DNA from: Carcharhinus longimanus
Lineage: Eukaryota
Assembly: GCA_030264375.1 (NCBI GenBank)
Contig: JASCQW010000132.1
Location: 64,086,403 to 64,150,402 of the forward strand
Reading direction: 5' to 3'
Length of the DNA stretch: 64,000 bases
Each line of letters begins with the position of its first letter. The stretch's first letter is position 1. Under the pieces are notes generated by a model. It was not told the DNA's origin. It was given only the letters and a program-made list of their open reading frames with translations, and did not search any database. The position numbers and the translations under genes were made by a program. Below, piece by piece: positions 1 through 64,000 of this stretch.

Positions 1-449
1 GCCGGGGGCAGGGGGCGGTGTTCAGGGAGAGCCAGGGGCAGGAGGCGGTGTTCAGGGAGAGCCGGAAGCAGGGGCCGGTGTTCAGGGAGAGCCGGGGGCA
101 GTGTTCAGTTAGAGCCAGCAGCAGGGGGCGGTGTTCAGTTAGAGCTGGTAGCAGGGGGCGCTGTTCAGGGAAAGCCGGCAGCTGGGGCGGTGTCCAGAGA
201 AAGCCGGCAGCAGGGGGTGGTGTGCAGGGAGGGCTGGCAGCAGGGGGCTCTGTCCAGAGAGAGTTGGCAGCAGGGGATGGTGTTCAGGGAGAGCCAGAAG
301 CAGGGGGCGGTGTTCAGGGAGATCTAGAAGCAGGGGGCGGTGTTCAGGGAGATCTAGAAGCAGGGGGCGGTGTTTGGGGAGAGCCGGCAGCAGGGGGCAG
401 TATTCAGGGAGAGCTGGCAGCAGTGGATGGTGTTCAGGGAGAGCCGGCT
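1..449. repeat. G-rich 30-bp minisatellite (consensus ~gccggcagcagggggcggtgttcagggaga), ~15 degenerate copies, runs off the window start
   Basis: Unit visibly repeats at 1, 31, 61, etc.; ORF 18..488 is just the translated repeat. Confidence 0.95.
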
Positions 450-496
450 GTTAGGATGCCAAGTTCTTGGAGCACTGGGTTACACTGAGCTGTTGC

Positions 497-770
497 TGGC
501 AAAGTGGTTAGCATTGCTGCGTCACAGCACCAGGAACCCGAGTTCAAATCCAGCCTTCTGTGACTGTGGCATTTGTATGTTCTCTCCATCTATGCATGGG
601 TTTCTGCCCACACTGCAAAGATGGCCATGTTAATTTGCCCCTTAGTGTAAGAGCGACTAGCAGTATAAATATGTGAGGTTATGGGGATATGGCCTGAGTG
701 GGATTGTTGTTGGTTCAGGCTTGATGGGCCGAATGACCTTCTTCTACACTGTAGGAATTTTATGATCTAT
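497..770 (+). mobile_element. HE1-like tRNA-derived SINE
   Basis: A-box/B-box-like head (agtggttagcattgctg...gagttcaaatcc) and CR1-type tail (gggccgaatg...cactgtagg...tatgatctat). Confidence 0.85.
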
Positions 771-1149
771 TGCTGAAGAGTCGGGAGTCTGATCCCCAAA
801 GTGCAGCAGATTTGATTACCTTCAGATAATTATCCAAGATCCCTGAAGGCTATAATTGAATCTGCATCCAACACAATCTCAGACTGTGCATTCCATTTCC
901 TAATCACTTGGAACAATAGTTACGTGGCTAGGTGGAGAAGCTGGAATTGTTCTCCAAGAAGAGAAGACGATTTGGAGGAGAATTCTGGACAGAGCAGACA
1001 GGGAGAAATTTTGCTTTGGGGGACTGGTTGAAAAGCAGAAGAAACTTGCGAAGTGATTGGTAAAAGATCCAGCAGTGATCTTTCCTCCTCGCTGCTGGAT
1101 CTTTTAGGGACGTTTTAGGGGCGATGTAATAATGATATACGAGAATGGT

Positions 1150-1245
1150 TTCAAGCAAGCTGAAAGCAAGGAAGTTTTCCTGAACACATTTCAGAAATTC
1201 TTCCCCTCCTTTCCCTTGTAACATTACCAAAGTTATGTCAATATC
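1150..1245 (-). mobile_element. CR1 LINE endonuclease fragment
   Basis: Minus-strand peptide GEEFLKCVQENFL is typical of the CR1 ORF2 APE domain. Confidence 0.7.
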
Positions 1246-1299
1246 CCCACTCTATATTTTTCCCATGGTGTTTTTAACTGCTTGAACCAGAAACGTGGT

Positions 1300-2480
1300 G
1301 GCTGGTATTTAGTCATCTTGTTTATCGGCATTACTCTGTAGGTTTTCAAGTGGTAAAACTTACTTCAACACAAGGAGCACATGAAGATTGCTGCTTCTCA
1401 CCACCCTCAAACTGGTTCTCTTCATCATGTATACAGTGATCTCCATCCCACAAAATCAAGGCTCTTTACATGTGCTGCTGACTAGGCCCTGGTTTTCCAG
1501 GATAAAGAACATCAGGACATTGAGATAACACTCGTTGAAGAGCTATGTTCTCTAGAAGCTTACATCAGAAAATAGAGACTTTGATGAAACACTGCTAAGA
1601 CTGTCATTTCAACCTTCTACCAGAACAACTCATAAACAAGGAAGTAATTCATGTCCGACTTGATGGCTGATCACTTGCCCATGACCCAATGCCAAAGTGC
1701 CTTGACATCAGTCTTGACTGTATGTTGACCAAATGGTAATAATTCAGAACATCAATGCCAGGTCAAGTTGAGATTGAATTCCATACGGAAATTGGCGGGT
1801 ACCACCTGGGCAATAGAGCCAACATGCTACACACTGCTTCATCTACCTTGGCATACCTCCTGCTTCTCAACCACACTCAAGAACCGCCACTGAAATATGG
1901 TAGCCATCCACCTTTGGGAAGTCAGAAAAATTATTTCTGGGACATTTAGAGCAACAAAACTCAAGAGACTTTCTGTGCTAATGATACATACTGAGCTCCA
2001 TAAGGAGAAACATCCTTGTCAAAGAACGCCATTGACTGACAGCAAACAAATTACCCCCATTGACTTAATACTTAAAATGAAACTTCACTTACTTGTCTGA
2101 GATCCTGTAATCCCTGCCTGAACACAAATATCCTACAAACTGGTGACAGCCCCACTTCTCAATGGCACACCACCAGGTTGACTGCAAATATCACCAAACA
2201 CAACTTAGTAATTGACCTAAGCGTTGAAGTTCTAGGTTTGAAGTTCCATGGAAAATCCTCAACTGCTTGAGAATGGGCCAGTGAAGATTTGGTCAGTTGG
2301 TTCACAAGTGGAACATGAGGAACAGTTCAAATTGTGACTGTGGCCATCCAGGTAAGACCATCGCCCATATACTGAACATCTGTCTTAAGAGATTCATACT
2401 TTGTGGCATCACAGCCATTCACACTTGTGTCAGCTGAATCTATTGAATAGAACCTCAATATTTAATTCTAACTGCTTTTT
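1300..2480 (+). mobile_element. Highly decayed non-LTR retrotransposon (RTE/RTE-X-like) RT and 3' region
   Basis: Degenerate YADD-like region near 1465-1500 and downstream RT-like patches (YLGVTLD-like near 1690-1725); many stops. Confidence 0.5.
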
Positions 2481-3599
2481 CAGCCATGTATATTATAAAG
2501 CAAAACTATAGCACTGGCACATATCTATTATTTTCCTGCAGAATCTTTGCAAGAATTCTCACCTGTAGTATAGAGCAATCTCTTCAACAAGCATTAGATG
2601 TGCCATGATGTCACCAAGGAGCCAATAATAGCAGTTAGCAGCAGGACTAAAGAAAAAGGATCCAGTGTGTGATGATTTTTAGATGTAAATATTCACATGT
2701 TGACTGGGATCCCAAAATGCTGGCTATTAGATTTAAACAATGAGAANNNNNNNNNNNNNNNNNNNNNNNNNNNNNNNNNNNNNNNNNNNNNNNNNNNNNN
2801 NNNNNNNNNNNNNNNNNNNNNNNNNNNNNNNNNNNNNNNNNNNNNNNNNNNNNNNNNNNNNNNNNNNNNNNNNNNNNNNNNNNNNNNNNNNNNNNNNNNN
2901 NNNNNNNNNNNNNNNNNNNNNNNNNNNNNNNNNNNNNNNNNNNNNNNNNNNNNNNNNNNNNNNNNNNNNNNNNNATGTAGAACTTTGGATTTGAAGAAAT
3001 GAATTGAGGAGTGACACTATCGGGAAACAGAGAGGAGCCCTGGAGATAAAAGAGCATGAAAGGGAGACAGCAACGAGACTTCATAAAGAAACACAAGAGG
3101 GAGAGGAAGAGACAATTGGTGAGCGACAGCTGAGTAAACACTTCATATAAAGTTTAAGGTATATCATCCTGACAACATACCACCCTGAAGTCAAATCTAC
3201 AGCCACAGAAATGCTTCTTTTCTCCTCTAACTATGGAATCCCCTTCCAATATTGCACTTCTGCTCTTCCTCCTCCCCTCTTATGCAGCTAGGCCACCTTG
3301 GTGCTACAAAGTTGGGTCTTGCTACAATCCTGAAGAATCATTTCACTCACCAGTATCTAAAATGCAGAAGCATTTAGAGAGCGAGGTAGCCTTAAAGGAT
3401 TTCTGCACTACCTGCCTGTTTCTCTGAGATACTCTGCCAGTCAGCCATTCTCTCTCCACCTTTGTACATCTTATCTGCAGTGTGATCACCTCTCTAAATC
3501 TCCTATCCACAGAATCCTCAGCCTTGTGGATGCACCACTGTGACTCCAGCCACTCTCAAGTTTCACAACCCTGGAGAGCAGGACCTCAAGTGCAATAAT

Positions 3600-4020
3600 C
3601 TCAGGCTTTCTTATAGTACCTGTGTGCAGGGAGAGGGATAGAGAGGGACTATGATCTTGGTGGATGTGCCCCCATTGAGCACAAAGGATACCCTAAAAGG
3701 AGGTACCGCACCACTTCCTGCTCCACAGTTGCCTGCACAGTGAAAGCGACTGGGCTGCTTACTTTTGTCCCTGCCTTTCCCAGCAGGCCTGAAAACTGTG
3801 GCAGAAGTTGATTGAGGCCCTTAAGTGGCAGTTAATTTGCCATTAAAGGGCCTCAATAGACCTAAAGACAGACAGGTTGTCTGACACCTTACCTGGTCTC
3901 TGAAATATAGGGGGGCAAGTTGAGGATTGGCAGCAGCAAACTGGCCAGTTTATTTTGTGAAACCTCCTTCACCATCATTTTTAAATATGCCAATGGGGAA
4001 GGCAGTAAAATTCAGCCCCA
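3600..4020. mobile_element. PIF/Harbinger-type non-autonomous element fragment
   Basis: Ends in the terminal motif gtaaaattcagccc; internal palindrome gaggcccttaagtggc...gccattaaagggcctc resembles that in the 13381-14995 element. Confidence 0.6.
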
Positions 4021-4589
4021 ATGGGTTGAGTGACCAGACAGTGTAATATGAACCAAAACTGCAGATATGCCTGATGGGCACACTTAGATTGCGTTTATAC
4101 AACATTGACGAGGTAGTTGCCAATCCTATTTTTTTTAAGAACAATCATTCAGATACCTAATTGTGGATTACGCATACAAAAACAACTGGTTTGAGTTAGG
4201 AGCTACTTACCAACGAAAACTTGGAAGAGCTCATGTTCTAGTAAACTTAGAACTTAGAATTTCTTCTTTGGGTTTGTGATGTCAAATGTGCTCAGTTACA
4301 ATGCAAACTTGCAACAAACTGCCTAGCAACCACTAATACATACTTACAATTGTGGGTTCTATGTAGAATAAAATAAACATTCTTTATTCCACGACAGTTT
4401 AGTGTCCTTACTTTTGTAATGTCAGTAGATATGATTTGAAATGCTTCTTGTTACTGGAAACCCAGCATTTTAATATTCCCAACTGTTAAGTATTACATAT
4501 GTAGACAAGTAGTATTAAATCCTGTTTTGCCTGAGCAGCCCTCTTCAGGATTAGTTCTGCTTGTTCCACAGGAGGAAGTGGCTAGAAAA

Positions 4590-7400
4590 GATGTCCTAAA
4601 AATAGATAGTCTCGCTCCAAACCTGGCTGGAAATTTGCATCCAGCTGGATCACTCTGTGGTCAAACCTTACAAAAAGAATCAAGATCGGATCTTGGAATA
4701 TTAGACGATCTGCACGATGAACAGTAATAGTAGCCTGCAAGTTTTGACATTCACATTGCAGCCTTTAGCAAGACCAACCATGCAGTTGAGGAACAAATAA
4801 AAGAACATGGAGGTGGCTGTACTTTTTTCTGGAGAGGAAAATCATGAGCAGGTCTTAGCTTAGCTATCAATAACTAACTCATGAAGAGATTCCACAAATC
4901 TGTGGTTGGGATCAATGAATGTCTTATGACACCCGATCTTAAGCTCAAAGTAAATCAGTCTGCCACTGATATCAGTGCTTATGCACCTGCTTTGGACTCC
5001 AAAGGCAATGTGAAAGAAACCTTTTGTTGCAACCCAGTGGCAACTCTGGCAGCTGTACCGTCACAATCAACAGTCATATTACTCGGTGATTTCAGTGCCA
5101 GGGTGAGGTCAACCATGCCCTTTGCCAGATACTATTGGAAAACATGCAGTTGGACAATCCAATACCAATGCTGAAACTTGTGGTCACTAAAACTCTTTTC
5201 TACCAAAAAAAAACCTCACCAAGAGATCCTGGCAACATCCAAGATTGAAACACTAGCTCTTAATTGGCTGTGTGATAGTTAGGAGCAGGGATCAAAAAAA
5301 AGATGTGCATGTCTCAGGTACTGTGATTACAACCAATAAATGCTGGACAGATCACCAACACATAAGCTTGGTACTGGCTCCTGAGATAACCCTCAAGAGG
5401 AACCGGCAGCCATGACAGGTATGGAGATAGTTTGAGGTTTCTGGTTATTTGAACACCCCAAGATCAAGGAATTTCAAGAACAATACAGGAACTGCTGATC
5501 ACACCATCAAACATCCAGATGACCGGCAAACATTGAAATCCAGATCACTCATACATACCAAGAAATACTTGGACACATCACATAAAGACACCAAGATGGT
5601 TTGAGGAGAATGATGCAGAAATATGCAAACTCATCAACTGTAAATGGATCACATTTCAAATCTGGCAACAGGGTTGAACCTCCACAGAAAAGTAGCTCAC
5701 CTATTGGAAAGCCAAAGCTAAAGAATCCATGATGCAAAGAACAGATTATGGATAGAGAAGACTGAGGAAATTTCTCATACCTTTTTCAAGACAGCCAAAT
5801 GTCTATAGATCCTTAACACACAGTCAGAAGTCCCAAAGGTGTCAGGACTCTGCTAAAAGACAAGGTAGTATCAGTATCCACTGGAAACAGCACATTGCAG
5901 GACGATTTAATCAGAATTTCACCATGGACATGCTGGAGGACCTCCAACAAACAATCAGACGTGAGATAAATGATGATCCAATGCTCAACAAAGTGATAGC
6001 TGCTGTCAGCCGGATGAAAGACAATGCAGTTACTGATTCTTATAATATCCCTGCAGAACTTGTGAAATACAGATCAGACATACGACCTCTTGGATACGCC
6101 CTATTTGTGAGGCTCTGGCAGAATGAAGGAATTCTACGTGACTTTAGAGATCCCCTTGATGATCACAATCTTCAAAAATGATGACAATTTGAACTGTAGC
6201 AACCACAAGGCCATAACATTGCTATCTATTGTTAACAAAATCCTGGCTAAGATACTTAATTGCCTCTCACCAATTGCAGAAGACCTCCTTTCAGAATTCC
6301 CATGTGGCTTCCAACCTGATGGAGATCAATTGATATGCTCTCATTCATGCCACCATCAGGAAAAGTGTAGCAAGCAGAACATTCCTTTGAACATGGTCTC
6401 TTCAATCTCACAAAAATTTTCAAATCTACCTCACAAAGGCCTTCCAACTGGTGAACAGAACGGCTGTTTAGAAGATGCTATAATGATGATCAGAGGATTA
6501 GATAGGGTGGACAGTAACAGACTTTTTCCTCGAATGGTGATGGCTAGCACAAGGGGACATAGCTTTAAATTGAATGAGGGGTGATAGATATAAGTCAGAT
6601 ATCAGAGGTAGGTTCTTTACTCAGAGAGTAGTAAGGGCGTGGAATGCCCTGCCTGCAACAGCAGTGGAGTCACCAACATTAAGGGCATTTAAATGGTCAT
6701 TGGATAAACATATGGATGATATTGGAATAGTGTAGGTTAGATGGGCNNNNNNNNNNNNNNNNNNNNNNNNNNNNNNNNNNNNNNNNNNNNNNNNNNNNNN
6801 NNNNNNNNNNNNNNNNNNNNNNNNNNNNNNNNNNNNNNNNNNNNNNGGGCATTTAAATGGTCATTGGATAAACATATGGATGATATTGGAATAGTGTAGG
6901 TTAGATGGGCTTTAGATTGATTTCTCAGGTCAGCGCAATATCGGGGGCTGAAGGGCCTGTACTGCGCTGTATTGTTCTATGTTCTATGTGGATGCCCAGC
7001 TCAGCTCAGAAACATTATCCAGCTCTGTATGACAATATGCAAATAACAGTACAATGCAATGGCGCCACTATAATCCTTCCCTGTCAAAAAGGGATCAAGT
7101 AGGGGTGTGTAATACTATTCTTAATATTCCTTACAGAAATGTTGCAGCTTATTACTGACAGGCGCGGTAATAGCTTATCACAATGATAGTAAACTCTTCA
7201 ACCTCAACTGGCTGAAGGCCAAAAAAAAAATTACCACTTCTGTCAAATAACTACAGTATGCTGACAATGCACCAGTTAACGATGGCTCTGAAAAATTACC
7301 ATACGTGTATTTACTCAGGACTATAACAGCATGAGACTTGCCCTGAACACCAGAACATCAATGTTCTCGACCAACCCACATCAAATTGATCAAATCCAAT
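4590..7400 (+). mobile_element. Decayed RTE-clade LINE (APE + RT), interrupted by a CR1 3' end
   Basis: Peptides SAYAP...ILLGDFSARV (APE) and ITIFK...NCSNHKAITLLSIVNKILAKIL...EFPCGFQP (RT); resumes after 6990 with LYDNM...QKGIK and tatgctgac (YAD) at ~7258. Confidence 0.85.
6465..6988 (+). mobile_element. CR1/HER1-type LINE 3' end nested in the RTE
   Basis: IRGLDRVD...TRGHSFKL, FFTQRVV..WNALP, (ttctatg)n tail; N gap inside. Confidence 0.9.
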
Positions 7401-8049
7401 GCCTTCAATTAAGATTCATGGACCTGAATTTTCATCCTCGAGGCAGAAAGTGGGGACCAAGAAAGTTCAGCCCATCCACATTGGCAGGAAGTACCCGCAA
7501 AGGTGAGATCTTTATCACCAGAGGAGTAGTTGTATCTGGAGTCGGGTCAGCTGACCCAGGAAGTAGCTGGAAGATAGCCACAGGGACAGCTGAATGCAAA
7601 GATGGGTTGTTTAAAAAGCCCACCTCGGTGCTGTGGGAGTGCATCCCAGTTAAAATAAAAACAGAGACCCTCCAGCCCTTATCCTTCATACCCCCTCGTG
7701 CTCCAAACACAATGCATATCCCATTCATGCCATGTCATTAACCCACCCACCCTCTATGGCCTTTCATGTTCCCGTGATAAGCTCTGCCCTTCCACCTATG
7801 GCTCCTCATGCCCTTATGCCAAACTCTGTCCTGCCACCCATCCCCTCTCTCCCACATTTGCACATGCCCTTATGCCTACTTGGATGAGCACTTTAAATAT
7901 AACATTCAAGGATATGGGACAAGTGCAGGAAAATTGAATTAGTATGTCTTTCATGGTAGTTATTGTCAGTGCAGACTTGATGGGCTGAAGGGCCTTTTCT
8001 GCACTGTCTAGCTCTATAACTCCATGCCAAGCTCTGAACTTCACTTCTA

Positions 8050-8285
8050 AGGGATAGGAGCAGACTTCTGCTCCTATTTCCAAGTCACTCACCATCTTGA
8101 CTTGGAAATATATCACTTTTCCTTTCTGAGTCAAAAGATCTCACAGCACTGTTGGTGTACCTACCACGTGGCCTGCAGTGGTTCAAGAAGGCAGCTCACC
8201 ACCACCTTTTCAAGTGCGATTAGGGATGGGCAATAAATGCTGACCTAGCCAGTGACAACCACATCCTGTAAATGAATTTTTAAAA
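8050..8285 (+). mobile_element. CR1/L2-clade LINE 3' end
   Basis: ttcaagaaggcagctcaccacc...tagggatgggcaataaatgctg tail; similar tails at ~32440, ~39480 and ~51370. Confidence 0.65.
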
Positions 8286-10249
8286 ATCCTTTGTGTTTAC
8301 CCAATCTCTGTGGCCCATCTCAATCTATAGCATTGCATGCTCATTGACCCACTAGACACTGTCTAGAAACAAAGAAACTTATAATGATGGTAGGATACAT
8401 AAAAAACAACTTAGAAAAAGGTAAGTAATTCATAACTTTCTTCTATGTTTAAAAAAAATTACTACAAGTTAATAAAAGTGTCAATCATTCAGACCCTTTG
8501 ACATATTAATAACAAAAGACACAAATATTTGAAACCATTTATTTTGTAAACAAACATTGTGAAATTGACAGCAGGGATCAGAAAGTCTGAGCTGGCAATA
8601 AAATAATGTTTTCTCTGGGTTGCAGCTGTTTCATCAAGTTTAATGGATGTCCGGATTGGCTTGGCTGAGAGCCCAGACAACTAGTACTCATGTTGGAACC
8701 CCACCCACTTCCATTCGATGGGATTGGAAATGTCAATGCACAATGTATATGCAGAGCAGGCGATGCTTGAAGGTTGGATAGGTGAGTTGTTTGGAGGTAT
8801 ATATAGTAGTAGCGAGGTCAGGAAATGAATTGGACTGATTGGAATTACATCTCTGAATCTGAAGAATTAGCATGTTTTTTGTACGAGCATTCAAAAATAC
8901 ATCCCTGACCATTGTGTTGGAAAATGCATTGATCTGTCAGTTTTTGAGAATCATTGGCTTTTTAATCCAGTGAAAGACCTCTAAGAACAAAACAGACACC
9001 AAAAAAGAATCCAGGCAGGCAGTCATTTCAAAATGAGATGCTTCACAGGCAATCAGGCAGCATCAAGCCAGTTACGATAAATGACAACAGGGAGAGTGCA
9101 TCTAAGAGATCCTTGGTCTCTTAAACAAGGTGCAAACAGACTATTCTGATGAAGTTAAATAAGATGACTCATCGAAGTGAAAATAACATTGAGTGTTCTT
9201 TATTTTATATTGTTATATGAGAATAAATGATACTGAATGAAATAAATGACACTGATCATATTCATTTCTCTGCATATTTCTCTTCACTGTGGAATAAAAC
9301 ATTTTGAAACAAACTTTGCCTCGTCTATTGTTAATTCATGCCCTTTTTCATTGAAGAAAAGCATGTGCAAAGGACATAAAATTTCAGTTCTACTGATGGG
9401 ACATTCTATTGTTACTCCCCTGGGTGTCACTATTGTGCAAGCTGATATTGGGCAATGTGAATCAATTCCATAAAAATAAGATGCTGAAAGCATGGAATTC
9501 ACAATTCTTCAGCACAACCTAGTTTGTAATTGACAAAGTGGCTCGAGTGATAACGTTGTATTGACCCTTTGGCCAAATTGTGCGTGGCAAATATCCAAAC
9601 ATACTTTTTATCCATATTGTAGAGGTAAATAGAAACAAAGATATATAATTTATAACTCTTAAAATGCTTTCAACAGTTTAAATTCAGTTGAAACAAAGCA
9701 TTGCTAAAAAGATAGAGCAACATGCAATGATATCATTGAACATGTGGTGTCAACTCAGAATAATGGAAAATGTTACTGTTTCTGCCTAATTATTAAGGCT
9801 TTGTTTGCAATCTTAATTGGTTAGATTGGGGCTCCTGTGAATTGATAGCAGCCTGGCTGCTGAAAGAACGTTTTGTTGTTTTTCAGCAGGAGGTTTTCTT
9901 AACCCCTTTGGGTAATCAGATAGAATAATCCCAGAGATGGATTCTGCATGGATAGGCCATATTTGTTGAGGAATTTAAAACAATCCAAATTTTTACTATT
10001 TGGTGTTTTGAAGTTTCTCTGAAGACTTCTCCAGCTACTCATAGTGAGAATTGGTGAAATGTATTCTTTGGACTGAAGAAGTAGATTTCCTAATGGAAAT
10101 CTCTCTCTTCTTAGGATGAGGAAGATCAGGAGGAAATTAAAAAAGTATAGACTGGCTGAACTTAGGGTAAGGCACCACAGAAAATACTTGTTTCAACCCA
10201 CTCAGTAGGTCTTACACACCAAGGAGATCTCAGATTTCTCAGGGGACTA

Positions 10250-11400
10250 ATGCAACTGCTGGCTGCAGCCCCAGCCAGCCCACCTTAACAAGGGAAAATC
10301 CATGACGTTGAAAGTGACCACTGCTGTGGATTATCTTCCCAGGTAATTTCCAGTTACTATTGTCCAATCTGTCAAGAAGCAGCATTGATATCCTTTGCTG
10401 ACAGACTCACAATTTATTACATTCTTTGTAGAACCCAAGGAACAAATAGATTAAGCAGCTAATTCTGTTGATTTGCAGTGTTCTTTTGGGAACCAAGGGC
10501 AACTGATAGAACTTATGTGATAGCTCCATATGGGAACCTGTTCAATTTCATGAATAAGAAAGGCTTTATTCAATCAACTCATCTTATCCTGCAAGTTACC
10601 TACTGCATCAATCTGCAATGCCAACTGTGATGTCTCAAAACCCTGAGTCAGGATAATTGTTTAGGAACCAGTGTTCTTCCCTGCAGTCATAGCTAATAAT
10701 TCTGCTCAGGCAACACAGATTAAGGAGAACACATGCATAATTAGGTACAGGAGAGTACAAGAACTGTGTGAGACAGGTCATGAATATTCTGATGTTTCAT
10801 TTTGGTTGCCTCAATAAATCTGGTAGCACAATGCAGAACAGCTCATTGAAGGTCTCTGACCCCTGTTTGAGTGACAGTGGGATTCAGAAGCCGCACGAAA
10901 ACTTTGCTGGAGGCTTCACCTACGTTGCTGACTTCTCTCTTTTGTGCATGGTGCCTTGATTGCATGCACATTTTGATGCATACTTCCCATAAGAACTCTA
11001 CATCACTTGAAGTGCTGTTCCGTTCCCTTAATGTACAGTTGGTTTGCAATAACAGACATTGTAACCTGCAGGTTTGTGCCTGCTATCCTCACAGCAGTCA
11101 TGACATCACCATTTGGTGGCAAATTCCAACCAGCCCTCCAGGATGTAGGCTTGCTATTGGATGACAAGGGTTATCCCCACCTGACTCAAATCAGGAACTC
11201 ACATACACCTGCACAGTAGGAATACAATCAGAGCCATGCCGCCATTGAACATCATAGAATTTATAATCAATATCTTCCCACAACACTTTCACTGCTTGGA
11301 TCATTCAGGACGAGCTCTGCAAAACTCAGCTGAGCAGGTATTTATAGTTGTGTGCTGCATGCTACACAATGAGGCTTTCATGAGGGAACAGCCCTTGCCA
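10250..11400 (+). mobile_element. Two tandem decayed PIF/Harbinger (HARBI1-like) DDE transposase relics
   Basis: GALDCxHI-like, FRSLNVQLVC, A.YPHSSHD, LLDDKGYP, FHCLDHSG.ALQ and IVVCCMLHN motifs; an extra FGCLNKSGSTMQ C-terminal motif at ~10800 precedes the second copy. Confidence 0.85.
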
Positions 11401-12819
11401 TCCCCTACTCATTGAGGAGTAGAATTTTGAGAAACAGAGGCTACAACCTAGACAGCCTCCATCTGGAAGGGCGTGTATAAGATCAGCTCATTTAGAAGAG
11501 CTTCCGCCAACCTCAAATTGATCTGTCAAATCATTGTTAGGTCTGACTTATCTCTCAATAATCATCCCATTGTCCTCTTTCTCTTCATACTTACGCCAGA
11601 TGGACTTTAACACAATATACCAAATATTCTTCTTCTCTGCTGTAGCTATAAAGCCTGTGTCAAATGTGAAATAAAATTCAAACTTAACAAATTAAACACT
11701 ACATAATGCACACAAAATGAAATAAATCAGTATTGTACATTCCCTTCAAGCCTAGCATTTGTATATCTTTCCTTACACTAATATTCCTACAAGTTATTTC
11801 CCTACTGGATGGATCTTAGGATTGGAAGGCTGTTCTAATGGGGGAACTGTGTGGCAGCAAATAGACAAATCTCTTGTGACTTTGCATTCAGGTGGGTGAA
11901 GCCAAACACCTGGCAGTTACTTCCCCAGCAACCTCTTCTCACTGTCTCCTCATCATGTACCATGAAGGCTTCCTATCTCCGCTCCCTTTGCCTAGTGGAT
12001 ATCCAATCCAACTCCTGTACCATGGCCTCCCTCCAGAGCAATATCAGAGAACCATTTTATATGCTTTCTGCCATGTTCTCCCATTCTTCGGGTATAAGTC
12101 AAAGTTGCCTTCAGTTCCAATTGCTGTCACAATCCACCTCCCCTTTTAAAAGGTGCTGGCTCCCTTAAAGTAACATTCTGCCCTTGTCACATTGAGCTAC
12201 CACCTTCATGCAGCTAATCAGTGGCATGGATAGCACTGTCTTCATGCAGCAATCAGTTCAATCAGCAGGCAGCACATATTTTATCTGCTGCTGACATTGT
12301 GCACACAGACACAGTTTAACTGTGTACCATAAACCCTGCCCCATTTCCCTGTGATATTAAATTATACTACAAGTATAATTTATGTAAGTATAATATAAAT
12401 TATACTACAAGTACGCAGAGGATGCAATATGATTTCAAAGATAAACAGATGTTTTTTTCAAATAAATAAAGACATGGGGCAATTCAAGGAATGAGCATAG
12501 TAGTGTCTATCTGCAGAACCATAACTGTAATAACATGCAGTTTGGACTGACTAGTTTCCATTTTTGCCATACTTTCTAAAACCTTAGAGTTAGTGCTTCT
12601 GAATCTGGCAGCAATGTGCAATCTTTTATTATAATAAGAGAAAAGGTGGCTGAACTCAGGCTCAGAAATAAAAATAGTTCTGTTTCAGTTCTTTCTATTA
12701 TGCTGTGTTAGGTTTTGCAAAAGCAATTTTTATCTTGCTCAATGCTAATGCAGTTAGAATAGAAGTAAATCAATGTACATTTGAACATTTCAGAGTACAC
12801 TGATTCACTGCAAATTCTT

Positions 12820-13205
12820 TGAATTGAATTGATTTATTATTGCCACATGTATTGGCATACAGGGCAAAGTATTGTTTCTTGTGAGCTATTACAGACAAAA
12901 CATGATTTCGAGATGCTGGCATTGGACTGGGGTGAGCACAGTAAGGTTAAAGTCCAACAGGTTTATTTGCAATCACGAGCTTTCTGAGCACAGACTCACC
13001 TGATGAAGGAGTAGCACTCTGAAAGCTTGTGATTCCAAATAAACCTGTCAGACAAAACATACTGTTCATTGAGTACATAGGGGAGAAGGAAAGGATAGGG
13101 TGCAGAATATAGTGTTGCAGTTACCGATAGGGTGAAGAGAAAGATCAGCTTAATGTGTGATAGGACCATTCAAACATCTGATGGCAGCAGGGAAGAAGCT
13201 GAGTC
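12820..13205 (-). mobile_element. Rex1/Babar-like LINE 3' end
   Basis: Same family as 19928-20295 and 42388-43040 (tttattattg.cacatgtatt..atacag..aaagtattgtttcttg); interrupted by a Penelope-derived insert. Confidence 0.75.
12904..13048. mobile_element. Short palindromic Penelope-derived element with 12-bp target-site duplication and hammerhead-like motif
   Basis: TSD cagacaaaacat at 12892-12903 and 13049-13060; inverted arms acaggtttatttg.aatcacgagctttc / gaaagcttgtgattccaaataaacctgt; CTGATGA 13000-13006, GAAA 13021-13024. Confidence 0.75.
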
Positions 13206-13380
13206 ATGGATGTGAATACCTGATTGAGATAATCATTGTTCTTATTTTGACACCTTGCTCTTCATTGGTAACTGGGCAACCTAAGACCTTATTCTGCAAG
13301 ATCTGAAATTTCAGGAATTTAACATCTTTGTGAGCAATATTTATTGTGTGCAAGTATATTTTTTACAGTCTTAACACTTA

Positions 13381-14995
13381 GAGCAGAATTTTGCACTGGG
13401 AATGGAATCCTGCCCCCTCAGCCGAGAAATTCTTACCTCCTTCATCTTATGGACTTTAACACAATCTGCCAAGTACTCTATTTCTCTGCTGTAGATATAA
13501 AGCCTGTGTCAAACCTAAAATAAAATTCAAACTTAACAAATTAAACACTACATAATGCACAGAAAATGAAATGAATCGCTCTTGTGCATTCCCTTCAAGC
13601 CTAACTTGTGGAAGATGATTATATAGAATCATATGAAGTTTGCAGCACAGAGACCATTTGGCCTATCATGTTGGCACAGGCTGAAAAACAAGCCACTCAG
13701 CTTAATTCCATTTGCCAGCATTTGGTTCATAACTTTGCAGATTACAGCACTTGAGGTGAGTTTTGCAGATACTTGGTTGGTTTACTCCGCTGCTATTTGA
13801 CAACCCATCAGGAAAATAGTCTGGCCTCTAAGAGCTGCTGTCCAATCAAACACACAGCAGCTCTTTAATTCCAGCAGCACTGTTGCTGGGTGTATACAGC
13901 AGTTAGGCCCCAATGAAGATGGTTGGTGGAGCCAGAAATGAAGATAAGTGGGGAAGATGGTCCCACTGGGGCTGGGCTGGCAGGAAAATTAAGTTCCGCA
14001 CACATGAGGACAGTCTCAACAAGGATCTTGGGTTCATGTCACACTATCTGTAACCCCCATGGTTTGCCTGGGTTTGCAAAACCTCATAACTATCCTGGCT
14101 GGAGACAATACACATCTCTTTAACTGTGATTAACCCTCTCTCCTCTCACATTGTCTGTACCTTTAAGACTTGATTACCTGTAAAAACTCGCATTCCAATC
14201 ATATTAAACACTGATAAAGCTCCGGGGCCTGATGGCATTTATCCCAGGCTGCTTACGGGGGTGAGAGATGAAATTGCTGGGCCTCTGACGCAAATCTTTG
14301 TCTCTTCTTTGGACACAGGTGAGGTCCCAGAGGACTNNNNNNNNNNNNNNNNNNNNNNNNNNNNNNNNNNNNNNNNNNNNNNNNNNNNNNNNNNNNNNNN
14401 NNNNNNNNNNNNNNNNNNNNNNNNNNNNNNNNNNNNAGCCACTTTAGGACTTGAACAGCAGGTTAGGTGTAAAGATTCGCATTCTAATCAGTAATCTGTA
14501 AACTGTCTGTGCTCTATATGCTCTGTCTGAGGCCAGAACTCTCCATTCACCTGACGAAGGGACTAACCCCGAAAGTTAGTGAGTGTACTATCAAATAAAT
14601 CGGTTGGACTTAAACCTGGTGTTGTCAGACTTTTTACTACAGGAAAATTAAATGCAGGGCTGAGATACCTTAAGGGAATGCCTTCAAAGGACACAGGGCA
14701 CCAAAGGAGGTACCCTCCACCCCCTTTCTCAGCCATTAGCCCAAGCAGTGATAGCTGCCAGACTGAATGTCTGGCTTAGGCCTTTCCCACTGAAGGTCAA
14801 ACCCCAGCAGCAGCAGCAGGAGGACCCCTTTAAGTAACCACTTAAAGGCCTCAGTTCGGCACCTCTCTTGTCACTGGTAAAATTGCAGTGGAAATAGTGG
14901 CAGGCAGGTAGATGCCAGGAACAGTGCTCATGATTTGACATCCAATTTTATGGCACCCACCCAACACTCCCCCAGAGAGCTATAAAATCCACGCC
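13381..14995. mobile_element. PIF/Harbinger-type non-autonomous element with TTA TSD, carrying nested Penelope/CR1 pieces and duplicated segments
   Basis: TTA at 13378-13380 and 14996-14998; imperfect TIRs gagcagaatttt / aaaatccacgcc. Confidence 0.65.
14115..14640 (+). mobile_element. Penelope-like pseudo-LTR fragments around a CR1 RT piece (14210-14336) and an N gap
   Basis: cacctgacgaagggactaaccccgaaag...aaataaa.cggttggactt.aacctggtgttgt; CR1 peptide EIAGPLTQIF.SSL.TGEVPED. Confidence 0.7.
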
Positions 14996-15239
14996 TTAAA
15001 ATTATCTAGACCTCTCTAATATCGAGCGCTTCCTCTTACAACTGGACTCAGTAGTTGCAGTAAGTAATGACCAGTCTGCTTATTTCAACAAACTTTGTAT
15101 GAGAACAAACAGAAAGAATATTAATCAAGTTCTCTGCAATTACTTTTGGGATCTTTTAATAAAGGGAAAATAAACAAGTGCTACTTTAAGCATGCCGTTA
15201 ACTGAATGGGTTTGATAGAAAAATTCAGCCAAATATTAT

Positions 15240-15800
15240 ATAGGATCATATGAAGTTTACAGTACAGAGGCCACTCAGCCTATCATGTTGGCACTGGCCA
15301 AAAAGAAGACACTCAGCTTAATTCCACTTTCCAGCATTTAGTTCATAGCCTTGCAGATCATGGCACTTGAGGTGAGTTGAGTGTTTCTGTCTCAACTACC
15401 CTGAGTTCTGGATCATCACACCCCTCTGGGTGAAAAAATATTTCCTCAACCCCTCTTTAATCTTTCTGCCAATCACTTTAAATCTTTGTTCCTTGTCACT
15501 CTCCGTTAAAATGAAAAAGGCCCTTTCCTTCCACTCCATACAGGGTCTCACAATGTTGTACATCCCAAACAAATCTCCCCTTATCCACCTCTGCTCCAAG
15601 GAGAACAACCCCAGACTATCCAATCTTTCTTTATAGCTGCAATTTTCCAGTTCTGGTATCACCCTTGTAAATCTCTTCTGTACCCTCCTAGTAATCAGGC
15701 GACCAAATTTCACACAATACTCAAATTGTGGCCTAACTCATGTTTTATATCATTCCAACATAACCTCCCTACTCTTATATTCTATGCCTTGGCTAATAAA
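15240..15800 (-). mobile_element. CR1 LINE 3' fragment
   Basis: RVQKRFTRVIP.L...SYKERL..LGLFSLEQR..RGDL...FFTQR. Confidence 0.9.
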
Positions 15801-16573
15801 TGCCTTCTTTTATGTGCATAAATATTTACAGTTTTCAAAGCCTGCCTTCAGTATCTATTTTTGCAGTGAAAATATGCCACTCTGAAGCAAAAAAAATCAG
15901 ATTAAAACATATTGGACAAAAGAGCAGTAATCAAACGTTAAATGAAAATAAAGCATCGCTGTCACTTTCTACAATCCCAGAATGGTCACTCAAACATTTA
16001 TCATCATTTGTTTGTTGGAAAACCCAGCAAAAAACCTGGCAACAACCCGTTATACCAATTTGCATGCAGAGAGCAGAAAGATGATGATGATGACTGCCAA
16101 TACAATTACTTTGATGAGTGCAAATGGTAAGCAATCATCTCTTATGGATTATTTTCTTGCTTTATTAAGTCAGAAATGTCGGAGATAGGAACAGTAGGTG
16201 AAAACACCACTGGACACGTGGTCAGAATACCAGGTCACAGGAATGCCAACACAAGATCACAACAGGAATAAATACAGGTTTTATCCTAATGAGAGGCCTG
16301 TTGGCAACACTGATGAACAGTTGGTTCAAGAAATGTAACAAAATGATAATGAGAAGCATTTCGCCCACTGTTTGAAAATAGATGCTAAATTTCTGTGGCT
16401 CTGGGTACTTGCAGTGTATGTGCTTGCTCCCAAAGTAATGCAAATTATGGGATAATGAGGGCATAGACTTTTATCCAAAAGATTTCAATATTTACGGCAG
16501 AAGTGCACCAGACTCAAGTTAAACTAAAAGGTTTGGTGTTTTTGTACGTTTTTCTGTTCAGATATTAGCCTGA

Positions 16574-16912
16574 TCATAGAAACTCTACAGCGCAGAAAGA
16601 GGCCATTCAGCCCATCGCATCTGCACCAACTACAATCCCACCCAGGCCATACCCCCATATCCCTACACATTTACCTGCTAATCCCTCTAAACAATGCATC
16701 TCAGGACACTAAGGGGCAATTTTAGCATGGCCAATCAACCTAATCCACACATCTTTGGACTGTGGGAGGAAACCAAAGCATCCGGAGGAAACTCATGCAG
16801 ACACGAGGAGAATGTGCCAACTCCACACAGACAGTGACCCAAGCCGGGAATCGAACCCAGGACCTTGAAGCTGTGAAGCAGCAGTGCTGACCACTGTGCT
16901 ACCGTGCTGCCC
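16574..16912 (-). mobile_element. HE1-like tRNA SINE, near full length
   Basis: Reverse complement of gggcagcacggtagcacagtgg...ggttcgattcccggcttggg head with CR1-type tail. Confidence 0.9.
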
Positions 16913-17379
16913 ATTTAGCTTGATCTTGGTGGTATTGACTGAAGTAGCACAAGAGATCGTAGAATTTAAAACTCATGTGAGTTATGCCCATGACCAGTTT
17001 CAATAAGTGTGTGCCACTTGAGGAACTTTGGCTCAGAGCTGGTGAAATGATGCACCAGAGAGGATGAAAGTTACCTATAGAAGTTATTTCAGGAAGTAGT
17101 CACACCCTCAGGTTAACTATGTTAGATTGAATTGTGGTCAGGACAAAAGGGTGTGACTAGAATTGAGTGGGTACAGGGATTAAGAAGGCATGAGCCTCTT
17201 AATCACTTGTTTAACAGGTTTGAGGCTCATGCAGCTTGTGTGAACTAATTCTAATAATTTTAAATTTAATTTTGATTGGATGAATCTAATTGCTGAAGGC
17301 AGCCTTGAGGGTGAGATCATAGAGTACATTCTGAAATGAACCACAAAGGTAATAAACAAGGGGCATAGGGTAAATAATG

Positions 17380-18110
17380 ATTTGAACATTCATGGAGTAA
17401 TATCCCTTCCTATTGACAAAGATTGCCGGCTGGTCGATGGGTATGATGCAATCAATGGCTCCCTGGATGTGAGAGAATCCTGCAATTGTGGTTAATATTC
17501 TGGCTCATTCAACCTGGCTGGCTTGGCTTGAAATGAATGAATATTCTTAANNNNNNNNNNNNNNNNNNNNNNNNNNNNNNNNNNNNNNNNNNNNNNNNNN
17601 NNNNNNNNNNNNNNNNNNNNNNNNNNNNNNNNNNNNNNNNNNNNNNNNNNTAACCACCTAAAAATAGCGTCAATCACCAGTGTGACAGAGCTATGCACAT
17701 CTGACTGGGAAACTCCACAAAGATCACCCACTGACCCTTGGAAAGATCCAGAAATATGAATGTTAAGGGCTGCAAGGTACTTGAGAGTCACAGGCATTGT
17801 GCATTCACCCATACAGCTGGAGGCTATCTCCTGCCAAATGAATGTGATGGTGTCCCTTGAAAAGCAAAGCCTCATGCCGCATTGGACTTTGATATTTCAA
17901 GGTAATTTGGTCTCTGTTTGTACACTCTGGAAGCTGAATTCACAACACCATCTTCCTTGCCCAACTTGTTGGCTCTAAACATTCTTTGTCTGCTCTTCCT
18001 CTGAGATGATGTTTGTGACTACCTGGCCCCCTCTCTCACTTTAGCCCATGTCTTCCTCCTCAGAGGAGGTGATTATTTGTTTAAAGAGCTCAGACATAGG
18101 ATTCTGAGGA
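17380..18110 (-). mobile_element. Decayed PIF/Harbinger transposase, N-terminal half
   Basis: PVTLK..AALN...SGSFQGSVGDLCGVSQ..VH..V..V.DA.F, then a GF..IQGAIDC-like segment near 17440-17490. Confidence 0.85.
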
Positions 18111-18244
18111 TGAAGTATTATGGTGATTTTTAGCAAATATGACATTAGAGTGAAAGACATTTTGCATCTGAATGTTGTCTGACCATTGACAGTCCCACAG
18201 GGTTTTGCAATGAAGTGTACCTTAAGTCTACTTTTTGCCGGCTT

Positions 18245-18751
18245 AGAGTCATAGAATTGTTTGGATTTACAGCATGGAGACAGGCCCTTTGGCCCAACTT
18301 GTCCATGCTGTCCTTTTTTTTAAAGCCCTAAGCTATTCCCAATTCTCTGCATTTGGCCCATATCACTCTATATCCATTGTACCCAGATAACTATCTAAAT
18401 TGTACCCGCCTCTACTACTACCTCTGGCAGATTGTTCAAGACATTCACCACCTCTGTGTGAAAAAATTGCCCCTCTGGACACTTCTGTATCTCTCCCCTT
18501 AAACCTATGCCCTCTAGTTTTAAACTCCCCTACCTTTTGGAAAAGATACTGACTATCTTGCTGATCTGTGCCCCTCATTATTTTATAAACCTCTATAAAA
18601 TCACCCCTCAGCCTCCTACGCTCCAGAGAAAAAAGCCCCAGTCTCTCCAGCCTCTCCTTATAATTCAATCCATCAAGTCCTGATAGCATCCTAGGACATC
18701 TTTTCTGCACTCTTTCTAGTTTAATAATATCGTTTTTATAATAGGATGACC
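18245..18751 (-). mobile_element. CR1 LINE 3' fragment
   Basis: YKERLERLGLFSLERRRLRGDFIEVYKIMRG...TRGHRFK. Confidence 0.92.
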
Positions 18752-19927
18752 NNNNNNNNNNNNNNNNNNNNNNNNNNNNNNNNNNNNNNNNNNNNNNNNN
18801 NNNNNNNNNNNNNNNNNNNNNNNNNNNNNNNNNNNNNNNNNNNNNNNNNNNAAATAGGATTACTAGTCTGCACTGGTCTCATATAGTCAAAAATGAAGTA
18901 CCAGTAAAAATTGGAAAATATGAGTACTGATCCAAACTGTTTTTTCCTAGTTCACTTACAACCTAAAAATATTACCACTGATGTTAATATTTACATTGCA
19001 ATCAGGATGACGCATTGCCAAGGCTTCTGCAGAAACAAACATTTTTGGTGGGTCTTTAGAGAAGACATTGCAGTAAGAAATGAAATAGTAATTTGTGACT
19101 TGCTAATTAATTGTCCTCATTCTATTATTCTGAATGTTGTGGAATCAACAGCATCAGAAGCTTAAGTGAACATTGAACACATTCCTCTTAAACTGATCCT
19201 ATAAAGTGTGTCAAAGTACCTTAGAATTTTTGCAGACCTCATCTTTACTTGCAAAGTCAAACTTTGTGATTATTTTTATTGCAATGCAATATTCTTCAAC
19301 ACTTCCCTGGAAATTTATGCCTTGTAGAATCTTGCAGCATCATGCCAAACTGAATGACAACAGTCAAGACTCAGGAAAGTCTGTGCATATGTGCTGCTGA
19401 AGCTTAACCAACTGAACCACATAGCCTGCCAGCTCAGATACTTATTTGTTCATCGAAGAACTCCCTATCATTTAGCACATTGCAGGACTATCTGGAGATA
19501 AGTGAGGGGAATCATAGATCCTGGATTTAGATCTGTACCTCTGGGCATCATGAATGAACTGCATTGATTGGTAAATCATTATCTCACCTTATTAATCTAC
19601 CTGGCAACAGGTATCGCATTACTGAATGTGACACAAAGAGTTCCAGTCTCCCATCAGTCCTGCCATGCTGGAGCCTCCTTTTTTTTTAAGTATTCTACCT
19701 CACTCTCTTCCAGCAAAGATAATGCTAGTTGGCCATTAGACAACTAACAAACATCACTGTGTTAGACAGTGGACTCTGGAAAACACTCTGGATTATTCCA
19801 TGACATAATTTCAATGTTACATATATTCCATAAGACATAATGGGCAATTGCCAGGTAACTGTGTATACTCCTCCATTATTGACTTTCCACTCTAGTTCAG
19901 TTTAAGGAAGGTCACCAACAGGGTCTT

Positions 19928-20295
19928 TTGATTTGATTTGATCTGATTTGATTTATTAGTGTCACATGTATTAGTATACAGTGAAAAGTATTGTTTCTTG
20001 TGTGGGAGACAGACAAAGCATAGTTCATAGAGCTGGAAAGGAGAGAGTGCAGAATGTATTGTTACAGTCACAGCTGGGATATAGAGAAAGATCATATTAG
20101 TGCAAGGTAGGTCCAGTCAAGAGTCTGGTGGCAGCAAAAAAGAAGCTGTTTTTAAATCTGTTGGAAGATTTAATGGAAGAAGGTGAAACAGTGTATGTTA
20201 TATTATGCTGGCTGCTTTCTCGAGGCAGCGGGAAATGTAGATGGAATCAATGGATGGGAGGCTGGTTTGTGTGGTGGACTGGACTACATTTACTA
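19928..20295 (-). mobile_element. Rex1/Babar-like LINE 3' end
   Basis: (gattt)n tail and family 3' UTR shared with the 42388 copy. Confidence 0.75.
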
Positions 20296-21196
20296 CCATT
20301 ATTAATTGTCATTATCAATGAGGAAGTTACCTAGACTTTATTTGAATAGGGGAAAAAAGTGGCTGTCATTTTGCCAAGAGGTGGATCAGCTTTAACGAGA
20401 TAACTTTAGTTGGGGCCAGTAGGGTCCTCAGTCAATCTTTGTGCCCAAGTTAGTGTAGGAAAACTTAACCACAGTTCCCCCTCCTCTCCATCCACTGACA
20501 CCTGCAGAAAGGTGTGTACATGTGCTCATATATATGTTTGTAGATTTGGGATGTGAACAAGACCACTTTTAGCTCTAATTCCCTTCCGGACTAGAAATAA
20601 CACAAGCAATACTTATTGCCAAGGCTTGCACATGAATAATAGGCACAAAATGAGGGATGTGGACATGCCCAATTCCTCCTGAACAATCTTCAACAACATC
20701 AGGAGGGAAGCTGAGACCAAGGGAAAACTTGGCAACCAACAGAAAACTTCTGCTTGCAAATGGAACTTGTGCTCAGTTCCATGAAATACAGCTGATTGAT
20801 TTTGCGGATGCTGACATATATGTATTGTATTTTAACACTACTATCCCTAAAGGAATCTTGAATATAGTTTCCAGTTACTGAGCAATCGCAGCTCAAATAA
20901 TGAAACCCAAGAATAAGTGACAAATCTCCATCTTCATAATAATCCACACTCTGAATCATGAAAGAAATAAGAAAGGCAAAACACAAAGGGAAAACAATGT
21001 TATGGCAACTGAGAAATCAGAGTACTAATCACATGTAAGGTTAATGATACTGCTGCTCAGCCAATCAGCACCATTCAGTATTCTTCCTGTTTCACAGCTA
21101 TTTATAAGGCAGAATATATAAAACAAACTCCAGTTAACACATTTACATGGGCTTTGATTTTAATTAGCTTGTTGGAGAGGGAAAGCTGCACACATG

Positions 21197-22050
21197 GGCT
21201 GCGATTCTCCCATCCCACTGCAGGAGGATCTCATGGCGGGTAATGTGCGGCACTTGTGCATGCATCACCCAGCACCGGATTTCCAGTGGCATCTGCTCCA
21301 CGCCAGAAATTGGCAGGGAGGCATGGAAGTAATTTAAATATTACTTTAAATGTGATTTAAATATGATTAGCTGGCCTGTGACTGGTGCCCCCTGGGCATT
21401 GGCAGCCTGGCAGTGCCAGCCTGGATCCCCTAGCACTGCCAAAGAGGCAAAGTGCCTATGCCCAGGGGCACATTGGCATTGCCCAGTTGGCCATTGGGCA
21501 GTGCCAAGGGGATGGAGCATATAAGGATAGGGCTTGGTGGGACAGGGCCTTGGGGGGAAATCAGTGAGGGTGGGGGGTCATGCTGCTACTCTGCAGTCGG
21601 AAATGATGAGGGAAGGAGGAAGGCCAGTGACCTGGTGGGTTGTGACTGCGGGAAGGGAGGTTTGGAGATTGGACGGTTGGGACTGGGCCCGGGAGTAGCT
21701 GGGGTGGGCCACGATCAGGCTGTGGGGTGTGGGGGCAGTGGGTGCGGAGAGGCAGAGGGCCAGCAATGTGGGGGTTGTGGGGATGACCTGAGATCAAGCT
21801 GGGCAGCAGTAGGGAGGCTGGCAGTGTGGGGCCACTGCACATGTGCTGGTCTCGACACTAACAGCGGCATTGAACGCACCCTCTCCAGTGGGGATAGGCC
21901 CAGGCCTCTATTTTTTAATGATATTCACGTTGGTGGCCTCTGCAGTGTAGAGTGGGAGATTCTTCTTTGAACTCCCACTGAAAAAAACATTGTGAATTAC
22001 TCCAGTTTCCGTGTGAATTCGACACTTCGAATTTTTTGAGGAGCGTTCTG
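21197..22050. mobile_element. GC-rich Harbinger-type non-autonomous element
   Basis: Begins gggctgcgattctccc; GC-rich body in an AT-rich background; degraded right end. Confidence 0.6.
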
Positions 22051-23979
22051 GACACAGTATTTGAAAAGAAACATAAACCACAGAATAAATTGCAGTGAAC
22101 TTTGTTTCAGCAGATTATTGAAGTTTAAGTATTTTTTATTAACTAAAACCTCTCATGAGCTATCAACTATTAGTTTTTCCTTAGGACTGATTGGAAAATG
22201 CTGTTGTGCTAGTGACATAAGTAAATGTCAAGATTATTGCATAGCAACCATTTACTGCAGAGTCCTTGAATTTGTAGAACAGAGGGAAGCTGAGGCCATT
22301 TCAAGACCTTTTTGGAGCGGAGTGCTTTTTCCATCTTGAGAGCTTAATTGAAATAAAATACTACTTGCTACTTACCTAGATCAAGAGAATTTGATTGCTT
22401 GATAAGCCAATTTTAAGGAAAGGAAAAAGGTGACCAAATTTTCCATCTTGATCCTAGAATTTAGAGTTTGAGGTTTGCCACAACACTTATCAGTGTGCTG
22501 ATATAGGAACGTTTCTCAAACTATTAAAGTCATGTGAATGCATTCATGTTTGGGCAAACAGTGAACAAAAGCTGATAACAACATCAGTTCTGTCCCTACA
22601 TTGGGTGGCTTAATTGTTTGCATTTGGAAGAAATGCCAAGTTTGAAAGCAAGCACTTAACTGGATTTTGTCCAATGGGTGACTTTTGCCAACTCTTGGCC
22701 GAGCTGTTTGAGTCAACAATTGCGTGTAAGCGAAAGTAAAACTTTTTTGTGTGGCAGTGGGACAGATTGCTGTCAGGATTTCACATATGCAAATGTCCTG
22801 TTGACAAAAGCTTGATGTATTAGTACTGGCACTGACTCTTCCTTCTTCCCAGAGGAGAAAAGGATATTGTGGAGACAGGAAAAGTAATTTGGAGGTGATG
22901 GATGAGTGGCTTTTATTTCTCCATTAGATTTCAAATTGGCAAAGAACATATAGTAGTTTATTATTTTAGGAAAACAAAAATTACTGAGAAAAATGGATAA
23001 TCAAAATATTTCCCCAATATAAAGACAACATATGAGATGTTCTTGGAAATTGGAAAAGACCTGAATGTTGTTTTCAATACTAGATTACAGAACACTCTGA
23101 AACTCCAGAAACTCACCTTCTTCTTGTTGATTTTCACAGGTTAAAACGACTCCCTATGTGACTAATACAACAACATCCAGGGGAAAACTGGATGGATTGC
23201 ATCCCCACTCAATTATATTTGTCATTAACTTCACAATGGTCTTCTTCTTGCTCTAAGTTTCACTGATGCTATGATTTTGACATTGAAAGTAGTGCTGGGA
23301 ATAGGGGCTTTTGTCCGTACCATGGAGATGAGCAGCCCATTAAGATGGTGTGGAAATTAGTCACATTAGTTACCATAGGGGTGACTTTGTGGCCTTGCCA
23401 ACATTTTGCTGCTGGTGGAGCTTCTCTCCCATCCCACCAACTCAATGGTAGTAGCTTTCCTGCAGTAGGCTGTGAACTGTCAGAGCCACAGACTTTATGC
23501 CCTCATGACATGGCTATGGGCTGAAAAGGCAGTACCTGTGATCCAGACTATTCCTCTGGGGGGTTTTCCTCTCCAAACTGAGATGCATTGTGGCTTCATC
23601 CCTCGTATTTTTGATTTGGATCCTGCATTCCTGACCTATCTCAACGGCACTCACCTTGCCTGACGGAACGATTGAGACTCCAGGGCTGACAGCCATTGGG
23701 AACTCATCCACCACCCTTTTTAGACAAGCAAGGCCAGAGGCAACTATAGAGGCCACCTCCGAGAAGAGTCTGTTATCATCTTGCTCCTGCCAAGTGGCCC
23801 TGAAGTCAAGGCCCCAAAGGTAGTGTGACCAAACCAATTTAGAATTATCAGTTGGGTTCACAATGTGACTGACTTGTGGAAAGCTATATATGCCATGTAA
23901 GGTGGTCCACACTNNNNNNNNNATTTTAGTGGAATTAGTTTGCCTGCTTAACTTGACAATTTTTAAAGGCCAACACATA

Positions 23980-25170
23980 AGGTGGAATTGTCCCAGAATT
24001 CAGCAAAATCTGATACTGGGTGGGGTAAATAGCAGGTAACTTGCCAATGGCAATGTGGTTTTTTGTGCCTTTTGTGTGCTACTTAGTGCAAAAAATTGAG
24101 GCCTGGGTTTGATGTTGGACTGCTGGTGGGGTAGCCTCTGATACAACCACAAGTTGATCTGATACAAGTATAGGAAGCTAGTAGGATCTGATGGTTGCCA
24201 AAGGGAGGAAACATACTGCCCTCAAATTTAGCGACTCCTTTCTTGACCACCACACAGTGGACGTCTGGTGTGATGTCCCATCCCCTTGCTTTGGGTGAAG
24301 AACAGCAATCAAGGTGACAAATCCAGCATAGCAGCTGGTGGCAATGCTGGTAAGCAACAGCACCCTCCCAAAGAGGACTGCCACCCAGTGTCAAAAGAGG
24401 ATGAATAATCTCCTCTGTTCCATTTGGATTACTCTTCTCATCCTTCCCAACTCACAACTCACACATCTGTAGGAATTTCACCCACTGACAACTCAAAGCA
24501 CATCGCCATTCATTCTGTCAGTCAGATCTTCATGTGCCCTGTGGATTGTGTCCTCATCCAGTTGGTGGATCTACTCATCACTTGCAAGTGCTGGGCATCT
24601 TTCTCACCTGGCCTGGCAAGCACCCAGATACTCTCCATCTGCCTTCATGCAAGAAAAGCTGGCACACAGAAAGAGGTTATAGACAGGTGTAGGAACACCT
24701 GACATTCATGACCTTGTGGACTTTAAGAATCAAGCCATCCACCTGGCTGGTGACAATGGGGAATATTGCTGTGTTGATGATGAGGTCAGTGATGAGGATC
24801 CAACAGTGCAATATCCACAAAACAACCATGCTGTGAGTGAAGTTCCCTGTTCTGCAGTGCCTGCCATGCAATAATTACCTCTCCTTATTTTTGCAGGCAC
24901 ATCTGGGAAGCAGCTGAGGATAGCCACAGGCCAGGCCATTGACTCCAGACCTGAAGAGACCTTGAATGGGGACACTGAGCGTACCCACATTAAAGACTCA
25001 TTCACAAACTCCACCGGCACAGAGAGACACACATCGATGGGATCGAGCACTAGAGTAGTTTTGGGTGAGCACATCAGACTGTCTGATCCATAGCCGGCAG
25101 AGGCAGGGACTTTCCAAATTCCTGGCACCCCAAGAACCGCTAGACGCATAATTTGCTGAATCCAAGTAAA
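23980..25170 (+). mobile_element. PIF/Harbinger element with decayed Myb/SANT-like ORF (~24215-24420); right part probably resumes at ~27590-28077
   Basis: Degenerate (frameshifted) translation KFSDSFLDH...KRTATQCQKRMNNLL; terminal-like ends ggtggaattgtccc and gaaaatcctggcc. Confidence 0.65.
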
Positions 25171-25243
25171 ATGACCATAAATGACCATCTGTCAATTTTT
25201 TGTCCACTCACTTAAACTGTCTATATTTTTCTGTAGACTCTTT

Positions 25244-26033
25244 GGGCCCAATTTTACCATTGTTGAAAACTTGGTAAAGTTGGACGTGAGGCGACTGGTG
25301 TGATCTGCGCCCGCCTCCATGCCAGTTCCCCCTTTACCAAGGTCCGAAAATGCAATTGGGACAGTGCCCGGAATGGGTGCGACAGTCATCTAATGCATTT
25401 GCATGCATTTAAATCAACTTAATGGGCTGCACACCCAATTTTACCAGCACTTCCCTCTTTACCACTGCGTTTGCTGATCCAGAATCAGCATGAAGCAGAC
25501 ATGCTCTACAGAAGTCTGATTCAGGTGCTCCAGTTAGTGAGGAGGTAAGTGCCAAGCATGCGTCGGTTCTCTGCTTGAGATTGGTGGAGTGAGAGGCGGG
25601 GTGTGCTGCCACTCTGCCTGAAATCAGTAGAGGAGAAAGAGGGGTCCACTGCCATTCTGCCTGAGATAAGTATGGGGGAGGGTCCCTGATCAGACTGAAG
25701 GGCCCCTGATCAGACTGGGTGGTGGGGGGTGGGAGGATAAGGGATCAGTAATGTTGTGGGGTTGGGATAATGTCTGTGGGGGTCAGGGGGAGGCATTACC
25801 CAGAGCAAGAGGGATGTGGCACGGGAGCAGCATTCTATCATATCTTTTTGCACATGTTGTAGGCTCCAATCAGAGCTGCAGGTCTTTGGTGCATTAAGCC
25901 CCGCGCACAGGCTTGTGCAGCGCGATTCAGATTTGCTGATATTTTTGCCGGCAGAGTGTGTATGGGGTGCCTGAGAATGGGTCTAAGTTTCAAGTTTGCC
26001 CAACACTTAGAACCAAATGGTAAAATAGGGTCC
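25244..26033. mobile_element. Harbinger-type MITE with 18-bp TIRs and 3-bp TSD
   Basis: Left gggcccaattttaccatt vs right reverse complement ggaccctattttaccatt (16/18); TTT on both sides; splits contiguous CR1 sequence. Confidence 0.85.
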
Positions 26034-26164
26034 TTTATGTCATCCCCACTACTTGCCTTCAAACCTACTTTTGTGTCACCCGTAAACTTGGCAATAGTAC
26101 ATTCGCTTCCCTTGTCCAAGTCATTAATTATATATTGTAAGTAACTGTGGCTCCAGCAGTGATC

Positions 26165-26736
26165 TACAGAAGTTAGGTTACAACAATTGTGAAAACTAAC
26201 ATTCCATAATTGTCACAAAAAAACTCTGTCAAGTAATGGAACATGATTATTAGCCAAACATGGCCTGCAGTAGGTCTTCAGTAAGGCCAACACTGACGTA
26301 CGCAGGATAAGCAAGCGTATTTAAAACTTTGTTCCATAATTACTGCATTCCAGGCTAGGACGGCAGGATGAAAACAAAGAACAGGTTATCATGGCAATTA
26401 CTAAATAGCAAGGTTTGGGAACATATTATGCTAATGAAGGATTGGATTTCTATTGGATAAGAAAGGGCAAAAGGCTATGCTATGAATGGTGGGATACGTA
26501 TGTCAATGAAAGATGTGAAAAATCTCCTGTTCCTGATTTCCTGTAATTGACTATAACTGCTGACCTGTTTCTCTGTAAGGTCAGAAATGCTCCGACCATT
26601 CCGTGTTGGCCGTAGAGAGTTCTCCTTGCGCACAAGTAATTAAAGGCCTTGCATTGGATGTATGGTGTCCAGTGCTGTTTGTGTATGAAGTTGACTGAAT
26701 GCCTTTAGATTGCTGTCATTCAAGAGAACTCTAACA
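26165..26736 (+). mobile_element. Putative solo LTR (Gypsy-like) inserted in CR1
   Basis: ~570-bp non-CR1 insert ending ...ctctaaca with ATTGG boxes, ctataa and attaaa; CR1 joins across it (gtgatc / atccctgtg). Confidence 0.6.
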
Positions 26737-29688
26737 ATCCCTGTGACACTCCATTAGTTGTAGGTTGCCATCCTGAAAACGTCCCTCTTATTCCAATACT
26801 CTGTCTTCTATTAGTTAACTGATCCTCTATTCATGTTAATATGCTACTCTTGTAGAAGTTTATTACATCTACTGGTATCCCATTATCTTTCCTGATTGTT
26901 ATCACCTCAAAGGCATGATTTCCCCTTCATGAATCCATGCTGACTTGCTTGATTAGATCATGTATTTCTAAATGCTTTGCTATTGCACCCATTCTCACTG
27001 ACTCCAACATTTTCCTAATGACATATGTTACGATAACTGACCTTTAGTTACCTGTTTTTATNNNNNNNNNNGTCTCCCTTCCTTTTTGAATAAGGGTGTT
27101 ACATTAGGGGTTTTCCAATATTCTTGGATTTTTCCAAAGTTTAATGATTCTTGGAAGATTACTACTAGTGCATCCATTATTTCTGTAGCTACTTGTTTTA
27201 ATATTCTAGGATGTAACCCATCAGGTCCAGGGGACTTATTGGTCTTTAGCTCCATTAGTTTTCCTAGTACTTTTTCTCTACTGATATTGTTTTTATTTCT
27301 TCCTCCTCATTTTTGCTCCTTAATTATTTAGTAATTTTGAAATGCTATTAATGTCTGCTATTGTTAAGACGATGCAAAGTATTTGTTTAACTCCGGTGAG
27401 TGTGACATTTTCTGGCTCCCCATTATTATTTTCCCAGTCTCATTCTCTAAGGGGCCTATGTTCACTTTGGCCTCTCTCCCATTTTACATATTTAAAGAAG
27501 CTCTTATTGTCTATTTTAATGTTACTCGATAGTCCACCCTCATAGTTTATCTTCTGCCACTTCATAATTATTTTGATCATCTTTTGACTACTGGCCACAT
27601 AGATCAATGTTAGATGTGCATGATGGTTCACCATGCCCCCAATCATGTGACCGTGGCAATTGTTTCGTCCACTCTATTGCATCCTGAACTCTCATCTCAG
27701 GCACAGACATTGTCCTAGTTAAATTAGAAGGCTTCACAGTTTGCTTGGGTGACCTTTCACTGTCTTCTTAAATGTACAGCCACAGATTAAGAGCAGACCA
27801 CTTGATCAGAGTTAGCTGCAACTCATCCATTGTAAGAGCACACTGATATGTGATTTAAATTTGATGTGGGCAGGTGGTTCTGGTATGTAATGACACAATG
27901 ATATGCTCATGCATCCAAATTAAGTAACCGATATTTGACAGCAGGAAATATGGGCCACCACTAATGGGGGAGAGGTCAATCACTTTCGGGATTTACATCA
28001 CTGAGAGACCTGCCTTCTCACTCAATTTTCCAATTTCATCACCAAAGCCGCAGAATGGGCGCAGAAAATCCTGGCCACGTAGATATAGCTAACAAAGTCA
28101 AGCCACCTTTTTGTATGAACATCTTGTCTAAAATAAACCATTTTGTATTTTAATACTTGCTGCCAAACTATGAAAGATTTTAGTACAATAACCACCTGTA
28201 TTGTAAAGTAGCAAGAGAAGATTATCAGAAGAAATTAGTCTGTAATTGAAGAATACAGAAGTTAATAAGGTATACAGGTAGTTAATAAGGTTATATTTTA
28301 TTTATTGCTGTTTTTCTATATTCCTGTGTTAGAATCAAAGTCTAAGCCTTAAACATGCTGTGACAGCATTTCTGTGACAGGAACTTCCATAGTACAATGG
28401 GAAGCCTATTACATTTTGCACTGCATCTAATTAATAAGGAGTCTACTCTGTATTGAATTAAGTAATCCATTGTATTATTTTTACAGCCATGTGTATAGAC
28501 AGACAAAACCAATTAAATTAACCCTTATTGATCAGTTGGCTGCTAACAACAACTTTGGATCAAGGTGGGATGATGCCAAAATTAGCTATAAAAAGGTTTT
28601 GTATAAAAAGGGTTTCAAGAACAATCTTGTTTGTGTACACAAAGAGAAGGGAAACTGGCTGCTTCCCAGGCTCTCTATATTTACATAATAGCTCTTCTAA
28701 CTTTTCCAGATGAAGTCCTGGATGAATAACTAGCAGTTCTAGTTTCAATGTGTTTATAATTCTGATGCAGAGGGAAAGGAATCCTTGACCACATCATCTG
28801 CTGTTGAATCCACACAAACAACAGTCACATAAAACCCTAGTTTGAATAGCATCCTGCTTATGGCTCAATATTGCCTTTTATCATTCATAATACAGAAATC
28901 ATCAGCTTCAACTTGGCACTCGGTCACTGTCGTAAGGCCTGTATGTTGCTAAGATCTCCCCCCTTGATGAAATTAATTGGCCAATGATCAGAACATTCCC
29001 AAGTACATCAAACACAATAATTCAAGAACAAATACATGCCATGTCTTTTGGAGCAATAAAGATCTGCTGCTGGTTTCAATGGTTAAAACTATAATCGGAG
29101 TATGAAAGCGGCAACAGATAATCTGCCAAGTTCAGAAACTTGCTATTTAGCAATGGACTGAGTGAATCAAGCTTGACAAAGCCTGGAATGCAATTTGCAT
29201 CTTTCTGCCAAAGATGCAGTGAAACAATTTATCAGGCTATTAAGAAGCATTCTCAAATGTCACCATGATGATTTTGAAGATTAATTTCAATCAGCTGCTA
29301 ATTCTTCACTAAGTGAATTTGGAAAAAAAAACAATCAGTTATCATTTCCACATAGATTTTAGGACAATTTGCTATGACACAGATCTCTATATCATTTAAA
29401 GGCAGAGCGATAAATTTAAACTTCCTTACTGTCCTGACAGGCAAGTGAACAGAAGTAAAGATCTTTAAAATTTAAATTAATTGGACTATATATGCTGATA
29501 TATTATGTTAATATTATAAATCTGCTCCTGTCATTAGATTAAATTATTGCTTTAACTTTGAAGCATTTTTCAGCATCATGGTGTACCTTTCAGAAGGTGG
29601 TCAGCCCAATATTTTTTGTTAATATTTATTATAGATGATGTCTACTGCTCTTTGCTCCCATCAACCTGAAATCAGTTGTTCTACCATT

Positions 29689-30053
29689 TCATAAAATCTC
29701 TACAGTGCAGAAGGAGGCCATTTGGTCCATCAAATCTGCACCAACTCTCTGACTGAGTATCTTATTCAGGCCCTCTCCCCCATCTTGTCCTTGTAACCCC
29801 ATATATTTACCATGGCTAATCCATCTAACTTACACATCTTGGGACACTGAGGGGAATTTCTTTTACTATGGACAATCCATCTAACCCACATATCTTTGGA
29901 CTGTTGGAGGAAACTGGAGCACGCGGAGGAAACCCACGCACTCAAGGCAAGACTGTGCAAACTCCACACAGGCAACCACCCAAGGCTGGACTTGAACCCG
30001 GGTTCTTGGTACTGTGAGGCAGCAGGGCTAACAACTGTGCCACCATGCCACCC
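29689..30053 (-). mobile_element. HE1-like tRNA SINE
   Basis: Same head and tail as the 16574 copy. Confidence 0.88.
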
Positions 30054-31512
30054 TGGAACTTTCATTTCGCTGAAGGTTGGTGCTGGAGTCATGACGGAGA
30101 TCAGTGGAACTGCAATAGTCTGTCCCAACTTCCTCCAGCAATCAGAACCTTTGAAGCAACAACCTAGGTATCTGACACAATCCGTTCTGCTCTAAGTTTC
30201 TAGCTGATGGATCTAAACTAGTTCTGTCTGATCAGTTGAGTATGTGGCATTGGGATTAATGCTGACAATACTACTTTTGAAATCTTACACTCTTTGAAGC
30301 CCTTCATTCCACCCATGCTTTATTATTTAGTTATGTTACTTGGTTAATGAGGTTTGGTGAGTTTCCTGCATTTTGCAGAAATATGTCCACCCATTCTTAC
30401 TTTCTGACTTTCATTTAATACACTGTGATATAATATGATCTCTTGTACAAATTTTGTGAAGCAATTGTAAAGTTGCAAAAGACAAAAATAAAAGGATATT
30501 CAAATTAATCATTTTTAGTCACTGATTTTATGCAAAGCTGATGCAGAAAATATATTTTTCAAAAATTGTTCTTTAAAACTTAATATGTGTGCTATATTTT
30601 AAAATCATAAAATTCATCATGGGAAACATTCTTTTAAATAACCTGAACCAAGTGACTAAATCATATTGCGTCTTCGGACTAACATCTTGCTAAATTAACT
30701 AATTCTACATTGACATTATGTGGAGGTGTGGTATAAAGCTATTATATGCATTGGAGAGACATGTCAGCCTGTAGTAATGATTAAGCAGCATTGTTTGTAT
30801 AGGTGGAGTTTTTAGGCAAAGGAGTACCAGGGTTTCCTGTTTTACAGTTTCACCTGTGAGGGATAAATTAACCTTTGGTACTGTTCCCATAATGAAAAAC
30901 ACCTAATTGTTTTGGAACTGTCTTCCTCATAGGATGAAAAATTACATTTGTGGATACTGCCAAGTTACGTGAACTAAATTGGAAAATTATTAGAAATAAG
31001 TCTCGCTTGTGTTATTAGATATGTGGATGTATTAATGCTTCACTAGTAGTACATTAAGCTACAGTTGTTTGCATAGTTTATAAAAATATCTGCATTTAAA
31101 TCTTTCAAATGATTTTTGATGTCAATGTGAATCATGAGCATAGGTGGGGCAACAATTCTTTGATCCAAAGAACTTGAGCAACGCAATACACAGAAATGGT
31201 TTGGCAATTTAGATTGTGATTATATCCTGGAATGATGCTTGAACTCTTGCTGGTTCAGAAGTACCCATGCTACCAGCTGGCCCAAACCACACTCGCTGAG
31301 ATAAGAGAACATCAAGACAGCTTGCACATGTTTCTCATGTATTACAATAATAACAATATAATGCATTCATACAGAGGTTTAATTTATAAGTATCCCTCAT
31401 CTACTAAGTAATTGTAAAAGGATGGAATGCTGAGCTAGGAGAAGAAGTGGACTTCCAGAGAATAGGACCAGGTTGGCTAAAAACTATCAAGGTGGAGTAA
31501 ACAAAAAGGAAT

Positions 31513-31985
31513 AGAACATAGAACATAGAACACTACAGCACAAACAGGCCCTTTGGCCCACAAGTTGCGCCGATCATATCCATACCTACCAGGCNNNNNN
31601 NNNNNNNNNNNNNNNNNNNNNNNNNNNNNNNNNNNNNNNNNNNNNNNNNNNNNNNNNNNNNNNNNNNNNNNNNNNNNNNNNNNNNNNNNNNNNNCTTCCT
31701 GCCTATGTCAGCGGTACCTATATAAACCACAACCTCCGGCTCCTCCCCCTCCCCTTTCAGGATGTCTGGGAAGCGTCCAGAGACATTCCGGATCCCATTC
31801 CAGGGAGGCAAACCACCATCCGCGACTCCCGTCTGTGTCCGCAAAAACGCCTGTCTGACCCCCTCACTATGGAGTCCCCTGTTAACACTGCCTTTCTCCT
31901 CTTTTCCTTACTTTTTTGAAGTACTGGGTCGGGCTCAGCTCCAGAGACCGGACACCACTGCCTCCCCCAGGTGAGCTGTCCTCCC
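31513..31985 (-). mobile_element. CR1 LINE: 3' tail (31513-31594) and ORF1 SGNH/esterase fragment (31695-31985) on either side of an N gap
   Basis: AVLTGDSIVRGSDRRFCGHRRESRMVVCLPG; ILKGEGEEPEVVVYIGT. Confidence 0.85.
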
Positions 31986-33599
31986 CAGAATGCACAGGAA
32001 GCCAGAATAAAATAATGCAATGGACGAGAGTAATAATCTAGAGATGTCAATTCAAATTCTCCATTTCCTTTGTTTGAACAGAAGGATTACAATTCCAAAG
32101 TACTCATTGGTTGTAAAGCACATTGAGACATCCAGTGGCTGTGAAAAGTGTCTTAGAAATGAAGTCTTTTTTCTTTTTCATGGTACTTTTGAGAATTTGA
32201 ATTCAGTTAGTTTATTTGAAAATTCAGAAATTTAAGAAACTGACATCGGTAAAAATGACCATAAAGGTGTTGTTTTTAAAGGCACCTGGTTTACTGATGT
32301 TTTTTAGGGAAACAAATTTGCCATCTTTACCTTGTGTGGCCTATGACCAATTCCACACCAATGTAGACCACTTCTATCTGCCGTCTGATTCTCTAATATA
32401 GCTTCATAAACCAATAAGAAGAAGGCTCACTGCCACCTTTTTATAGGGCAACGAGACATGGGTGGTAAGTTCCAGCCTTGCCAGTGATATCCATATCCTG
32501 GGAATAAACTTTTTGAAAAGGCTGAAGGGAACACGAAAGTCATTTTAATGGAGCTTGCAAAAGTAAAGTGGAGTAAGGGTATGGATATAGTTGTAGGGAA
32601 GGACAAGGATTCTGAATTGAATGCATTTTCAAGGATGAAAATCAGATACAAACGGGCAAAGATAGGAATTACAGGTGGGAAAAACTTAATGTGCAACAAA
32701 CTATTGAGAATTTCAGTTTGGACAGGTTGAGTTCATTGCAACCTTGATAAATAATGTGATAAAAACATAGATAAAGTTTACAGTGCCAAAGGGATTGAGG
32801 ACAGAACCAGAGTCTCGTTATACAGATTGAAGTGAACAATCATGGTGAAGGAGATGAGGGTTTAAAGTTGTCTTAGAGTCAAACAGAATGTCAAAGTTTC
32901 AGAGTTTTGATGTTAGGGCACTCATTAATTCATGTCCTTACTGACTCTTGAAAATGGAAGAGAGACTGGTAATGGAGAGATATGGGGGAATGAGCCCAAT
33001 AATTTATGTCCTCATGCACTGTCTTCAAACTGGGAGGGAACTGGTAGAATAACAGTGGCAGGGGCCTGGAATAATCTGCATCCCCAAATTCCAATGAGTT
33101 AAGATTTGTGAAGCTATTTGCGTGGCCATTCTCAGAATTTCTGTACACAGTCTGTTGAACAGAGCCAGTTAACTCAGGCAGCTAGAGAGCTGGCCTGTAG
33201 TTCAGAATAAGGCCAAGTGATGATTCAATTCCTGTTACAATTGAAGTAGGCATCCTATTCCTGAGTGTGGAAGACAAAGGCAAACTACCACTGGCAATTT
33301 AAAAAAAAAACTGAGCAAGGTCATAAAACCCCGCCAATGGTCTCATAGCCTTTCAGCTTCATGAACTAAGGCCTCTGGTTCTGCATCAGAGAATCTGGGA
33401 TGATGCTCCATGAGTAATATTCTTCCTTCCCTTAAAGACTTCCACAAATAATTCTACCAGCTGCTGAAAATTGAATGCATCTTGCTTTCTGAGAGGCAAG
33501 CTGTTTTTAAAAAGTGCAAGGTAGTTGCAAATCATCACATACACCTGCTTGCAGCCAGTCAGCAGCAGGTTTTGCACTGAGCTGCCCACCACAGTTGTC

Positions 33600-34035
33600 G
33601 ATAGAAGTAGGCAGCAGCTGGCAGATGCAGTACAATGTGCCTAAATGTGATGTTATACACTTCGGAGTGAAAAGCAGAAAGGAAGAGTGTCATTTAAATG
33701 GTGATATATTGGGAAGTGTGGATGTACAAAAGGATCTGGATGTCCTTGTACACCAGTCAATGAAAGTGGAGGGGCAGTTGCAGCATGTAATTAGGAAGGC
33801 AAATGGTATGTTGATCTTCATTGCAACAATGTTTGTATGCTGCCTACCTCACATATTCCTGCTCATGGGTCTGGTCAAATTTTTAACCAATAGATTTTTG
33901 TCAAGTAAGCATACTGAGGGACTTGGAGCAAAGGTGGGATAAATGGAGATGAGGTGCAGATCAAACTTGACCTAATTAAATGGCAAAGGCAGATTTGATG
34001 GGATAAAGGGATTATCATTGAACCTGATGTTCTTA
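33600..34035 (+). mobile_element. CR1 LINE fragment
   Basis: WQMQYNVPKCDVIHFG...KDLDVLVH...IRKANGML. Confidence 0.85.
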
Positions 34036-35907
34036 TGAGTGAAAACCATTCCTCTTTCATCAGGAATTGAAGAGCAGGATAACAAAATTCAGAATTATCT
34101 TTTGGGATGTCACTAAAACATTTACTTTGTGTTGGATATATGCTGGAGATATGGGTAATACCATTATTGCATGCAGTTTCTTTGCACCAGGGTGATGCAT
34201 TGAGATAGTGTGTGTTTCAGGCTCAAATGTGGCAGGTAACGTCAACATTCAACTTCTAAATTCAATTAGTTTTCTGCCAGTCAGCTCCACCAATGTTTCA
34301 GTTGAAAGAGGCAGTATGTAACTGGGTTGAATGGATCAGTAAATCCCATGGCCAATTGCTGCACGTAAATTGCACAATTCTGTAGGATTGATAACACACT
34401 CACAGAAAGAGAGCCATGTGCACTATTGTAAGGAATGAAAATTACAACACAGGAATAAGCCCTTTTGTCCTCCAAGCCTGCACCAACCATGCTGCCTGAC
34501 TGAAGCAAAACCCCCTACCCTTCCAGGGACCATATCCCTCCATCTCCATCCTTTCATGTATTTGTCAAGATGCCCCTTAAAAGTCACATGTATGAATGTA
34601 ACCTATTTGTTCTTATGGTATAAACATGGTGTGAAAGAAGGCAGAATGTATTGAAAATCTGTATTGCATTTCTTATCAAAGATAGTGTCAGTTCAATATG
34701 AAAACAATGTAAAATACTTTCAAATGGGATAGTTTTAGACCAGCAAAATAGAAACTCTATTACATTGCACAAGGCCACAAATGGACCTTTGGCCTCAAGT
34801 ATTTCTGTAAAGTAATTCTCTTTTCCAAAGTACAAAAAGTTATTATACACTGTCAGCAGTTTCAAGATTCATGTGATAGCTATAGACTTTTGTGGTTTAC
34901 AGTGCACATGGCCAGCTGCTGTGAACACCTGCAGAGCATTTTAGAATGAGTTCCCTTGATCTTATTTAGGAATCAATTGGATGGTTGACATAATTATTTT
35001 GTGGAGTGTATGCAAATTAGGAATTTTAAGCAAACAAAATCACAAATGAAAAATTAATCGATAATCTGGGAATCTTGTAACGCACCATGAGCTGTCGATA
35101 TGACAGAGAAAGCAAACTCCAATCTGATTGAAAACATCAAAATATAGTGATAGGTAAATATATTTGTATTTGTATTTATGAAACTAGCTATACTCTGTTA
35201 GAGAATTCATAGATGCAAATATTGACTAAGTAAGATTTTGGATGAAAAAGAGTGAGATGCATGTTACGTGACAGTGGCGCAAAGCTGCTTGAAGTGGAAA
35301 TACGGGGAAATATCAAAAATGCAAAATAACTAACTGCAGCAAAAGATAGACTTTTAGAATATCATTTTTAAAGTCAATATACATCACTATGTATGTGCAA
35401 ATTAGAATATTTAAAGTTATCATGAAGGGAAAAATGTATCCAAAACACAAAGTTTGTCTTCAAAAATCTTATAAGTGACCTCTGCTGTCTACATCACTAA
35501 TCTTCGTTAGTGCTGTAGGTCTTCACAACAATATGTCAGCCATTTGATTTAATTCTTACACTTTTAGAACTTCATGACTGTTTTCTTCATTGCCTTTAAT
35601 TATTTTCATAACAGGTTATTTCCTTCTGCCACTTGTTTATGCTGTTCTTTCTTTATAAGTTTCTCTTCCTGTCACAATCACAAGTACAGCTCTTGTCTTA
35701 TTGTTTCATATTTCAATCAGTGGTGATCAGAAAACAATTCCAATAAAATCATTGCCCTTTAATTATTACCTCTGCACAGCAATCTGGGATGCATTGTAAA
35801 ATGTCAGTTTTCCAACTGAAACCACTGGTTATCATTAAAACTTTAGATACAATGATTCAGATAACAGGCTCATTCATGATTACTCAAAATCCTGTATCAA
35901 AAATGCC

Positions 35908-36085
35908 AGCTAGAATTCTCTCGTCATTCACATCAGCTGGCACCAGCAGCACACTCCCATCCACAGGTTTCCTGCCAGTGTGGGGTAATGTCAATGCGAA
36001 TTGCCATTGATAGTGGCGGGACCAGAGAATCCCGCCACTAGCAAACTATACGCCACCTCCCACTGGGAGGCCAGAGAATCTCGCC
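35908..36085. mobile_element. Small Harbinger-type MITE; related copy at 50343-50480
   Basis: Ends agaattctc / gagaatctcgcc; shared internal ggaccagagaatccc. Confidence 0.65.
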
Positions 36086-36125
36086 AGTTGTATTTTGTTT
36101 TGGTGTACTTGGCAACCACAATATT

Positions 36126-36831
36126 GTGATGATAATACTGCAATTGAAATTGATTTTTGTTATATTTAAGAGGCATGTTTAAAAATTCAGCTTTATGCCA
36201 TTGGCAGTCAACATGTCTAGTGGGAATGCAACTCAGATGCTGGGAGAGCAGGCTAATTCCTTACTTTAGCCTTGCAAGTGATTATGTTAAGTGGAGTTAA
36301 TGGACTTTTATTTACTTAAGTTCCCCTGGGATTTCTGATTAAAGTGAATGACAGGGTCATGGGATGATATGGTTTATGTAGCAGAGAGAAAAGGCTTTTG
36401 CAGAAAGCAGTTTAGCTTGCATCTGAAGCCTGGTTAAAATTGGAATGATTTTTAAAGGCTTCTGCGATGGTATTTGTCTACACTTTTCAAGGCTGTCTAC
36501 ACTCATTATAGCAAGTGTAATTATGGTTGCTAATTATATTTAAAGAGGCATTTAAGTCCTGAAGGGAAATGTTGCTTATTTGGAACTGAAACAACGATAA
36601 GGTAGAAATTAAAGTTGCTTCCTTTTCATTTTAAATATTATTCAATGGTTAATAGTTAATTTGCTTCATGTGGTACAGTTATATTCAAACTATATGATTG
36701 AATAAAGTTTGTTTGTGGAATGAATGTGAAGTGAAGCACCCTATCCTCACATTTACGCCAAAACGGAAAAATTGTTGGCGTCCAGTTTGGCTTCATAATA
36801 TACTTTGGGGTTCTAGTCCAGGATTCAAACA
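36126..36831 (+). mobile_element. Putative Gypsy-like solo LTR
   Basis: TG...CA-bounded ~700-bp block (tgtgatg...caaaca) with aataaa at ~36701. Confidence 0.5.
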
Positions 36832-37764
36832 AGTGTAGAGAATTTGAGAAAATGAAACCAAGTAACAGTTGTAGCTACATCTTGATACTATGTGAATCTG
36901 TGGCGAAAAACTGCAGCAGGCGACGGTGCAGAGGGACCTCGGGGTCCTTGTGCATGAGTCGCAAAAACCCAGCCTNNNNNNNNNNNNNNNNNNNNNNNNN
37001 NNNNNNNNNNNNNNNNNNNNNNNNNNNNNNNNNNNNNNNNNNNNNNNNNNNNNNNNNNNNNNNNNNNNNNNNNNNNNNNNNNNNNNNNNNNNNNNNNNNN
37101 NNNNNNNNNNNNNNNNNNNNNNNNNNNNNNNNNNNNNNNNNNNNNNNNNNNNNNNNNNNNNNNNNNNNNNNNNNNNNNNNNNNNNNNNNNNNNNNNNNNN
37201 NNNNNNNNNNNNNNNNNNNNNNNNNNNNNNNNNNNNNNNNNNNNNNNNNNNNNNNNNNNNNNNNNNNNNNNNNNNNNNNNNNNNNNNNNNNNNNNNNNNN
37301 NNNNNNNNNNNNNNNNNNNNNNNNNNNNNNNNNNNNNNNNNNNNNNNNNNNNNNNNNNNNNNNNNNNNNNNNNNNNNNNNNNNNNNNNNNNNNNNNNNNN
37401 NNNNNNNNNNNNNNNNNNNNNNNNNNNNNNNNNNNNNNNNNNNNNNNNNNNNNNNNNNNNNNNNNNNNNNNNNNNNNNNNNNNNNNNNNNNNNNNNNNNN
37501 NNNNNNNNNNNNNNNNNNNNNNNNNNNNNNNNNNNNNNNNNNNNNNNNNNNNNNNNNNNNNNNNNNNNNNNNNNNNNNNNNNNNNNNNNNNNNNNNNNNN
37601 NNNNNNNNNNNNNGGGTGCTCTGGATTCCTCCTACATTCTGAAAGAGGTGCTGGTTAGGTGCACTGAACTGAACAGGTGCTGGATTATGGCAATTAGGGG
37701 AATTTCACAGTGACTTCATTGCATGGTTAATGTAAGCCTTACTTGTGACTAATAAATAAACTTT

Positions 37765-38380
37765 AAGTGTATCCTGATTGGTAGAGGCATTGTTATGGTG
37801 AATGAAACAGTTGATGGTGACTGACAGTTAATGGAGAATAATTGTTTGAAATTTAAATCAGGCAACTCGATTCTGATTGGTTAAGGCATTTTCCTGAGGA
37901 ATGAACCAGCAAATGACTGTCACTTATTTTGTTTAGCTGAAACAAGCACAATATGTGTACGTGATCTCTAATGTAAGGAAAACCCATGAATTGACATTTC
38001 TTGCTTCTAGTACATGCAAATGTGCCACACTCCAAGCACAACTGCCCATCTTAAATTGGTTGTCAAGATTATCCTTAGCACATTGAGGATTATTTAGCAA
38101 ATATTGTCCTATCGTGGAATCCCATCTAATGTTGGACACTGTGTTTTGAGTTTTGCAAGTACGGACAGACTGGATACAGTCTGTCCCTTGCCTGTTGTGT
38201 CTACTCTTAATCATTGACAGTGCCATCAAGAGGCATTTACTCAGCAAACCCTGTTCCATGATGTTCAGCTTGGGTTCCACTGGGAACACTCAGCTCCATA
38301 CCTCATACATCTTTAGTACAAATATACGAACAAGTCACAGGAATAAGCAAAACATGGGCAAAACAGTTGAATTCCAGAGG
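37765..38380 (-). mobile_element. Penelope-like element, GIY-YIG C-terminal region and 3' part
   Basis: IGQYLLNNPQCAK...FK...A.SVAHLHVLEA motif typical of the PLE endonuclease tail. Confidence 0.75.
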
Positions 38381-39530
38381 TGAGATATGAGTGACTGCAT
38401 TTGACATCAAGGCAGCATTTGACTCAGTATGGTACAAGGCAGCTCCAGCAAAATTGGAGTTACTGAGAATCAAGGGGAAAACTCCACTGATTGGAGTCAT
38501 ATCTAGAAGANNNNNNNNNNNNNNNNNNNNNNNNNNNNNNNNNNNNNNNNNNNNNNNNNNNNNNNNNNNNNNNNNNNNNNNNNNNNNNNNNNNNNNNNNN
38601 NNNNNNNNNNTCATGGAATGCCCTGCCTGCAGCAGTTGTGGACTCGCCAACTTTAAGGGCGTTCAAATGGTCAGTGGATAGGCATATAGTTAACATTGGA
38701 ATAGTTTAGGTTAGAGGGTTATTAGATTGGTTCCACTGGTCGGAGCAACATTGAGGGCCGAAGGGCCTGTACTGCGCTGTAATGTTCTATGTTCTAGGTC
38801 CACCTTTCTCCTCAGTGCTTTCCTCCAACATAAGATCAGAAGTGGGAAGATTTGCCGATGATTGTACAGTATTCCGCATCATCTGGCAACTCCTCAAAAA
38901 CCAAAACATGTTTTGTATGCAGCCACGCCTGAGCAACATTCAGGCTTGGGATGAAAGTCACAGAGCAGTGTTTGAGCCAAACAAATGTCAGACAAAGAAT
39001 ATTTCCAACAAGAGACAATTGAACTAGCTCCCTTTGACATTCAACAATATTAATGCTGCTGGATCCCTCAGCATTTCTACTTAACTGAATTCATACACTT
39101 CCAACAATACTCAAGAAGTTCAAAGACATCAAGAGCAAAGCAGACTACATGATTGGTATCCCCATATTAACAGCACTCGTGCACTCTGCTGCAGAAATAC
39201 CATCTACAAGGTGCACTGCAGCAACTTGCCAAAAATCCTTCAGCAACACCTTCAAAACCTGTGAACTCTATCACCTAGAAGGATAAGGGCACTAGGTGCT
39301 TGGGAATGCCACCACCACCTGCAAGTTTCCTCAATGCCACACATCATTCTAACTTGGAATTATACTGCTATTTCCTCAATGATGCTGCGTTTAAAACATG
39401 GAGCTTGCATTTCAATAGCACTTGAAGTCTATCTGGGCTGCGGTGCTACAAGAAGATGACTTACCAGTACTCTTTGAAGGGCAGTTATAGATGGGCAACA
39501 AGTAATGGTCACATTCCATGAACGAAATAA
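38380..39530 (+). mobile_element. Decayed CR1/L2-clade LINE with a nested CR1 3' end (38611-38795)
   Basis: FDIKAAFDSVW, FADDCTVF, FEPNKCQ peptides. Confidence 0.8.
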
Positions 39531-39589
39531 AGTGAAAAACAATCTAGAAATAGTTGGTTCCAAAAAACTAAGGGATCCATGTGTGTAGC

Positions 39590-40890
39590 TATATGAGGTA
39601 TACAGACGGGAATAAGCCACTTGGTCCCTTGAGCCTGCTCCGCCATTCAATAAAATCATGACTGATCTGATTGTAACCTCAACCCTACATTTATGCCTAC
39701 CCTAATAACCTTTCACCTGCTTGTTAATCAAAAATCTATCCAGCTTTGCATTAAAAATATTCAGAGTCTTCTTCCACTGCCTTTTGAGTACAAGAGCCCC
39801 AGAGACTCACAACCCTCAGAGAAAATAATTCTCCTCATCTCTGTCTTAAATGGGTGACCCCTTATTTTTAGTGATCCTTAGTTCTAGATTCTTTGACAAG
39901 AGGAAACATCCTTCTTTGTCCATCCTGAAAATACCCCTCAGGATCGTAAAGGCTTCAATCATGTCACCTCTTATTCTTCTAAACTCTAGCTGATATAAAC
40001 CTAATCTCTCCAATGTTTCCACATGAGCCAACCTGCCCATTCTTGGTGTGGTTATTTAAAGGTATGGGAAAATCATCAGAAAGGCTCATAGAATGATGGT
40101 CTTTATCCCTATGGGACTAAAATTCAAAAGGGTAAAAGCCATATTAATATCATTGAGCAGTTCTAGGAATGGCACTCAAGGAAGGACATTTTGGCTTGGG
40201 AAGGAATGCCAACACATGTTTAGCAGAAGGATGCTTGGATTCCAAGAGTTAAAATACAAGGACAGAAATGTGTTTTGGAAGGGTCGCTGGAGCAGTATGT
40301 AACTAGCCCGACTAGGGGAGGGGCTATACTTGATTTAGTGTNNNNNNNNNNNNNNNNNNNNNNNNNNNNNNNNNNNNNNNNNNNNNNNNNNNNNNNNNNN
40401 NNNNNNNNNNNNNNNNNNNNNNNNNNNNNNNNNNNNNNNNNGGTGTAGGGTGATGCGGCGGCACGGGCTCGTTGGGCCGAAGGGCCTGTTTCCCGTGCTG
40501 GGTTGTTCTTTGTTCTTTTGTTCTTTGTATCTCACAAATAGGGGTTGTGTTCCCTGAAATTTCAAAGATTAAGGGGTGATTTTGATTGAATAAGATAGAT
40601 AGAGAGAAACTATTCCTGCTGGTTGGAGAGTCTAGGACCAGGAGGCATAACATAAGAATATGAGCCAGATCTTTCAGGGATGAAATTAGGAAACACTTTT
40701 ACATGAAAATAATGGATAGAAGGTTGGATTTCCCTCCAGCGAGTGACAACTGATGTCAGATAAATTGTAAATTTTAAAACTGAGATTGATTTTTTTTTGT
40801 TGTTCAAAGGTATTAATAGAAAAGGGCAAAGACAAGTATGCCATAATCTTATTAAAGGAGCAAACAGATTCTCCTGCTCATATGTTCTCG
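39590..40890. mobile_element. Cluster of CR1 fragments in opposite orientations (minus 39590-40050, plus 40050-40890)
   Basis: LERLGLYQLEFRRIRGDMIE and 3' tails. Confidence 0.8.
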
Positions 40891-41542
40891 GTAACCATAT
40901 GCAGCTTGTGAGTAATGCCAATATTGAAAGCCATTTATTATTGGCCATTTAGGAGCAAACAGTTGTACATTATTTCCTTTGATACGACAGAACTGATGGG
41001 ACAGTGGCCTACGGGTAACATTCGTCTTCATTCTTTGAATTGATTAGAACTTTACAATGTCACAATAGGGAAGATTCTGGACAAGATAATCCCAAGCAAC
41101 CATTTATCATCATCAAACAGAATAATGTGTTTTTTTTAAGAGCTGCTGGTAGGTGTAGGCATCTTTTTTTACAATATATCATATTACTATTCAGTAGGAT
41201 AACCCAATCAATCTAGGCTTAAATAACCATAACTGAAAACAACTGTTTACTAAAATATTTATTTCAGTTGTTAGGAATCCTTGATCATTCCTGAACAAAA
41301 CTATAAACAATTTCCTTTATTTGAGAAACAGAACCAGCTGTTTATGTAGCTGACACAAAAAGACTTTTCAGTCTTCCCCAGTGATGACCAGACATCAGCA
41401 ATCTGCACTGTGATTTGTACATTAGATTTATTTCTTAATAGATCAGTCCTTTGAAGTCAACTGTCACACCATAAAATGACAGGTGTTCATATCTAAGTAT
41501 TACCATTTTACAGAAAACATTTCCTTTTCTTGGTTTGGCATT

Positions 41543-41898
41543 CCATAGAACCATAGAATCCCTACAGTGCAGAAGGAGGCAACTCGGCCCAACAAGTCTG
41601 CACCTACTCTCCGAAAGCACATCTTGCCCAGGCCCACGCTCAGCCCTATGCCCAGACACCCACAATTGAGCAGTGTTAAGCCACTTAACCTACACATCTT
41701 TGGGCACTAAGGGTCAATTTAGCATGGCCAATCCACCTAACCCGCACATCTTTGGACTGTGGGAGGAAACCAGACCATCTGGAGGAAATCCATGCAGACA
41801 CAGAGAGAACATACAAATTCCACACAGTCACTCAAAGCCGGATAGAACCTGGGACTTTGGTGTTATGAGGCAGCAATGTGAACCATTGTGCCACTGTG
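41543..41898 (-). mobile_element. HE1-like tRNA SINE
   Basis: catagaatccctacagtgcagaaggaggc...ccacacagtcac...ccattgtgccactg. Confidence 0.88.
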
Positions 41899-42387
41899 TA
41901 ATTTTATTTATTTCACTCTATCAATATAGATTTATGCTAACTCAAATACAGTTATCTTTTTATGATGCCTGACAATAACTTAACAATAACTCTATTTTTA
42001 GCTTTACAAAGATCTAACAATTTAGTAAATTGGCGAACAAAAGTCCCTCAGTCACTGGTTTAAGCCCTCTGCCTTTCCAATGAGATAGAATCATTCTATT
42101 TTAATGTTTAAAATTTTTGAGCCTCTGCTTTAGGTATATTAGCTACTTCACATTCTGAAGAAGCATAAGTTCCTCCAGTCCCTTCATGGCACTCAAAATT
42201 GTCAGTCTCTATGTCACATGAATTATTTTTAAAAAATCATACAATACCAAACATAATTATCTGGTATACTGGACGATGAAGAAAGAGTAGAGTTGCAACC
42301 TCTAATTACTTGAATAAAGACCTCAAGGGTCATGCTAGCCTGATGGTTCTTCAGTAGCATATCTGGCATTCTTTGTCAGAGAGACAA

Positions 42388-43040
42388 ATTTGATTTGACT
42401 TGGTTTCATTTATTATTGTCACATGTGCTAACATACAGTGAAAAGTATTGTTTCTTGCGCGCTATACAGATAAAACATACTGTTCATAGAGAAGGAAATG
42501 ACAGAGTGCAGAATGTAGTGTTNNNNNNNNNNNNNNNNNNNNNNNNNNNNNNNNNNNNNNNNNNNNNNNNNNNNNNNNNNNNNNNNNNNNNNNNNNNNNN
42601 NNNNNNNNNNNNNNNNNNNNNNTGGGGTCCTTAATTATGCTGGCTGTTTTGCCAAGGCAGCAGGAAGTGTAGACAGCGTCAATGGATGGGAGGCTGGTTT
42701 GTGTGATGGATTGGGCTACACTCATGACCTTTTGTAGTTTCTTGCAGTCTTGGGCAGAGCAGGTGCCATACCAAGCTATGATACAATCAGAAAGAATGCT
42801 TTCTATGGTACATCTTAAAAGTTGGTGAAAGTCATAGCTGACATGCCAAATTTCCTTAGTCTTCTGAGAAAGTAGAGGTGGTGGTGGGCTTTCTTAACTA
42901 TAGTGTCGGCATGGGGGACCAGGGTAGGTTGTTGGTGATCTGGACACTTAAAAACTTGAAGCTTGCGACTCCTACTTCGTTCCCATTGATATAGACAGGG
43001 GCATGTTCTTTTTTATGCTTCCTGAAGTTGATGCCAATCT
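42388..43040 (-). mobile_element. Rex1/Babar-like LINE 3' fragment
   Basis: AQSITQTSLPSIDAVYTSCCLGKTASIIKDP is a typical Rex1 ORF C-terminus; FKFLSVQI upstream. Confidence 0.85.
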
Positions 43041-44519
43041 CTCATGCCCTCATTTGTGCTATTTTATTTTACTCTCAGACTTTTGTTTCCTCTTGTGGAT
43101 GGTGTGCTAAAGTATGATACCACATAATGGTAGAGCTTATGGTTTTGTTCCTACATGGTGCATTTTCTAGTCTTAGTCATGCAACCTGTTCCTGGCCCAG
43201 AAACTTCCATAAGGGAGAAAACAGAGTAAGCTTCTGTGCCAGTGCCAGTGCATTTCCAAATGCTCGGATACTGAGTAGCAGTGCAACAGGAGAGCCATAT
43301 TCTGTCTAACCTGCTCCCTGGTCAACTCATGGTTTAGAGACATTAGAGGATAAGAAAATAAGAGAAACAGATTAAATTATAATTTAGAATACCTAAGATA
43401 TCCAAATCTGTTTACACAATATATGTTTGCAAGTGATTCAAGTGTGGTGTGAAGATATCCCAGTAATTATGAGGCCAATGGGTTTGAAAGGGAAGAGCCA
43501 TCATATAGCTGATTAAACTGAGTGCAATGGAGGTGCTTACGTTTTTAGTGGGGGTAGGGTGGTGGGCAGGCAATCATTAATATTCTTAATGATTGTGTTC
43601 TTAATGTAAATATCTCCATCCCTACTATCGTCATATGCTTCATTGTTAACCTTCCCTCTGTAATAAAATCAGGTATGGGATTGTTCACTGAATAGTCTAT
43701 ACTATTCCAATCTCTACATTGCACATAACTCCTCTGACATTGAAGCATCCTATGTCAGTTTACAGCAGGATACAAACAATACCCTGACAAATGGCAAGTG
43801 ACAGCCTAGTGATGACCATCTTCAGCAAGAATAAGTTCCCTTCCCTCCCTGACCCTCATTGTGGAGACTCTTCCTATCAATATTGTGGGGATAACTTCTC
43901 TGGAGATTAATTGGATCCAGAATATCAACACAGTGACTGCAGGAGGACAGAAGCTGCATAGTTTGTAAATTTATAGCCCACTTTATCACTTCCTTTAAGC
44001 TTCTGAATGATATAAAAGACTCAGGTCGGGGGTCTGATTGAATACTCACCATTGCTCGGATGGTTGTGGCCACAATAACATGCAAGAAGTCTCAATGCCA
44101 TCAAACAAAGTAGCCTGCTTAATCAGGGTCGGGATGATTGGATTCAATATTCATTCCTTAGTGTTGCCAGTGCATTTTGGTACAGAATGTCGTATCCTAT
44201 AGGATGCACTGGAACAAGTCCCCAAGCACTTCTTACCCACCTCTATCACTGATGACAAAAACAGCAACATTGTGAGCACACCACCACTGCCAGCTCCCAC
44301 ACTATCAAGACTTAACAAATATCCCTGTCCCTGGTTCAATATTCAAAATCCCCCAACTTACACCATTCCCTACCTACGGCTGTTCAAGAAGGGCTATCAT
44401 GATCTCTTTAGGGCAACTGAACATTGTCCTCCACCCAGAAACAAATTCATTAGAGGACAAAGGGGCAGCGGGAAGATCAAGGCGTTTTACTGAGTTGGTA
44501 AATGGATGAAGATATATAA

Positions 44520-45000
44520 ACACACACCCCAGGAAGTAGCAGCAGGTCTCCTTCCCCCCCAATAGTTCAGATCAGTTCCAGTCCGGGGTAGGGGGAGCCC
44601 CATAATGCGCTTTGTGTAGTTGACGCTTGGTGTGTGAGGGAAGAAAGATATAACTTCCTGGTGGAGAGAGAGGACAGGACGCAGGAGCTGCCTCACGTTT
44701 CTCTAAGTCTGCTTGTGCCCAGCTCGCCGACACCACTTGCGCCTGGGCTGAGCAGACACTTGCTTTTTGCCGGAATGTAATGGCTCCGTGTGCGACCATG
44801 GTGAGTGTGAACTCAAGTAAAGAGCCGCCCTCCCTTTACTTTCCACACACTCTCTCTCTCCCTCCGCTCACTCTAATCTCTCTTCCTTGCTCGCTCGCCT
44901 TTCGTTTTTAAACTCCTTTCCTGGCGGCCAACTTGGTTTGAGGCAAGGGTTGTGAGGTGCGGCAGCCCAGGCCGCAGCAGCCGACTGAAGTTGGCTACAG
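44520..45000 (+). promoter_or_regulatory. CpG-enriched promoter/first-exon region
   Basis: Local CpG excess in non-repeat sequence; ETS-like caggaagt (44530) and acttcctgg (44653); GC-box-like runs; strong donor GTGAGT at 44801. Confidence 0.6.
44780..44800 (+). CDS. Short ATG-initiated first exon MAPCATM (phase 0); POC1A/POC1B exon-1-like, or a uORF in the GALNT4 leader
   Basis: atggctccgtgtgcgaccatg|gtgagt; resembles recalled POC1A MAAPCA|EDP and POC1B MASAT|EDP first exons; no POC1 exon 2 found in the window. Confidence 0.4.
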
Positions 45001-45631
45001 GACAGGCTGCAAACTCCCTCACATCACTTTACTCCCAATATCTGCCACTTGTTGGCCCAAGTGGCAGAATCCGCCTTCAGACAGGGTTTGGACACTGACT
45101 GAGAGAGTTCCTGCCCAGACACACTTTTTAAAAGTCTCTGATGTATATTAGTGGTATTGTTGATTCGAGCACACAGACTGTGAACAGTTTTAAGTTGTGA
45201 AAGCCGGGCGGCTCCTCTCGCTGTTTGAAGAACTGCACAGCTCGGCCTGTCATTCCAGCTCTCCTGGAAACACTTCACTGGCACTAAATGAAATGACAGC
45301 AGCAATGTGACAAAATCTTTAGGATTGAACAGCACGCAATTGCTGTTTAGAATCCATTCTGTCCGCTGTCTTGCTCCTATCCGGGACAGCCAATAATGTT
45401 TTTCCCGAGGTTTCATTTATTATTCAGAATCTATTAGGGAGGTTGTTCTGCAGACACTGGACTATCTGTTTACAACGAGAACAGCAAACCTGTGCCGATC
45501 AACCAGTGTTACTTTGTGTTTATTTGCATGCTTAATAGGAATATTGTAGAGCTTCACTATATTTTTATTTTGAATTAAACTTTTTAAAAGTTTGCTTTGC
45601 ACCAGAGTGATTGAAAAGCAATAATCTTGCT

Positions 45632-46162
45632 TTCTGTAGAAGGGTGATAGGGACTCGAAACGCCAACTCTCTTCCTTTGCGCCGATGCTGCCAGCCCTCC
45701 TGAGTTTTTTCAGCATTTTCTGATTTTACTATATAATCTTAAAGTGGCCTTGGAGCATTTCTTAAGATTTGTCCTCAGATTGATTGCTTTGAACTGGAGT
45801 TTCACTGCAGAATCTTTCAATGACCTAGAAGGATTGAATTGATATTCATGACAGAAGCAAATTACGCAGTTGCTGAATATGAAACCAAAAGAGAAAAGGC
45901 TGGAAAATCTCAGCAGGTTTGGCAGCATCTGCAAGGAGAGAAAAGAGCTGACGTTTTGAGTCCAGATGACCCTTTGNNNNNNNNNNNNNNNNNNNNNNNN
46001 NNNNNNNNNNNNNNNNNNNNNNNNNNNNNNNNNNNNNNNNNNNNNNNNNNNNNNNNNNNNNNNNNNNNNNNNNNNNCTGGAAAATCTCAGCAGGTTTGGC
46101 AGCATCTGCAAGGAGAGAAAAGAGCTGACGTTTTGAGTCCAGATGACCCTTTGTTAAAGCTG
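45632..46162. mobile_element. Two short Penelope-derived repeats in inverted orientation (45632-45728 plus; 45885-46162 minus, duplicated across the gap)
   Basis: aagggt...ggactcgaaacg...gatgctgcca...ctgagttttt.cagcatttt and its reverse complement. Confidence 0.65.
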
Positions 46163-47259
46163 GCAAAGCATATTCATGATTGTGATCATAATGCTATCTT
46201 CCACTCAGAGTAGCAATCTTTAATTACTTCCATTGGTATGAATTCAATATTCTCTTTGTTAACCCCCTGCTGTTCTTTACCACTCCAAATTGTTTGAAGG
46301 CCAGTTTCCCATATCCTGTGTCTTTGCGTTCACCCATCACCCCACACTCAGATTAGCACTACCCCTCTGATGCCAAATACATCAAATTTAAAACATTTTT
46401 CCTCATCTATCCTGCCTCTACAACCTCCTGTGCCCTTGGCATTTTATGTCAGCCCCCTGTTTTTTGTTCTGTTTCTTACGGCCAAATCTTTACCATTCAT
46501 TCAGACCTCCTGTCCTCTTCCCTAAATCTTTGTTTCTTTACTCTTTCTACCTGTAGAACTTCTTCATTCCACCTTTTCAGCCCGAGTATTATTCTTATGC
46601 TTTTGTCTTGCCTTGCCATCTACTCCTTTATTTCTTTTAATGTTCCTCTATCACTGTCGCCTCCTCCTTGTAACAATGAATCTTGGAATGCTTTTTACAT
46701 TAAAGGCATTTGAAATGCAAGTTAACATAAAAGTGTTGCAAAATGCAGCCATAAGAGGAAAAAAAATCTAATGCCATACTTCCCAAGCTATTGTCTGATG
46801 TGGCCCCATTTTAACAGTTGAAAATTAACCTGACCCTCACACACCAACAAAATCAAAATTGAAAATAAAGCAGCATAGTGACATTCAGCATATAATTATC
46901 AATGTTTGCATGTTATAAATCAACATTGCATAGATACACAAGTCTATGCTTTTAAGTACTTTGTAGAAGTGCTATTATTTTATATACTCATAGGTTTCAG
47001 CCAAGCTTTCCATATTTCCCAATAACAGAAGTCTCCATGTACCCTGACACACAACTTACGCTCATGCACTTTAATCATACTCCCATGCATGCATGCATAC
47101 TGTAATCAGCCCCTCTTTCGCGCCCCCCCCCCCCCCCCCCCCCCCCCCGCAAACACACACAATTAAATTGCTCCTCTTCACCCCTCCACGTACATAATGA
47201 TGAGCCCCTCCATCACCACATATTAGTTGGATGGATGGACGGACCACCTAGCATCAGCA

Positions 47260-48200
47260 CGGGAAATGACATTGGTAAACCCAGCTCTATCAACCCATGC
47301 AACGTCTTCCTTACTAACACATGGGGCTTGTGCTGAATTTGGGAGAACTGTCCCACAGATTGGTCATGTCTGACATAATCATTCCTTACAGATAATGTCC
47401 CAGATACCACAATCACCATCTCTGGGAGAAGTCCTACCCTACTAACAAGATAGGTACACCAGAGGTGTAGGGTGATACACAGGTTGGTAGGAGTTGCCTT
47501 GGGAGTTCTCAACATTTACATTCATTTAAGCTGATGAATTAATGCTCCTCTATATTAAACCTCACTTCGAGGAATCGCTGGTGGTGGACACAAAATGTAC
47601 ACTGGGAGAAGGCTTCAATGTCTGTGACCAAAAGTGGCTTGGTAACACTACTAGACTGAGCTAGCTGAGTCCTAAAGGACATAACTGCTGGACTAGGACA
47701 GTGACATGTGGTTAGGGAACCAATTAGAGGGAAAAGTGTACTTGACTTCATCCTCACCAACTTGCCCATTGCAGATGCCTCTGTCCATGACAGTATTGGT
47801 GGGAATGACAACCGCAGCACCTCTGTGGAGACATTGAGCATACCCTTATTGTGTTGTGTGACACTAGCATTGTGCTAAATGGGACAAATTACGAAAAAAT
47901 CTCAAAACTGGGCATCCCATGAGGCCCTGTGGAGCAGCAGCAGAATTGTACTCATATCCCCCACTCTACTATTGCCACTGAGCCAGGGGAATCAACTCTG
48001 ATAAAATAAAGTGAGATGTCAACATCATAGCAGCATACAATAGACTGAGCTAAGCAATCCCACAACAAACAGATCAGATCTAAGCTCTGCAGTCCTGCCA
48101 TATCCAGTCATGATTGGTGATGGACAGTTAAACATGTAAAAGGAGGAGGAAGTTCCACAAATCTTCCCATCCCAATGATCTGTGAGCCCAGGTCATCAGG
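47260..48200 (+). mobile_element. Decayed CR1/L2-clade LINE endonuclease region
   Basis: N..GL...LGEL-like start; VREPIRGKSVLDFILTNLPI...SVHDSIG..D-like segment. Confidence 0.65.
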
Positions 48201-49544
48201 ACAAGTAAAGTTTACTCTCCCACACTTCACTGGTGTAAAGTGATGCTAGGAGAAAAACTGTGCAATTGATGCTGTCCTATTTTCAAATTAAATCGTAATA
48301 ATTAGGGATGTAACCTTCACTGCCCCCCACCCTGCCATGCCCCTGGCCTCACCCTCTTTGCCACCCACATCCTCACAAATGTAAGATCTACTCTTTTTCA
48401 GGCCTCAGTTTTTTTTTTCAAATGGTTTGTTTAATCTGCATTCCGATCTATTAATGCACACCAGGTTCCAATAGGAGCCGAAACAGGATATCCTGAATTA
48501 TAGTAAGTCCCCTGCATGCAACTGTATTAAATGGCCTAGAGAAGAAAAGAAATCCTGTGGAGAAGGCAGCCATGCTGTGAGCTGATCCAGTAGAAATATT
48601 CAGTGGGGGAAGGAGAAAAATCAATGACTCACATGTCAAATGTATTTATGTGCTGACACTGGGCAGGACTTTCCTCACCATCTTGGGGAGAGAGAGAATG
48701 AAAGGTGAGCAGGGTAAAGGAGCATGGCTGGTACCGCCTGGGCCTAACTGTAGGCTGCAGTCTTGGGGTTCCTGACCCAGTGGTTGATCTTGCACCAGGT
48801 GCTCGTTGCATGATGAAAGGTGGGTAGACAGAAAATGATTCTGGGAAACCAGGGAATTGCAAATGGTAGAGGAAGCAAGATTTGTTTTTGTGATTCCAGT
48901 CTTACATTGCACTACTTTGTTTTATGTGCTGCTGAAGTATCAGTTGCCATCAGGAGCCTAGTGAGGAAGATTAAAAGTAATTTTAACTGAGGGTATGAGC
49001 CATAAAAATGTTATTTTTGGATTAGTGCAAGTTGCTTCATTGATGTAACCTGCCTGTTAGATGTGTGGATACAGGTTTCAACAAGTGATGTCTCAGGTGA
49101 ATGCATTGGTTTTCTTGCCTTGAGAGGGGAAGGTAAGGAATTATCAATTGTAAGTTTACCAAGTACTGTATTCAAATTTCTGTCACCACATAGTAACAAT
49201 GAAAACGGTTGCTAGGAAGCAGTCAGAAGGTGAATGGCACACGATCAGATGTTTTTTCAGACTGAATGATCTCTGTGCCAAAATCAAGGGTTTACCTTGG
49301 AAGGAATATTCTTTAACAGTATTTGGCAGTTGTTTTCTTTTCAAACACTGTTATCACTATTAAGTCCTATTTTAAAAAAATTAAATGATTGGAATGCAGT
49401 GATATGGAGGACAAAACATTTTCATTAATTGTTAGACTAATATTGTGCACAGCCTCAAATGTGCTGCTATTTTTGCTGTGAAAATTTGCTGCCTGATTCT
49501 TAGATTCCTAACTAGTTTAGTTCTCTAGCACCTCAGAACATTTT

Positions 49545-50178
49545 TTAATGTTTTGTTTTAATTATTTCCATCTCTGTAACATCACCTAACTTGACCCTCC
49601 CTCTTCTGCTGAAACCCTCATCTGTGCCTTTATTTCCAATTGGTGGGTCTGCTTAGTTCTAGTGTCTGTAAACTTGAGTTTATTGGAAGCTGTATTGTCC
49701 ATGTCCCAAGTTGGACCATTGTTCACCATCATCCTTGTGCTTGCTAACCTACAATGGTTAAACAACATCTGAATTTTAAAATCCCCATTTCTAGCTTTCA
49801 AATCTCTCCATGGTTTTGCCTTTCCATATCTTTGTAATTTGCACCAGCTGCTTAATCTTTTGAGATTATCTGCACTCCTCTCATTCTGGTCTCTGGAGCA
49901 TCACTGATTCTAATCACTTCAGCATTGGTGGCTGTGCCTTTAGCTGCTTTGTCCATAAACCCTATAATTTTCTGACCCCATTCCCCAGACCTCTGCACCT
50001 CTCTCCATCTTCCTTTATTTCTTTAAATTGCTCCTTAAAACAAAGATCGTTATCCAACTTCTCACTATCTGTCCTAATATCTCCTAATATGGCATGCTTT
50101 TTGCTTTACAATAGTTTGTGAATTGCCTTTGGACCTTTTATATTACATTAAAGGTGCTATATAAATCCAAGCTGTTGT
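49545..50178 (+). mobile_element. L2 LINE 3' end; another at ~46200-46725
   Basis: ETLI.AFI, L.NLQWL, I.FKI....FK.LHG.A..YL, G..AFS motifs and tacattaaaggtgctatataaat.caag tail. Confidence 0.8.
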
Positions 50179-51099
50179 AATGATAGAAAAGCACATGACT
50201 TTCCATGAAATAATTTAACTTGCCGAATCATAAACAATTATATTCATTCTTGCTTCTCTCTGACTTGAATGCCAGTTTCAAAATAAAATCTATTGTTCGT
50301 TAAAGAAATTATTTCTGACACCTGAGACATCAAGGTAGTGTTGGGCTGGAATTCTCTGGCTGTTCACGCCCCACTGCTGCTGCCAGAGAGCACAGAGAAT
50401 TTGATGCTCAGCCAAATCACTTGTTCATTGCAGCGGAACCAGAGAATCCCACCGATGTGAATGGCCGGAGAATCCTCCCCTTGGTCTTTATAACTTGAAG
50501 GCAAAGACATAAATATTTTGCATTTATGTAACGTCTCTTATGCTTCAGGATATCCCAAAGTGTTTTACAATCCATCAATTACTTTTGAATTGTTATCACT
50601 GTGGCAGCCAAATTGCACACACTAAGGTGGGGTTGTTGAAGTATGAGTATTGGCCGGGATAAATGCAAGTTACTCTGCTGCTCTTTAGCACCATGAGATA
50701 TTTTGCATTGACTTGAGTAAGGTCATTCATTGCATTGCTTTAATGTTTCATGTGATTGATGACATCTGTGACATTGTAACATTCCCTCAGCGCTGCACTG
50801 AACTTTAAGACCGGATTACCTATCAGGGTTGAACAGACAACCGTCTGACCGAGCTGATAGTTACACCACTGAGCCAAACTGACTATCAGTTTAAACATCG
50901 TTATTGTATGATTTCCCTGGTAGCTTCAGGATATGCAGATTTAGGTTCAGTGTATGTGCTGCAGAAATTATTACAAGTGTTTCCACTTTGTGTCCTGTGT
51001 TAAAATTGTCCCACAGAGATGCCTCCAATAGTTGCTTCAAAATCAAATCTTTAATGGATGGAGGCGTGCCAGAATATTTAAGGAAGGGATTTTTAAGGG

Positions 51100-51440
51100 C
51101 AACATGCTGTAGTGGTAATATAACTGGACTAGTAATCCTGAAATCCTGGCGCATATTTGTGGGTTCGAATATCACTGTGGCAACTGGTTCAATTAATAAA
51201 ATCTTGAATTGAAAGCTGGTCTTAATAATGTTGACCATGAAATTATTGTAAATCCCATCTGATTCCCTAATGTCCGTTTAGGGAAGGAAATGTGCTGTCC
51301 TTATGTGACTCCAGAGCAATAGCAAGTCGTTAACTGCCCTCCGAAATGGCATTGCAAGCCAATCAGTTCAAGGGCAGTTAGGGTGGGCAACAAATATTGA
51401 CCTTAGCGAGCAACACCCACATCCCGTGAAAGAATAAATA
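51100..51440 (+). mobile_element. tRNA-derived SINE with CR1/L2-type tail
   Basis: gtagtggtaat...gggttcgaat head; cagttcaagggcagttaggg.gggcaacaaat tail. Confidence 0.7.
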
Positions 51441-54400
51441 TATTTTTTTAAAAAGCAAAATACCGCACGTGCTGGAAATATGAAATGAAAATACTCAGCA
51501 GGTTTATCAGCATCAGTGGAGAGAGAATTAGAGTTTTGAGTCCAGTGTGATTTTTCTTAATTTCTGTCTAGTATTTTCTGTTTCTATTTTAAATACTCAG
51601 CTTTATTTATCAGCGTAACTGCCTTCAATCCAGTCATAACACTTTTGAAGTGCAAAATACTTGGGCTAGATAGTCTGATTTACCCCATAGAAAAATTGAC
51701 ACTCTGAAAATCTCCATCTTTGTTTGTGGCTGGAATTCTCCAATGCTGCTGAAAGTGAATGGATTTTTGGCTACAATGTCAAATTCTCTGTCCTCGCTTG
51801 AACAAGTGGCCGTGGACAAGATCGGACAATCTGGCCCACCATCTGTCCTGACTTCTAAAGGACAATCTAAAAATAGATACAAATATACAAAAATGATGGA
51901 CAAATGATCTACTGACCCAGTCAGCCTATCTGATGTCTTATGCATCATGATACATACATTTTCCACCCACCTGGACAGGTAACAAACCAGATTAAAAACC
52001 CAGGTCAAGTACAAAGCATTACCTGCATTAAATGTAGTAAACTATATTTGAACATGTGGAGACTGAGGTTACAGTGTTGCGGGGTTTTTGAGTGAACCCT
52101 ATACTTTGGGTAAATGGGTGGTTGCCATTGTTGATCACTTAGACTTCTAGTCAACATGGCAACTCGAATAACAATGTGGGATAATGCGACTGTCCTCATA
52201 TCTGTATTCATGCTCATGTGTTTGAACATGAGGATTTGATCATTGAATTAAAATTATTTGCCTATTCTGTGCCAGCAACTGGCAAGAAAGTAAATGATTA
52301 GGTAACAAGTAGACCCATAGAATGTTATGGTGGAATTTAGTAATATGGTTGTTTTGCAGTACCCTGTTAAATTAGTTTGCAAAATCTTCCAATTACTGAC
52401 TTGACCACCTTACAGTCTTATTGTTTCACTCTCCTCTCCCCTTTGGTATTCACCCTACATTTTAAAGTGATAAAGTCATATAAATCAAAGGGAATGATGG
52501 AGGATAAAAAAGAATATTATTGTGATGAGCAACTTTCCTGGTGTTGCCACCCCTTCAGTTTCAATTTGTGCACAGCAGCTGAAATGTCATGTGACATGTA
52601 AATTAGGTTGGAGAAACCGGTAGGTATTGTAATACAGGAAGATTAGTTACCGTGAACGAATTGACCAAGCTACTGGGATAGGTCTGCAAACATTCAGACC
52701 AACTTACTACTGGATGGCTTGGCAATGTCTGCAAACTTCAAAATATCTCGTATTGTTGTTGAATAACCTCAGCTTGTTTATGAATGAAGAAAGGTTAAGG
52801 AAACTCAATCTGCTTTTGTTACTAAAGAAACATCTCAGCAGCACACAGAATATCAGACTGACGCTAAAGCAGGTGGGAGATTAAAAGCATGTCTGGATTA
52901 GGACTTTTAAGCCAGGTAAACTAAGCCTTTTGTAAATTGTTGCAATTAAAAAGGAAATCTGCTACTTTCTTGACAATTTAGTCTTATTGGTACCATTCTT
53001 CTTGAGTCAAGAGGTTACGTAATCCAAGTCTCACTTCAGGACTTGAGTACTTCCTCTAGGCTGCAATGAGTGCAGTGCTACGGGGATGTTACATTGCTGA
53101 TGGACTCACCTGCATGCTTCAGAACCTGTAAGAGATTCAATTGTGTTACTTGAAGTGTAAGGATGTTGACCTTGTGTCTTCGTCAATATTTCTCCTTCCG
53201 ATATCCCCCCTTGAAAAATAAGTTAGCTGACAACCAGTGTCCTCGCCTACATCACAAAAATGACAACACTTCAAAATTCTTTTGGGATCTCCTGAGAGAA
53301 ATAAACTGCCATATAAATGTAAATTCTTTCTTGCTCGATAAAACTCCATCTCCGATACATCACCCTTTTAATGGAATATCCTCTTACAGAAACCTTTTGA
53401 CCAGAGACTTTTATACATCCCAGTTTATTTATGCAACTAAAAATCTATGTCTGTCCTCTGTCTTTTTACATTTTTCCCTCTTGTTTAGTGCACATATATT
53501 GACATCTAATTAAAACGCAATGCAGACCTATTCGATTTGAAGCAATCCCATCTTGAATTTCATACAGAAGGTAAAATGCACACAAAAGGAGACAATTTCC
53601 CCAAAGTTGGTACAAGGTGTTCTCCTTCCTCGGAAAGTGGCAACAATGCTGGCAGTTTAACATTCATATAGCTGGGATGAGAGATTTGTTTCATTCTGTG
53701 GCAGCAAAGCAGAAGTGAATTATTCATACAACATCTTCCACTTCTACATAATTTATAATTCTAGTGTTTGAATCGTAAATACTGTCTAAATATTTGAATA
53801 GTAATCGCTGTCTGTCTTGTTGATGTGAATTGTACAGTGATGTCTTTATGTGTACAGCAGATGTGGTTAACCTGTGAGCTAGCACAAGACGAAGATCCAC
53901 ATTTCTAATATTGGTTCTAACAGGTGGCTATACTGCATGCAAGTGCTAATAATTCTGAAGGTATCAGTTTTCTTCTTCCTCACTGGTTATGTATTTGTCT
54001 TTTTTCCTTTCCATAAGCCTTTTTCCTCAATTTACCATTTCTCACTATTCACATTCTACCAAAACAATATAATGCAGACACACTGTGAGTTCTTAGCCCA
54101 CCTCTTTATATCCCTGAAAACAAAATTCGCCACATAAACACATCAATCGCTTAGCAAATTTGTATTAGAAGCCCTCTTCCCCCCCTTTTATGAAAGGCAT
54201 CATAAAAGTCCTCAGGTCTTCAGAGTTCTCCCACATCGCAGCCAAAAACATTAACTCATAAGTTACCTTTTATTGGAAAATCTTACAATCTTCAGGATAC
54301 ACAATGTGGCATACACATACTTTGTGATTATTGTTCAGTAGCTGCTCACTTGGATGGAACGTGCTGTCTTCTCCTTTAGTATCTGCATAAACCAGTATCT

Positions 54401-56460
54401 GATCCTATCTATGATAAAGCACTAAGCTTGATATTTTTCTGATCAGCTAATTTTACTTGTGACAGTATCAGAATTATTAGTTTCATAAATTTTTTGGGAA
54501 TTTTAAGAGGCTTTTTTCTTGCTTAACTATTCAGTAGCATAATCTGCCATTTATTCCTTCTAAATGTATTTTAGCTTGAATCAAGAAACAAGGATATTGA
54601 ACTTTAAGAAACAATCTGGAATGGGCATTGAGACGCTGGGTCATCAAGATTAACTGAGGAAACCATTGCTAGTGGCAATTGTAAAGTTGTCTAGGAGACC
54701 ATCCAGTCTTATTCTTCCATAAAAGCTTACAGTACTGTCAACCTGTTTCCCAGATCCAGCATCTAGTGATCTCTTAAATGATTCTAGAGGAAAGTGGTCG
54801 ACAGTTTTTATTCAAATAGGGGAAATCTTTGGAAGAAGTTATTATTTTGTTTTAATGCTTGTGTGTCTGAATATAAAACAGCATATATAAGTGTATAATT
54901 CATGGTAAGTAATTAATGTATGTTGCAGACTACTAAAGTCAATGGAGCATCATTGTAACATTGTGATATTTTGGCACTAAATAGTTATTTAAGTATTACA
55001 AGTTATTTTTCATGTATGTTAGCCACTTTGAATGTAATTAATGGAATTTTTAATCAGCTTCGAAGTGAGAGACCATCATTGTTGCCCCCACACACCTAAT
55101 GCGCTCCTCAGAAGTGGCACTAATGCACAAAATTTACATGGTTTGGAAATTGCTGCTTCTCAGTAATCATTTCAATGTTTCATCTGATAATAACACACCT
55201 CTGACCATGTAGCACTTCTTTAGTACGGCACTCGATTGTTTGCTTAGATTGTATGCTGAAGCCTCTGCAGTGGGACTTGAATCCACAACTTTCTTACTGT
55301 GAGGTGAAAGTATGAGCAAATTTCATGTACTCTATAAATGTTAAAGTTATAAGGCAGAAATTGAAGATGGCTGTCAGGCTTACAAATCTAATTGCTGGGA
55401 GGTTCCTTTTGACTTTGAATTCTAAACATTACTTATTTGTTAATCCTGGCAGAAAGACTTCGATTTGGAAGGATAAATGATACCATCCAATGGATTATTC
55501 AATCAGAGGAGGTATTAAGCCATGAATATATTTTCTTTTGTTGCAAACAATTTGGCATACCTCAGGGCTGTTCAACAGCCAGTGGGAAATTTGACCTGAG
55601 AGACAAATTGATCTTTATCAGGCATGAAAAACGAAGGGAGAGAGGGAACAAAAGTGTTAGAAACTGGGTTGTTCTTGTTGATATGAAATGCAAAGCCAGT
55701 GCTACCTTATTGCATTGACTGATGTCAAAGACATAACATAGAATGAAAGATCAGGCCTTAACAGCAGTCATTGTATCAGAGATTAATTTTTTTTTAGAAG
55801 TAAATCTCATTATTTGACATGGAATCTGAGCTTGGTGCAATTGCAGTGCATTGACAACACCATCTTCCTGAGTGGTTTGGAGATAAACAAGATGCATTGG
55901 ATCTTAATGATCTAAGAGTGTGAGGATAGGAAGAATGTGAGATAGCTGCTTGGGCAATAAAGTCATAAGACTGCAACATCTGGTTTGTCAGGGCATAAGA
56001 TCCATATGTAGAAAGTGGCATGACAGTGGTCACAATTTATAGCCCAGTAATTTGATGATCCACCATATCCACTTGTGTCTCTTATGGAGAGAAAAGCAGC
56101 AGTACTTTTATTTGGAAAGTAGCATTTGCAAAGATTTGGGAATGAATTTGTTTCTGAAGCATGTGTGACCATGGAAAAAAATCAATTTCAAAATGAGGTA
56201 TGGGAGGGGAAAAAAAGAATTGGGATGAACTAAAACCCAAAACATCTTGTCAGTGACCAGATTAACTTTATTGGGCACATTTTGACTTGGAGAAAATCAA
56301 AGGCTTCTGCAGTACTTTGTTCAGGTTATGTTTTTTCACAAACTAGTGAAACCTAATGCCCTTTGACAGCCTATTACCCAATTTCTCAACTGTCCCTTTA
56401 CAGAATTTCCAGCTACATTCTATCCTTCAATCTCCACAAGAAGATCATTATTGACGCACC

Positions 56461-56834
56461 ATGAAGATCAATGTGAAACGCAAATGGAGCTGGCTTGGGA
56501 AGAGCTGTATTCTGATCAGCTTATTGTGGATTACTTATGTCATCTTAGAACTGTCAATCTCCACTTTTCGCAGCTCTGCTGGACAGAGCAGTGGTGAGGA
56601 GAGGAAGTACAGAGCCATTTCTAATCAGCAAAGTGAGGATCTATCACGCCCAGTGTATGAGAAACCTGATGTTGATCTGCGTAGTCCAGGGGAGCTGGGT
56701 AAGGCTGTGCATTTGCAGCTGAATGCTGATGAGAAAAAGAAAGAGGAGGAGAGTATTGAGAGATACGCTATAAATGTTTATGTAAGTGATAAAGTATCGC
56801 TGCATCGCCACATCCAAGATGATCGGATGCCTGA
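56461..56834 (+). CDS. GALNT4: Polypeptide N-acetylgalactosaminyltransferase 4, first coding exon (cytoplasmic tail, TM anchor, stem); exon acceptor AG at 56402-56403
   Basis: WSWLGKSCILISLL..Y...EL..STF..SAG, EDLSRPVYEKP, GELGKA..LQLN.DE, IERYAINVYVSDKVSLHRHIQD.RM.E closely match recalled human GALNT4; Kozak gcaccATG; donor GA|GTAAGT, phase 2. Confidence 0.92.
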
Positions 56835-56876
56835 GTAAGTGCTTTTCGAACTTGTAGTAGACCATGCATAATTATT

Positions 56877-57174
56877 CATAGAATCCCTACAGTGCAGAAG
56901 AGGCCATTCAGCCCATCGAGTCTGCGCCAACCACAATCCCACACAGATCCTATTCCTGTAAACTCTCAGATTGACCCTGCTAATTCTCCTGATAGTAGGG
57001 TTAATTTAACATGGCCAATGCACCTAACCTGCACATCTTTGGAGTGTGGGAGGAAACCGGAGCACCCGGAGGAAACCCACGCAGACACGGGCAGAACATG
57101 CAGACTCCACACCGACAGTGACACAACCCAGGACCCTGGCGCTGTGAGGCAGCAGTGTAACCACTGCTCCGCCC
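56877..57174 (-). mobile_element. HE1-like tRNA SINE (intronic)
   Basis: Family head and tail; well preserved. Confidence 0.9.
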
Positions 57175-57524
57175 TTTGAAGATAAATGATGGGAGTAAAG
57201 AAACATCTGAGGGAAAATTGGGATTGAGTAAAGGTAGCAAAGAGGCATTAAGAGACATGATAAGCAGTGAGGCAGGAATGGGCAGAGTACAAGCCTAACA
57301 GTACAGCAGTAGATAAGGCTCAGTGATAAGAAAGAGAGATTAAAAGTGCTCTGTCTGAATACACACAGTGCTCACAACAAGGTCAATGAGTTGATGGGAT
57401 AAATCGAAGTAACTGGCTGTGATTATCATTACAAAAACATTTTCCTTTAGTTCCTTCACTGGGTTTGGGCATCGCTGGCTGGGCTGGCATGTTTCGCCCC
57501 GTTTCGAATTGCTCTTGAACTGAG

Positions 57525-58027
57525 CAATTTTTGGGTCCTCCCTCTGAGGAAGGATGCACTGGCTCTGGAGAGGGTCCAGTGAAAATTCACGAGAATGATC
57601 CCGGGAATGAATAGCTCAACGGATGAGGAGCGTTGGAGGGCTCTGGGTCTGTACTCGATGGAGTTTAGAAGGAGGAGGGGGTATCTCATTGAAACTTACC
57701 GAGTACTGAAAGGCCTGGGTCGCATTGGACGTGGGGAAGATGTTTCCATTCGTCTGAGAGATTGGGGTCTGGTGGCACGGCCTCAGAGTAAAGGGACGAT
57801 CCTTTAGAACAGGGATGAGGGGAATTTCTTCAGCCAGGTTTGTGGAATTCATTGCCACAGAGGCTGTGGAGGTCAGGTCATTGAGTGTATTTAAGACAGA
57901 GGTAGACATGTTCTTGATTGGTAGGGGGATCAAAGCTTACGGGGAAAAGGTGGAAGAATGGGGTTGAGAAACGATGGAATGGCGTAGCAGATGCGATGGG
58001 CTGAATGGTCTAATTTAAGGTCTTATG
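57525..58027 (+). mobile_element. CR1 3' fragment nested in a minus-strand SINE (57455-57520 / 58028-58210)
   Basis: ALERVQ..FTRMIPGM...LGLYSMEFRRRRG.LIETY. Confidence 0.85.
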
Positions 58028-58709
58028 AGTGGTTTGCTAGGCCATTTCAGAGGGCATTTAAGAATCGACCACATCGCTGTGAGTCTGGAGTCACACGTAG
58101 ACCAGACTGGGTTAGGAAGGCAAATTTCCTTCCTGCAGGGTGTCAGTGAACCAGTTGCATTTTAATGACAATTGACAATGGCTATTGAATTCAAATGGTG
58201 CCTTTCAAACCCGCTGGGACATTTGTGAAAAGTGCAAGAAAGATGTGAGCACTTTCTGCTGTTTACTTTGTGACATTCAGCAGCTGACTAAAGACATTTG
58301 CCACATTCTGCAGAGCAAAGGAAAATTTGTGACCATGGTTTATAATACATAAAAAAAGAAAAATTTCCTCAAGAGAACAGATGCTCCTTTTAGGACGACA
58401 TTCAAAAGACATTCAAGTCAAAGATGCAGAATATTCGCTGCAGCGAGGTTTCTGGAGCAAACATTTCCAGCAGAATCGGGGGAACTTCCAACGCACCTTG
58501 CCAATTCAATCATGGGCTATTTGCTTTAATATCTTGGGACAATTTCAGAAAGGCAAAACAATAACAGGCTTTATCTTCCCATTTAGAAAGCTAAGGGAAA
58601 TGACTCAAGTATGGTTTTGGTGTGTGAGAGAAGTAATTGAGCTTGTGAGGTACAAGGTTATTTATCTTGTGATCTGGGATGACTGGGCCTAAGCCAGAGT
58701 ACAGATAAG

Positions 58710-58924
58710 AGACACATGTGTGTCTTCACACATGCACACGCACACACACAAACATGTACACACACAAAGACACGCATACACAAACACACATGCACAAACA
58801 CACACATGCGTGCGAAGACACATATACACACACGCACACACATGCAAATGCACACGAGCTCACACACTCACATGAAGACACACCTACACACAAAGCACAC
58901 ACACATGCTCACATCCACACATAC
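58710..58924. repeat. Degenerate (CA)n microsatellite
   Basis: Visible CA-rich run up to the N gap. Confidence 0.95.
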
Positions 58925-59024
58925 NNNNNNNNNNNNNNNNNNNNNNNNNNNNNNNNNNNNNNNNNNNNNNNNNNNNNNNNNNNNNNNNNNNNNNNNNNNN
59001 NNNNNNNNNNNNNNNNNNNNNNNN

Positions 59025-59260
59025 TGGCCAATCCACCTACTCTGCACCTCTTGGGGCAATTTACCATGGCCAATCCACCAAATCTCCACCTCTTGGGGCA
59101 ATTTACCATGGTCAATCCACATAACTTGCACATCTTGGGGCAATTTACCATGGTTAATCCACCCAATTAGCACTTCTTGGGGCAATTTAAAATGGCCAGT
59201 CCACCTAACCTGCACCTCTTGGGGGTAATTCATGCCCAACCTACCTAACCAGCACCTCTT
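59025..59260. repeat. 42-bp tandem repeat derived from an internal SINE segment, ~5.5 copies
   Basis: Unit ~tggccaatccacctaacctgcacctcttggggcaatttacca; 14-aa periodicity in overlapping ORFs. Confidence 0.9.
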
Positions 59261-60557
59261 AGTTGTACAGTAAGAAAGCAGGAAGGTCACCAGGAGTTGA
59301 TCAACTTGATGAATGTAAATAACACAAAACAAAAGAGTGATTTTTCTATTATGTATTGCACCACAGTTTAATGAGGGATGTGTGGACAAATACTAAGGGC
59401 TGGGAAGATGCTGGAGGCTGGTAGTTTAGCTTGAGCGTCGGAAATGCGCGTCCTGTTCAAGGACGAACAATGAACAGCTTCTCATTTGCACAATTCTCAC
59501 GGAACAGTTCAGATTAGCTTCTCAAAGTGACCAGAATTTCAAGGGAAAAAAGTGCAATTACTTACAAAGGGTTAGCTTAATCTCAGGATTGTAAGCTTTC
59601 AACTGTTTCATTCAGCTGGGGTGTTAGATGGAAGAATGTTTAGGAGAAATATAATCATTACGGGATGGCCTTTCTGCCTGAATCGTTTAAAGTTCTGGTG
59701 TGACCTTCTACTGTTTTCAAAGACTGCAGCAAGATCTTCTGGAAGAGTAAATCCTGTGGTTAGAAACAGTTATCAGGCAGGGTTTGCTCATCACATCCTG
59801 AGTACGTTAATGCAAGCTTATCAAGATTCCTGAGCACTTGTTCAACATACGGGGCAGATGACATAGTCCTCGTACTCTTCCTTTTCATCTGTTATATGTG
59901 GTGAGTGAAAAACAGTCCCCCAGTCCAGTGATGAGTAACCTAGGCTAGTGAGTGGGCTGCAAGATTGAAATCAGGCTTGTTCATCTAACCATGGCCCCAC
60001 GAGTAAGATCCAATATGTTTAATACACTCTGAATAGTTCATAACGAGTTATGGAAAATACTTAATCGTTTATATATATATATCATTTATATATTAATTGA
60101 ACTGTCATCAACTTCAAATAGGAAAAGCAAAATAACTATTTACACTTTGGCCGCAGAGAGAGCGCACGGCTGTCACAGTCAATTTTGCGAGCGGTCAGCA
60201 CGTACCTCACTTCATTAGCTCTTGCTTTACATGCGAAACGCTTCAGTCACACCAAAAGGAAAAAAAAACTACATGGAAGGGAATCAGCAGAATGTGGCAG
60301 CCCTGCACGTGGGCAACGGTCAACAAACTGTCTCGTGGACTTCACTCAGACTCAGGGTGAGCCACACTCAGGCCTCAGACTCCAGATTGCCCACCACAGC
60401 CTTAGCTGGATTCCTGCCCCTCTTTTTCCCTTCAGTTCCAATTTCTAATCTTAACTTCTGTATTGCTAATTTATCCCTCTGTGTTCTCAATTTTCACCTC
60501 TAGATGTTTCGACGCCCATTTTAGAATTTCCTGACTTTCGGGCACCACTTAACCTCT

Positions 60558-60812
60558 AGTTTGCACATTCTCCCCGTGTCTGCGTGGGTTTCCTCCGGGT
60601 GCTCCGGTTTCCTCCTATAGTCTAAAGAAGTTATGGGCTAGGTTGATTGGCCATTCTAAATTGCCCCTTAGCGTCCCAGGATGCATAGGTTAGAGGGATT
60701 ATTGGGTAAATATGTAGGGATATGAGGATAGGGCCTGGATGGGATTGTGACTGGTGCAGACTAGATGGGCCAAGTGGCCTCTTTCTGCACTGTAGGATTC
60801 TATGATTCTATG
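60558..60812 (+). mobile_element. 5'-truncated HE1-like SINE
   Basis: tttgcacattctccccgtgtctgcgtgggtttcctccggg...ctgcactgtaggattctatgattctat. Confidence 0.88.
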
Positions 60813-61487
60813 TGTCTAACCGATTCCTCCAAGGACAGTACCCTTCACTTCTGGCCAGTCATCTCATCCTCATCTTACTCTATGAAAGCATTGACATCAA
60901 ATGTGGACATTATTATTATAGACCCGTGTTTTTAAATGTTGTTTGAAGAAACAATTTACTTTCTACACATGCACAAAAACACACACACGTACACGCGCAC
61001 ACACATGCAGAGGAAGTTAAAGTCCAATAAAAAGAAGTTAAAAGAATATAGTGTTAAGTGCCCTTTGCTTGTCCTTGGGATGTATACATTAGACATTGCG
61101 GCCTATTTAGGTTGGCTGGATTCTTGGGTGCCATCAGACGTAGATGATGTTTCAATTATTATGAGGTCTCAGTTTGCTGATAGGCTTCTCAAACTGGTGA
61201 CTCAGGCTTTTCCAAAAAGAGAGAGAGAGAGAGGGAGAGAGCCCAGCTCTTCACCCGGTTTCCTGTGTTGAAAACCTTCTTCATACTACCTGTGTCACTT
61301 GCAATATCTTTGCGGTGGCTGCACCCTAGCCCATTATACTTCACCCATTGTAAATCTCCAAATACTTCAGGTAGGGATATCTGTGGCAGTCATTGCTAAA
61401 ATATCTAGCACTTCACATTTTTGTATCTTTTCCTTAGCCAGTGATTAGTTTCAATGGATCTTTGAACTATAGAACATATCCCTCTCT

Positions 61488-61781
61488 TGGCACAGTGGTT
61501 AGCACTGCAGTCTCACAGCACCAAGGACCCAAGTTTGCTTCCTGGCTTGGGTCACTGTCTGTGTGGAGTCTACACGTTCTCCCTGTGTCTGTGTGGGTTT
61601 CCTCCGGGTGCTCCAGTTTCCTCCCACAGTTTGAAAGATATGCTGGTTAGGTGCATTGGCCATGCTAAATTCTCCCTCAGTGTAACAGACACCAGAGTTT
61701 CGCAACTAGGGGATTTTCACCGTAACTTCATTGCAGTGTTAATGTAAGCTGACTTGTGACACTAACAAGAAAACTTTAAAC
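61488..61781 (+). mobile_element. tRNA SINE with HE1-like head and alternative tail (same tail at 37614-37765)
   Basis: Tail cacagtaacttcattgcagtgttaatgtaagc..acttgtgac.ctaa...aaacttt. Confidence 0.8.
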
Positions 61782-62104
61782 TCCCGTGAGGGTGTCTTAT
61801 TTACTTTTACATCTCCACCTTGGAAGTTGGCCTTGTATTTTTAAGTAGTTAATTCTGTCTCACTTCCAACCTGTTGAAAGTTGAAATTTTTTTTTTCAAA
61901 GTTAAAGGGACTTAGCCATGTGACACATGCCAAGGTGACAGGTTGGGTGCCCACTGGCATGATTAAATGAAGGGTGCCTGCTCCAGTGATCTAGGATAAA
62001 GCACCAATCTATCATGCAAAGAGATTGAGAAAATGAGGTCAGAATAGAAAATGCTAGAAAATCTCAGCAGGTCTGGCAGCATCTGTAAGGAGAGAAATAA
62101 GGAA

Positions 62105-62415
62105 AGTCTGCACTGACTCACTCCAAAAGGGCATCTTACCCAGGCCCCCTCCACGCCCTATCCTGCAACCCCAAATCTTTACCATGACTAATCCATCTAA
62201 CCTACAGATCTTGAGACACCAAGGAGCAATTTAGCATGGCCAATCCCACCTAAGGTGTACATCTTTGGACTGTGGGAGGAAACTGGAGAGCCGGAGGAAA
62301 CCCACACAGATACAAGGAGTATGTGCAAACTTCAAGTAATCACCCAAAGCCGGAATTGAACCCGAGTCCCTGGTGCTGTGAGGCAGCAGTGCTAAACACT
62401 GTCGCCGTGCTGCCC
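62105..62415 (-). mobile_element. HE1-like tRNA SINE
   Basis: Family head ending ...gccgtgctgccc. Confidence 0.85.
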
Positions 62416-63378
62416 AGTTATCAAAGAGAAATGCGCAAATTTGTTTTAAGTTTGCTAGCCTTGACTCTGCCCCAAAGGACTGTGGAGGCTTCATCATTTT
62501 TGTACCAATGAAGAATCATAGTCAAAAACACTACTAACTGTTGCTACCTCATAGCTGTGCGCATGGGCATAGTATTTTATTTATTTTCATTGGTACGGAG
62601 CAAACAATTCAAATTAATATTAAGAATGCAACTATTAAAATTGATCTAATTTCACTGAAATAGGTGCATTTTCAAATTAATTTTATTATTGATAACTAAA
62701 TCTGATTGAATTTCTTATCTGAGGGCTTATTAGTATTTTATTTTATTATAGTTTGAAGAAACATTTCTATTTTGTTTCTTTTTTGCTATTCACCATTCCC
62801 TGAGCAAGCAGACAGGTCAACAATTTGATCCTAATATTGCTCAGTAATGGGTTGCAAGGAAACATACAAGAGCAGTCAGTGGCATCTGATGTAATGGCCT
62901 CTGTCAATTTCCTTTATTCATTTAACTTCCGCCTTGTGGATGAGTATCTCCACTTCAATATGTGTTTGAGAATGAGAATGCAATGCGTGAAGACTTGCTG
63001 CCATGAACCCGATTTTATCACATTCCATTGTGCAGTGTGCTGTAATACAAATCTGTTACACAGTGTGGTATTATTTAGTTATCTCCCTGCTTTCCCTACT
63101 TCAGCTATTTTCTCCACAGTAGTCATGCTTGATGTTGAAGATGGAAATGCTCATGTTTTTTAATCCTTGATTGTTGTTCCTACAGCAGAATTAGGCATTA
63201 TTTACAAACTGGGAGATTTCTGGCTTCTTGTTAGCTCAATAATAATTTAGGTAGTTAGTGAAAGTATTCCATAACTCAAAACTGCAATGATGCTTAGTTG
63301 GCCTTGTGAGCTTTGTCTTAAAGCTATTTATAATTACTATGATTTGCTTGATCATGTGGAAATTCTGCTTCATTTCAG

Positions 63379-63548
63379 GTGCAAGTCTAAACAGTTCAAT
63401 TATAGGAAACTTCCTACCACTTCTGTCGTTATTGCATTTTATAATGAGGCCTGGTCTACACTTCTCCGCACAATTCACAGTGTACTGGAAACATCTCCTG
63501 CTGTTCTTCTTAAAGAACTCATTCTCGTTGATGACTATAGTGATCGAA
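63379..63548 (+). CDS. GALNT4: GALNT4 second coding exon (start of GT-A catalytic domain); gene continues beyond the window
   Basis: ttcatttcag|G TGC...: [56 protein letters not shown]; donor A|GTAAGG, phase 1; 170 bp; joins the first coding exon in frame (GA+G=Glu). Confidence 0.95.
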
Positions 63549-64000
63549 GTAAGGACATTAACTATTTTTAGTGTAGTTCTGCCTTTGCAATATTTTCAGA
63601 CTGAGAGTACCATCACGTGATGTGGTTAATTATAACCCTAGCCCCTTTTTGGGACAATCCTGGTTCAGGTGCATCTCTCAGATGATCCTTCTCAATGTCA
63701 GGTCAAGAAAGACAGATCCCAAAGAAGTTAAAGGGAGAGATGCTATCTCTCCCCAAAAGAAAGTAGCCCATTGAGTTTAATATCATTCTCCAGATAGCCT
63801 TTTTAACAAGTTCAGACAGATAATATTCTGGATATCATGAGGGTTTGGAAGATCTCTCCTAAGTAATGTACATCCCACCAAAGAGTTTCCCATGAGTTCA
63901 CGAGTTAGCAATACAGAAAACTGTTTCTCGTGCAACGTGTGGTATTGACTTGAAACTCGCTGCATACAAGGATGATGGAAGCCGTGACAATAATTTCAAA

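Follow-up and report, generated by a model that had tools for sequence, protein, structure and literature searches.

A probable disabled multi-exon gene for a GPI-type surface protein between NFX1 and GALNT4–GALNT12 in Carcharhinus longimanus

Introduction

Unitary pseudogenes are disabled genes that are not duplicated, such as GULO and urate oxidase in primates, and they are defined by an intact orthologue elsewhere. GPI-anchored surface proteins carry a C-terminal GPI signal and a Ser/Thr stalk. In this study, we analyzed a window of 64,000 nucleotides from Carcharhinus longimanus, in which an initial annotation had proposed a phase-consistent exon chain for the fossil of a Cys-rich, GPI-anchor-like protein. 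The chain shares with GULO and urate oxidase a retained exon-intron layout, scattered stops, a frameshift, a transposon within an exon, and a genome in which no working paralogue was found, whereas those pseudogenes have an intact orthologue in another species and none was found for this chain. Its last exon shares with GPI-anchored proteins a Ser/Thr-rich stalk, a small-residue omega candidate, a polar spacer, and an uncharged hydrophobic end; however, a signal peptide was not found and the ectodomain matched no family in Pfam, NCBIfam, or PDB. No account of the locus or of such a gene loss was found among the literature listed.

Results

The exon-like chain sits between NFX1 and GALNT4–GALNT12, and its pieces point away from NFX1. 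The 5′ end of NFX1 falls within a larger assembly gap immediately ahead of the window, and the first 19 kb of the window contain five N gaps, each of at least 100 nt. We reproduced all coordinates and AG/GT ends of the initial annotation as well as its phases and translations, and the peptides quoted in it were the true translations (Table 1). AG precedes nine of the ten segments and GT follows eight of the nine that need a donor; both exceptions coincide with the borders of an insert, at 13380/14999. The phases match at seven of the eight junctions of the nine exons and break at 19570/22631, where the break had already been pointed out. None of the ten segments overlapped repeats in a self-BLAST of 224 kb.

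Table 1 Features of the proposed exon chain and its surroundings (positions in the window)
Feature	Position	Strand	Remarks
Putative exon 1	8331..8420	+	Phase 2>2; TAG at 8353 in the proposed frame
Putative exon 2	8626..8781	+	Phase 2>2; TGA at 8666 and 8768
Harbinger-type transposase remnant, broken	10893..11381	+	In putative intron 2; outside the proposed gene
Putative exon 3, 5′ piece	13369..13380	+	AG acceptor behind a T-run; ends in the left TTA copy; without donor
Insert, 1.6 kb	13381..14995	.	TTA on both flanks; imperfect inverted ends; nested repeats
Putative exon 3, 3′ piece	14999..15059	+	20 open codons; ends in phase 0; GTAAGT donor
Putative exon 4	15981..16126	+	Phase 0>2; 48 open codons
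Putative exon 5	19006..19072	+	Phase 2>0; 22 open codons
Doubtful linker exon, 85 nt	19486..19570	+	Frameshift required; TGA at 19565
Putative exon 7	22631..22735	+	Phase 2>2; 34 open codons
Putative exon 8	22853..22883	+	Phase 2>0; 10 open codons
Putative last exon	23140..23256	+	Thr-rich stalk, candidate omega site, spacer, hydrophobic end, stop
GALNT4, first coding exon	56464..56838	+	Top PDB match GALNT4, E = 8e-38; downstream neighbour

The splice sites were of uneven quality when ranked within the 224 kb. The donor of exon 1 belongs to the strongest class (8.07 bits), and exon 2 has an acceptor in the top 1.6% and a donor in the top 0.4%. The acceptor of exon 8, which is open in phase and lies 256 nt upstream of the last exon, is in the top 0.1%, and that of the last exon (7 bits) is in the top 0.3%. 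Exon 4 was recovered by the exon screen and also picked by the chain search. The sites of exon 5 are weak (acceptor top 12%, donor top 8%), and those of exon 7 are the weakest of the chain (top 23% and top 16%, respectively). A 36-nt candidate exon at 22185-22220 was phase-neutral, left the chain unrepaired, and was rejected.

The coding signal of the chain was compared with chance. Five stops lie in the proposed frame, namely the TAG of exon 1, the two TGA codons of exon 2, a TAA at the insert junction, and the TGA of the linker. About five stops in 284 codons compare with an expectation of 15.7 when selection is left out of account, and one frameshift comes in addition; exons 3 (3′ piece), 4, 5, 7, 8, and 9 together hold 172 codons without a stop. 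In exons 1 and 2, another frame has two stops against three in the proposed one, and in exon 1 the phase 1 frame has as few as the proposed one. Three of the 21 control strands, which averaged 29.9 (sd 13.4), exceeded the best chain score of 46.9. Real genes used as positive controls scored only 51.7-76.7, which indicates that the scoring models are crude and of low power. On the plus strand, 82 exon pairs scored highly, and the 8331/8626 pair took only rank 18 among them, in a different frame. Codon and amino-acid bias were not significant (p = 0.19 and 0.06, respectively). Hence, the segments, splice ends, and phases of the proposed chain are as described, whereas an agreement of the phases beyond chance was not borne out, as three of the 21 controls scored higher.

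The description of the protein as Cys-rich also failed, since Cys accounts for 13 of 275 codons (4.7%) against a background of 4.0%, and no family Cys pattern was matched. Because the ectodomain is not enriched in Cys, readings as a Ly6/uPAR, GFRA, folate-receptor, or RECK-like protein are unsupported. Folate receptor, GFRA/GAS1, UMOD D8C, tyrosinase, RECK, and ENDOU were considered as families and dropped, since none of them appeared as a search match.

The last exon encodes a Thr-rich stalk, an omega candidate, a 9-residue spacer, and a 14-residue uncharged hydrophobic end that is not followed by a cytoplasmic tail. Among 840 acceptors of at least 3 bits on both strands of the 224 kb, three led into open frames with a hydrophobic end, and only behind the acceptor of the last exon was such an end accompanied by a Ser/Thr stalk and an omega-like site. 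Order-5 Markov DNA simulated over 12 Mb contained 26,979 acceptors, which gave 53 frames with a tail, 29 with a tail and an omega site, and none with all three features; these criteria were rules of our own, fixed after the last exon had been viewed. The proposed GPI-anchor-like end thus stands out from both the real and the simulated background. No credible signal-peptide first exon was found between the upstream gap and 15900, and such an exon could be hidden in an assembly gap. A candidate first exon at 3233-3385 was dropped because it probably derives from a repeat; on visual inspection, it looks similar to a frame close to 31800.

We also examined the insert that splits exon 3. The acceptor lies 12 nt ahead of it and the GTAAGT donor 61 nt beyond it, and the joined pieces form an exon of 73 nt that bridges phase 2 to phase 0. 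When the insert and one copy of the duplicated TTA were removed, an in-frame TAA remained at the joint. Target duplications of TTA/TAA are described as typical of Harbinger elements (PMC3014272). Like PIF/Harbinger elements, the insert has flanking TTA copies and short, though imperfect, inverted ends, and it shares 155 nt with a DDE_Tnp_4-related neighbourhood: its positions 13449-13603 are 90% identical to 11600-11754, beside the transposase remnant. This remnant gave no Pfam match itself; it had 68 matches in its own genome, and one relative has a frame of 529 codons that matches DDE_Tnp_4 at E = 2e-29. Unlike those elements, the insert has ends that are complementary only in part when terminal inverted repeats of 14-25 nt are looked for, and no further full copy of it was found. 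On these two grounds we infer the family rather than read it off, and the insert is likely to be a Harbinger-type non-autonomous derivative, as judged from its sequence.

In three related species (E, F, and G), which are about 5-6% diverged, position 8355 is T, so that the TAG of exon 1 becomes TAT. Among the exon-1 differences listed for these relatives, one of at least three removes the stop, and it does so in the proposed frame only. Both junctions of the insert are present in all three species. These species lack the stop of exon 1 but share the insert, and for the latter reason the gene is likely to be dead there as well. For the TGA codons at 8666 and 8768, no variant appeared among the matches listed for E, whose contig spans the site. 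Differences from E occurred at 8 of 246 exon sites and 26 of 431 intron sites (p = 0.14), and those in the exons comprised three synonymous and five non-synonymous changes. Exon divergence was therefore not significantly below that of introns, as is expected alike for a dead gene and for non-gene DNA. Furthermore, word sharing over 22000-23900 corresponded to 92-94% identity with E, F, and G, which is not above that of the 5′ introns. The data for another organism (D) apparently consist of sparse contigs of DNA, and none of the matches listed showed a splice joint. Among 22 runs listed, none that carried the sequence was of RNA, which speaks neither for nor against expression.

Homologues were searched with single exons or in-frame read-throughs as queries, one exon being searched sensitively. 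In the own genome, the three exons searched gave self matches only; this search recovers 40-50% transposase matches, and distant paralogues could escape it. As far as these three exons go, the designation "unitary" stands. A word-index search of 5.8 billion proteins gave no candidate for exon 4 or exon 2 among the longer candidates, which is a weak negative, and the read-through of exon 7 into exon 8 gave 21 candidates in the same collection, none at E <= 10. When exon 4 was searched with HMMER against 1.84 billion representatives, only five matches at E <= 0.001 were obtained; all were artefacts, being tandem-repeat proteins (WW, GRF, and others) whose scores were summed from weak stretches. 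The short query of 48 residues limits the force of this negative. Folded alone, exon 4 reached a pLDDT of 57.6 and had no Foldseek match at E <= 0.001. An exact look-up of window frames in a protein collection found neither of two and thus supplied no positive control for shark proteins.

Pfam and NCBIfam returned nothing but zf-CCCH_12 at E = 0.054, for exon 7. This CCCH zinc finger was rejected, as it scored 13.6 bits where the cut-off is 27 and the first Cys and the His are missing; CPSF4 was likewise rejected for exon 7, its PDB match appearing only at E >= 0.5. PDB sequences gave no match to exons 2 and 4, and the designed repeat proteins that turned up in PDB matched intron letters. Bacterial clusters without names from the ESM Atlas were set aside as recognition below the family level, and five loci from a metagenome scan proved to be short non-gene frames caught by chance through an exact 8-residue pattern. 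As the reading contains only about one frameshift in 850 nt, it should be near its parent, and an annotated intact orthologue from another cartilaginous fish should have surfaced in the HMMER search if present in the library. The expectation of an intact gene in other chondrichthyans or in fishes is accordingly unsupported: E, F, and G carry the insert, and exon 4 had no homologue at E <= 0.001 among the 1.84 billion representatives apart from the artefacts.

Discussion

The region is probably an old, single-copy, multi-exon pseudogene of a predicted GPI-type surface protein, although some of the pieces may have come together by chance. This reading draws on the last exon, on the insert with duplicated TTA that interrupts exon 3, and on the stop that is absent in relatives, and not on the agreement of the phases. 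Provided that the frame is real, the lesions amount to five stops, one frameshift, and the 1.6-kb insert. A disabled multi-exon gene of GPI type, as initially proposed, is thus the best single reading, and it is unitary as far as the three exons searched show; the Cys-rich character and the intact copy elsewhere are unsupported.

A chance origin is possible but rather doubtful. The chain would then consist of AG..GT segments within 15 kb of old intergenic DNA that had been selected for matching phase and few stops, with an accidental GPI-like last exon, and this would account for the three higher-scoring control strands, the many exon pairs of equal score, the non-significant coding bias, the background level of Cys, and several weak splice sites. 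It would also fit the failure of single-exon searches to find a homologue or paralogue, and a tail with an omega site does arise alone 2.4 times per Mb in simulation. However, the complete arrangement of stalk, omega site, and tail downstream of a 7-bit acceptor was absent from the 12 Mb of simulated DNA, the insert falls within a phase-correct exon, and one stop is missing in relatives; moreover, the crude scoring models give the control comparison little power. It is improbable that the real gene is confined to the 3′ part (exons 4-9 or 7-9), dead or possibly still spliced to a gap-hidden first exon, with exons 1-3 and the linker foreign: exon 5, which ends in phase 0, cannot join exon 7, which starts in phase 2, without the linker (the phase-0 acceptors that would permit it score -12.6 and -11.8 bits), the 22000-23900 segment is no better conserved than the 5′ introns, and annotated orthologues would be expected of a gene still alive, yet none was found, even though every stop lies in exons 1 and 2, the exon-3 joint, or the linker, with exons 4, 5, 7, 8, and 9 open, and though the N gaps and the larger gap over the NFX1 5′ end offer room for a hidden exon.

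If the pieces once formed one gene, as the pseudogene reading holds, its protein would have entered the secretory pathway by a signal peptide encoded in a first exon that is absent from the chain. Cleavage by GPI transamidase at a small residue right behind the Thr run would have removed the hydrophobic C-terminal peptide, and the enzyme would have added the anchor there. The ectodomain, with about 250 residues or more, would have stood on a short Ser/Thr stalk and would most likely have served as a receptor or ectoenzyme. Decay may have begun with nonsense changes in the 5′ exons, followed by the Harbinger-type insertion into the TTA of exon 3, both before the split from the relatives of about 5-6% divergence; the TAT-to-TAG change would have come later, on this lineage.

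We tentatively consider that the region may be the fossil of a vertebrate GPI-anchored family that has no detectable member in the 1.84 billion representatives; its gene would have died in this lineage and could survive, unannotated or far diverged, in another fish, and these remains would then be its first record. At present, the locus represents a dead gene outside known families, with a fair chance of partial coincidence, and it tests no standing question. If real, it would reveal a surface protein without a name from early jawed vertebrates, and the interval between NFX1 and GALNT4/GALNT12 would be a fixed address for tracing a living copy and for dating the loss.

Proposed exon chain and neighboring genes

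A chain of ten segments had been proposed as the relic of a gene for a Cys-rich, GPI-anchor-like surface protein, and the coordinates and translations of all ten were reproduced. None overlapped a repeat in self-BLAST of the 224 kb analysed, which comprise the window (contig positions 64086403-64150402 in a 2.68-Gb genome) and flanks of 100 kb on its upstream side and 60 kb on its downstream side. AG preceded nine of the ten segments and GT followed eight of nine, the two exceptions being the ends of the insert that splits exon 3. The claimed phase agreement held at seven of eight junctions and was broken at the linker exon, as had already been marked. Against generic splice-site matrices, the donors placed within the top 0-16% of GTs, and for the acceptors the range was the top 0.1-23% of AGs. 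Over its roughly 284 codons the chain frame contained 5 stops where 15.7 would be expected, a figure that does not allow for the initial annotation's choice of segments. Cys accounted for 13 of 275 residues, 4.7% versus 4.0% among non-stop triplets, and the label Cys-rich should therefore be dropped.

NFX1 was found on the minus strand upstream of the window (zf-NF-X1 and R3H matches). Its 5' end ran into the N gap immediately before the window, and this gap of about 1.4 kb likely holds that end together with the promoter. Beyond NFX1 lay exons of a further gene, presumably contactin-associated-protein-like, and neither of the two exons tested matched Pfam. Downstream of the chain, multi-exon GALNT4 (PDB match of its first exon, E = 8e-38) was followed directly, in tandem, by GALNT12 (E = 8e-13). 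Mammalian GALNT4 is intronless and lies within POC1B; since GALNT4 is multi-exon here, the present locus may correspond to the parent of the mammalian retrocopy.

Positions of the chain, its lesions and surrounding features (window coordinates unless a flanking piece is named)
Feature	Position	Strand	Remark
Further upstream gene	L003-L005, 6-22 kb into upstream stretch	+	at least two similar exons containing Cys
Gap on NFX1 side	L012 8630-10000		
GC-rich tandem repeat	1-448, after the gap		30 nt, 15 copies
Exon 1	8331-8420	+	
Exon 2	8626-8781	+	
Broken Harbinger-type transposase	10893-12183		right end possibly near 12183
Exon 3	13369-13380 + 14999-15059	+	
Insert	13381-14995		
155-nt recurrence	13449-13603		copy of DNA beside transposase, found again only here
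Exon 4	15981-16126	+	
Exon 5	19006-19072	+	
Linker exon	19486-19570	+	
AG..GT segment	22185-22220		36 nt; good acceptor (4.8 bits); phase-neutral; three Cys side by side in one open frame
Exon 7	22631-22735	+	
Exon 8	22853-22883	+	
Last exon	23140-23256	+	
GALNT4, first exon	56464-56838	+	
Tandem repeat, first GALNT4 intron	59025-59260		42 nt, 5.7 copies
GALNT4 continuation and GALNT12	L013-L018 (contig 64150403-64210402)	+	
Second acceptor-led frame	L016, about 7207 onward	+	37 kb beyond window end; hydrophobic end, omega-like site

Comparison with chance

In a chain search, the target scored 46.9 and 21 control strands averaged 29.9 (sd 13.4), three of them above the target. Three real-gene regions reached only 51.7-76.7, so this test is weak, and it picked up only some of the proposed exons. 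Among 82 pairs on the plus strand, exons 1 and 2 together took 18th place; some of the higher-ranked pairs contain real exons, and the top score of exons 1 and 2 came in a different frame. In codon and amino-acid bias the chain was intermediate between the null and real exons (p = 0.19 and 0.06). An excess of the chain over chance was thus mostly not demonstrated, and chance assembly of the segments is a possible, though less favored, explanation.

The GPI-like end of the last exon stood out. Frames with a hydrophobic tail were opened by 2 of 280 strong acceptors. We applied a rule modelled on the layout of GPI signals that asks, in three steps, for a tail, an omega-like site and a Ser/Thr stalk. 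Under this rule, which was set after the exon had been seen, the 840 acceptors of the analysed 224 kb included 3 followed by a tail, and 23140 was the only one with all three features; among 26,979 acceptors in 12 Mb of simulated DNA, 53 had the tail, 29 the tail and omega-like site, and none all three. A second frame with a tail and an omega-like site, in L016, lay inside a GALNT12 intron; such frames are expected by chance at about this rate. That only a 3' part is real, and possibly live, is improbable, as exon 5 cannot join exon 7 without the frameshifted linker.

Lesions and comparison with relatives

The 1.6-kb insert between 13380 and 14996 has TTA on either side and partly inverted ends. 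TTA/TAA duplications are characteristic of Harbinger elements, according to a passage of PMC3014272. The insert shares 155 nt at 90% identity with DNA adjoining the broken transposase, a relative of which contains DDE_Tnp_4; this recurrence suggests a local hop. Taking out the insert and one TTA leaves an exon 3 of 73 nt with correct phases. A TAA lies in frame where the two pieces join, and this stop is therefore likely older than the insertion.

The region 22000-23900 was present in 22 sequence runs, none recorded as RNA. Word shares put two of these sequence sets from related organisms, B and C, at about 98% identity and three others, E, F and G, at 92-94%. Four of the 22 runs were compared over 8200-16500, an interval ending before exons 5-9. 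There E, F and G were collinear through introns, differing by about 5-6%, and each had contigs that spanned both insert ends. At 8355 all three had T, turning the exon-1 TAG into TAT in the annotated frame, with several contigs contributing, some possibly from elsewhere. Among the differences listed for E, none fell at the two exon-2 stops, both covered by a contig, and these stops are probably retained. Differences from E affected 8 of 246 exon sites (3 synonymous, 5 non-synonymous) and 26 of 431 intron sites (p = 0.14), a pattern that fits neutral drift in a dead gene or in non-gene DNA alike.

Homology searches and interpretation

Queries were single exons or in-frame read-throughs. Word-index protein search with exons 4, 2 and 7-8 gave no homologue, and Pfam, NCBIfam, PDB, ESM Atlas, metagenomes and single-exon folding gave nothing usable. 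Only exon 4 was searched sensitively, and its five hits among 1.84 billion representatives were tandem-repeat proteins, which we rejected as artefacts. Within the genome itself, exons 2, 4 and 7 each matched only their own locus, and nothing relevant to this locus or such a loss appeared in the open-journal literature searched. Because frameshifts are few, the reading should still be near its parent; the blanks therefore count, as far as the library includes shark proteomes, against an orthologue that is intact and annotated in another cartilaginous fish, but are compatible with a distant or unannotated one.

Taken together, the most likely reading, somewhat more probable than not, is that the chain is a dead single-copy gene for a GPI-anchored surface protein, its pieces having presumably belonged to one gene. 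The proposed unitary pseudogene agrees with the lesions and the lack of a paralogue (exons 2, 4 and 7 searched), whereas the intact orthologue that defines the class was not found. The parent protein would have been secreted via a signal peptide on a yet unfound exon, then cleaved and GPI-anchored after the Thr run. With a predicted ectodomain of no fewer than about 250 residues, raised on a short stalk, it would most likely be a receptor or ectoenzyme. The gene likely died before this lineage parted from E, F and G, and decay would have continued since. We tentatively raise the possibility, rather doubtful at present, that the chain is the fossil, and the first record, of a vertebrate family of surface proteins that has been lost.

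Follow-up and report, generated by a model that had tools for sequence, protein, structure and literature searches.

The window analysed here, a 64,000-nucleotide stretch of Carcharhinus longimanus DNA, carries towards its end the start of an intact GALNT4 gene (gene A). When spliced from genomic DNA, gene A has ten coding exons and encodes 579 aa. Exons 3–10 lie past the window end, where the window numbering is simply continued (position on contig C132 = number + 64,086,402; see the table). The initial annotation had described two exons joined by a phase-2 GT-AG intron, with a second intron of phase 1, and the complete gene bears this out. Its start was not a chance arrangement, because eight further exons complete one reading frame of 1,740 nt in which 9/9 introns have GT-AG ends. 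Exon 1 closes with a GTAAGT donor, exon 2 is bounded by an AG acceptor and a GTAAGG donor, and the peptides of the two exons cover residues 4–121 and 124–179 of human GALNT4 (PDB 5NQA) contiguously. Exon 10 contains one 100-N gap, which was closed via a 4-base overlap of its flanks. An acceptor-like site at 56404, 57 bp 5' of the ATG, would imply an upstream non-coding exon. The best transcript-sized run contains 0.82 of the words from 56380–56900, with 0.817 expected for an exon start at 56404 and 0.866 for unspliced sequence, a weak distinction.

Splicing was followed in contigs from sequencing runs that we took to be RNA by guess, their records bearing no RNA label. Exon joints 3–4 and 4–5 are spliced in contigs from all four runs, and the 3' end of exon 2 is joined to exon 3 in the X2, X6 and X11 contigs. 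The exon 1–2 joint is supported indirectly: contigs containing exon 3 reach 668–888 nt upstream of it, compared with the 601 nt that exons 1 and 2 make up, and the RefSeq zebra-shark and whale-shark proteins have this joint at the identical place.

Table. Features of the GALNT4–GALNT12 locus in window numbering
Feature	Position	Strand	Remarks
Probable 5' UTR part of first coding exon	56404–56460	+	pyrimidine tract and CAG ending at 56403
Gene A exon 1 (374 nt), encoding the cytosolic tail, a predicted transmembrane helix and the stem	56461–56834	+	begins with the ATG; 131.5 bits with human GALNT4, 38.8 with GALNT12
Gene A intron 1, 6,544 bp, GT-AG, phase 2	56835–63378	+	column and phase shared with intron 1 of gene B
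Gene A exon 2 (170 nt), in which the GT-A catalytic domain begins	63379–63548	+	97.2 bits to GALNT4 vs 83.3 to GALNT12; PF00535
Gene A intron 2, start (whole intron 2,760 bp, phase 1)	63549–64000	+	remainder past window
Gene A exon 3	66309–66498	+	past window
Gene A exon 4	66898–67083	+	past window
Gene A exon 5	68263–68380	+	past window
Gene A exon 6	77240–77416	+	past window
Gene A exon 7	78768–78899	+	past window
Gene A exon 8	80276–80386	+	past window
Gene A exon 9	83381–83533	+	past window
Gene A exon 10	89096–89328	+	past window; 100-N gap inside
Gene B = GALNT12, 10 coding exons, 592 aa	97500–150330	+	past window; start in CpG island

Identity of gene A and its neighbour

The proposal that the gene is GALNT4 and not GALNT12 was upheld by each of the four exons tested, which span the protein from N-terminus to lectin domain and all score higher with human GALNT4. 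Exon 6 gave 115.3 bits with GALNT4 against 85.9 with GALNT12, and exon 9 gave 70.4 bits with the GALNT4 lectin region and no GALNT12 match at E<=0.001. Gene A is 90.5% identical over 580 columns to the RefSeq zebra-shark GALNT4 XP_059511227.1, itself scoring 1039.9 bits with GALNT4 and 690 with GALNT12. In trees whose GALNT4 rows were shark, frog and other GALNT4-type records, human GALNT4 being left out, the two shark proteins grouped with support of 99/99, and the exon-1 tree joined gene A with a frog GALNT4-type record (95/89). Immediately downstream, a separate GALNT12 gene (gene B) starts 8,171 bp after the gene A stop, on the same strand. Both gene B exons tested favour GALNT12 over GALNT4 (exon 1, 77.3 vs 51.9 bits; exon 9, 49.7 vs 23.4 bits), the protein is 73.6% identical to beaver GALNT12, and it clusters with four GALNT12-type proteins of bony vertebrates (support 98/98). 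Nearer to human GALNT4 wherever tested, and with GALNT12 present beside it, gene A is thus placed as a GALNT4 orthologue. Its position at the GALNT12 locus and its GALNT12 introns could also be read as signs of a shark-specific GALNT12 duplicate merely resembling GALNT4, but the exon scores, the exon-1 tree and the grouping of bony-vertebrate GALNT12 with gene B rather than gene A leave this reading with hardly any credibility.

Gene A belongs to family GT27: a DxH motif lies at residue 229 and a WGGEN motif at residue 336, exon 2 matches PF00535, and both PF00535 and PF00652 are found on the 90.5%-identical P0049. A hydrophobic stretch at about residues 17–33, aligned to human GALNT4, may be the type II membrane anchor. 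The predicted product is a polypeptide GalNAc-transferase that would reside in the Golgi as a type II membrane protein, with a GT-A domain (DxH), a ricin-type lectin domain and a presumably GALNT4-like preference. At the substrate-binding positions given in PMC6789641, gene B retains the equivalents of W262, N270, P366-K367, R373 and D460/Y477/H480/N485, whereas gene A, like human GALNT4, has the GALNT4-type Arg next to the loop Lys, and Gln in place of N270. The names offered by the ESM Atlas were automatic GALNT-like cluster labels that do not separate T4 from T12.

As a gene, this GALNT4 is not new. The initial annotation had cautioned that novelty would fall if a multi-exon GALNT4 were already documented outside mammals, and the caution applies: the shark gene carries the GALNT4 name in RefSeq, and intron 1 is present in frog and other vertebrate records.

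A tandem pair, probably old

All nine introns of gene A occupy the same alignment columns, in the same phases, as those of gene B, and the two proteins are 60% identical. The GALNT12 exon structure ascribed to gene A at the outset is therefore real, and adjacent, co-oriented genes with 9/9 introns in common constitute a tandem duplicate pair, in agreement with the suggestion that GALNT4 arose as an intron-containing duplicate. Identical codons were found at 105 of 227 synonymous codon pairs between A and B. Gene conversion in exon 5 was considered and is not established (p=0.012 at one post-hoc window size, 0.06–0.39 at three others).

Human-type GALNT12 synteny is partial at the shark locus. 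A GBR2_CC match lies 1.27 Mb downstream on C132; none of the eight endostatin matches from the genome search is on this contig, and an ankyrin motif scan over 664 kb found none. ANKS6 and COL15A1 were looked for as neighbours of the shark pair and not found. GALNT12 synteny had been named in advance as evidence against a GALNT4 identity. The location did turn out to be that of GALNT12, but with GALNT12 itself as the adjacent gene this leaves the identity intact.

The initial annotation had also entertained gene A as an ohnolog. If GALNT4 and GALNT12 were products of whole-genome duplication brought side by side later, their deep divergence, seen in the protein identity and the synonymous codons, and the presence of both genes in sharks and bony vertebrates would be expected. 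However, the genes are not in separate paralogous blocks, as ohnologs should be, but adjacent on one contig, 8.2 kb apart on one strand, and the POC1/ATP2B blocks have no nearby GALNT among the matches listed. The pairing is also possibly repeated in a second lineage, as hinted by one GALNT4-type and one GALNT12-type exon-1 record, for both of which the longest contig is 46,962 bases. We consider the ohnolog origin very improbable, and old tandem duplication is the best reading. Which copy is the more ancestral-like was also asked: a preference for GALNT4 was not upheld, since outgroup proteins disagree (GALNT4 vs GALNT12 states 31/19 in one, 17/27 in sea urchin and 14/14 in a third).

Origin of the intronless mammalian gene

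Mammalian GALNT4 sits inside a POC1B intron, and human is not known to have a second GALNT4. In the shark, C72 and C162 carry POC1 copies, each with an ATP2B C-terminal match alongside, and none is on C132. Searching the POC1B/DUSP6 block (C72:8.13–8.33 Mb, which has gaps) with A and B by tblastn gave no GALNT match, and no GALNT is near the POC1/ATP2B blocks of C72 and C162 among the matches listed. The shark therefore shows the arrangement expected in an outgroup of an orphan retrogene, namely a multi-exon orthologue at another locus and an empty POC1B site, in a gapped block where POC1B exons 1–2 were not located. The tblastn check proposed at the outset returned the separate GALNT12 described above and, in this one shark genome, no intronless GALNT4 copy, the longest open frames of the other matches being 152 and 153 aa.

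We regard it as probable that gene A is a spliced GALNT4 in tandem 8.2 kb before GALNT12, an old local duplicate and the likely parent of intron-free mammalian GALNT4, as the initial annotation had suggested in naming the parental form as one of its options. This reading builds on the gene structure, the identities of A and B, their tandem position, several spliced junctions and the GALNT-free shark POC1B block. One ancestral gene would have been duplicated in place before the shark/bony-vertebrate split, and by that split the pair would already have diverged in its substrate-binding residues. Later, probably after the frog lineage had left, a spliced GALNT4 mRNA may have been reverse-transcribed into the POC1B intron. 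With the multi-exon parent subsequently lost, the retrogene would have been orphaned, and GALNT12 would be its closest human relative that still has introns. Mammalian GALNT4 is thus likely an orphan retrogene of a gene A-type GALNT4 parent, not of GALNT12.

Introns had originally been supposed to have been lost later in the lineage leading to mammals. Retroposition to POC1B followed by loss of the parent is the preferred reading of this, because the shark POC1B block is without GALNT. The mammalian gene could instead be the original locus, moved into POC1B by DNA transposition or rearrangement and stripped of introns by recombination with its own cDNA. This, by our inference, takes two rare events (the move and the loss of nine coding introns) as opposed to one for retroposition, and we think it quite unlikely.

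The timing after frogs is inferred from records of other vertebrates. Ten of eleven GALNT4-type N-terminal records end or diverge exactly at intron 1 and the eleventh does so at intron 2; the frog data are one record and one intron (KAG9462903.1, GALNT4-type, ending at intron 1). Alternatively, the tandem origin may hold while the retrocopy predates the frog–amniote split and long coexisted with its parent, so that frogs or fishes have both. The fragment library, clustered at 50%, hides full-length intronless copies, and our search for them covers one shark genome, so frogs or fish may hold a retrocopy as well. On the other hand, the shark has no intronless copy and our data give no sign of one among frogs or fishes, and we judge the older retrocopy to be unlikely, though less so than the moved locus. 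Our fuller proposal is tentative, and we hold it with rather less than even confidence: that human GALNT4 is an orphan retrogene absent from existing lists, that the GALNT4/GALNT12 tandem, with distinct binding residues, predates the jawed-vertebrate radiation and was kept in sharks, fishes and frogs, that a POC1B retrocopy replaced the parent in the amniote lineage, and that neither point is in print. We found no literature account of GALNT4 exon evolution or history; the review Bennett 2012, which lay outside the search, may report fish introns.

Relation to known genes and retrogenes

GALNT4 and GALNT12 are medically studied enzymes, and the pair corrects their family history: GALNT4 is a sister as old as GALNT12 and not a young GALNT12 offshoot. 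With the two equally old, the split of tasks between them in mucin-type O-glycosylation is likely at least as old as the shark–human ancestor. Synteny-based orthology will misassign non-amniote GALNT4, and screens relying on chicken or on the nearest human paralogue may miss this likely case of retrogene replacement. The probable parent in shark and frog and the retrogene in mammals offer a natural comparison for how a copy regains parental expression from a new promoter.

Human GalNAc-T4 (GALNT4; PDB 5NQA, 6H0B) is one of the closest known systems, being the best match of each tested exon, of similar length (578 vs 579 aa) and with loop and lectin residues in common. The two differ in gene form: mammalian GALNT4 is 'encoded by an exon' according to PMC8531281, and the human gene is listed with POC1B at 12q21.33 in PMC6862657, whereas gene A has ten coding exons next to GALNT12. 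For zebra-shark XP_059511227.1 the GALNT4 name was assigned by the source and is silent on gene history; the whale-shark GALNT4-like model XP_048448829.1 stops at intron 2. Human GalNAc-T12 (GALNT12; PDB 6PXU) is the closest paralogue of gene A and the orthologue of gene B, and gene A differs from it in having no equivalent of the T12-specific N270 and in its lower score in all tested exons. Retrogene replacement is already known as a process, with 25 human orphan retrogenes (PMC3548309) and 10 families (PMC4772013) described; 'GALNT' occurs 0 times in the main texts of these papers, and the former discarded a few candidates owing to parental paralogues. Like those orphan retrogenes, mammalian GALNT4 would combine an intronless new site, an intron-bearing outgroup orthologue and a vanished parent; unlike the listed ones, its lost parent would have a surviving tandem sister that can be mistaken for the parent.

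Structure of the GALNT4 gene and its tandem neighbor

Re-reading of the sequence bore out the initial annotation of gene A, the GALNT4 gene of the window: two exons, phased as described, on either side of a 6,544-bp GT-AG intron. Eight further exons in the DNA downstream of the window complete the gene, which has GT-AG boundaries at all nine introns and a single reading frame of 579 aa. Exon 10 is interrupted by 100 N, and the sequences on the two sides of this gap share a 4-base overlap. When the gap is closed there, the frame is preserved, and the product aligns end to end with the zebra-shark protein XP_059511227.1. A 100-N gap with duplicated flanks was also seen at 45710-46213; such gaps are assembly artefacts able to make intact exons appear broken. 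The first coding exon of gene A has no CpG island.

A genome search with exon 2 of gene A gave at least 17 matches from at least 25 candidates. The second best match, 82% identical and located 51 kb downstream in the same orientation, belongs to gene B, a GALNT12 gene with 10 coding exons encoding 592 aa. Gene B starts 8,171 bp past the stop of gene A. The two proteins are 60% identical (346/573 columns), and their nine introns agree in alignment column and phase without exception. Because the genes are adjacent and their introns identical, we infer a local duplication. GALNT12 is named as the closest homologue of GALNT4 in PMC8472655. At the DNA level, exon 5 is 85% identical between the genes (61–75% for exons 2–4, 6 and 7), with 18 of 21 consecutive synonymous codons identical. 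Judged from sequence, this likeness could be an old gene-conversion tract; the conversion statistic gave p=0.012 at that window size and was not significant at three other sizes.

Features of the GALNT4/GALNT12 region (numbers above 64000 continue the window numbering downstream; position on C132, contig JASCQW010000132.1, is the number plus 64,086,402, and the window covers 64,086,403-64,150,402 of this contig)
Feature	Position	Strand	Remarks
Gene A coding exon 1	56461-56834	+	
Gene A coding exon 2	63379-63548	+	
Gene A coding exons 1-10		+	374/170/190/186/118/177/132/111/153/129 nt
Gene A exon 5	68263-68380	+	
Gene B	97500-150330	+	exons 1-10: 395/170/190/186/118/177/132/114/156/141 nt
Gene B exon 1	97500-97894	+	CpG island; codes for seven-Gln run in stem
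Gene B exon 5	132135-132252	+	
100-N gap, duplicated flanks	45710-46213		
100-N gap, duplicated flanks	89125-89224		beyond window; the gap in gene A exon 10
GC-rich stretch	1-2000; C132:64,085,000-64,087,000		mostly N gap
R3H-domain gene	upstream	-	presumably NFX1-like
Link-domain gene	upstream		
Exon, presumably CHMP5-like	upstream		no Pfam match
FAST-kinase gene	upstream		
1,105-aa open frame	C132:63,978,253-63,981,567	+	between CHMP5-like and NFX1-like genes; one link domain (PF00193), then ~950 residues without Pfam match
Three further GALNT genes	C132 at 12.7, 50.2-50.3, 61.6-61.7 Mb		58-63% identical to gene A exon 2

The sole GBR2_CC match lies 1.27 Mb downstream of gene B, a position that we take to agree with the human GALNT12 region. 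Against this fit, however, none of eight endostatin matches and none of five TGF_beta_GS matches is on C132, and no ankyrin motif was found in the 664 kb searched. The GC-rich stretch, about 3–4 kb from the long exon of the NFX1-like gene, is probably the promoter of that gene. It may also be a candidate site of a putative non-coding first exon of gene A, with a shared promoter and a 55-kb first intron.

Assignment to GALNT4 and GALNT12

Exon scoring against solved human proteins covered exons 1, 2, 6 and 9 of gene A (4/10) and exons 1 and 9 of gene B (2/10). The initial annotation had called gene A GALNT4 rather than GALNT12, and this assignment held: all four exons scored higher with human GALNT4 (131.5, 97.2, 115.3 and 70.4 bits) than with human GALNT12 (38.8, 83.3 and 85.9 bits, and no match for exon 9), whereas the gene B exons gave 77.3 and 49.7 bits with GALNT12 versus 51.9 and 23.4 with GALNT4. 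Gene A is 90.5% identical to XP_059511227.1, named GALNT4 by RefSeq, which itself scores 1039.9 bits with human GALNT4 versus 690 with GALNT12. Human GALNT4 is much closer to gene A than to gene B. In a 12-row tree without a human GALNT4 row, gene A joined zebra-shark GALNT4 at 99/99, and gene B, not gene A, joined four GALNT12-named rows, those of beaver, owl and trout and UniRef H3DHX7 (presumably pufferfish), at 98/98; the tree speaks for these two branches, not for the place of the outgroup rows.

GALNT4 proteins are Golgi polypeptide GalNAc-transferases, and the gene A product, its motifs and domains intact, is predicted from established family knowledge to be one. Gene B retains the T12 substrate-residue set named in PMC6789641 (offset +8), and gene A has GALNT4-type alternatives at those positions, as in human T4. 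The functional split between GALNT4 and GALNT12 is therefore likely to be older than the shark-human divergence.

Splicing and intron positions in other vertebrates

Twenty of 22 listed runs contain part of gene A exon 1, and none of the 22 is recorded as RNA. Four of these runs (four organisms, four studies) were assembled on gene A exons 3–5. The 399-bp and 1,179-bp introns were skipped at GT..AG in all four, and intron cover was limited to a short repeat. Among the loose ends listed, the exon 2–3 and 5–6 joints of gene A appeared in three of the four runs and the exon 4–5 and 5–6 joints of gene B in two; the joints observed directly do not include exon 1–2 of gene A.

An exon 1 search of the protein library, which is clustered at 50% so that full-length intronless copies would be hidden, gave 46 matches, 29 of which were examined. 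Of 11 GALNT4-type records, ten either end or lose all likeness to GALNT4 precisely at intron 1, running on into unrelated sequence in the latter case; the remaining one, a whale-shark model, breaks in this way at intron 2. One GALNT4-type record, KAG9462903.1, comes from the frog Eleutherodactylus coqui. In an exon-1 tree that left out two GALNT4-type records, one further record groups with sharks and six form their own branch (94/96) inside the GALNT4 clade (95/89); our guess is that these six are ray-finned fish. The library records P0011 (GALNT4-type) and P0014 (GALNT12-type) are both from ENA, and for each the longest contig measures 46,962 bases; this shared value may hint at the same tandem in another lineage. 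P0058, P0023, P0025, P0027 and P0029 are distant GALNT4/12 relatives. Because the short ones stop at the same intron-1 position, this intron is likely older than the GALNT4/GALNT12 duplication.

Origin of the single-exon GALNT4

The initial annotation had raised the possibility that gene A is the retained parent of the intronless gene. In genome searches with exons 2, 6 and 9 (at least 25, 26 and 6 candidates scored), genes A and B took the top two places for every exon. Gene B is the separate GALNT12, and no intronless GALNT4 copy was among the candidates listed, none of which had an open frame over 153 aa. On C72, another contig of this genome, SCF (KITLG) lies at 6.93 Mb and an ATP2B C-terminus at 8.13 Mb, followed by WD40 exons of a gene that we take to be POC1-like and by a DUSP with a narrow preference for DUSP6/PYST1 (132.7 bits) over DUSP7 (126.6). 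Tblastn of genes A and B over the 200-kb POC1B block gave no match; the block is gapped (largest 680 N in the first 60 kb), and POC1 exons 1–2 were not found in it. The other POC1 copy is on a third contig, C162, next to another ATP2B.

Mammalian GALNT4 is described as single-exon (PMC8531281) and placed at the POC1B locus (PMC6862657; PMC6072381). Given these two features, the closeness of human GALNT4 to gene A and the empty shark POC1B block, the simplest path would be that a spliced GALNT4 mRNA was retroposed and that the parent gene was then lost. The two-exon observation is real and well supported, and the tandem GALNT12 makes it tell more than it did at first reading. Going by search listings, no account of GALNT4 exon evolution was found in the literature. 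Orphan retrogenes have already been described as a class (PMC3548309; PMC4772013), and 'GALNT' is absent from the main texts of both papers. The gene A locus is probably the preserved parental locus and mammalian GALNT4 an orphan retrogene, a case of a known kind with its parental locus kept in a shark.
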